IMG/VR virus record: IMGVR_UViG_2711768008_000020
Reading direction: 5' to 3' (one strand)
DNA length: 5,264 nt
DNA from: a virus
Lineage: Duplodnaviria; Heunggongvirae; Uroviricota; Caudoviricetes
Shown: one piece after another, positions 1 through 5,264 of the stretch
How the letters are laid out: every line of letters begins with the position of its first letter
How positions within the stretch are numbered: the stretch's first letter is position 1
The notes under the pieces: model-generated
What the model saw: only the letters and a program-made list of their open reading frames with translations
What the model was told of the DNA's origin: nothing
Databases searched by the model: none
Position numbers and translations under genes: made by a program

Positions 1-35
1 GAACAGGAGGGACAGCTGATAGAAACAGAAGCCAC
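1..35 (-). CDS. insA: IS1 InsA, N-terminal 11 codons only (partial, runs off window start)
   Basis: Minus-strand reading from GTG at 33-35 gives MASVSISCPSC, the InsA N-terminus as I recall it. GAGGTG Shine-Dalgarno (plus-strand cacctc at 41-46) sits 5 nt upstream. Confidence 0.7.
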   Translation of the reverse strand, partial: MASVSISCPSC

Positions 36-90
36 TGGAGCACCTCAAAAACACCATCATACACTAAATCAGTAAGTTGGCAGCATCACC
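1..90 (-). mobile_element. IS1: IS1 insertion sequence, left terminal portion (terminal inverted repeat at 68-90 plus 5' end of insA); element continues beyond window start
   Basis: Bases 1-90 are the reverse complement of the IS1 left end as I recall it (GGTGATGCTGCCAACTTACTGAT ... GAGGTGCTCCAGTGGCTTCTGTTTCTATCAGCTGTCCCTCCTGTTC). Element boundary is at 90/91. Identification is from memory of the IS1 sequence, not a database search. Confidence 0.8.
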
Positions 91-409
91 AGCCTTCTTG
101 AGGCTACCACCTGTTTTCAGGTGTCATTCAGACGTGATTTGCCCCAGATTGGGAAAGCACGCTTTTTTCTCAGCTATCGTCCTCTTATTTTGCCGTTACA
201 TTTCTTTTTGCATTCTAATGATTAATTTACAATAATAATATCGGTAATTATTGAGTAATAATAAATTAATTATTGCAAATGTAATTTAATTCCATCTTCG
301 CGTTATATTCCAATCTTTAATCTCCGCATGGAACAAGTTGCATGCGTGACTATATTAAGACGACTTATAACCACCAAAACATTTGCTTTGCAAGCAAAAA
401 CAGTGACCA

Positions 410-438
410 TTGACTCTAAGAAAATTCCGATCTATTGT
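410..438 (+). promoter_or_regulatory. Candidate sigma70-like promoter (TTGACT, 17-bp spacer, TATTGT)
   Basis: TTGACT at 410-415 and TATTGT at 433-438 with a 17-bp spacer. AT-rich DNA produces such hexamers by chance, so this is weak. Confidence 0.2.
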
Positions 439-722
439 TAGGGTCATCAAAGTTACTTAACAGTATTCCGAAATGAAAATACAAAGCAAGCTAATTGTCT
501 TATTAAACATTATTATTGCATTTATATTATTTGAGCTTTTAGCTCAAAAATTTGGTTTGAGTACATTATTTTAAAGCAAGATAAACAATATCGGGCACTC
601 TAGTTTTTATAATTAACAATTAAACGTCCATAAAATGTTATTTACTTTTCTTCGCTATTGTCATATCTTAATATAGTGGCTTACGCCACTCTACTTTCAT
701 CACATTTTGTACGTTTATGTAC

Positions 723-756
723 TCGCCATGAAGCTCTTTCATGGCGATTTTTTATT
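723..756 (+). terminator. Rho-independent terminator on the plus strand, convergent on the 3' end of tfa
   Basis: Perfect 10-bp stem (723-732 tcgccatgaa pairing with 738-747 ttcatggcga), 5-nt loop gctct, followed by TTTTTTATT (748-756). No comparable U-tract follows the hairpin on the minus strand. Confidence 0.55.
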
Positions 757-839
757 CTTAATCCAAGAACATACTCCCTACCTATAGCAAAATCACTTTT
801 TTAACAAAAGAATAACGTATTTAGGTAATCATTACGAAT

Positions 840-1421
840 TTACCCTATAGGTGCTACTGGCCATTCAATATCCGGTGCAGTTGATGTATCAACACGGTTC
901 AGCAACACCCGATACTTTTTCCAAGCTTCCAGCAACAAGGTTTCTTTCTCCGTTGCGATCTCCAGATCCACAGCATCCTGAAGCGGCGCTATATGCTCAC
1001 TGGCTACCTGCATCAGGCTGTTTTTTGTTTCTTCCGCCTCCCGGATCCGGAACAGTTTTTCTGCTTCCGTATCCTTCACCCAGGCTGTGCCGTTCCACTT
1101 CTGAAACTCCCCTTCCGGGGATAACCAGGTGACATTTTCCGGTAATGAGCCGAGTTCAGAAATAAATAACGCGTCGCCGGAAGCCACGTCATAAACCGTT
1201 TTACCCCGATGATCTTCAACGAGATGCCACGATGACTCATCACTGTTGAAAACAGCCACGAAACCAGCCGGAATATCTGGCGGTGCAATATCGGTACTGT
1301 TTGCAGGCAGACCTGTATGAGGCGGAATATATGCGTCACCTTCACCAATAAATTCATTAGTTCCGGCCAGCAGGTTATAAATTTTTATGGTCCGTGGTTG
1401 TTCACTCATTCTGAATGCCAT
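840..1421 (-). CDS. tfa: Tail fibre assembly protein (lambda Tfa / TfaE / TfaR family chaperone)
   Basis: 193-aa ORF starting [62 protein letters not shown], matching lambda-type Tfa as I recall it. ATG at 1419-1421 overlaps the stf stop by one base (TAATG). GAGG lies 8 nt upstream of the ATG. Stop TAA at 840-842. Confidence 0.92.
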
Positions 1422-4400
1422 TATGCAAGCCTCACAATATAGTTAAATGCGATGTTTTTGACGGTGTTTTCCGCGTTACCAGCAGCGTTAACGGTGATGG
1501 TGTGTCCATGTGAACCAATCGCAACAGAGTGCGTATGAGCACCAATACCGACAGTATGCGCGTGTGCACCCGCAGATGCTGCTGTGCCGGACAGTGAGTG
1601 TGTATGGTTTCCTTCTGNNNNNNNNNNNNNNNNNNNNNNNNNNNNNNNNNNNNNNNNNNNNNNNNNNNNNNNNNNNNNNNNNNNNNNNNNNNNNNNNNNN
1701 NNNNNNNNNNNNNNNNNNNNNNNNNNNNNNNNNNNNNNNNNNNNNNNNNNNNNNNNNNNNNNNNNNNNNNNNNNNNNNNNNNNNNNNNNNNNNNNNNNNN
1801 GCCACTGGTTAATGAGCCACTGATACCAACCTGATTAGTCCCGCTAACTTGAGTACTCCCTGCCGGAAACATTCCAGTAGGTTGACTCCCGCTATTCGTT
1901 CTGGGCCCAGTCTGACTATGTTGGTGGGCCCCAGCTGAACTTGTAGAGCCGCTCAGACTGTGCGTATGCGCCCCGGTGTTATTCGTGGATTTAGTGCCGT
2001 AATCAAACGACGATGTGGTTTTCGTCCCCAAATCCGTACTGGATGCGCTGGCGCTGTGGGTGTGCGATTTAATGCCATCCTGTTCCTGAGACAATACGGC
2101 ACGACCACTGGCGGGCTTGCCCTTAATCGTCCAGCCACGCATATCAGGGATCACGCCTGACGGATAAGCGGCTGCAAGTTTCGGGTAAGCAGATTTGTCA
2201 AAAGTCTGCCCCTGCATCAGGGCATAACCAGACGGAACGGTATCTGATGGCCACGGGATTGGTGCACCGACTGGATAAAACTCTGCAGGAGGATGAGCCG
2301 AGGTGTAAAGCTGCGCCCACGGCGACCAGTTTGCGTCGGTCGTATCCCGTCGTGAACGAATAAATGCCGGAGCATGAGCACCGCTTGTACCACTCCAGCC
2401 GATGAGTAACTCACCTTCGCCAACGGCTGTCATCCCTTTCAGGTGAATGATATTTCCATACGCTGTTGGATATCCGTTGTTATACACCTCGTATAACTCA
2501 AGACCTGCTGCCCCCTGCGTATTGTCTGTCAGCGCGGCTACCCGACCTTTTGAAGCCAGATTAACTGATGATACTGCTGTTCCACCTGACGGTAGCGCCC
2601 CGATCTCTGATGCCGTTGGCTTATTTCTGGAGTTATAGTCCCTTCGCCAGCCAGGTGAATAATCTGTTCCGTGATTAATATAGGTAAACTGGGCGTTGGT
2701 TGTTCCGCCACCGCTGGATGTGGTCGGAGTGGTAATGCGGATCGTCATCGCTGACTTTATCCCCATTACTTCAATGACAGCTCCGGCGAGATGAATATTA
2801 CCGCAGCCAGTATCAGTAATGATTTTATTATTGCCATAAGACCAGGAACCCTTGCACATCCAGTATGGATGGTTAAATGCTCCCTGAGAATCCAGCCACT
2901 CGATAAACTGTGCAGTCGTCCAGTTTCCTGTTGTTGTGCTTACTGACCCACCGAAGGCACGGCAGGCACCAATATTTTTCGTAAAGGTGTCTTTGCCAGG
3001 GATATCCGCACCGTTCTGATCTTTCTGCAGACGTTTCTCAGCATTGTCATTGGCTGCTTTTACTGCCTTTGGCGTTGCCGCCAGCGTTTCAGACGTGCTG
3101 TTGGTCGCGCTGCTTAGCTGGATTATCCCTTTCTGTGCTGTCGTTGCATCCTGTGCGGTGTATTTCCCGTTAGCCAGGTCATACGCGGCCTTAACGGCTT
3201 TTGGCGTTGCCGCCTGTGACTCGGAAGTGCTGTTAGTCGCACTGCTGAGCTGTACTATCCCCTTTTTCGTCGTGCTCGCATCCTCAAGCGCCACGGCGGA
3301 TGCAANTTTTGCCGCTGTCTCAGCGCGCGTTGCTGCAGATTCCGCCGTACTTTTGCTCTGAGCTGCCGCCGTCGCACTGCCAGCTGCCTCTGTCGCCTTC
3401 GTGGATGCCGTCGTGGCGCTGCCCTTCGCTGCTGACGCCTGTCTGGTCGCCTCATCTTTTGAAGCAGACGCCGATGATGCCGATGACGCCGCCGAACTGG
3501 CGGACGATGCGGCAGCCGTTTTTGAGGATTCTGCACGGGTTTCCGACGCTTTCGCGTTCGTTTCGGATGTCTTCGCTGCGGAAGCTGACCTCGCTGCTGC
3601 CGTGGCCTGCTCAGTGGCTTCGCCAGCCTTCGTTGTGGCTGTTGAAGCGGATGATGCGGCGCTTTCTGCCGATTTTCCGGCGGCGGTGGCACTGGCTGAG
3701 GCCTGCCCGGCACTTGTTGACGCGGCGCTGGCAGACGACGCAGCCGCTGTTTTTGAGCCTGCCGCAGCTGAGGCACTCTGTCCCGCTGCCGTTTCAGAAG
3801 ACCTGGCGTTCGTCTCGGACGTTTTGGCCGCCTTCGCAGAATTTGCAGCCGCCGTCGCCGAGGAAGCTGCGCTACTGGCGCTTGATGATGCGTTCGTTTC
3901 TGATGATTTTGCCGCCTCTTTTGAAGCCGACGCATCCCGGGCTGAGGTGGCAGCTTCTGACGCTTTCGTGGTCGCGGTGGATGCAGAAGTGGCTGCTGAT
4001 TGTTGTGACGCTGCCGCATTCGTTTCTAACGTTTTCGCCGCACCGGCACTGGTAGCCGCCGCGCTTTTTGAGGACTCTGCAGCGGCAGCACTTTTTGAGG
4101 CTTCAGTGGCCTTTGTTGATGCCGTTCCTGCGCTGGAAGACGCTGACTGAGCCGACGAAGCGGCCTGTCCGGCTGACGTGCTGGCTGCACGTGCTGAATC
4201 TGCAGCATCAGTCGCATGGGTTGCCGCCTCACGGGCTGATGTGCTGGCATCGCTGGCTGATTTCTTCGCGGCTGCCGTGTTCTGTGCCACCGCGGACGCG
4301 TTACGCGCCACCTCTTCCACCATCAGCTCAAAACGGCGCAGAGCCTCCGGACGGGCATCATCCTCCGTCATGGCACCGAGAAAATCATTCAGCGTACCGG

Positions 4401-4647
4401 GTCGGGAATCTTCATACACGGTGATGGTCCCGGCATGTGACGGCGGGAATCCCTCCACCAACAGAATAACGCTGTACTGCCCGTACTCAACGTCCATGCT
4501 GTAACGCCCGGCTTCATCCGGATTTTCTGAGGCCAGCGTGTTCACCACCACCGTGGTGCTGTTACGTTTTGCTTTCAGCTGGATTGTGCAGTTCTGTACC
4601 GGTTTTCCTGTGCCGTCTTTCAGTACACCTGAAATCTTTACTGCCAT
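1421..4647 (-). CDS. stf: Side tail fibre protein (lambda Stf / StfR-like), mosaic, interrupted by an assembly gap
   Basis: N-terminus [26 protein letters not shown] from ATG at 4645-4647 (the track's extra MN comes from an upstream GTG). It is followed by a long Ala/Ser/Thr-rich region, a duplicated KGI(V/I)[20 protein letters not shown] motif and a central domain. Downstream of the gap the correct frame reads ...[60 protein letters not shown] and stops at TAA 1421-1423. The track ORF ending at 1432 reads the last ~62 codons in the wrong frame because the 183-N gap is not the true length. Confidence 0.9.
1618..1800. other. Assembly/scaffold gap (183 N) inside the stf coding sequence
   Basis: Uninterrupted run of n from 1618 to 1800. 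Flanking coding frames differ by one base, so the real missing length is not 183. Confidence 0.97.
3052..3272. repeat. Direct tandem duplication (~132-bp period) inside stf encoding two copies of a tail-fibre repeat motif
   Basis: Core ttggcgttgccgcc occurs at 3069-3082 and 3201-3214 with similar flanks. The two copies translate on the minus strand to [27 protein letters not shown] and [27 protein letters not shown]. Confidence 0.7.
3300..4305. repeat. Low-complexity Ala/Ser/Thr-rich coding repeat region of stf (fibre shaft)
   Basis: About 330 codons dominated by A/S/T with recurring motifs ([27 protein letters not shown]). GCN-rich DNA on both strands generates three long shadow ORFs in other frames. 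Confidence 0.65.
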
Positions 4648-4656
4648 ATTCACCCC

Positions 4657-4685
4657 ACAAAAAAGCCCGCCTGAACCGGCGGGCT
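4657..4685 (-). terminator. Rho-independent terminator downstream of lom, immediately upstream of the stf ribosome-binding site
   Basis: Minus-strand AGCCCGCC (4678-4685), loop GGTTCA, GGCGGGCT (4664-4671), then TTTTTTGT, giving a perfect 8-bp GC-rich stem. It lies 26 nt after the lom stop (TGA, 4712-4714) and runs directly into GGGGTGAAT-ATG of stf. Confidence 0.6.
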
Positions 4686-4711
4686 GTCATAACACTGTGT
4701 TACCTGGCTAA

Positions 4712-5264
4712 TCAGAATTTATAACCGACACCCACGATGAAACCGTCAGTGCGCCAGTCACCACTGCCGGAACCTTCATAAGCGACATCAATGGCCACGG
4801 ACTCGGTCGGGTTAAACTGCACGCCAGCCCCCCACGCCAGAGACGTGTTGCTGTGGCGACCGTCATCACTTCCGGTCAGCACATCGTGCGTTTTCCCCTT
4901 ATTGTCAGTTACGCGGATATAATCCCCGGAAAAAGTCGACACACGGCTGTAAGCCACACCCGCCATCGCATACGCGCTGAACCATTCATTCACGCGCACA
5001 GACGGCCCCGCCATCACGCTGAACCAGCGGTTACGCACGGAATCTTCATACCAGCGGGTATCGCTGTAACGGGTCAGCTGGCGATTCTTGTCTCCTGCAT
5101 AGCTGAACGACGTCACCATCCCCAGTGTGTCCGTAAACTCATAACGGTATTTCACGTTAATCCCGTTCAGATCATCACTGCCGGGAACGTTCGTCGAGGC
5201 ATGAAGATACCCCGCGCTCAGCGTGGACTGATGTTCAGACGCCCATGCAGGCGCACCGGATACG
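4712..5264 (-). CDS. lom: Lom/Ail/PagC-family outer-membrane beta-barrel protein, partial (N-terminus beyond window end)
   Basis: Reading frame is open from the window edge to TGA at 4712-4714. C-terminus ...DVAYEGSGSGDWRTDGFIVGVGYKF and internal GINVKYRYE, VMAGP, SAYAMAGVA motifs match lambda Lom as I recall it. The track's start at 5155 is an internal GTG. Confidence 0.85.
   Translation of the reverse strand, partial: VSGAPAWASEHQSTLSAGYLHASTNVPGSDDLNGINVKYRYEFTDTLGMVTSFSYAGDKNRQLTRYSDTRWYEDSVRNRWFSVMAGPSVRVNEWFSAYAMAGVAYSRVSTFSGDYIRVTDNKGKTHDVLTGSDDGRHSNTSLAWGAGVQFNPTESVAIDVAYEGSGSGDWRTDGFIVGVGYKF

Follow-up and report, generated by a model that had tools for sequence, protein, structure and literature searches.

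IS1 of E. coli K-12 and Shigella is a 768-bp element with imperfect terminal inverted repeats and with insA and insB' joined by a programmed frameshift, and it normally generates target duplications of 8-9 bp (PMC12428005; the features of the element are compared here with this source). Both adjacent deletion and recombination between IS copies are known to leave an IS without such a duplication (PMC11708052). The b region of phage lambda is the non-essential DNA that lies between the tail fibre genes and attP. For IS1 the classic case of adjacent deletion is said to be the gal-region deletions of Reif and Saedler (1975).

The DNA analysed here (the window) is a stretch of 5,264 nucleotides from a Caudoviricetes record (IMGVR_UViG_2711768008_000020). 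It opens inside a copy of IS1 and reads through a spacer into the tail fibre genes of a prophage. Its features are:

1-90, minus strand: IS1 left (IRL/insA) end, a 90/90 match to an IS1A-type copy; the element runs off the left edge
35-33, minus strand: GTG start codon of insA, by the transposase CDS annotation of strain 104 (L001; window-equivalent 35)
about 68-90: terminal inverted repeat of IS1 (the imperfect repeats are displayed for the full copy)
91-99, no strand: AGCCTTCTT, the IRL-side flank; a different 9-mer stands at the other IS1 end in relatives
91-175, no strand: conserved 85-bp segment, a 94-100% match in many other E. coli prophages among the rows sampled
91-839, no strand: b-region spacer from IS1 to tfa, with no gene annotated in RefSeq prophages
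840-1421, minus strand: tfa, tail fibre assembly gene, 193 aa, an ORF; the L001 annotation at this position is 'tail fiber assembly protein'
1421-4647, minus strand: stf, side tail fibre gene, by its ORF and the L001 annotation; interrupted by an N run at 1618-1800
4712-5264, minus strand: Lom/Ail-family outer-membrane protein gene, its 5' end cut by the window edge

The IS1 end and its junctions

Window 1-90 aligns without a mismatch to the last 90 bases of the 768-bp IS1 copy of E. coli strain 104 (L001 11323-12090), which is annotated as 'IS1-like element IS1A family transposase, programmed frameshift'. Read on the minus strand, these 90 bases run GGTGATGCTGCCAACTTACTGATTTAGTG...CTGTCCCTCCTGTTC; the element terminates ...GGCAGCATCACC at window 90, the reverse complement of the IS1 terminus GGTGATGCTGCC, and the IRL terminus GGTGATGCTGCCAACTTACTGAT is the reverse complement of window 68-90, as befits an end of IS1. 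IS1 ends with window 90, and from 91 the flank reads AGCCTTCTT. The first 11-12 codons of insA lie in the window, the remainder past its left edge, which is a repeat-induced contig end. By this alignment, window 1-90 is assigned to the IRL end of a full-length IS1A-type element. (The 768-bp length, the imperfect terminal repeats and the insA-insB' programmed frameshift are found in relatives that share the junction; the window shows the first 90 bp only.) The initial annotation, which had placed IS1 here in minus orientation with its boundary at 90/91 and about 750 bp downstream of the tail-fibre assembly gene, is borne out in each of these respects: measured from the tfa stop codon (840-842), the distance is 749 bp.

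The junction of IS1 (IRL) with AGCCTTCTT is present in 79 of 5426 complete E. coli genomes (120-bp query, window 31-150, approximately 100% identity, E = 2e-55), and the junction at the other, IRR, end in 102 (short junction-spanning query). Since 79 complete genomes match the 120-bp query at approximately 100%, the junction is neither a chance match nor an assembly chimera. These counts come from short spanning queries; with longer queries IS1-free relatives also pass 80% coverage, so that the 275 and 273 genomes counted at that coverage are unusable as IS1-junction counts. By subtraction, the tfa-side flank occurs without IS1 in roughly 190 further genomes and the AraC-side flank without IS1 in roughly 540. 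The arrangement as such is found in about 80-100 complete genomes, with poultry, pigs and humans as sources, and window 91-840 is 99.5% identical to the closest complete genomes.

If IS1 had simply inserted, the 9 bp at 91-99 would be its target-site duplication, as had been suggested, and would recur at the other IS1 end. The window starts inside the IS1 of a scaffolded draft and the far junction lies outside it, so the comparison is made in relatives. In strain 104 the far end reads ...TTACAGCCAATAAG/GGTAATGACTC, where the slash marks the junction (flank L001 11314-11322). The 9-mer GCCAATAAG, which is unrelated to AGCCTTCTT, flanks the other end of IS1 in L001, L005, L011 and L012, and CCACCCAATT does so in L006; the pair GCCAATAAG and AGCCTTCTT stands on the two sides in L001, in L012 and, with one junction base missing, in L005. 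In all five of the junction-bearing relatives read, then, the far-end flank differs and there is no 8-9-bp direct repeat. The proposed check for the same 8-9 bp at the other IS1 end turns up a different 9-mer and tells against the duplication, and the absence of a target-site duplication in the relatives implies that this is not a simple IS1 insertion. The genome from which the window derives could have a far junction of the strain 104 type or one of a further-deleted type.

The prophage locus and the segment missing from it

The locus reads, in the closest complete genomes, from bioA and ybhB through a lambda-like attR, two old IS fragments and an AraC-family regulator to IS1; beyond IS1 come the 749-bp AT-rich spacer, then tfa, stf, lom and J, and after them the other tail genes. 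The attR core TTAGTATAAAAAAG, followed by a P-arm-like sequence, adjoins ybhB at about 9350-9520 of L001; both resemble lambda attP. The lambdoid order J-lom-stf-tfa-b region-attR-ybhB/bio is thus complete in relatives (the window ends before attR), and by its gene order the locus is identified as a lambdoid prophage at att-lambda, adjoining ybhB-bioA. In IS1-free phages of this type the order is tfa, a 750-bp AT-rich spacer, a serU relic, the AraC gene, the IS fragments, attP and int.

The IS1-free relatives are the prophage of E. coli IAI1 (L003) and the phages mEp332 (L007) and ev099 (L009). The spacer is collinear with these IS1-free prophages and phages at 98.5-99.5% identity, and exactly 550 bp lie between the two flanks. 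In IAI1 the 550 bp occupy 9424-9973, between a left flank whose last base is 9423 and a right flank whose first is 9974, and contain no IS1. In mEp332, whose record gives MG1655 as host, they are L007 1951-2500, 98.5% identical to the IAI1 segment; in ev099, likewise recorded from a laboratory E. coli host, the same module adjoins the integrase gene. Comparison with IS1-free relatives, as had been advised, accordingly finds the 550 bp present where IS1 sits (in IAI1 and mEp332). An intact IS takes the place of DNA that IS-free relatives retain, with the breakpoint exactly at the IS end. Moreover, IS1 must have replaced DNA that was once present, because insertion into an ancestor that never had the 550 bp would still give a duplication.

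The IAI1 and mEp332 records have no annotated gene within the 550 bp, which consist of four parts:

part 1: 100 bp upstream of the AraC-regulator module
part 2: 278 bp, captured yodB-serU host spacer
part 3: last 62 nt of serU tRNA-Ser
part 4: 110 bp, phage att arm

Positions 101-440 of the segment match the chromosome of practically all E. coli at approximately 97% identity; the serU assignment comes from BLAST matches to chromosomes in which a tRNA-Ser is annotated between yodB and mtfA. The b region of att-lambda phages and prophages harbours 340 bp of E. coli DNA (278 bp + 62 nt; L003 9524-9863, L007 2051-2390) that looks like the fossil of an imprecise excision from serU. Judged by these matches, an ancestor integrated at serU left a relic of its attR in the b region, along with captured host DNA. 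The homologous end of the prophage in strain KS-NP019 (L002) terminates precisely at this serU tRNA fragment. With serU represented by a 62-nt 3' fragment alone, ARAGORN calls no tRNA in L001-L003, nor in the window. On the deleted segment Rfam returns only a sub-threshold match, to a plastid motif resembling the antisense strand of a tRNA-Ser. The conserved segment at window 91-175 is separated by 110 bp from the relic serU core that the IS1-free relatives have kept, and in L002 and L003 it leads on into the 3' fragment of serU, which makes it a probable phage arm of a serU-type att site.

Across the IS1 target site of ev099, RefSeq has a hypothetical ORF of 55 aa (L009 2968-3135, which corresponds to window 58-225 without IS1). 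It is not annotated in the prophages and is probably spurious; if real, it would be disrupted by IS1.

The initial annotation supposed that IS1 had truncated or replaced the region that normally follows tfa. Adjacent DNA has indeed been removed, but only 550 bp of it, with no annotated gene; beyond IS1, the relatives that share the junction still have the remainder of the b region, with its AraC-family regulator, IS fragments and attR. Loss of a pin invertase or of a large b-region block, the more specific form of that proposal, is ruled out by reading the IS1-free phages of this type, which carry no pin after tfa. The preference of IS1 for AT-rich targets, also invoked, applies loosely: G+C is 46% in the 100 bp at the junction and 29% over 200-840, the AT-rich stretch starting approximately 100 bp further in.

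The AraC-family module and the DNA downstream of it occur at a second chromosomal locus in strain B-JRPT-4119 (L004 5333-6100, near paoABCD). This second locus adjoins a Mu/e14-like tail module and has an independent IS1 in the start of the AraC-family gene.

The spacer contains a 33-aa hydrophobic ORF at 473-574 on the plus strand (MKIQSKLIVLLNIIIAFILFELLAQKFGLSTLF) that is unannotated in relatives; its likeness to the small membrane protein YncL is weak and sub-threshold (E = 1.3e-5, 25 bits against a cutoff of 35). Hairpins lie at 530-548 and 723-747; the latter is terminator-like, with a T run, approximately 150 bp downstream of the stop codon of the 33-aa ORF.

Among complete genomes the best match of tfa is 97.8%, and NCBIfam has no family for Tfa. 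Together with the stf 3' end, tfa (window 840-1617) is approximately 97.5% identical to the closest complete genomes, as against 99.5% for the spacer (91-840), which suggests, on sequence divergence, mosaic exchange in the tail fibre module. A match to the Rfam candidate small RNA IS009 (window 880-1078, minus strand; 218 bits against a gathering score of 117) lies wholly inside tfa. The assembly is a scaffolded draft, with a run of 183 Ns in stf (1618-1800) and one isolated N at 3306. Because the stf frame differs on the two sides of the N run, the length of the gap is arbitrary; the true C-terminal frame of stf is recovered.

Nested deletions and the origin of the junctions

In further strains one junction of IS1 is constant and the other varies (compare L006, L010 and L011 with L001 and L012):

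L006 (Res13 strains), 5294-6060: IRL/AGCCTTCTT kept; a further 191 bp lost on the IRR side
L010 (IAL7252), about 5424-6191: GCCAATAAG/IRR kept; window 91-208 lost on the IRL side (118 bp, towards tfa)
L011 (Z1323CEC0008), 5424-6191: GCCAATAAG/IRR kept; IRL abuts the inside of the prophage ompC/nmpC-like porin gene

The 191-bp loss in L006 ends 15 bp before the AraC-family start codon; in L011 tfa and the lysis genes are gone. IS1 is full length in these loci (767-768 bp), and four 768-bp copies are identical to the strain 104 copy at 763-768 of 768 positions. Together, these related strains document cleanly, from nature, how deletions next to IS1 have worn away a prophage step by step, in one of them out to a distant porin gene; they are useful as illustration rather than as new biology.

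An intact IS with breakpoints at its ends, no duplication and stepwise extension is the recognised signature of adjacent deletion, and it is likely that IS1 insertion was followed here by such a deletion, giving an intact IS1 in place of the 550 bp. IS1 would first have inserted into the b region of an att-lambda prophage. One end of the element would then have attacked a site close by on the same molecule (intramolecular replicative transposition), with loss of the intervening DNA and of one of the two target-duplication copies. The outcome would be what the relatives have: an intact IS1 replacing exactly 550 bp, with unrelated 9-mers on its two sides.

The simple-insertion precursor of this scheme would have AGCCTTCTT, or else GCCAATAAG, on both sides of IS1 and would retain the 550 bp. 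Of its two possible junctions, AATATTCCAAGCCTTCTTGGTAATGACTC would indicate original insertion at AGCCTTCTT with deletion leftwards from IRR, and GCAGCATCACCGCCAATAAGTAAGACAC the opposite. Chimeric queries for the two forms find no such precursor in the 5426 complete E. coli genomes. (The single full-coverage match, in B-JRPT-4119, is to a separate IS1, the one in the AraC-family gene at the second chromosomal locus, and was rejected.) Since neither form of the precursor is found, the order of the two steps and the side of the original target site are inferred.

An intact IS1 with unrelated flanks would also be the outcome if GCCAATAAG and AGCCTTCTT had each independently received an IS1 copy, the two in direct orientation, and homologous recombination between them had deleted one IS1 along with the 550 bp. 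Recombination of this kind is a common cause of missing duplications (PMC11708052), and the neighbourhood has been targeted repeatedly, as the separate IS1 in the AraC-family gene of B-JRPT-4119 attests. On the other hand, it requires two insertions of the same orientation 550 bp apart, neither of which is found singly in the 5426 genomes, and each of the three one-sided variants would require another insertion and another recombination. Because each variant needs that extra insertion, recombination is less parsimonious than adjacent deletion, and it appears unlikely to be the origin of these junctions.

Less likely by some way is a single step, in which the ends of an incoming IS1 join targets 550 bp apart and so accomplish insertion and deletion at once, without duplication. 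It would be in keeping with the failure to find a precursor among the 5426 complete genomes, and one-step insertion-deletion without duplication has been proposed for other IS families (PMC11708052). However, all IS-associated deletions in long-term evolution lines proved to be insertion followed by adjacent deletion (PMC11708052), and no feature of the present locus requires one step. A simple IS1 insertion with a 9-bp duplication, or an assembly artefact joining an IS1 read to prophage DNA, might be suspected of a window that begins inside IS1 in a draft with an N run (repeats often end contigs), but has next to nothing to recommend it when 79 complete genomes have exactly this junction and the different far-end flank in all five relatives read refutes the simple insertion for them.

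Insertion followed by adjacent deletion, the preferred reading, leaves IS1 206 bp upstream of the AraC-family gene, with insAB transcribed towards that gene and the DNA formerly upstream of it removed. It is a long shot that the arrival of IS1 and the loss of the 550 bp were other than neutral, through altered expression of this phage-borne regulator, or that they were a true one-step insertion-deletion. If that were so, altered regulator expression might explain the presence of the arrangement in about 80-100 genomes. No effect on the tail fibre genes is expected.

Relation to known systems

The element does not differ from the IS1 of E. coli K-12 and Shigella (IS1A/IS1E consensus type): the terminal sequence, the imperfect terminal inverted repeats and insA/insB with its programmed frameshift are the same, and the 768-bp length is matched in relatives; the window includes just 90 bp of it.

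With the IS-mediated adjacent deletions described in PMC11708052, the locus shares an intact IS, the absence of a duplication, and deletions that proceed stepwise from the exact IS end. The cases differ in that the series is reconstructed here from natural isolates rather than followed over time, and in that no precursor was found.

The region also occupies the position of the lambda b region, extending from tfa to a lambda-like P arm/attR beside ybhB-bio, and in ev099 the position matches next to int. Both regions tolerate insertions and deletions. In contrast, the gene content is unrelated to that of lambda's own b region: here a regulator of the AraC family is accompanied by IS fragments and by a serU att relic that includes captured host DNA. 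IS1 with an adjacent deletion in dispensable prophage DNA is an ordinary and already known phenomenon; what it amounts to is a prophage b region trimmed by IS1 with the tail fibre module untouched, which matters little beyond annotation.

Follow-up and report, generated by a model that had tools for sequence, protein, structure and literature searches.

A predicted YncL-family membrane peptide gene in the AT-rich segment beside tfa of a lambdoid phage

What, if anything, is encoded by the AT-rich DNA that lies beside the tail fibre genes of this lambdoid phage? The window, by which we mean the whole stretch of 5,264 nucleotides that was analysed (IMG/VR record IMGVR_UViG_2711768008_000020, Caudoviricetes), carries such a segment at positions 91-839, between an IS1 end and the tail fibre assembly gene tfa. 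We propose, with a probability of roughly 0.6, that the larger part of this segment, 262-839, is a self-contained moron that encodes a membrane peptide of the YncL family, possibly has an sRNA-like 3' end, and is probably expressed from the prophage.

Composition, mosaic structure and neighbourhood of the segment

The GC content over positions 91-839 is 0.315, compared to 0.485 for tfa (840-1421), 0.557 for stf and 0.562 for lom, and the point of abrupt change is the stop codon of tfa. The sudden switch in composition described in the original prediction is confirmed, with the exception of the first 85 nt (91-175), where GC is 0.48; AT-rich DNA proper occupies 176-839, with values of 0.24-0.30. 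The segment is a mosaic of three pieces, 91-175, 176-261 and 262-839, and the gap visibly contains fragments of tRNA-Ser and of tfa besides IS1 and the truncated 213-bp module. The features referred to below are the following.

1-90, minus strand: end of IS1, with its inverted repeat directly next to base 91 and a transposase gene that is read to the left, leaving the window.
91-175, plus strand: module A, 85 nt that form the right part of a prophage-end segment of 213 bp, cut by IS1.
176-261, no strand: module B, an AT-rich spacer (GC 0.24) with imperfect palindromes and inverted repeats I1-I3.
410-438, plus strand: promoter-like site, TTGACT-17-TATTGT with a C just before the -10, a conserved match to the consensus.
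473-574, plus strand: predicted gene for a YncL-family single-pass membrane peptide, 33 codons, MKIQSKLIVLLNIIIAFILFELLAQKFGLSTLF, based on selection, homology and hydropathy.
575-674, plus strand: proximal 3' UTR, poorly conserved and tolerant of indels (65% identity and 8 gap columns compared to the most diverged lineage).
675-722, plus strand: conserved structured 3' element, made of SL1 (675-690), a linker (691-708) and SL2 (709-722).
723-754, plus strand: intrinsic terminator, with a 10-bp stem (723-732/738-747), a 5-nt loop, and an A followed by U6 (749-754).
840-1421, minus strand: tfa, the constant right-hand neighbour of module 262-839, converging on the small gene; assigned from its ORF and the annotation of relatives.

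The reverse complement of positions 1-90 begins GGTGATGCTGCCAACTTACTGAT, and L002 has the identical junction, annotated there as IS1A transposase. Compared to the IS1-free relatives L001, mEp332, PhiR70_1 and ev099, L002 is missing about 550 bp on the left side of base 91; the window itself ends within IS1, and this loss is read from L002 only. The 213-bp segment of which module A is a remainder recurs at the termini of many unrelated prophages, hundreds of genomes match bases 1-85 of the query alone, and in O157:H7 (L007) the full 213 bp lie between uspF and NleG-type genes. Module A contains three hairpins, the last of which (130-163) is followed by a U-run (163-168), and its fold has a z-score of just -1.7; it is probably debris or a terminator remnant. 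Module B is confined to the att-lambda prophage type and is missing from Qin-like and sit-type copies. Taken together, the 171 nt of 91-261 are recombination or IS1-truncated debris plus spacer.

Module 262-839, on the other hand, invariably follows the 3' end of tfa. On its left side the cargo depends on the prophage and may be a YdeO/GadX-like AraC regulator, sitABCD, or the prophage end at ydfJ'. These three left neighbours are unrelated, sitABCD is convergent with the module, the AraC gene of intact relatives lies downstream on the minus strand, and in the window IS1 separates the module from that gene. The expectation that the slot after stf and tfa holds horizontally exchanged cargo was therefore borne out, whereas the suggestion of an effector locus was not, since Pfam, NCBIfam and PHROGs assign none of the tested ORFs to an effector family; the sole tie to effectors is the 85-nt module A, common to the O157 prophage end that carries the NleG-type genes. 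At the corresponding position, Qin of K-12 carries ynfT, ydfK and pinQ, with no similarity to the module. Its insertion between tfa and variable cargo and its GC content of 0.30, compared to 0.49-0.56 in the tail genes, are traits of a moron.

The unit is carried by 831 of 5426 complete E. coli genomes (~15%) and by the viable lambdoid phages mEp332, PhiR70_1 and ev099. Among the matches listed for RefSeq E. coli, no feature is annotated under 280 full-length and 1343 partial genome matches. The original prediction was to be given up if the segment aligned along its whole length to intergenic DNA without detected transcription; of this pair, the whole-length alignment to unannotated intergenic DNA was indeed found, in hundreds of genomes. 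No Rfam covariance model matches 91-839 at E values up to 1, and a search of the gap alone gives a sole match, MicC-like, of 22.8 bits (gathering score 90) and E 1.4, which is at chance level. An Rfam match to IS009 lies inside tfa. The high-affinity H-NS motif has one near-match within the segment, with no enrichment.

The ORF at 473-574 and its relation to YncL

The statement that the segment has no ORF holds for annotation tracks only, as positions 473-574 contain a conserved ORF of 33 codons that is under purifying selection. This ORF is intact in all 44 local copies, which comprise 31 distinct DNA sequences, the most divergent with 78.5% DNA identity. The same holds for 47 out of another 48 viral contigs, and in the remaining one the ORF is truncated by the contig end. 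Indels are present in both flanks and none falls within the ORF, in which the substitutions at codon positions 3, 1 and 2 number 13, 8 and 2, respectively. In the most diverged lineage, 18 nucleotide changes produce 5 amino acid changes (p ~2e-5, the share of random placements that leave the ORF open with no more than 5 amino acid changes), and in a second lineage 6 nucleotide changes produce 1 amino acid change (p 0.016). Because just three peptide variants of independent history exist, this selection test rests on few lineages. The ORF has a GC content of 0.22, and residues 7-24 form the hydrophobic core of the peptide. All lineages lack a Shine-Dalgarno sequence upstream of the ATG (AGTATTCCGAAATG), unlike K-12 yncL with its AAGGTGG; the ORF would thus be translated without such a sequence, and the peptide is expected to insert into the membrane.

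Other ORFs behaved differently. Two phage records annotate ORFs in the segment, neither of them conserved: 328-441(+), annotated in PhiR70_1, has its frame broken in relatives by frameshifting indels, and 121-225(+), whose long form across the IS1 site is gp28 of ev099, starts with ATA and is frameshifted in L007. Frameshifting indels also disrupt 658-804(+) in relatives, and 668-742(-) is uninformative, as it lies in a near-invariant stretch and starts within the terminator stem. Pfam gave no match for 121-225, 328-441, 473-574 or 658-804 (all on the plus strand), and PHROGs gave none for the last three of these.

Only the 33-residue peptide among the tested ORFs has a match in NCBIfam, and that single family match is to YncL (NF000537; E 1.3e-5, 25 bits). 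Since this score is below the curated cut-off of 35 bits, the peptide is not to be filed as a YncL equivalog, that is, as an orthologue. Its alignment with K-12 YncL is colinear from Met1, with 11 of 31 residues identical (35%), and the MAFFT alignment is ungapped until the last three columns, with two C-terminal gap columns. The ungapped BLOSUM62 score is 60, compared to 20 +/- 4 (maximum 44) for 5000 composition-matched shuffles, none of which reaches 60. With a custom YncL profile built from 19 distinct orthologues of 5 genera, the phage peptides reach 23-24.5 bits and 2000 shuffles 9.8 bits at most. At the level of sequence, the peptide is a distant but significant homologue of YncL, with a similarity that goes beyond composition, and the product that had been called unknown can be given the predicted name of YncL-family small membrane peptide. 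A HMMER search of 1.8 billion representatives recovered the peptide itself and a frameshift variant only, a scan of the GTDB species representatives gave no phage-type peptide, and a second scan gave chromosomal yncL orthologues only. A full-text literature search with the peptide sequence found no paper.

YncL is a small inner-membrane protein of E. coli and related enterobacteria, induced by stress or in stationary phase (PMC12542507, PMC5437024). Its production causes a partial loss of membrane potential and condensation of the nucleoid (PMC12542507). In Salmonella, yncL was catalogued first as the sigmaS-dependent sRNA STnc1110, and was shown later to be coding (PMC5437024). The phage peptide resembles YncL (b4598 in K-12) in length, with 33 residues compared to 30-31, in having a single hydrophobic helix at the same position, and in its colinear residues M1, S5, [KR]6, [VI]8-9, L10, [IL]11, N12, A16, L19, F20, L22, [KR]26, F27 and G28. 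It thus follows the family pattern of about 30 amino acids with a basic residue, a transmembrane helix with an Asn, and then [KR]-F-G. In both cases the transcript is short and of sRNA size, that of the phage being predicted. The differences are also clear: chromosomal orthologues keep 60-100% identity across five genera, compared to 35% for the phage peptide, which extends further at the C-terminus and does not have the family's W29-F30; the phage copy is located after tfa on lambdoid prophages, while chromosomal yncL is in the patD-yncL-ortT context (K-12); and the phage gene, in addition to being much more AT-rich and without a Shine-Dalgarno sequence, has a long 3' UTR carrying a conserved block of stem-loops.

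The predicted transcript and its possible functions

Promoter-like hexamers had been reported for this segment. As a count, the five pairs present are no excess over chance (3.7 +/- 2.2), and what stands is the site at 410-438(+), the sole promoter-like match kept in all three diverged lineages and the single match in L008. Its -35 hexamer is unvarying in 8 of 8 aligned copies, and its -10 hexamer is weak, being TATTGT, or TATCGT in one lineage. The C before the -10 is presumably a sigmaS-style feature, as for YncL. Used as a promoter, this site would start transcription near position 445, about 28 nt upstream of the ATG at 473. Matches on the minus strand, which were considered as a source of antisense RNA, are not conserved, and the one at 664-635 is missing in L008 and L011.

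The hairpins and the intrinsic terminator seen earlier are also present: the hairpin at 723-747 is followed by a T-run, two terminator-like sites are found compared to 0.5 +/- 0.7 in shuffles, and the site is retained in L008 and L011. The terminator ends 85 nt short of the point at which plus-strand transcription would run antisense into tfa. The plus-strand pair that flanks the ORF comprises the sole promoter-like and terminator-like sites conserved across the three lineages, and this arrangement fits an autonomous transcription unit.

The best conserved part of the transcript is at its predicted 3' end. The 74-nt block 674-747 has 94.6% identity to the most diverged lineage, compared to 65-68% in its flanks and 80% in the ORF, and the fold of 670-757 has an energy of -27.1 kcal/mol (z -6.5). 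Between the two stem-loops, the 18-nt linker (CUCUACUUUCAUCACAUU) is single-stranded and C/U-rich. The few changes in the stem-loops are in loops or yield G-U pairs, and compensatory base changes are missing because there is hardly any variation. The linker pairs with the 5' end of the unit itself, with the K-12 yncL mRNA and with the 3' end of tfa no better than shuffles do. The element is invariably linked to ORF 473-574 and is never found without it. As the last 74 nt before the U-tract are conserved above the coding sequence, they point to a separate function that is exerted as RNA.

According to our preferred reading, a sigma70/sigmaS-type promoter, TTGACT-17-cTATTGT, would start an RNA of about 310 nt that contains the 33-codon ORF and ends at the strong intrinsic terminator. 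The product would be a single-pass inner-membrane peptide, a divergent paralogue of the chromosomal stress-response protein YncL. By analogy with YncL, it might insert in the inner membrane and dampen the membrane energisation of the lysogen, and the likely payoff for the prophage would be tolerance of the host to stress or dormancy, or interference with a superinfecting phage. This functional analogy draws on over-production experiments with YncL, which is 35% identical. The 74-nt block may serve transcript stability or termination, or it may be the source of a 3'-derived regulatory sRNA.

The conservation of this block is also an argument for a product that is mainly RNA, which we regard as unlikely. 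Here, an Hfq-type sRNA of about 80 nt (674-754), made as its own transcript or cut from the 3' UTR, would regulate host or phage mRNAs, and the ORF would be secondary, in a dual-function RNA, or incidental. The layout is typical of such RNAs, with a 5' stem-loop, the linker, an A/U-rich stretch, a terminator hairpin and a U-tail, and the chance-level MicC-like match points weakly to the same architecture. However, all Rfam families score below significance, no convincing conserved promoter lies directly upstream, the stem-loops show no covariation, and none of three candidate targets tested rose above chance. In addition, the element does not occur apart from the ORF, whose selection at the protein level is unexpected of an incidental ORF.

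A more speculative and somewhat less probable proposal joins both products in a dual-function phage RNA, which would encode a YncL-like depolarising peptide and release its ultra-conserved 3' end as a trans-acting sRNA, switching the lysogen to a low-energy state that is refractory to phage or tolerant to stress. If true, it would represent an unrecognised small-protein/sRNA module for defence or dormancy in about 15% of E. coli genomes.

We consider it improbable that the unit is an addiction or abortive-infection module similar to type I toxin-antitoxin systems, in which an RNA antitoxin, antisense or formed by the 3' element, would restrain translation of a depolarising toxin and either the prophage would be stabilised or infected cells killed. 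The 33-residue single-helix product, a homologue that depolarises the membrane and reduces viability when produced, the RseP degradation route common to YncL and the Hok toxins, and the long structured 3' UTR are all compatible with it; the absent Shine-Dalgarno sequence suggests restrained translation, and the contact of the Rac prophage sRNA KilS with yncL mRNA (RIL-seq) is a precedent for RNA control in the family. Against it, the minus strand has no conserved promoter or terminator, the linker and the 5' end of the transcript show only shuffle-level pairing, the peptide has no match in PADLOC or to any toxin family, and YncL is not known as a member of a toxin-antitoxin pair.

Least probable of all is a non-functional AT-rich filler, whether debris and H-NS-bound spacer or the long regulatory region upstream of the AraC-type regulator, with an ORF open by chance: the missing RefSeq annotation, the visible mosaicism of the gap and the minus-strand AraC gene of intact relatives would agree with it, and the description fits 91-261, but module 262-839 occurs beside three unrelated neighbours, one of them convergent, and is severed from the AraC gene by IS1 in the window, the ORF substitutions are incompatible with neutrality, the similarity to YncL is not compositional, and the 74-nt island of conservation stands between poorly conserved flanks.

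The moron reading has several implications. Gene finders routinely miss small membrane proteins, and here a 33-codon gene would have stayed unannotated in 831 genomes and in culturable lambdoid phages. It would tie the YncL family to mobile phage cargo and make 473-574, at the classic slot after the tail fibre genes, a candidate for a role in lysogenic conversion or one related to superinfection, and the analysis also brings out an RNA element of 74 nt that is more constrained than the coding sequence. Since mEp332 and PhiR70_1 grow on laboratory strains, genetics should be straightforward.

Comparison with known systems

The phage peptide, with its short single helix and its depolarising relative YncL, recalls small depolarising peptides and type I toxins such as Hok, TisB, Ldr, ZorO, DinQ and YohP. 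Also similar are the long untranslated region and the prophage location, hokD being carried by the same Qin-like prophages. The differences are that the peptide has no sequence similarity to these toxins and that no conserved sRNA gene, antisense or divergent, was found beside it.

Prophages also encode Hfq-dependent sRNAs, some of them derived from 3' UTRs, and dual-function RNAs are known; examples are DicF, IpeX, AsxR/AgvB, SgrS/SgrT and AzuCR. The stem-loop, linker and terminator of the unit, strongly conserved in nucleotide sequence at the 3' end of a predicted prophage mRNA for a small protein, resemble these RNAs, while the unit differs in having no Rfam match or supportable independent promoter.

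A further parallel is with the morons and lysogenic-conversion genes located after the tail genes, such as lom and bor of lambda, cor of phi80 and N15, and gp15 of HK97. The unit differs from them in its much smaller size (33 amino acids), in its orientation against the late operon and in having no sequence relationship to any of them. Like them, it is situated at the end of the late tail operon with its own promoter-like site and terminator, has a base composition unlike that of its neighbours, is predicted to encode an envelope product, and is carried by viable phages.

Composition and mosaic structure of the gap

The segment between the IS1 end and tfa had been described in the original prediction as AT-rich, separated from the tail genes by an abrupt change in composition. 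The features considered here are listed below.

Features of the window (coordinates, strand where assigned, description)
1-90, IS1 end
91-839, flagged gap
91-175, module A, right-hand portion of a 213-bp segment that many other prophages carry at their ends on its own
176-261, module B, a palindromic spacer (GC 0.24), only in the att-lambda type
262-839, module C, in 831 of 5426 complete E. coli genomes, at 941 places
410-438, +, promoter-like site TTGACT-17-TATTGT (hexamer match), conserved in three diverged lineages
473-574, +, small ORF within module C, product MKIQSKLIVLLNIIIAFILFELLAQKFGLSTLF
675-690, +, SL1, predicted fold
between SL1 and SL2, +, single-stranded C/U-rich linker of 18 nt
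709-722, +, SL2, predicted fold
723-747, +, SL3, terminator hairpin, then A and U6
840-1421, -, tfa
1432-4653, -, stf, containing an N-run
from 4712, -, lom

The composition switch is real, since the GC content of the gap is 0.315, compared to 0.485 in tfa, 0.557 in stf, and 0.562 in lom; the AT-richness, however, holds for the gap as a whole and not for its first 85 nt (91-175), whose GC content is 0.48. In stf, 183 N at 1618-1800 and a single N at 3306 are assembly gaps across which the reading frame cannot be judged, and 3250-4250 (-) is a long repetitive stretch rich in Ala, Ser, and Thr; the weak isrG (Rfam) matches located there are chance hits to repetitive, GC-rich stf coding DNA. The DNA between lom and stf contains, at ~4657-4690 (-), a GC-rich hairpin that resembles an intrinsic terminator and runs into a stretch of U (GCCCGCCGGTTCAGGCGGGC TTTTTT, - strand); a weak Trp_leader (Rfam) match corresponds to this same hairpin.

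The 749-base gap has a partial or better match in 1343 of 5426 complete E. coli genomes, always chromosomal, and a full-length one in 280. Full-length relatives are lambdoid prophages in the lambda attachment site, beside ybhB-bioA, with the gene order J, lom, stf, tfa, a ~1.5-kb gap, an AraC-family regulator, IS remnants, and the prophage end. This arrangement recurs in three sequenced phages (mEp332, PhiR70_1, and ev099), where int and xis come next, so that among its relatives the segment belongs to complete phage genomes as well as to decayed prophages.

L001, a relative free of IS1, has a gap of 1505 bp in which position 757 corresponds to window base 91. In L002, a relative with the same IS1 junction, IS1 is present and ~550 bp are lost; the window stops inside IS1, and this loss is known from L002 and not visible for the window's own strain. 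Within the lost part lies a 3' fragment resembling tRNA-Ser, with T-arm and acceptor (L001 5830-5890, - strand), which was detected indirectly by RF04351 (40.9 bits) and a tmRNA T-arm match. ARAGORN finds no full tRNA at this position, and the fragment is probably an attachment-site relic from another phage. IS1 also cuts the AraC-family regulator of L002 off from most of its upstream region. This cargo gene, which lies beyond the gap and outside the window (L001 4501-5244, -), is YdeO/GadX-like and scores 148.9 bits against the YdeO model, under the model's cut-off; regulators of this kind, such as AppY and PatE, are known from prophages.

Three pieces, modules A, B, and C, make up the mosaic of the gap. 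An O157:H7 prophage (L007 3872-4086) carries the 213-bp segment to which module A belongs with uspF on one side and three DUF1076/NleG genes on the other, and two diverged copies of an 85-nt sequence from a "capsid protein" stub enclose the segment. When folded, module A gives three hairpins with a U-run behind the last, and its energy is unremarkable (z -1.7); an ORF spans the IS1 site in intact copies, but it is not conserved and was rejected as a gene.

Module C always lies directly past the 3' end of a tfa gene, while its left neighbor is the AraC regulator, sitABCD (an operon convergent with it), or, in Qin-like prophages, ydfJ' at the prophage end; it is absent from K-12 Qin. On the left, Qin-like and some sit-type copies are bordered by another 3' fragment of tfa, namely the stretch that matches Rfam IS009 (RF02111, 218 bits) at 880-1078 (-), wholly within the C-terminal part of the tfa coding sequence. 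Since this same stretch flanks module C on the left, it may act as a recombination joint rather than as an RNA gene. Qin-like prophages and one att-lambda mosaic have, to the left of module C, a 65-aa ORF starting with MDGESFNFDDNDIEF (WP_000348576.1; L006 4563-4760 and L036 2352-2549, both +) that gives no NCBIfam match.

A conserved small ORF related to YncL

The gap had been reported to lack ORFs. This agrees with the annotation, as no feature lies under it among the matches listed from complete E. coli genomes, but not with the presence of a conserved coding ORF at 473-574. The ORF is intact in all 44 copies compared (31 distinct DNA sequences, identity down to 78.5%) and in 47 of 48 further viral contigs located via the conserved 3' element, the remaining one ending at a contig edge. 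Indels are present in its flanks and none occurs within it, and its distinct substitutions are distributed 13:8:2 over codon positions 3, 1, and 2. Of the lineages, the most diverged one differs by 18 nucleotides, which change 5 amino acids, conservatively except for E21K and S30Y; when 18 changes are placed at random, an open ORF with at most 5 amino-acid changes is obtained at a frequency of 2e-5 in 100,000 trials. For a second lineage, with 1 amino-acid change from 6 nucleotide changes, p is 0.016. No other ORF of module C passes comparable checks.

The only NCBIfam family matched by the peptide is YncL (NF000537, E 1.3e-5), with 25 bits, under the curated cut-off of 35 bits; Pfam, PHROGs, and PADLOC give no match. 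Aligned with MAFFT, the peptide and K-12 YncL (MNVSSRTVVLINFFAAVGLFTLISMRFGWFI) are colinear from Met1 and ungapped until the last three columns (2 C-terminal gap columns), with 11/31 identities and many conservative matches besides. Their ungapped BLOSUM62 score is 60, compared to 20 +/- 4 (maximum 44) in 5000 composition-preserving shuffles. A profile built from the 19 distinct proteins of 36 yncL loci, gathered from Escherichia, Shigella, Citrobacter, Salmonella, Pseudescherichia, and Intestinirhabdus, gives 23-24.5 bits to the three phage variants and 9.8 to the best of 2000 shuffles. Both proteins have a single hydrophobic core in the same place (residues 7-24 in the phage peptide and 8-25 in YncL). 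The exclusive YncL match, the shuffle and profile scores, and the shared core indicate that the peptide is a genuine but distant paralogue. Between genera, chromosomal YncL keeps 60-100% identity, compared to 35% for the phage form, which on sequence grounds should not be classed as an orthologue of YncL. Among ~15 billion predicted proteins, the exact peptide is found only twice, both times unnamed; a HMMER search over 1.8 billion representatives returned only the peptide itself and one frameshift variant, the GTDB species representatives contain no phage-form peptide, and a full-text literature search found no paper with its sequence.

Transcription signals and the structured 3' end

Promoter-like hexamers had also been predicted; they are present but not commoner than in shuffled sequences (5 pairs versus 3.7 +/- 2.2). 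The site at 410-438 (+) is the only one kept in all three diverged lineages and the sole such match in the diverged copy L008, and its -35 hexamer is invariant. A GATC (Dam) site at 429-432, in the spacer just 5' of the -10, is invariant across the aligned copies. The C immediately 5' of the -10 hexamer would fit sigmaS-type promoters. The leader predicted from this site has ~28 nt; a Shine-Dalgarno sequence is absent from it in every lineage but present in K-12 yncL.

The predicted hairpins and intrinsic terminator were borne out: the gap contains 2 terminator-like sites versus 0.5 +/- 0.7 in shuffles, the 723-747 (+) hairpin is followed by a T-run, and the SL1-SL3 fold has an energy of -27.1 kcal/mol (z -6.5). 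The ~100 nt past the ORF stop codon are poorly conserved.

Identity of the segments to the most diverged lineage
Upstream of promoter, 75%
Promoter and leader, 80%
ORF, 80%
Proximal 3' UTR, 65%
SL1-SL3, 94.6%
Terminator tail to tfa stop, 68%

For this 74-nt island, with far lower identity on both sides, constraint on the element itself, as RNA or as DNA, is a better explanation than a tract of recombination. Its few substitutions fall in loops or yield G-U pairs, no compensatory base pairs appear in the aligned copies, and the element never occurs without the ORF among the copies and viral contigs compared.

A type I toxin-antitoxin-like module would be compatible with the nature of the peptide, but no conserved antisense gene was found in module C, and the 3' element shows no above-chance pairing with the 5' end of the unit. 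The island and its SL1-linker-SL2-SL3 architecture would also suit an sRNA, either as the chief product or as a second one, but no RNA family matches, no independent promoter has support, and neither covariation nor a target was found. That the gap is filler or the upstream region of the AraC gene suits 91-261 and fails for 262-839, because of the variable neighbors, the selection signature of the ORF, and the YncL homology.

Proposed role and comparison with YncL

The original prediction placed a moron or cargo site after the tail-fiber genes, which is partly right: the gap contains an unannotated small-protein gene of the YncL family, widespread and carried by phages, with a structured 3' end that is strongly conserved, and what lies to its left varies between prophages. 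We read module C as a putative moron expressed from the prophage. Beyond the conserved ORF and its YncL homology, we infer that transcription would converge on tfa, with the SL3 terminator blocking antisense transcription into the tail genes, and that the product would be an inner-membrane peptide. By analogy with YncL, it could lower the membrane energization of the lysogen, the benefit being stress tolerance or superinfection resistance. In the slot after the tail genes, lambdoid phages carry conversion genes that act on the envelope (lom, bor, and cor, for example).

[quoted passage not shown] YncL is induced by stress and in stationary phase, according to Hemm et al. as cited in PMC12542507, and is cleaved in vivo by RseP (PMC10470546). 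Its Salmonella orthologue was first listed as a sigmaS-dependent sRNA, STnc1110 (PMC5437024).

Follow-up and report, generated by a model that had tools for sequence, protein, structure and literature searches.

An AT-rich module of lambdoid (pro)phages carries a conserved small gene predicted to encode a membrane peptide of the YncL family

Results

Organization of the locus

We analyzed a stretch of 5,264 nucleotides from a virus of the Caudoviricetes (IMG/VR record IMGVR_UViG_2711768008_000020), referred to below, at its full length, as the window. It contains tail genes, an AT-rich stretch that bears no annotation, and the end of an IS1 copy (Table 1). Approximately eight open reading frames (ORFs) of at least 25 amino acids lie in or overlap the AT-rich stretch, and one of these, referred to here as the small gene, is the subject of this study. 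It forms part of a module that extends approximately from position 294 to 760 of the window, at the tail fiber end of a lambdoid (pro)phage. The IS1 insertion is found 380 bp upstream of the small gene, outside the module, and alleles without it are present in locus L001 and in the phages described below. Within the module, positions 294–409 contain no ORF that survives across all lineages, and are presumed to be regulatory DNA. A search of Rfam in sensitive mode with the window and with the uninterrupted 1.5-kb intergenic region returned nothing within the module; an Rfam match to IS009 falls inside tfa.

Table 1. Features of the window, with positions counted from its first nucleotide.
Feature	Position	Strand	Description
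IS1 copy end	1–90	−	Identical to L002 5911–6000, adjoining an annotated IS1A transposase
AT-rich unannotated stretch	91–839 (749 nt)		31% G+C, versus 49–56% in the tail genes
Upstream part of the module	294–409	+	Left limit of the homology common to all lineages
Promoter-like element, sigma-70 type	410–438	+	−35 TTGACT at 410–415, 17-nt spacer, −10 TATTGT at 433–438
Predicted 5′ leader	446–472	+	Approximately 27 nt, A/U-rich, unstructured, without Shine-Dalgarno sequence
YncL-like peptide gene (small gene)	473–574	+	33 aa, MKIQSKLIVLLNIIIAFILFELLAQKFGLSTLF; ATG start, in-frame TAA upstream at 458–460
Hairpin in the ORF	530–548	+	TTTGAGCT-TTT-AGCTCAAA, perfect 8-bp stem
3′ untranslated region	575–722	+	Hairpin at 675–690 and unpaired U/A-rich stretch, both within 640–722
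Predicted intrinsic terminator	723–755	+	10–11-bp G+C-containing stem, 3–5-nt loop and T-run, from scan and folding
tfa, tail fiber assembly gene	840–1421	−	From the ORF list; convergent with the small gene and its constant right-hand neighbor
Side tail fiber gene	1432–4653	−	From the ORF list
Ail/Lom gene	start at 4712	−	From the ORF list

Occurrence and genomic context of the module

The AT-rich stretch matches, at least in part, 1343 of 5426 complete E. coli genomes. The block that comprises the promoter-like element and the ORF (405–580) is present in 827 of these 5426 genomes (approximately 15%) at 934 places, and the 3′ block (640–760) likewise in 827 genomes, at 933 places; both blocks are chromosomal in every genome match. 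As they co-occur one-to-one, we consider them to be parts of a single module, and the possibility that the 3′ block is an independent mobile element is ruled out by the same observation. The apparent exception to this co-occurrence, L059, is explained by an IS1 insertion. Carrier genomes contain up to 3–4 copies of the module. Among 50,697 phage records, four carry it, which correspond to the phages mEp332, PhiR70_1 and ev099 (the last deposited twice).

The module is located immediately downstream of tfa. Its right-hand neighbor is tfa, or a fragment or remnant of tfa, in nearly all annotated homologous loci, the exception being PhiR70_1, in which no tfa is annotated. The left neighbors differ. 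Near bio-ybhB, at the lambda attachment site, the neighbor is an AraC-family regulator with IS remnants; elsewhere it is sitABCD, yodB or, at a Qin-like site, ydfJ. A link to the tfaX-appY region of K-12 DLP12 was considered and rejected, the DNA similarity being nil; the AraC-family neighbor shares just 28% identity with AppY. With a conserved promoter-like motif (a predicted promoter) and terminator, a deviant GC content, a patchy presence and a location at several prophage sites, the module shows the characteristics by which morons are recognized.

Positions 473–574 are not covered by any annotation in the homologous genome and phage records examined, and PGAP did not annotate the ORF in any of the genomes listed. 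Two annotated hypothetical proteins were considered and found to be different genes: that of PhiR70_1 corresponds to the ORF at 328–441, whose start codon is lost in all other lineages, and that of ev099 to the ORF at 58–225. The exact peptide is present in a collection of approximately 15 billion proteins, solely as nameless ENA and JGI gene calls, and a 43-aa frameshifted variant is found in the same collection. It is mentioned in no paper retrieved by a full-text literature search. A phmmer search against 1.84 billion representatives matched the peptide itself and the frameshifted form only, a single-sequence search being too weak at a length of 33 aa. No match was obtained with tblastn against phages, although four phage records carry the intact ORF; this probably reflects the low-complexity filter.

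The reading frame is conserved at the codon level

Taken alone, the window contains no described feature above chance expectation, and it is because of the comparison with related loci that this level is exceeded. We gathered 81 copies of the small gene, drawing on annotated genomes and on contigs from IMG/VR and metagenomes. This set was retrieved in part with a peptide-based pattern; a pattern based on the terminator only gave the same loci and three more. With copies cut by a contig end left out, all 81 copies retain the intact 33-codon frame described in the original prediction; they fall into 7 haplotypes at the nucleotide level and 4 variants at the protein level.

The L058 lineage (L058, L087, L092, and L105) shares approximately 78% DNA identity with the window. 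Its ORF has the same start, stop and length, and differs at 18 nt that lead to five amino acid changes (V9I, I15F, F17L, E21K, and S30Y), so that 28 of the 33 residues are kept, whereas the next 65 nt (575–639) are scrambled with indels. The segment unique to this lineage comprises positions 376–690, flanked by sequence that is L006-like at 280–375 and L005-like from approximately 690 onward, and the lineage is thus a mosaic. L058 and L087 both contain all 102 nt of the ORF, TAA included, and an apparent break in these two copies is an artefact of the way gaps were placed around the stop codon.

Variable sites are distributed over codon positions 1, 2, and 3 as 8, 2, and 13, respectively, and the changes at the first position are mostly synonymous exchanges between the Leu codons CTN and TTR. 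The dN/dS ratio (Nei-Gojobori) is 0.09 in comparison with the L058 lineage and 0.04 in comparison with the L004/L005 lineage, in tests that draw on few independent events, the diversity consisting of three or four lineages of mosaic structure. Significance was assessed by permutation, in which the same numbers of changes were placed randomly; the frame was kept with equally few amino acid changes in 0.02% of the trials for the L058 lineage (P = 2e-4) and in 1.3% for the L004/L005 lineage (P = 0.013). No real indel occurs in the ORF, and indels are present in its flanks. Each of the remaining five ORFs of at least 25 aa in the module shows a loss of the start codon, a gained stop codon or a frameshift in at least one lineage; the ORFs at 303–410 and 355–450 on the minus strand and at 328–441 on the plus strand are broken in other lineages.

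Because purifying selection is visible at the level of codons, we infer that the frame at 473–574 is translated and maintained by such selection, and the comparison of the copies identifies the frame as coding. The caveat attached to the original prediction, namely that AT-rich DNA encodes peptides of this kind by chance, generally applies; for this ORF it is overruled by conservation, with the frame kept in all lineages of the homologous loci.

The peptide is related to the small membrane protein YncL

The original prediction described a Lys-containing N-terminus and one predicted transmembrane stretch. We recognize both, as the peptide contains two N-terminal lysines and a hydrophobic core, has a GRAVY score of 1.51, and has its best 17-aa hydropathy window at residues 7–23, the same positions as in YncL. 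Within the predicted helix Asn12 is conserved, as is a QKFG motif at the end of the helix.

A search of NCBIfam gave a sole match, NF000537 ("stress response membrane protein YncL"), covering positions 1–28 of the 30-position profile, with an E-value of 1.3e-5 (25.0 bits) for the window peptide and 3.7e-5 (23.5 bits) for the L058 variant. Both variants score below the equivalog cut-off of this family (35 bits, whole protein), and the peptide is therefore filed as a homologue or paralogue of YncL, and not as YncL itself. No similarity to the small membrane protein YohP was detected in the same search, and PHROGs yielded no usable match to the peptide. Alignment by BLASTP with YncL of K-12 (MNVSSRTVVLINFFAAVGLFTLISMRFGWFI) is gapless, with identities at 11 of 28 positions (E = 2e-7). 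When the four phage variants were compared with 15 YncL orthologues using hhalign, a probability of 93.7% (E = 2e-7) was obtained over 29 gapless columns.

As hydrophobic peptides can match spuriously, a shuffle control was run with an HMM built from the 15 YncL orthologues. The real peptide scores 20.7–23.2 bits against this HMM, a score reached by none of 20,000 composition shuffles (maximum 14.9 bits) and by none of 20,000 shuffles that preserve the segments, i.e., polar ends and hydrophobic core (maximum 20.4 bits). The positions common to the phage peptide and YncL are Met1, Ser5, Lys/Arg6, Val/Ile8-9, Leu10, Asn12, Ala16, Leu19-Phe20, Leu22, and Lys/Arg26-Phe27-Gly28. Among these, Ser5, Lys/Arg6, Asn12, and Lys/Arg26-Phe27-Gly28 are invariant in the phage variants and in 15 distinct YncL sequences (25 loci). 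The shared positions were also written as a degenerate DNA pattern and scanned against GTDB genomes (596 Gb). The 25 matches are all true yncL genes (from Escherichia, Citrobacter, Shigella, and Intestinirhabdus), a result that demonstrates specificity and not independent significance, as the pattern was derived from the phage peptide/YncL pair itself. The scan thus recovered chromosomal yncL only and no further phage-type branches.

These comparisons establish the homology to YncL. Judged by its sequence, the peptide has diverged from YncL and represents a paralogue carried by phages, not YncL itself, and the phage-borne branch is a new, unannotated member of a known small-protein family. The suggestion that the ORF encodes a small membrane protein carried on a prophage is borne out by the purifying selection on the frame, the hydrophobic core, the lambdoid location and the relationship to YncL; the family search proposed along with it was successful for small proteins, through NF000537, but not for toxins (see below).

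Predicted promoter, leader, and 3′ region

The TTGACT-17-TATTGT element reported upstream of the ORF is present (Table 1). Within the window such elements occur at the level of chance, as a consensus scan of positions 1–900 detected 5 promoter-like sites where 4.4 are expected from shuffles, yet TTGACT-17-TAT(T/C)GT is the only motif on either strand for which a score of 9/12 or more recurs at one position throughout the five lineages compared. The variant with C belongs to the L058 type, whose −10 sequence is TATCGT. Positions 410–438 are free of indels, and the number of variable sites per nt is 0.17, versus 0.32–0.34 in the flanks. Because the motif is conserved, a promoter at this position is plausible, and transcription is predicted to start at approximately 445–446.

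A recognizable Shine-Dalgarno sequence is absent, as had been noted: the best duplex with the anti-Shine-Dalgarno sequence over the 20 upstream bases has a free energy of +0.1 kcal/mol, versus −7.2 for yncL of K-12. The local fold of positions 446–510 amounts to −2.3 kcal/mol, versus −4.45 for shuffled sequences. An A/U-rich and weakly structured leader is a known condition for initiation independent of a Shine-Dalgarno sequence.

Downstream of the ORF, the number of variable sites per nt is 0.42 at 575–639 versus 0.22 at 640–722, and the fold of positions 640–757 has a z-score of −6.6. A C681T change in the 3′ hairpin retains pairing as G-U. The predicted terminator is found in every lineage, with changes confined to the loop, the base of the stem and the tail, and it is predicted to be strong and one-directional, as on the minus strand the stem is not followed by a T-run. 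The hairpin within the ORF is present as originally described, but a function as a separate element was ruled out by its lack of conservation; 2 of its 8 pairs are missing in the L058 lineage, and in the L004/L005 lineage it is broken by a change of GCT to GAT. It is probably a by-product of the codons that specify FELLAQK.

Discussion

Proposed function of the module

We propose that positions 294–760 constitute a self-contained AT-rich moron of lambdoid (pro)phages, which expresses a single-pass membrane peptide of the YncL family; we put the probability of this reading at roughly 70%. The conserved motifs suggest that the module would be transcribed from its own promoter at 410–438 into a transcript of approximately 310 nt, from approximately 445 to 755. 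Transcription would stop at the predicted terminator, convergent with tfa, and late phage transcription would be antisense to the transcript of the small gene. Translation would start at the ATG at 473 on the open A/U-rich leader, independent of a Shine-Dalgarno sequence. By analogy to YncL, the peptide is predicted to insert, through a single helix (approximately residues 7–23), into the inner membrane, and the positive-inside rule would place its lysine-rich N-terminus in the cytoplasm.

YncL is a verified inner-membrane protein of 31 aa that is induced by heat shock and in minimal medium (PMC12542507; PMC5437024). Its production leads to sublethal membrane depolarization, nucleoid condensation and a phage-shock response, and depolarization and a condensed nucleoid are also seen upon production of YohP (PMC12542507). 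In Salmonella, the yncL transcript is sigma-S dependent (PMC5437024). By analogy, the phage peptide may mildly depolarize the membrane, an activity extrapolated from the overproduction of a protein, YncL, that is 39% identical. Expression in the lysogen would then lower membrane potential and metabolic activity, as a form of lysogenic conversion or stress tuning.

Alternative explanations

It appears highly improbable that the small gene is a chance, functionless ORF in AT-rich prophage DNA of the H-NS type, conserved through recent common ancestry. The number of ORFs in and around the same 749 nt would favor this view, as would the identity of at least 95% among most copies of the module, the missing Shine-Dalgarno sequence and the fact that no annotation pipeline calls the ORF. 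It is contradicted by the divergent lineage, in which the ORF keeps its length, start, stop and most of its residues next to a scrambled segment, by both permutation results, and by the significant similarity to an experimentally verified family. The codon-periodic substitutions and the low dN/dS also bear on the idea that the locus acts chiefly as a regulatory RNA, since they are inexplicable by RNA function alone. In this case the transcript, or an RNA of approximately 80 nt from its 3′ end (676–755), would be an Hfq-type sRNA, with the ORF being secondary or part of a dual-function transcript, which we consider unlikely on balance, with a low but appreciable probability. Arguments for it are that positions 640–722 are conserved as well as the ORF and far better than 575–639, that the 3′ end is predicted to fold into a 5′ hairpin and a terminator with U-tail, separated by an unpaired U/A-rich stretch, that a weak promoter-like motif (TTTACT-17-TATCTT) is located at 641–669, and that in Salmonella the transcript of yncL was originally recorded as an sRNA, STnc1110 (PMC5437024). 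However, compensatory base-pair changes that could support a structure are absent, with just one change of G-C to G-U, and the RNA of the module matches no Rfam family. Moreover, the 3′ conservation stems in part from mosaic ancestry, the L058 type being L005-like from approximately 690, and this weakens the argument that the 3′ block must be an sRNA because it is more conserved than the ORF.

The type I toxin option raised in the original prediction is not supported. A type I toxin-antitoxin locus, in which the mRNA of a membrane toxin is checked by an antisense or partly complementary sRNA (for instance one reading from 664–635 across the ORF), would be consistent with the size and architecture of the product, a basic N-terminus and one hydrophobic helix, and with the prophage location. 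At 33 aa and with its GRAVY score, the peptide also lies within the limit of at most 60 aa for hydrophobic type I toxins on their own mRNA, the mRNA here being a predicted one. In addition, YncL production is mildly toxic and depolarizing (PMC12542507), and the turnover of YncL in vivo is RseP-dependent, as it is for Hok toxins (PMC10470546). Against these stand the searches: Pfam gave no match at E-values up to 10, toxin families such as Hok/Gef, Ldr, TisB, Ibs, ShoB and Fst included, the only NCBIfam match is to YncL, and Rfam with sensitive settings detected no known antitoxin RNA. A search for a source of antisense RNA led to a minus-strand promoter-like site (ATGACA-18-TAACAT at 664–635), but in other lineages its −35 sequence reads ATTACA or ATAGCA; neither a promoter nor a terminator on the minus strand is conserved across the five lineages compared. 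The leader of the small gene is short and predicted to be unstructured, whereas the leaders of type I toxin mRNAs in enterobacteria are typically long and folded. To our knowledge, YncL does not belong to any toxin-antitoxin pair. We therefore regard a type I locus as improbable. A combined arrangement, to which we assign a small but tangible chance, would pair a phage-captured peptide of the YncL family with an RNA regulator, either the 3′ sRNA (676–755) or an antisense RNA from 664–635, and make the module a toxin-like or dual-function unit. If so, the prophage could switch the membrane potential or metabolic state of the lysogen, with effects on persistence, phage exclusion or the timing of induction, and the "benign" YncL/YohP class would be tied mechanistically to type I toxins.

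Implications

If the module is indeed a moron that expresses a YncL-family peptide, as we favor, it illustrates how systematically small membrane proteins are overlooked by annotation, as this one is found in approximately one in seven complete E. coli genomes as well as in viable temperate phages. The existence of a phage-borne branch provides a natural handle on the function of the YncL family and a candidate factor for lysogenic conversion. The small gene also provides a clear-cut case of conservation in the absence of a Shine-Dalgarno sequence. Asn12 in the predicted helix and Lys/Arg-Phe-Gly at its end, which are common to both branches, are targets for mutagenesis.

Comparison with known systems

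The type I toxins Hok/Gef, Ldr, TisB, Ibs, ShoB, ZorO, and DinQ resemble the phage peptide in being small, with a single hydrophobic helix and a basic N-terminus, and in being encoded on mobile elements; disturbance of the membrane potential is plausibly common to both, but the phage peptide has no sequence match to any of them. YohP, a stress-induced small membrane protein of 27 aa, represents the functional class to which YncL belongs.

The closest counterpart is YncL itself (b4598 in E. coli, STM14_1932 in Salmonella), which has a near-equal length, a single transmembrane helix at the same residues and a gapless end-to-end alignment with the phage peptide at 38–39% identity; the C-terminal tails differ, with WFI in YncL and LSTLF in the phage peptide. 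Each is encoded by a tiny unit that is monocistronic (by prediction for the phage gene), in the chromosomal patD-yncL-ortT locus in the case of yncL and in a prophage moron adjoining tfa in the case of the phage gene. All 25 chromosomal orthologues possess a GGTGG Shine-Dalgarno sequence, which is missing from the phage gene, and the phage gene is followed by a 3′ untranslated region of 180 nt with a conserved hairpin and predicted terminator, unlike yncL. Expression of yncL is governed by sigma-S and heat shock.

With regard to its organization, the module is most similar to the morons of lambdoid phages, such as lom and bor of lambda. These are likewise independent units of promoter, gene and terminator with a deviant G + C content (here 31% versus approximately 50%), located at the end of the late region, oriented against the late operon and present in only some of the related phages. 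The classic morons are much larger than the small gene, whose unannotated product belongs to a small-protein family of the host.

Conserved Segments Around the Small Gene

Two segments of the AT-rich module are conserved on either side of the gene for the 33-aa YncL-like membrane peptide. The block 5' of its promoter (window 294–375) is retained in all lineages of the module, even across mosaic joints, and contains neither a conserved open reading frame nor a match to an RNA family. The distal 3' UTR (window 640–722) is conserved as well and is a possible source of a 3'-UTR-derived small RNA, although mosaic ancestry limits the evidence. A weak promoter-like motif in this segment precedes a hairpin and an unpaired U/A-rich stretch (see table).

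The protein collection contains a 43-aa version of the peptide (entry P0003) whose reading frame shifts after Gln25-Lys26. The frameshift probably lies within the A/T run at window 547–553, and the entry stems from a sequencing error or else from an inactivated allele that is rare.

Features of the window and of homologous loci (L001, L002, L008, and L009)
Feature	Position	Strand	Remarks
IS1 end	window 1–90		adjoins AT-rich region
IS1 in L002	L002 5248–6000		same insertion as in the window
Promoter-like motif, weak	window 641–669		TTTACT-17-TATCTT
Hairpin	window 675–690		inside conserved distal 3' UTR
Rfam RF02111 "IS009" match	window 880–1078	minus	218 bits, E 2.7e-54
Run of 183 N	window 1618–1800		inside side tail fibre gene
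Single N	window 3306		inside side tail fibre gene
Intrinsic-terminator-like hairpin	window 4657–4690	minus	GCCCGCCGGTTCAGGCGGGC + T-run; between lom and tail fibre gene
AraC-family regulator gene, 247 aa	L001 4501–5244	minus	also in L008, L009
tRNA-like sequence	L001 5828–5900		IS1-free allele; ~100–170 bp left of window-91 equivalent

Rfam Matches and N Positions in the Tail Fibre Region

The match to RF02111 is full-length and high-scoring and lies wholly within the coding sequence of tfa; the sequence described as this "RNA family" thus corresponds to a conserved stretch of the genes for tail fibre assembly. A weak match to "Trp_leader" consists solely of the terminator-like hairpin. The N positions in the side tail fibre gene are an assembly gap or masking, and the listed 1073-aa product is therefore unreliable over the N run.

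IS1 Insertions and the Left Flank

IS1 appears to be drawn to the AT-rich module. Strain 2009C-3133 (locus L002) shares the insertion seen in the window, and compared with the IS1-free allele L001 approximately 550 bp are missing alongside this insertion. A separate insertion interrupts the module of another homologous locus, L059 (around position 12587), at the equivalent of window position ~718.

On inspection by eye, the tRNA-like sequence of the IS1-free allele resembles the 3' portion of a tRNA, comprising T-arm and acceptor and Ser-like in character. ARAGORN identified no complete tRNA there, and the only Rfam matches were weak, resembling tRNA or tmRNA ends; the sequence may be what is left of an attachment site and mark a mosaic joint. 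In the IS1-free alleles and in phages, a 1.5-kb AT-rich unannotated region separates tfa from the first gene past the module, which encodes the AraC-family regulator, a protein with 28% identity to AppY of K-12 (E 2e-35).

Follow-up and report, generated by a model that had tools for sequence, protein, structure and literature searches.

Which RNA ends at the strong terminator that points towards the tail fibre assembly gene of this prophage, and what does that RNA carry? The window, by which we mean the whole stretch of DNA analysed (5,264 nucleotides), covers the bio-side, right-hand end of a lambda-like prophage. It opens with the end of an IS1 element (positions 1-90) and continues with an intergenic region that is rich in A and T (91-839), the tail fibre assembly gene tfa on the minus strand (840-1421, identified from the ORF list and from the RefSeq annotation of homologous loci), and the side tail fibre gene, also on the minus strand (1432-4653, with an assembly gap inside), beyond which lom is listed. 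Near-identical loci were placed between ybhB/bioA and gpJ. The unit described here lies in the intergenic region on the plus strand, so that tfa is convergent with it and outside it. On the evidence given below, we lean towards the reading that the terminator closes an mRNA of ~310 nt, belonging to a YncL-like small-protein moron that is convergent with tfa.

A one-directional terminator facing tfa

Positions 723-756 form a genuine intrinsic (Rho-independent) terminator that works in one direction only. RNAfold gave a 10-bp stem (5 G-C) with a 5-nt loop at 723-747 (UCGCCAUGAA-GCUCU-UUCAUGGCGA, -14.4 kcal/mol for the stem-loop), followed by a U-tract at 748-756 (UUUUUUAUU), where the 3' end or ends of the transcript are predicted. 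The terminator scan called the same stem on the plus strand with 11 pairs, 5 of them G-C, and a loop of 3, followed by TTTTTTATTC. Under strict criteria (a hairpin of -12 kcal/mol or lower, no fewer than 8 pairs, and T at 6 or more of the following 8 positions), a single terminator was found in the intergenic region 91-839. It is on the plus strand, the minus strand yielded none, and only 2 of 300 dinucleotide shuffles of the region contained any. The direction is set by what follows the stem, because the minus-strand version of the hairpin leads into GUACAUAAAC, which is not a U-tract. Across the 23 distinct sequence variants the stem was unchanged, except for one broken pair in L066 (one genome), and the U-tract read UUUUUAUU, UUUCUUAUU or CUUUCUUAUU in other lineages. 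The earlier note, made from the letters of the window, had described this 10-bp stem and its U-tract, had placed it 84 nt from the tfa stop in convergent orientation, and had argued that some transcript of the plus strand must terminate at this point. The scan, RNAfold and the shuffles bear out the structure, the distance and orientation are correct, and we judge the argument to be correct as well.

The same strict search, with its single hit, leaves no strict terminator between the stop codon of the ORF described next and position 723. The only other plus-strand site in the scan was a weak one at 530-548, which lies within that ORF.

A conserved 33-codon ORF upstream of the terminator

The plus strand upstream of the terminator contains an ORF of 33 codons (473-574; MKIQSKLIVLLNIIIAFILFELLAQKFGLSTLF), predicted to encode a YncL-like single-pass small membrane protein. 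Neither this ORF nor the promoter-like site in front of it (410-438) figured in the earlier note, and the ORF is unannotated in all records inspected (RefSeq genomes and the mEp332 record). All 54 copies preserve it intact, at a length of exactly 33 codons. Its distinct nucleotide changes comprised 13 synonymous and 10 non-synonymous ones (binomial p = 1.6e-4, with an expected synonymous share of 20%), and the amino-acid replacements were conservative and fell in the hydrophobic segment (V/I, I/F, F/L and I/V). In the comparison of the two deep lineages, identity was 0.73 at third codon positions and 0.88 at first and second positions. The ORF is under coding constraint. Its start shows no recognisable Shine-Dalgarno sequence (UUCCGAAAUG).

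Downstream of the ORF, positions 575-756 are non-coding. Three further ORFs were considered and rejected. The 13-codon ORF at 635-676, which had been pointed out before, is present in the window, but its start is not conserved, since L024 and the L004/L037 lineage have ATA in place of ATG. A 48-aa ORF with a TTG start (658-804) is interrupted in L004 by a stop at its third codon, as seen by eye in the alignment. An ORF of 24 aa on the minus strand shows 2 synonymous against 4 non-synonymous changes (our own tally from the variants) and lacks a Shine-Dalgarno sequence.

The layout of the 33-aa peptide, as read from the sequence, consists of lysines at positions 2 and 6, a hydrophobic segment from 7 to 25 and a lysine at 26, which fits a protein of ~30 aa with one predicted hydrophobic helix between basic residues. 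The peptide matched the NCBIfam model of YncL (NF000537) with 25 bits and an E value of 1.3e-5, below the curated cutoff of 35 bits. Its three variants scored 25, 23.5 and 22.5 bits (E values from 1.3e-5 to 7.5e-5), all below the cutoff, in alignments that covered model positions 1-28 of 30; YncL of K-12 itself scores 68.6 bits on this model. In a BLASTP comparison, the peptide and K-12 YncL were 39% identical over 28 aa (E = 2e-7). The precomputed Pfam matches of the sequence collection include a weak one to PF28073 (YncL), a direct Pfam scan of the 33-aa peptide returned no family, and PHROGs and PADLOC gave no match.

The YncL of K-12 (b4598, NF000537, PF28073) is 31 aa long compared with 33 aa for the phage peptide, and the two share a short basic N-terminus, a single hydrophobic helix and then K/R-F-G. 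The genes differ in their surroundings. In K-12, yncL lies between patD and ortT and has the Shine-Dalgarno sequence AAGGUGG, whereas the phage ORF lies in a prophage beside tfa, has no such sequence, and does not show the patD-yncL-ortT synteny expected of an equivalog. The 3' region of K-12 yncL is short and has no U-tract, whereas the phage ORF is followed by ~180 nt of conserved UTR and a canonical terminator. We also considered whether the phage 3' UTR was inherited from chromosomal yncL, and rejected this idea because the K-12 3' region is unrelated. YncL has been described as a stress-induced inner-membrane protein that, when produced, depolarises the membrane and causes the nucleoid to condense; its effect is sublethal, and it does not count as a toxin (PMC12542507). 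It is also an RseP substrate candidate (PMC10470546).

The peptide family is very narrow, with 2 cluster representatives among 1.84 billion. A metagenome scan for divergent relatives recovered the same three peptide variants only, and in the representative genomes of other species the pattern of the RNA core described below and a degenerate peptide pattern gave 0 matches each. A tblastn search of the peptide against phages returned no match, for which low-complexity filtering is the probable reason.

Distribution and linkage of the module

The segment 440-840 was matched by 829 of 5426 complete E. coli genomes (~15%), and the module is carried by the functional phages mEp332, PhiR70_1 and ev099. 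The ORF and the RNA core near the terminator (675-747) were found to travel together. All 54 loci retrieved via the RNA core contained the ORF, and 23 of the 24 metagenome loci retrieved via a peptide-level pattern, a search that does not presuppose the RNA core, had the core at the same distance. The sole locus of the 24 without the core was on a contig that appears to be incomplete.

The module (~296-840) is fixed beside tfa, and the outer cargo varies, comprising an AraC-family regulator, sitABCD, an MFS transporter or IS1. In IS1-free genomes, the gene for the AraC-family regulator lies ~1.5 kb beyond tfa, on the strand of tfa. The G+C content of the module is 25-37%, compared with ~50% in tfa, and this AT-rich composition fits acquired moron DNA.

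Juhala et al. in 2000 reportedly described lambdoid morons as autonomous promoter-gene-terminator cassettes expressed from the prophage, with lambda lom and bor as examples. The module resembles them in having its own predicted promoter and terminator, an AT-rich composition relative to the neighbouring phage genes, a site at a module boundary just after tfa, several cargo contexts, and a small membrane protein as its predicted product. Its own promoter and terminator together with a deviant composition would place it among the morons, by prediction only. Unlike lambdoid morons, the module faces against the late operon, its gene has 33 codons and is unannotated in the records inspected, and its 3' UTR is better conserved than its ORF. 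We read it as a moron because the linkage of ORF and core, the fixed place beside tfa and the low G+C content, taken together, point that way.

A predicted small-protein mRNA of ~310 nt

A sigma-70-type promoter-like site, here called P1, lies at 410-438 on the plus strand (TTGACT, a 17-nt spacer and TATTGT, 9/12), with a predicted transcription start at ~445-446. The promoter scan called P1 in the window, in an IS1-free locus and in a sit-linked locus. Between the two deep lineages, 26 of its 29 positions are identical (0.90), compared with 0.71 in the neighbouring 5' UTR (439-472). Matches of the 9/12 type are not in excess in the window, where 6 were found and 5.1 were expected from shuffles.

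The terminator is taken to be the 3' end of a small-protein mRNA because a conserved ORF (473-574) and a conserved promoter (410-438) lie upstream of it. In a lysogen, the host sigma-70 RNA polymerase would bind P1 and start at ~446, and the transcript would carry a 27-nt leader followed by the 33-codon gene. Transcription would then cross the ~180-nt 3' UTR and stop at the hairpin and U-tract, which would yield the ~310-nt mRNA. The peptide would insert into the inner membrane as a single-pass protein and, by analogy with chromosomal YncL, would mildly depolarise it. The terminator would shield tfa and the late tail genes from antisense transcription by the small-protein unit, would also stop read-through from sitABCD before tfa in sit-linked prophages, and would leave the RNA with a protected 3' end. 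The earlier note had kept a longer transcript from upstream promoter-like sites as its fallback, and P1 and the ORF make this the better supported of its two proposals.

Several observations were counted against the small-protein mRNA, namely the ORF start without a Shine-Dalgarno sequence, the YncL score below the cutoff, the 9/12 match of P1, and a 3' UTR of ~180 nt, which is long for a gene of 33 codons. It should be noted that a 3' UTR end better conserved than the ORF would suit an independent sRNA gene equally well.

If the mRNA reading is true, annotation has overlooked a conserved small-protein gene in all records inspected. The phage would then carry a relative of YncL, suggesting a simple route by which a prophage may change the stress physiology of its host or how susceptible that host is to phages. 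An architecture of this type, in which a moron brings its own terminator, is ordinary and does not overturn current understanding. What is new here is most probably a prophage moron that encodes a YncL-like micro-protein; the moron type itself is already known.

Conservation and fold of the 3' end

The distal part of the 3' UTR is the best conserved part of the module. Identity between the two deep lineages was 0.81 in the ORF and reached its minimum for the module within the variable proximal 3' UTR (575-637), where positions 592-637 were 0.51 identical with 5 gap columns. It rose to 0.81 in the moderately conserved pre-core (638-674) and to 0.95 in the core (675-747), the highest value in the module, before falling to 0.67 in the spacer up to the tfa stop (761-839). 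Tested against the remainder of the module (Fisher p = 2.8e-5) and against the ORF (p = 0.012), the core was significantly better conserved. Because the final ~80 nt of the 3' UTR exceed the ORF in conservation at the nucleotide level, they probably have a role besides termination, as far as can be judged from sequence comparison. High identity of the core could reflect recent exchange as well as selection, because there are only two deep lineages and recombinants that cross over inside the core: an apparent third lineage (L064 and L066) proved to be recombinant, with its crossover within the core.

The segment 672-756 was predicted to fold into a 5' hairpin, a ~32-nt U/A-rich stretch that is mostly unpaired, and the terminator (z = -6.1). 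Hairpin 1 (675-690) reads AGUGGC-UUAC-GCCACU on the plus strand, has 6 bp and is predicted at -8.4 kcal/mol, and it is the second hairpin that the earlier note had drawn. The U/A-rich stretch (691-722; CUACUUUCAUCACAUUUUGUACGUUUAUGUAC) is conserved and is unpaired in this fold except for a 4-bp mini-stem. The earlier note had made its proposal depend on the conservation of the hairpin in related loci, and both hairpins were kept in all 23 distinct sequence variants of this widespread segment. The only stem change in hairpin 1 turned C680 into U, which gives a G.U pair on the plus strand and a C.A mismatch on the minus strand. All stem changes in the two hairpins are one-sided, the change of an apical G.U to A-U being another, and one-sided changes that keep the pairing on the plus strand weakly favour an RNA from that strand. 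The covariation analysis that the earlier note had asked of both hairpins gave no signal: the covariation term of RNAalifold over the 23 variants was -0.19, and in a covariation test of the fold of the 135-nt model discussed below, 185 of 500 shuffles reached the observed score. Covariation signal is absent because only two deep lineages exist.

The order of an unpaired U/A-rich stretch followed by a terminator with poly-U, as found in the fold of 672-756, is the layout of Hfq-dependent sRNAs; this layout of the Hfq-binding module is ascribed to Otaka 2011 and Ishikawa 2012 as cited in PMC4104026. If an sRNA exists, the stretch 691-722 is a candidate for both its seed and its Hfq-binding region.

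It is plausible, although less likely than not, that the locus makes a short regulatory sRNA of ~80 nt (~676-755) that would act in trans through 691-722 with Hfq. Such an RNA might be cut from the 3' UTR of the small-protein mRNA by an RNase E type of cleavage, as with CpxQ or SroC, or might start from P3, a weak candidate internal promoter in the pre-core (641-669), and in either case it is compatible with the small-protein mRNA; the locus would then have a dual output or make a dual-function RNA. The identity of the core, 95% compared with 81% in the ORF and 51-71% in the flanks, argues for it, as do the Hfq-type layout with 6 U in the terminator, the z-score of the fold and the stem changes that hold pairing on the plus strand only. 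The conserved block also starts near the -35 hexamer of P3. The hexamers of P3, read from the sequence, are TTTACT (641-646) and, after 17 nt, TATCTT (664-669), and its predicted RNA start (~676) falls at the foot of hairpin 1. However, P3 matches at 8/12, below the threshold of the scan, and although its -35 is invariant, its -10 becomes TAAGTT (3/6) in the L004 lineage. The null covariation result also weighs against a short sRNA, and recombination inside the core may account for its high identity as well. Exploratory duplex predictions paired the conserved stretch with the translation-initiation regions of six genes, nearby or related, and shuffled seeds did equally well. An Rfam scan of 1-1500 at E values up to 1 placed no family on the element and IS009 inside tfa only, a full-text search for four sequence fragments returned no paper, and the sRNA literature that was searched gave no match.

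Somewhat less probable, and in our view rather unlikely, is that the ~310-nt RNA is itself a dual-function molecule, which would encode the depolarising micro-protein and whose 3' ~80 nt, released from it or transcribed separately, would bind Hfq and act on genes of the host as an sRNA. If true, lambda-like phages in ~15% of E. coli genomes would hold an unrecognised two-pronged control over their host. Since the 3' UTR is better conserved than the coding part, it offers a concrete candidate for an sRNA of the 3'-UTR-derived or dual-function kind, in a phage of the lambda type that can lysogenise K-12.

Other readings of the terminator

The terminator might have no RNA product of its own and instead serve the phage backbone as an insulator where the late tail operon meets the variable cargo, blocking plus-strand transcription from cargo genes before it reaches tfa. 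It stays beside tfa whatever lies upstream, be it the AraC regulator, sitABCD, the MFS transporter or IS1, and in the sit context it is the sole plus-strand terminator-like site after sitD. This reading leaves unexplained why hairpin 1 and the unpaired stretch are conserved and why the terminator co-occurs so strictly with the ORF and promoter. Moreover, the window and L001 have no upstream plus-strand gene from which tfa would need insulation, and a terminator core beside tfa without the ORF and promoter was absent among the 54 + 24 copies examined. We therefore hold it to be unlikely.

The earlier note had preferred an independent sRNA of ~135 nt that starts at the TATAAT hexamer at 608-613 and ends at the terminator. 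This proposal, extended to ~135-150 nt, fared worst among the transcripts considered; it is the least supported model of an sRNA and quite improbable. The hexamer itself is a perfect -10, the RNA 608-760 folds well (-35.3 kcal/mol, z = -7.0) and contains no conserved ORF, and in its long helix (616-638/702-720) the pair 637/703 varies compatibly, occurring as G-C, G.U and A-U. However, the hexamer has no usable -35, the best being 2/6 by eye; the promoter scan, which found no -35 reaching 4/6, never called it in the window, the IS1-free locus or the sit-linked locus; and in the divergent L004/L037 lineage it reads TACAAT in an altered context. It lies within 592-637, the least conserved, indel-bearing segment of the module. 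The long helix is broken in variants, with the pair 627/711 lost in 8 of 20 and several pairs lost in L004/L037, its covariation test was null, and the z-score is due mostly to the two 3' hairpins, whose fold is just as good in isolation.

A type I toxin-antitoxin-like arrangement, in which a peptide toxin would be curbed by an antisense RNA from 664-635 and/or by mRNA folding that pairs the translation-initiation region with 651-661 of the 3' UTR, is very improbable: the small hydrophobic peptide is related to a membrane-depolarising protein, the mRNA is long and structured, the helix between the initiation region and the 3' UTR shows one compensatory change from A-U to G-C, and the minus strand has a 9/12 promoter-like site (664-635), but that helix also loses two pairs in the lineage that shows this change and one in L042, the minus strand offers no terminator and no conserved antisense unit, its -35 is weakened in L004 (by eye, in the alignment), PADLOC gave no match, and YncL is sublethal and not classed as a toxin.

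Comparison with known small RNAs

CpxQ and SroC are sRNAs derived from 3' UTRs, and AzuCR is a dual-function RNA that encodes the 28-aa AzuC. The small-protein mRNA proposed here resembles them in ending with a module of conserved hairpin, unpaired stretch and terminator, and in a UTR whose 3' end is better conserved than its start. It differs from them in that its structure has no covariation support and its sRNA role is a candidate one.

Validated prophage sRNAs with convergent terminators also exist. PasB, an 83-nt Hfq-dependent sRNA of prophage PP6 in EPEC E2348/69 (Pearl Mizrahi 2021, PMC8550237; Zhu, Shabalina and Storz 2026 preprint), is a validated precedent for a convergent sRNA architecture in the tail region. 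Like the element described here, it occupies an intergenic slot of the tail region in a prophage, is convergent with the structural gene upstream of it and ends in a poly-U terminator. PasB sits between the tail genes I and J, whereas the element here follows tfa; no small ORF was reported with PasB, and PasB is experimentally validated whereas our element is predicted. Identity of the two was rejected, as neither the Northern probe for PasB (AATCCCGCAGTGATCGCGGAGCT) nor its complement occurs in the region and the slot is different; prophage PP6 of E2348/69 differs in its tail-fibre type and lacks a tfa like the one here. The EHEC sRNAs EcOnc, AgvB and AsxR were likewise set aside, being located at the PR' moron site, and neither the paper on them nor its supplements contained a matching sequence. 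Matches to IS009 are enriched in the neighbourhoods of PasB, and one is also present in this window, inside tfa.

Genomic context of the module and its recombinant copies

Copies of the module were found in many genomes (L004, L005, L064, L065, and L066) 0.35-1.3 kb downstream of sitABCD, an iron/manganese transporter operon, and on the same strand; sitABCD is therefore cargo carried in the prophage slot that it shares with the module. An MFS transporter gene is sometimes present too, again on the strand of the module. In the sit-linked copy L005, no plus-strand terminator-like site other than the terminator of the module lies downstream of sitD.

Two of the sit-linked copies, L064:2995-3460 and L066:995-1460, are recombinants, which resemble the window and L005 until the conserved core (window 675-747, plus strand) and the divergent lineage of L004 beyond it. 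The conserved RNA core thus serves also as a joint for homologous recombination between phage lineages. In the L066 copy, one base pair of the terminator is additionally disrupted by a G to T substitution.

The terminal part of an IS1 element occupies window 1-90. In strain 2009C-3133 (L002), which matches window 1-1500 at 98% in alignment, an IS1A transposase is annotated at the insertion point seen in the window. The IS1-free genomes (L001 and mEp332) run on instead into unrelated intergenic DNA, so that IS1 separates the module from an AraC-family regulator gene. Within this intergenic region of L001, outside the window, the stretch at 5830-5892 (GGCGGAGAGAGGGGGATTTGAACCCCCGGTAGAG...) resembles, on visual inspection, the 3' half of a tRNA gene encoded on the opposite strand. 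Lying between the module and the AraC regulator gene, it may be the remnant of an old attachment site. A/T-rich inverted repeats are clustered at window 205-285 (e.g., 217-229/262-274 and 225-236/269-280, each 92%), some 150 nt upstream of the module, and are accompanied by promoter-like sites on both strands. This cluster may be a binding region for a regulator or H-NS.

Coding potential within the module

The conserved YncL-like ORF of 33 codons (window 473-574, plus strand) was without annotation in all records inspected, which comprised RefSeq genomes and the mEp332 record. It scored 25 bits against the NCBI YncL model, below the cutoff of 35 bits, and this low score would account for its omission by the annotation pipeline. 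Six of the nine contigs encoding the exact peptide (L007, L008, L011-L013, and L015, metagenome and draft contigs) terminate 0-2 nt from the end of the ORF, suggesting that assemblers break there because the downstream segment of 3' UTR and tfa is repeated among co-resident prophages. The ORF also contains a hairpin flagged as terminator-like (window 530-548, plus strand), with an 8-bp stem (UUUGAGCU-UUU-AGCUCAAA, -7.6 kcal/mol) followed by AAUUUGGUUU, which might cause transcription attenuation or pausing in the coding region.

On the minus strand, a 24-codon ORF (window 742-668, MKELHGEYINVQNVMKVEWRKPLY) starts in the terminator loop; one metagenome contig (L009) includes it as a called gene. 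This ORF is probably spurious, since it has no Shine-Dalgarno sequence and shows two synonymous versus four non-synonymous changes by our tally.

Tail fiber genes

The Rfam family IS009 (RF02111) strongly matched window 880-1078 on the minus strand (218 bits, E = 8e-55). Because this match is entirely within the coding sequence of tfa, on the coding strand, the IS009 "sRNA" family looks like a fragment of the tail-fiber-assembly gene. According to a 2026 preprint, IS009 is among the commonest structured-RNA hits flanking the sRNA PasB. In the side tail fiber gene, the run of N at window 1618-1800 and the single N at 3306 are assembly gaps, which make the listed 1073-aa stf ORF unreliable as a protein sequence.

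What the first reader, a model, noticed from the sequence alone, without database searches (positions are those of the whole stretch)
2300..3040. Central stf domain looks like a swapped-in receptor-binding module
The N-terminal (~4303-4647) and C-terminal (~1421-2290, from ...[13 protein letters not shown] onward) parts match lambda Stf as I recall it. The central ~250 codons ([63 protein letters not shown]...) do not resemble what I recall of lambda Stf. This fits mosaic domain exchange that sets host range; the receptor specificity is unknown.
Basis: inference. Interest (0 to 1): 0.4.

Follow-up and report, generated by a model that had tools for sequence, protein, structure and literature searches.

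The report
Swapped shaft cassette in side tail fibre
The middle of this prophage side-tail-fibre gene really is a swapped-in piece absent from phage lambda, but it is a common, highly conserved pair of shaft "knob" modules already seen in phages Mu, P1 and P2, and the part that most likely chooses the receptor is a different, hypervariable stretch near the fibre tip.

Summary
The minus strand carries lom, stf (4647..1421), tfa and an IS1 end. Stf residues ~535-789 (window ~3045-2281) have no counterpart in lambda Stf or K-12 StfR, while the flanks are collinear.

The "receptor-binding module" reading is not supported. The centre is two autonomous modules:
- A (535-675) is ~80% identical to a solved domain of the Mu S' fibre (PDB 8JU3). 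It also occurs in P1 S' and P2-like gpH.
- B (676-789) gives a model whose best matches are T4 gp34 and R-pyocin shaft knobs. In P1 S' it lies upstream of A, the reverse order.

The cassette is in 800 of 5426 complete E. coli genomes. It stays 97-100% identical while joined to at least 9 different tips. E. coli BH100N has the window's tip with an unrelated centre.

Residues 790-910 are ~85% identical to the T4 gp37 collar and needle. Similarity to every reference except two E. coli prophages that carry the window's own tip stops where gp37's receptor-specificity loop begins (window ~1917-1600). That variable tip is the likely receptor determinant. It is partly hidden by a 183-N scaffold gap, which is 28 nt in relatives.

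Verdict: ordinary, already-known tail-fibre mosaicism. The receptor remains unknown.

The parts
4712..5264 (-). 3' part of lom (Ail/Lom outer-membrane beta-barrel). It runs off the window edge.
   Evidence: Pfam Ail_Lom, E 5.7e-110. Same position as lom in lambda and in relatives.
4664..4685 (-). Terminator-like hairpin with a T-run, between lom and stf
   Evidence: Consensus scan and the sequence itself. This is a pattern match only.
1421..4647 (-). stf, the side tail fibre gene. About 1023 codons once the mis-sized gap is replaced by the 28 nt seen in relatives.
   Evidence: ORF and translation. Full-length collinearity with PhiR68_2 Stf and R12 Stf.
4246..4647 (-). Residues 1-134: tail-attachment domain
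   Evidence: Pfam phage_tail_N, E 1.2e-71. Residues 1-94 align residue by residue with the lambda Stf chain in the tail structure 9E7M.
3277..4245 (-). Residues 135-457: Ala/Ser-rich coiled-coil shaft. It holds a ~105-aa internal insertion relative to lambda, a single N at 3306, and a 4-codon gap next to that N relative to relatives.
   Evidence: Alignment, segment table. Lambda's proximal coiled coil is residues 102-393 (PMC12617516).
3046..3276 (-). Residues 458-534: two Phage_fiber_2 repeats (..[15 protein letters not shown]..AATPKAVK). Lambda, StfR and R12 have one copy.
   Evidence: Pfam PF03406, E 4e-37, 2 stretches. Direct repeat 3046-3152 / 3178-3284, 75% identical, period 132 nt.
2623..3045 (-). 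Residues 535-675: centre module A, including the shared linker [17 protein letters not shown] globular domain homologous to a solved domain of the Mu S' fibre.
   Evidence: PDB 8JU3 residues 178-362, domain i-Evalue 1.8e-69, about 80% identity. Foldseek E 2.4e-21. 85% identical to P1 Sv' 215-350 and 84% to P2-like gpH 335-475.
2281..2622 (-). Residues 676-789: centre module B, a beta-rich knob ending ..[20 protein letters not shown]
   Evidence: 64% identical to P1 Sv' 47-153, which lies upstream of A there. AF2 model pLDDT 75.9. Best Foldseek matches are T4 gp34 C-terminal region, phage AS12 gp42 tailspike, R-pyocin fibre and 8JU3. Weak Pfam Gp34_trimer hit.
1918..2280 (-). Residues 790-910: collar domain and proximal half of the HxH needle
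   Evidence: Pfam Collar, E 6.3e-12. About 85% identical to T4 gp37 tip structure 2XGF chain residues 28-148, E 2.4e-58.
1601..1917 (-). Hypervariable tip between the HxH repeats. This is the probable receptor-specificity loop. It is interrupted by the N run 1618-1800.
   Evidence: No match in lambda, StfR or PhiR68_2; 100% identical in R12 and BH100N. At least 9 alternative tips occur behind the same centre. It sits at the position of T4 gp37 932-965 (PMC9659904).
1618..1800 (.). Run of 183 N: a mis-sized assembly gap, 28 nt in relatives
1424..1615 (-). Distal HxH repeats and conserved C-terminus (..[18 protein letters not shown])
   Evidence: Pfam Phage_fiber, E 3.5e-6. 98% identical to StfR and 78% to lambda.
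840..1421 (-). tfa, the tail fibre assembly chaperone. Its start overlaps the stf stop (ATAATG).
   Evidence: Pfam Caudo_TAP, E 4.6e-44. 93-98% identical to the Tfa of lambda, Rac, PhiR68_2, R12 and BH100N.
1..90 (-). End of an IS1 element; the terminal inverted repeat GGTGATGCTGCCAACTTACTGAT starts at 90
   Evidence: Annotated IS1A lies under the match in three genomes, plus the sequence itself.

Best explanation
The window holds the distal end of a lambdoid prophage tail operon: lom, stf, tfa. Stf is a trimeric side fibre built from exchangeable cassettes, in this order:
- a lambda-type attachment domain;
- an Ala/Ser-rich coiled coil;
- two Phage_fiber_2 repeats, at the position of lambda's hinge;
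- a central cassette of two autonomous, beta-rich globular modules, A and B;
- a T4-gp37-like collar and HxH needle.

The central cassette replaces lambda's hinge-distal segment (lambda ~386-528). It arrived by recombination at short conserved linkers: ..AATPKAVK / [16 protein letters not shown] on the left, and W..Y T(S/T)..P / [12 protein letters not shown] on the right.

Its most likely role is structural (inferred). It would form two knobs in the distal half-fibre that set length and stiffness, and the conserved joints at both ends would let distal ends be swapped. Receptor choice would be made mainly by the hypervariable loop at the turn of the needle (window ~1917-1600), folded with help from Tfa.

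Shown here: the module boundaries, the homologies, the independent reassortment of centre and tip, and the conservation pattern.
Inferred: the structural role of the centre and the receptor role of the tip, by homology with T4 gp37 and lambda Stf.
Unknown: the receptor of this tip.
For: 1. Segment table and alignment: the centre has no match in lambda or BH100N, and only a 27-aa linker match in StfR. It is 99-100% identical in PhiR68_2 and R12.
2. Module A matches a solved Mu S' fibre domain by sequence (8JU3, domain i-Evalue 1.8e-69) and by fold (Foldseek E 2.4e-21).
3. The 11 best Foldseek matches of the module B model are all phage or pyocin fibre or tailspike proteins: T4 gp34 (seven chains), phage AS12 gp42, two R-pyocin fibres and 8JU3, with probabilities 0.98-1.0.
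4. The modules are permuted. P1 Sv' has B before A. P2-like gpH has A only. Photorhabdus proteins have A twice. Some proteins have B directly before a Mu/P2-type tip. In all, 1030 clusters at 50% identity hold A and/or B, at any position in proteins of up to 3594 aa, with up to 6 matched stretches.
5. The centre is conserved and the tip is diverse. The centre is in 800 of 5426 complete E. coli genomes, mostly at 95% identity or more. The window's tip is in 25 of them. In 68 IMG/VR loci the centre (97-100% identical; one group 83%) is joined to at least 9 tips.
6. BH100N has the window's tip DNA at 100% identity but an unrelated centre.
7. Residues 790-910 align with T4 gp37 812-932 at ~85% identity. 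Similarity to lambda, StfR and PhiR68_2 ends where the gp37 specificity region 932-965 starts (PMC9659904). The ball-shaped gp37 tip carries the LPS and OmpC binding sites (PMC6957217).
8. In lambda, the receptor-binding domain is the gp37-like distal end, and residues 423-525 are a distal shaft domain (PMC12617516).
9. Engineered lambda Stf chimeras fused at R393 or S528, the same two junctions, take on the specificity of what lies downstream (PMC11338833).
10. A structural atlas of tail fibres independently describes pyocin-knob and distal-gp34 domains as mobile pseudo-domains of undetermined function (bioRxiv 10.1101/2024.10.28.620165).
Against: - No binding or host-range experiment exists for modules A or B. 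A purely structural role is an argument from position, conservation and homology.
- A lies inside the invertible, host-range-switching segments of Mu and P1, so a contribution to specificity there cannot be excluded.
- The structural matches for B are marginal (E about 0.01, TM 0.55). The Pfam Gp34_trimer score (18.5 bits) is below its 27-bit cut-off.
- Only monomer models could be made, with moderate confidence (mean pLDDT 66.6 and 75.9).
- The paper describing 8JU3 (Mori et al. 2024) was not available to read.
- Some Stf proteins bind LPS sugars (Gifsy-1, PMC12312913), and the binding site there is unmapped.
Confidence: 0.72

Rival explanations
1. The central cassette is itself a receptor- or glycan-binding module. 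It would contact LPS, O-antigen or capsule sugars laterally and contribute to host range, either together with the tip or instead of it.
For: - The centre is globular and beta-rich, not a simple coiled coil.
- Module A belongs to the variable Sv' parts that are switched by inversion in Mu and P1.
- Lambdoid Stf proteins can bind LPS core sugars at unmapped sites (PMC12312913).
- Different centre types exist in otherwise similar fibres: AB, StfR-type, BH100N-type and lambda-type.
Against: - The centre is 97-100% conserved across at least 9 tips and is present in 15% of complete E. coli genomes. Host-range determinants under selection are usually the most variable part.
- The modules occur in any order and copy number and far from fibre ends.
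- No lectin or carbohydrate-binding fold appears among the credible structural matches.
- The best structural analogues, T4 gp34 and the pyocin fibre, were not mapped to individual domains here. That gp34 has no receptor role and that the pyocin knobs are non-binding shaft parts is from my own recollection, not from a tool result.
Confidence: 0.15
2. The centre tunes fibre length and hinge geometry adaptively, for example to reach through O-antigen or capsule layers of different depth. It would then affect host range without binding anything.
For: - Centre types differ greatly in length: about 135 aa in lambda, about 255 aa here, and about 380 aa in StfR.
- The centre replaces lambda's hinge and distal shaft domain (PMC12617516).
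- The number of Phage_fiber_2 repeats also varies from 1 to 3 among relatives.
Against: There is no test, and no correlation with host surface type was examined. The same centre occurs in E. coli of many backgrounds and with many tips.
Confidence: 0.1
3. The gene is a decayed prophage remnant. The frame change across the N run and the odd 4-codon gap would mean that stf is a pseudogene and the module has no current function.
For: - The reading frame differs on the two sides of the 183-N run.
- There is a single N and a missing RAED at ~3306.
- An IS1 lies about 750 bp downstream of tfa.
Against: - DNA flanking the gap is 100% identical to R12 and BH100N, where 28 nt fill it and the ORF is intact.
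- The N run is a placeholder, not sequence.
- The rest of the ORF is open over 949 codons.
- The same allele occurs in several IMG/VR viral contigs.
Confidence: 0.05

Closest known systems
Phage lambda (Ur-lambda) side tail fibre Stf and E. coli K-12 Rac StfR
   Same: Same gene position (lom, stf, tfa). Same N-terminal attachment domain (90-99% identical), Ala/Ser coiled coil, Phage_fiber_2 repeat, gp37-like collar/needle and C-terminus. Tfa is nearly identical.
   Different: Lambda residues ~386-528 (hinge plus distal shaft domain) and the ~380-aa StfR centre are replaced here by modules A and B. The tip loop differs from both, so lambda's OmpC specificity cannot be assumed. The window has an extra fibre repeat and a ~105-aa coil insertion relative to lambda.
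Side tail fibres of the lambdoid phages PhiR68_2, PhiR29, PhiR42 and mEp460_ev081, and prophage Stf of E. coli R12
   Same: The centre is 97.6-99.6% identical and the whole protein is collinear. R12 and six IMG/VR contigs carry the same centre and the same tip as the window.
   Different: PhiR68_2 has a different tip loop. R12 has one fibre repeat instead of two.
Phage Mu S' (gp52) fibre, PDB 8JU3; also P1/P7 S' and P2-like gpH
   Same: Module A is about 80-85% identical to a solved internal domain of Mu S' and to the corresponding parts of P1 Sv' and P2-like gpH. Module B is 64% identical to a part of P1 Sv'.
   Different: Those are myovirus baseplate fibres with other N-termini and a Mu/P2-type C-terminal tip rather than a gp37-type needle. 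In P1 Sv' the order is B then A. In Mu and P1 the modules lie in an invertible segment, and no invertase or inverted segment is present in this window.
T4 long tail fibre: gp37 tip (PDB 2XGF) and gp34 C-terminal region (PDB 4UXG/4UXE)
   Same: Residues 790-910 are about 85% identical to the gp37 collar and needle, with HxH repeats on both sides of a variable loop. The module B model best resembles the gp34 C-terminal region.
   Different: The loop sequence is unrelated to T4's. The match to gp34 is structural and weak (E about 0.01; Pfam hit below cut-off). The chaperone here is Tfa (lambda type), not gp38/gp57.

Membership tests
Lambda-type side tail fibre (Stf) | N-terminal tail-attachment domain (Pfam PF08400, phage_tail_N) | tested here: met
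   E 1.2e-71 over residues 1-134. Residues 1-94 align with lambda Stf in structure 9E7M.
Lambda-type side tail fibre (Stf) | Gene order J, lom, stf, tfa at the end of the tail operon | tested here: met
   lom, stf and tfa are in the window. J lies upstream of lom in PhiR68_2, R12 and BH100N. J itself is outside the window.
Lambda-type side tail fibre (Stf) | gp37-like collar, HxH needle and conserved C-terminus, paired with a Tfa chaperone | tested here: met
   Pfam Collar and Phage_fiber; 2XGF E 2.4e-58; Tfa 93-98% identical to known Tfa proteins.
Lambda-type side tail fibre (Stf) | Assembles on the virion and speeds adsorption to a surface receptor | not testable with these tools
   This needs phage genetics and adsorption assays.
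Mu S' / P1 S' / P2-like gpH internal module (the domain solved in 8JU3) | Sequence and fold homology to 8JU3 residues ~178-335 | tested here: met
   phmmer domain i-Evalue 1.8e-69, about 80% identity. Foldseek E 2.4e-21.
T4 gp34-type / pyocin-type fibre knob (Pfam PF21446, Gp34_trimer) | Pfam match above the curated cut-off, or a clear structural superposition | tested here: inconclusive
   Pfam score is 18.5 bits against a 27-bit cut-off. Foldseek to 4UXG gives E 0.011, probability 1.0, TMq 0.55; to the R-pyocin fibre, probability 0.98. The 11 best hits are all phage or pyocin fibre or tailspike proteins, but each is individually weak.
   The segment is internal. About 235 residues of collar, needle and tip follow it. 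The same modules occur mid-protein in fibres of up to 3594 aa.
   It is 97-100% identical across loci that differ in tip type. 629 E. coli records are at least 99% identical.
   No experiment on modules A or B was found in the papers read.
T4 gp37-type receptor-specificity loop (applies to ~1600-1917, not to the finding's coordinates) | A variable insert between conserved HxH-repeat flanks, at the position of gp37 932-965 | tested here: met
   The conserved flank ends at chain residue 148 of 2XGF, which is gp37 ~932. At least 9 alternative inserts occur among relatives. Flank and specificity-region boundaries are from PMC9659904.

The most novel reading that the evidence does not exclude
The conserved A+B cassette could be a second, lateral adhesin, for example a low-affinity binder of a conserved LPS-core or enterobacterial surface glycan. 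It would give many different fibres a common first contact, while the variable tip supplies strain specificity. That would make these two-receptor fibres, and would explain why the cassette is so conserved and so widely shared between siphovirus Stf and myovirus gpH/S' fibres.
Probability: 0.1. Interest if true: 0.5.

Novelty: already known. Interest (0 to 1): 0.15.

Why it matters
The main value is practical. It shows where specificity probably lies in this fibre, so that annotation or host-range prediction does not target the wrong segment. The natural breakpoints coincide with the fusion points already used to engineer lambda Stf chimeras (R393 and S528). They mark safe junctions for swapping distal ends. 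The conserved A+B cassette could also serve as a marker for a large family of fibres that share a gp37-type tip scaffold. The biological role of such mobile knob domains is still open, but this window adds no new kind of element.

Tried and rejected
- Tfa co-variation. I asked whether the chaperone tracks the tip or the centre. Tfa is 93-98% identical in all six phages or prophages compared, so it is uninformative.
- Pfam on the centre gave only a sub-threshold Gp34_trimer hit.
- The word-indexed protein search with module B alone returned only 30 hits, mostly fragments. The exhaustive representative search was more useful.
- The AF2 monomer model of the whole centre was mediocre (pLDDT 66.6, with a disordered A-B linker). 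Foldseek therefore gave only 8JU3 as a significant match. A separate model of B was better.
- The paper describing 8JU3 (Mori et al. 2024, Virology 593:110017) is not held, so what its authors say about the module A domain is unknown to me.
- My first regular expression for tip extraction was too strict and missed most loci. I replaced it with clustering of whole C-termini.
- The pseudogene reading was rejected after alignment across the N run.
- Nothing else was found on the opposite strand of 2300-3040 beyond short mechanical ORFs. There is no Rfam family there.
Full report
**What is in the window**

All genes read on the minus strand:
- the 3' part of lom (5264-4712; Pfam Ail_Lom, E 5.7e-110);
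- a terminator-like hairpin (4685-4664);
- stf (ATG 4647, stop 1423-1421);
- tfa (1421-840; Caudo_TAP, E 4.6e-44);
- an AT-rich spacer;
- the end of an IS1 (90-1).

The stf ORF is interrupted by 183 N (1618-1800), and the reading frame differs on the two sides. E. coli R12 and BH100N have flanking DNA 100% identical to the window's. In both, the N run corresponds to 28 nt, giving ..SLTSG-TSQWVGKSS-SEGNHTHS.. in frame. The N run is therefore a mis-sized scaffold gap and the gene is probably intact, at about 1023 codons. A single N at 3306 sits next to a 4-codon gap (RAED) relative to relatives.

**Checking the observation**

I rebuilt the 774-aa Ur-lambda Stf from the lambda record and took StfR from K-12. 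The alignment and a per-segment BLASTP table give the following identities to lambda:
- residues 1-134: 90% (99% to StfR);
- the Ala/Ser coiled coil: 72-85%, with a ~105-aa internal insertion;
- the Phage_fiber_2 repeat: 76-78%;
- residues 790-910: 83%;
- the last 64 aa: 78%.

Residues 535-789 have no match in lambda. In StfR only a 27-aa linker ([16 protein letters not shown]..) matches. The exact replaced stretch is about 3054-2281. One correction is needed: the C-terminal part is not uniformly lambda-like. Residues ~911-970 (window ~1917-1600) match neither lambda, StfR nor PhiR68_2.

**Anatomy of the centre**

PHROG profiles split the centre into two parts.

Module A (535-675) is about 80% identical to residues 178-362 of PDB 8JU3, the Mu(-) S'/gp52 fibre (domain i-Evalue 1.8e-69). 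It is 85% identical to P1 Sv' 215-350 and 84% to a P2-like gpH at 335-475. An AF2 model of the centre (pLDDT 80-90 over A) finds 8JU3 with Foldseek E 2.4e-21.

Module B (676-789) is 64% identical to P1 Sv' 47-153. There it lies upstream of A, so P1 has the order B-A. A separate AF2 model of B has mean pLDDT 75.9 and is mostly beta strands. Its 11 best Foldseek matches are all phage or pyocin fibre or tailspike proteins:
- the T4 gp34 C-terminal region (4UXG/4UXE; E about 0.01, probability 1.0, TMq 0.55);
- the phage AS12 gp42 tailspike;
- the R1 and R2 pyocin fibres;
- 8JU3.

This agrees with a sub-threshold Pfam Gp34_trimer hit (18.5 bits against a 27-bit cut-off). The match to gp34 is suggestive, not proven.

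**The modules are portable beads**

Alignments of homologues show several arrangements:
- A alone;
- A twice in tandem (Photorhabdus);
- B directly before a Mu/P2-type tip;
- B, then spacer repeats, then A;
- A-B before a gp37-type end.

An exhaustive search of 1.84 billion cluster representatives finds 1030 clusters with A and/or B (E <= 0.001). Among the 150 best hits that were listed, the modules sit at any position in proteins of 92 to 3594 aa, with up to six matched stretches. The end of A (..[20 protein letters not shown]) resembles the end of a later 8JU3 domain (..ADWSEIYTTTRKPSAGDVGAY). B and the last StfR-centre domain both end ..RS.RD..W..YTS.

DNA alignments place the breakpoints in these conserved linkers. 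On the left they are nested: lambda diverges after KAVK, BH100N after NDNA, and StfR after NGADIP. On the right all sequences rejoin at [12 protein letters not shown]. These two junctions correspond to lambda R393 and S528, the fusion points used to build functional lambda-P2, -K1F, -K5 and -KL106 Stf chimeras (PMC11338833).

**Centre and tip reassort independently**

- The centre DNA is present at 80% coverage or more in 800 of 5426 complete E. coli genomes; 629 records are at least 99% identical.
- The window's tip DNA is present full-length in only 25 genomes.
- BH100N Stf has the window's N-terminus and a 100% identical tip, but an unrelated centre (..GWFKLATVTMPQ..).
- PhiR68_2 has the window's centre (99-100%) but another tip.
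- A scan of IMG/VR found at least 590 relatives of the centre. Among the best 80 loci, 68 have complete C-termini. In these, a centre 97-100% identical to the window's (one group about 83%) is joined to at least nine different tip loops.
- Some of those loci (L063/L064 at 98% centre identity; L073 in the ~83% group) carry the A-B cassette plus a gp37-type end behind a P2 gpH-type N-terminus. The cassette therefore serves myovirus baseplate fibres as well.
- Tfa is 93-98% identical in all fibres compared, so it tracks the conserved needle and C-terminus and neither variable part.

**Where the receptor determinant most likely is**

Residues 790-910 align with chain residues 28-148 of 2XGF, which correspond to T4 gp37 ~812-932, at about 85% identity (E 2.4e-58). 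Similarity stops there and resumes in the last HxH repeats. In T4 the conserved flanks are 812-931 and 966-1026, and the putative specificity region is 932-965 (PMC9659904). Mutational and binding work places the LPS and OmpC sites on the ball-shaped needle tip (PMC6957217). For Ur-lambda, cryo-EM/ET and modelling describe StfN (1-91), a proximal coiled coil (102-393), a hinge (394-422), a distal domain (423-525), and a gp37-like receptor-binding domain predicted to dock into OmpC (PMC12617516). By homology, the window's specificity loop is at ~1917-1600. The centre studied here replaces lambda's hinge and distal shaft domain, not its receptor-binding domain. The loop sequence is unlike lambda's, so OmpC cannot be assumed, and the receptor is unknown.

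**Interpretation**

Mosaic exchange is shown. The statement that the centre is the receptor-binding, host-range-setting module is not supported. The centre is internal, permutable, highly conserved, and uncoupled from the variable tip. Its most likely role is as two structural knobs that also provide conserved recombination joints.

A tail-fibre structure atlas independently lists pyocin-knob and distal-gp34 domains as mobile pseudo-domains whose function is still undetermined. It suggests they may ease lateral transfer of neighbouring parts (bioRxiv 10.1101/2024.10.28.620165). A lateral, low-affinity glycan-binding role cannot be excluded. Gifsy-1 Stf binds an LPS-core galactose at an unmapped site (PMC12312913). 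I found nothing here that points to such a role for A or B.

**Novelty**

The same allele exists in annotated phages and in many E. coli prophages. Module A has a solved homologue. Horizontal shuffling of tail-fibre segments among lambda, P2, Mu, P1 and T4 has been known since the early 1990s; I give Haggard-Ljungquist et al. 1992 and Sandmeier 1994 from my own knowledge, with the former also cited in the atlas preprint. The finding is real, but it is ordinary and already explained.

Noticed in passing
window 1618-1800: A run of 183 N inside the stf tip, with a different reading frame on each side. In E. coli R12 and BH100N the identical flanks are separated by only 28 nt (ACCTCCCAATGGGTAGGTAAATCATCTT), so this is a mis-sized scaffold gap. 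It hides part of the probable receptor loop.
   Followed up: yes
window 3306 and neighbouring codons: A single ambiguous base (N). The window reads ..ETAAK-X-ASAV.. where all relatives read ..ETAAKRAEDIASAV.., a 4-codon difference. This is either a real deletion in the coiled coil or a local assembly error.
   Followed up: partly
window 1-90: The terminal inverted repeat and first bases of an IS1 element, starting at 90 and running off the window. It lies about 750 bp downstream of tfa. In R12 and BH100N, which lack the IS1, the sitABCD operon follows tfa after a similar AT-rich spacer.
   Followed up: partly
window 880-1078 (-): Rfam family RF02111 'IS009' matches at 218 bits (gathering score 117), entirely inside the 3' half of the tfa coding sequence. 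This Rfam family therefore coincides with a conserved prophage tfa segment.
   Followed up: no
window 3046-3284: Two copies of the 44-codon Phage_fiber_2 unit (75% identical at DNA level, period 132 nt). Relatives have 1 (R12, lambda, StfR), 2 or 3 (L063, P2-like gpH) copies, so copy number changes by unequal recombination.
   Followed up: partly
L007 (E. coli BH100N) Stf residues ~540-712: An alternative centre cassette (..NGRVPSARKVNGKALSADITL..GWFKLATVTMPQASSVVSITLIGGAGYN..) sits between the same fibre repeats and the same tip as in the window. I did not characterise it.
   Followed up: no
P0014 and P0017 (Photorhabdus); alignment A2: Module A occurs twice in tandem in short Photorhabdus tail-fibre proteins of 362-370 aa.
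   Followed up: no
K-12 genomes, hits H112-H119: The module B part of the centre (query bases 501-741) is 99.6-100% identical to DNA in K-12 strains that lies under the annotation 'nohA: DNA-packaging protein'. From my own recollection, not checked here, this is the Qin prophage. It suggests a truncated stf remnant abutting nohA.
   Followed up: no
window 723-747 (+) and the AT-rich spacer 90-840: A strong hairpin (11 pairs) with A- and T-runs on either side, about 100 bp downstream of tfa, lies in a 29-37% GC spacer. It may be a bidirectional terminator at the prophage end.
   Followed up: no

Follow-up and report, generated by a model that had tools for sequence, protein, structure and literature searches.

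The spacer between lom and the side tail fibre gene stf contains a GC-rich hairpin followed by a T-run, which is very probably a Rho-independent terminator forming the 3′ end of the lom cassette: the lom message would end there in the lysogen, and RNA polymerase modified by Q would read on into stf. The sequence analysed is a stretch of 5,264 nucleotides (hereafter the window) that represents, as its minus-strand image, the distal tail region of a lambda-like prophage. E. coli chromosomal prophages match the whole window with 96% identity, and all the features under study (lom, the spacer, stf and tfa) lie on its minus strand. The 3′ part of lom (4712..5264, with the stop codon TGA at 4714-4712) is truncated by the window end. 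Its translation belongs to the Ail/Lom outer-membrane beta-barrel proteins and matches Pfam PF06316 (Ail_Lom) with 366 bits over profile positions 17-199 of 199. A 3′ untranslated stretch of 26 nt (4686..4711), read directly and near-invariant among 157 related junctions, opens the lom-stf intergenic region, which measures exactly 64 nt (4648-4711). The following gene, stf (1421..4647), starts with the ATG at 4647-4645 and stops with a TAA at 1423-1421 that overlaps the ATG of the tail fibre assembly gene tfa; the N-terminal 130 residues of Stf match proteins carrying the prophage tail fibre N-terminal domain PF08400. The tfa gene (840..1421; Pfam PF02413 Caudo_TAP, 150 bits) is the last one served by the presumed read-through transcription.

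Several other traits of the window were observed on the way. A run of 183 N (1618-1800) and a single N at 3306 both fall inside stf; past the run the true Stf frame shifts and leads through a His-rich C-terminus to the TAA at 1423-1421. Since the run breaks the frame, the listed ORF of 1073 amino acids ending at 1432 is an artefact at its 3′ end, caused by the masked stretch. Rfam returns a full-length match to IS009 (RF02111; 218 bits, E = 2.7e-54) at 880-1078 of the minus strand, and this catalogued candidate small RNA lies here entirely inside the tfa coding sequence. On the 3′ side of tfa, an AT-rich non-coding stretch (91-839; 750 nt, 31.5% GC) adjoins an IS1 end (1-90) and carries, on the plus strand, an 11-pair hairpin with a T-run (723-747). 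The E. coli genomes closest to the window continue with genes for an IS1A transposase and an AraC-family regulator.

On the minus strand the spacer reads TTAGCCAGGTAACACAGTGTTATGAC-AGCCCGCC-GGTTCA-GGCGGGCT-TTTTT-GT-GGGGTG-AAT-ATG. The hairpin AGCCCGCC-GGTTCA-GGCGGGCT (4685..4664) consists of eight pairs, seven of them G-C, closed by a loop of 6 nt. The last pair is formed by A4685 and the first T of a T6 run (4664-4659), the U-tract of the transcript. The run is followed by G and T and then by GGGGTG (4656-4651), the Shine-Dalgarno sequence of stf, which is separated from the ATG by the 3 nt AAT. The earlier note on this DNA had described a GC-rich hairpin of 8 bp with a U-tract after lom, and this is borne out; its statement that the structure abuts the stf ribosome-binding site is literally true, GGGGTG beginning two bases past the T-run. 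Folded in isolation, the hairpin reaches -18.2 kcal/mol (z = -5.0 relative to dinucleotide shuffles). Read on the other strand, it leads into GTCATAAC and not into a T-run, hence the element works one way only. Between the T-run and the ATG of stf there are just 11 nt, a gap that leaves no room for a separate stf promoter after the terminator, and stf would therefore depend on read-through.

Rfam has no family above threshold at the site. A sub-threshold match to Trp_leader (21.7 bits against a cut-off of 41) was rejected as an identity, as it only mirrors the shape of a terminator. The 3′ untranslated stretch of lom also contains a near-palindrome, TAACAC-A-GTGTTA (4690-4702, minus strand), found in almost all of the 157 junctions; a 6+6 palindrome within 64 nt is not significant once the possible spacings are allowed for.

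We then compared the hairpin with chance expectation in a strict scan of both strands of the window, which required seven or more perfect pairs, six or more of them G-C, a loop of 3-8 nt and no fewer than five T within the 8 bases that follow. The lom-stf hairpin was the sole site recovered, and only one of 300 dinucleotide-preserving shuffles of the window (0.3%) contained any such site. A looser terminator scan found 6 candidates against 5.7 expected, with the lom-stf hairpin by far the top-scoring one. The element shows three properties of intrinsic terminators: a GC-rich stem-loop within their usual range (about 5-14 bp, loop 3-8 nt), a U-run right behind the stem on the sense strand of lom, and an occurrence above chance. 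Its location right behind a stop codon is canonical as well.

The mechanism that we favour is the following. Ordinary RNA polymerase transcribing lom would pause at the U-run, the GC hairpin of -18 kcal/mol would form in the exit channel, and the RNA would be released some 7-9 nt past the stem. The lom message would consequently end at about 4655-4660, a reasonable location for release at that distance, and stf-tfa would stay silent in the repressed prophage. After induction, Q-modified polymerase coming from pR′ would ignore the lom-distal terminator, as well as the one located after J (see below), and continue into stf. Q antitermination of lambdoid late transcripts is well established. We infer from this arrangement actual termination, its efficiency and the Q-dependent read-through, the last on account of this lambda biology and of the lack of room for an stf promoter after the terminator. 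The element would in this manner explain both the silence of stf-tfa in prophages and the need for Q-modified polymerase.

Published data bear on the lysogenic part of this mechanism. Lom has been cited as a prophage-expressed, moron-encoded protein, and reports on the expression of lambda lom in lysogens conflict (Osterhout et al.; Chen et al. 2005): it was not reproduced in one array study, whereas Chen et al. 2005 did detect it. In K-12 MG1655 the lomR-stfR junction of the Rac prophage is identical to that of the window, and it is absent from the curated Term-seq 3′ ends of this strain (Adams et al. 2021) and from the TRS tables. The K-12 lomR gene is split by IS5 and may be silent, which has to be considered when reading this absence.

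To which gene the terminator belongs becomes apparent from the comparison with phage 21, which lacks both lom and the lom-distal hairpin but whose stf has the same initiation region and is still preceded by the hairpin next to J. After its J stop codon, phage 21 reads TTTTATAACCCAGATAC-GGGCGCCAGAAATGGCGCC-TTTTTTATT and then directly TGTGGAGTGAATATG of stf. In lom-bearing phages the left part is the same up to TTTTTTATT, after which they carry GCAGAAAAGCGAGAGGTAATT-ATG, the rest of lom up to its TGA, the 26-nt 3′ UTR, the AGCCCGCC/GGCGGGCT hairpin and the T-run; the right flank is common to phage 21 and lom-bearing phages from TGTGG(A/G)GTGAATATG of stf onward. These alignments support a unit of insertion or deletion made of the ribosome-binding site, lom, its 3′ UTR and the terminator, with both borders in T-runs. 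Because the comparison places hairpin and T-run inside this unit, the earlier claim that lom carries its own terminator, as far as a predicted terminator goes, is supported. The alternative of a terminator belonging to the border of J and stf, and not to lom, was rejected, as the lom-less phage 21 keeps the J-proximal hairpin only.

Distant Ail/Lom genes, which occupy other places in tail operons, give a comparable picture. One was seen in a Xenorhabdus prophage, where L and K are its neighbours among the tail genes (Pfam Phage_tail_L, Ail_Lom and Prok-JAB + NLPC_P60), and a Proteus prophage has one too. Each of these genes is followed by an unrelated hairpin with a T-run located just before the ribosome-binding site of the next gene (AACCTGC-TTCG-GCAGGTT-TTTT; AAAAGTCGGCA-TTA-TGCCGGCTTTT-TT). 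The terminator is not always maintained, since a Citrobacter prophage keeps the stem of the homologous hairpin with a T-run decayed to TCTTATGG. Downstream of Phi24B-type lom genes there is no predicted intrinsic terminator. The Phi24B small RNA 24B_1, described as lying ‘between lom and vb_24B_43’, was rejected as a counterpart of the element studied here, for the spacer there measures 428 nt and shows no predicted intrinsic terminator.

A separate observation concerns the lom-less phage PhiR12_2_star (locus L125, 1818-2000), in which J and stf are separated by a spacer of 183 nt ending in an unrelated strong hairpin (-21.1 kcal/mol) and a T7 run directly before the ribosome-binding site of its stf homologue. 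This hairpin could be what is left of a different cassette, or a terminator that arose independently between J and stf.

The sequence upstream of lom lies beyond the window and was examined in relatives. In all full-length relatives, J and lom are separated by another terminator-like hairpin, for which the records of phages 434 and mEp460 give a rho-independent terminator; in the lom-less phage 21 it lies between J and stf. Its positions are 2406-2432 in loci L001 and L002, 1461-1489 in L130 and 3921-3945 in the lambda locus L003. Its stem occurs in compensatory alleles, GGCGTC/GACGCC, GGCGCC/GGCGCC and GGCACC/GGTGCC (G-C to A-U and C-G to U-A), and in the further versions CGTCCG/CGGGCG in lambda and GAGCGC/GGCGCTT in Citrobacter. 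Across 17 variants two pairs are changed on both sides, giving a covariation score reached by one of 500 shuffles. The T-run of the J hairpin ends about 21 nt before the ATG of lom, a gap with room for the ribosome-binding site only, and lom is therefore bracketed by two terminators.

This has consequences for the promoter-gene-terminator layout that the earlier note had assigned to lom, with the suggestion to look for a promoter upstream. The relatives do not support that layout, as they have the J terminator just upstream of lom and no consensus promoter. In lambda and in mEp460 the sense strand showed no consensus sigma-70 promoter over the more than 900 nt preceding lom, and promoter searches upstream of lom, which covered lambda, phages 434 and mEp460 and a prophage of E. 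coli, gave nothing convincing. The only candidate from a weight-matrix scan, TTGAYA-16-AA(A/G)CGT, is weak and coding-constrained; it lies inside J, about 180 nt before lom and ahead of the J terminator. Nor is the base composition of lom deviant, its GC content (0.55-0.56) being that of J (0.55-0.57) and stf (0.54-0.58). According to the literature little is known of the lom promoter; a non-consensus or an activator-dependent one is conceivable. The cassette itself appears to be promoterless and is placed after another terminator.

The same evidence gives some room to a different view of the cassette, in which lom would be a terminator-gene-terminator unit placed after the J T-run, with no promoter of its own, and the pair of terminators would set the dosage of Lom and silence stf-tfa. 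For Lom made in the lysogen there would be two possible sources: transcripts that start inside J and leak through the J terminator, or an unconventional promoter that overlaps the J hairpin. We regard this possibility as real, if rather doubtful.

Returning to the predicted Rho-independent terminator at the end of lom, we examined how its sequence varies. Viral and genome contigs yielded 157 junctions, which reduce to 29 sequence variants. Their mean column identity is 95%, and in 97% of cells the stem is paired; the 64-nt spacer of the window is the commonest variant (90 of the 157 junctions). Variation within the hairpin clusters in the loop, which shows five substitution variants and one 3-nt deletion (forms include GGTTCA, GGAACC, TGTTCA, GGTTAA and GGTTCT). 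Across the 29 variants, the recurrent stem changes turn G-C into G-U pairs, and the T-run varies in length from T5 to T7 only. No compensatory double change was found in the lom-stf stem among these variants, with no excess over shuffles, and covariation is uninformative here because the sequences are too alike. Furthermore, the coding DNA on either side is as well conserved as the spacer (92-95% identity between lambda and the window); since it equals that of the coding DNA, conservation alone is not proof of selection on the structure. It is consistent with a function and does not prove one.

Over most of lom, lambda and the window are only 48-67% identical, and their Lom proteins about 45%, but identity rises to 92-95% from about 4800 through the spacer into stf. 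This jump places a mosaic breakpoint, as judged from the alignment, inside lom at about window position 4800, some 90 nt before the stop codon; the terminator therefore travels with the 5′ end of stf. We observed accordingly that very different lom alleles have a common 3′ end and terminator.

Three other functions, or the lack of any, could be proposed for the hairpin. It might act mainly on read-through late mRNA, either as a barrier to 3′ exonucleases for a processed J-lom message or as a structure setting the translation of stf. The late mRNA does include the hairpin, 8 nt upstream of the stf Shine-Dalgarno sequence, and hairpins of unrelated sequence recur directly before the stf ribosome-binding site in the lom-less phages 21 and PhiR12_2_star. 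However, all of these recurring hairpins carry a T-run, which an element of stability or translation would not need, and the fold of the 81-nt context is not unusually stable (z = -1.68) and leaves the stf Shine-Dalgarno sequence free. A role in mRNA stability or translation could besides coexist with termination and need not replace it, and as the main function of the hairpin we hold it to be improbable.

The two terminators flanking lom could also be partial attenuators even for Q-modified polymerase, stepping the expression of stf-tfa down relative to J. The number of terminator-like hairpins between J and stf does vary: phages with lom have two in a row, phage 21 has one, and the distant stf-homologue phages PY54 and Rac-SA53 have no terminator before stf. 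As these two phages manage without one there, the terminator is not required for stf expression as such. Against such attenuation stands the known efficiency with which Q-modified polymerase reads through terminators, which is very high, and the fact that side fibres need more, not fewer, subunits per virion than J. We consider partial attenuation quite unlikely.

Finally, that the hairpin is a functionless relic hitch-hiking in a highly recombining block (the lom 3′ end, the spacer and the stf 5′ end) would fit with a spacer conserved no more than the coding DNA around it, with a stem lacking compensatory changes and with a breakpoint near 4800 that lets the spacer move with the stf 5′ end, but it is scarcely credible, as so strong a canonical terminator is very unlikely to arise by chance, unrelated Lom-family cassettes have independently gained terminators at the same relative place, and variation avoids the stem.

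The predicted Rho-independent terminator of lom is a widespread element that independent annotators had marked before. The lom-stf region is present in 243 phage records, and a ‘terminator’ feature stands at exactly this site in phage 434 (OL657226), mEp460 (JQ182728) and Ayreon (MF807953), the record of phage 434 also marking a ribosome-binding site directly after it. In lambda (NC_001416, around 19,6xx) the element is present but unannotated; a variant loop there extends the stem to 9 pairs, one of them G-U (-17.7 kcal/mol). Of 5426 complete E. coli genomes, 4315 contain the 101 bases centred on this junction region, with up to 13 copies per genome and 12,232 occurrences in all. Being annotated in several phage records and present in about 80% of complete E. 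coli genomes, the lom-stf terminator is an already known and ordinary element. The value of the present analysis lies mainly in its correct annotation, which marks the 3′ border of a very common passenger gene of E. coli prophages. Apart from this, DNA identical to lambda over the lom-stf region was seen on contigs of low coverage, at most about 48.5 kb long (loci L142-L153), in assemblies of unrelated taxa (Neobacillus, Kitasatospora, Pseudomonas, Shewanella and others); these are most likely contaminations of the assemblies with lambda control DNA.

The lom cassette can be compared with several known systems. The morons of lambdoid phages, as defined for HK97 and HK022 (Juhala et al. 2000; reviewed in Cumby et al. 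2012, PMC3594210), are genes that come with a promoter and a terminator of their own. Like these, for example HK97 gp22/gp23 with their putative terminators, lom is an accessory gene of the late operon that is variably present, at the same site in close relatives, and that is followed by its own predicted terminator. Unlike them, the lom cassette has no detectable promoter in the relatives examined, starts 21 nt before the ATG, after the J terminator, and does not deviate in GC content. The description of lom as a moron, put forward in the earlier note, is hence right in part only, given that no promoter was found, that base composition is not deviant and that another terminator lies directly upstream.

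A second parallel is the control of lambda late transcription by pR′, tR′ (6S RNA) and Q, where likewise an intrinsic terminator lies in the late unit and has to be overridden by Q-modified polymerase. Yet tR′ is regulatory and located beside the promoter, whereas the lom-stf terminator, some 19 kb further downstream, merely accompanies a passenger gene. Closer at hand, the J terminator (‘tJ’ in 434, mEp460 and 21) resembles the lom-stf one as a hairpin with a T-run between late genes, directly upstream of a ribosome-binding site, but it differs in sequence, is present with or without lom and shows compensatory covariation. At the corresponding place HK97 has a J-stf spacer (locus L129, 5032-5240) with a long inverted repeat, GGAAGGTGCGAATAAGT...ACTTATTCGCACCTTCC, over about 90 nt before a short stf; this repeat is unannotated in the HK97 record. 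The closest counterparts remain the annotated sites of phages 434, mEp460 and Ayreon, which share position, hairpin, T-run and adjoining stf ribosome-binding site with the window and differ in nothing of substance; in lambda the differences are confined to the loop and one G-U pair.
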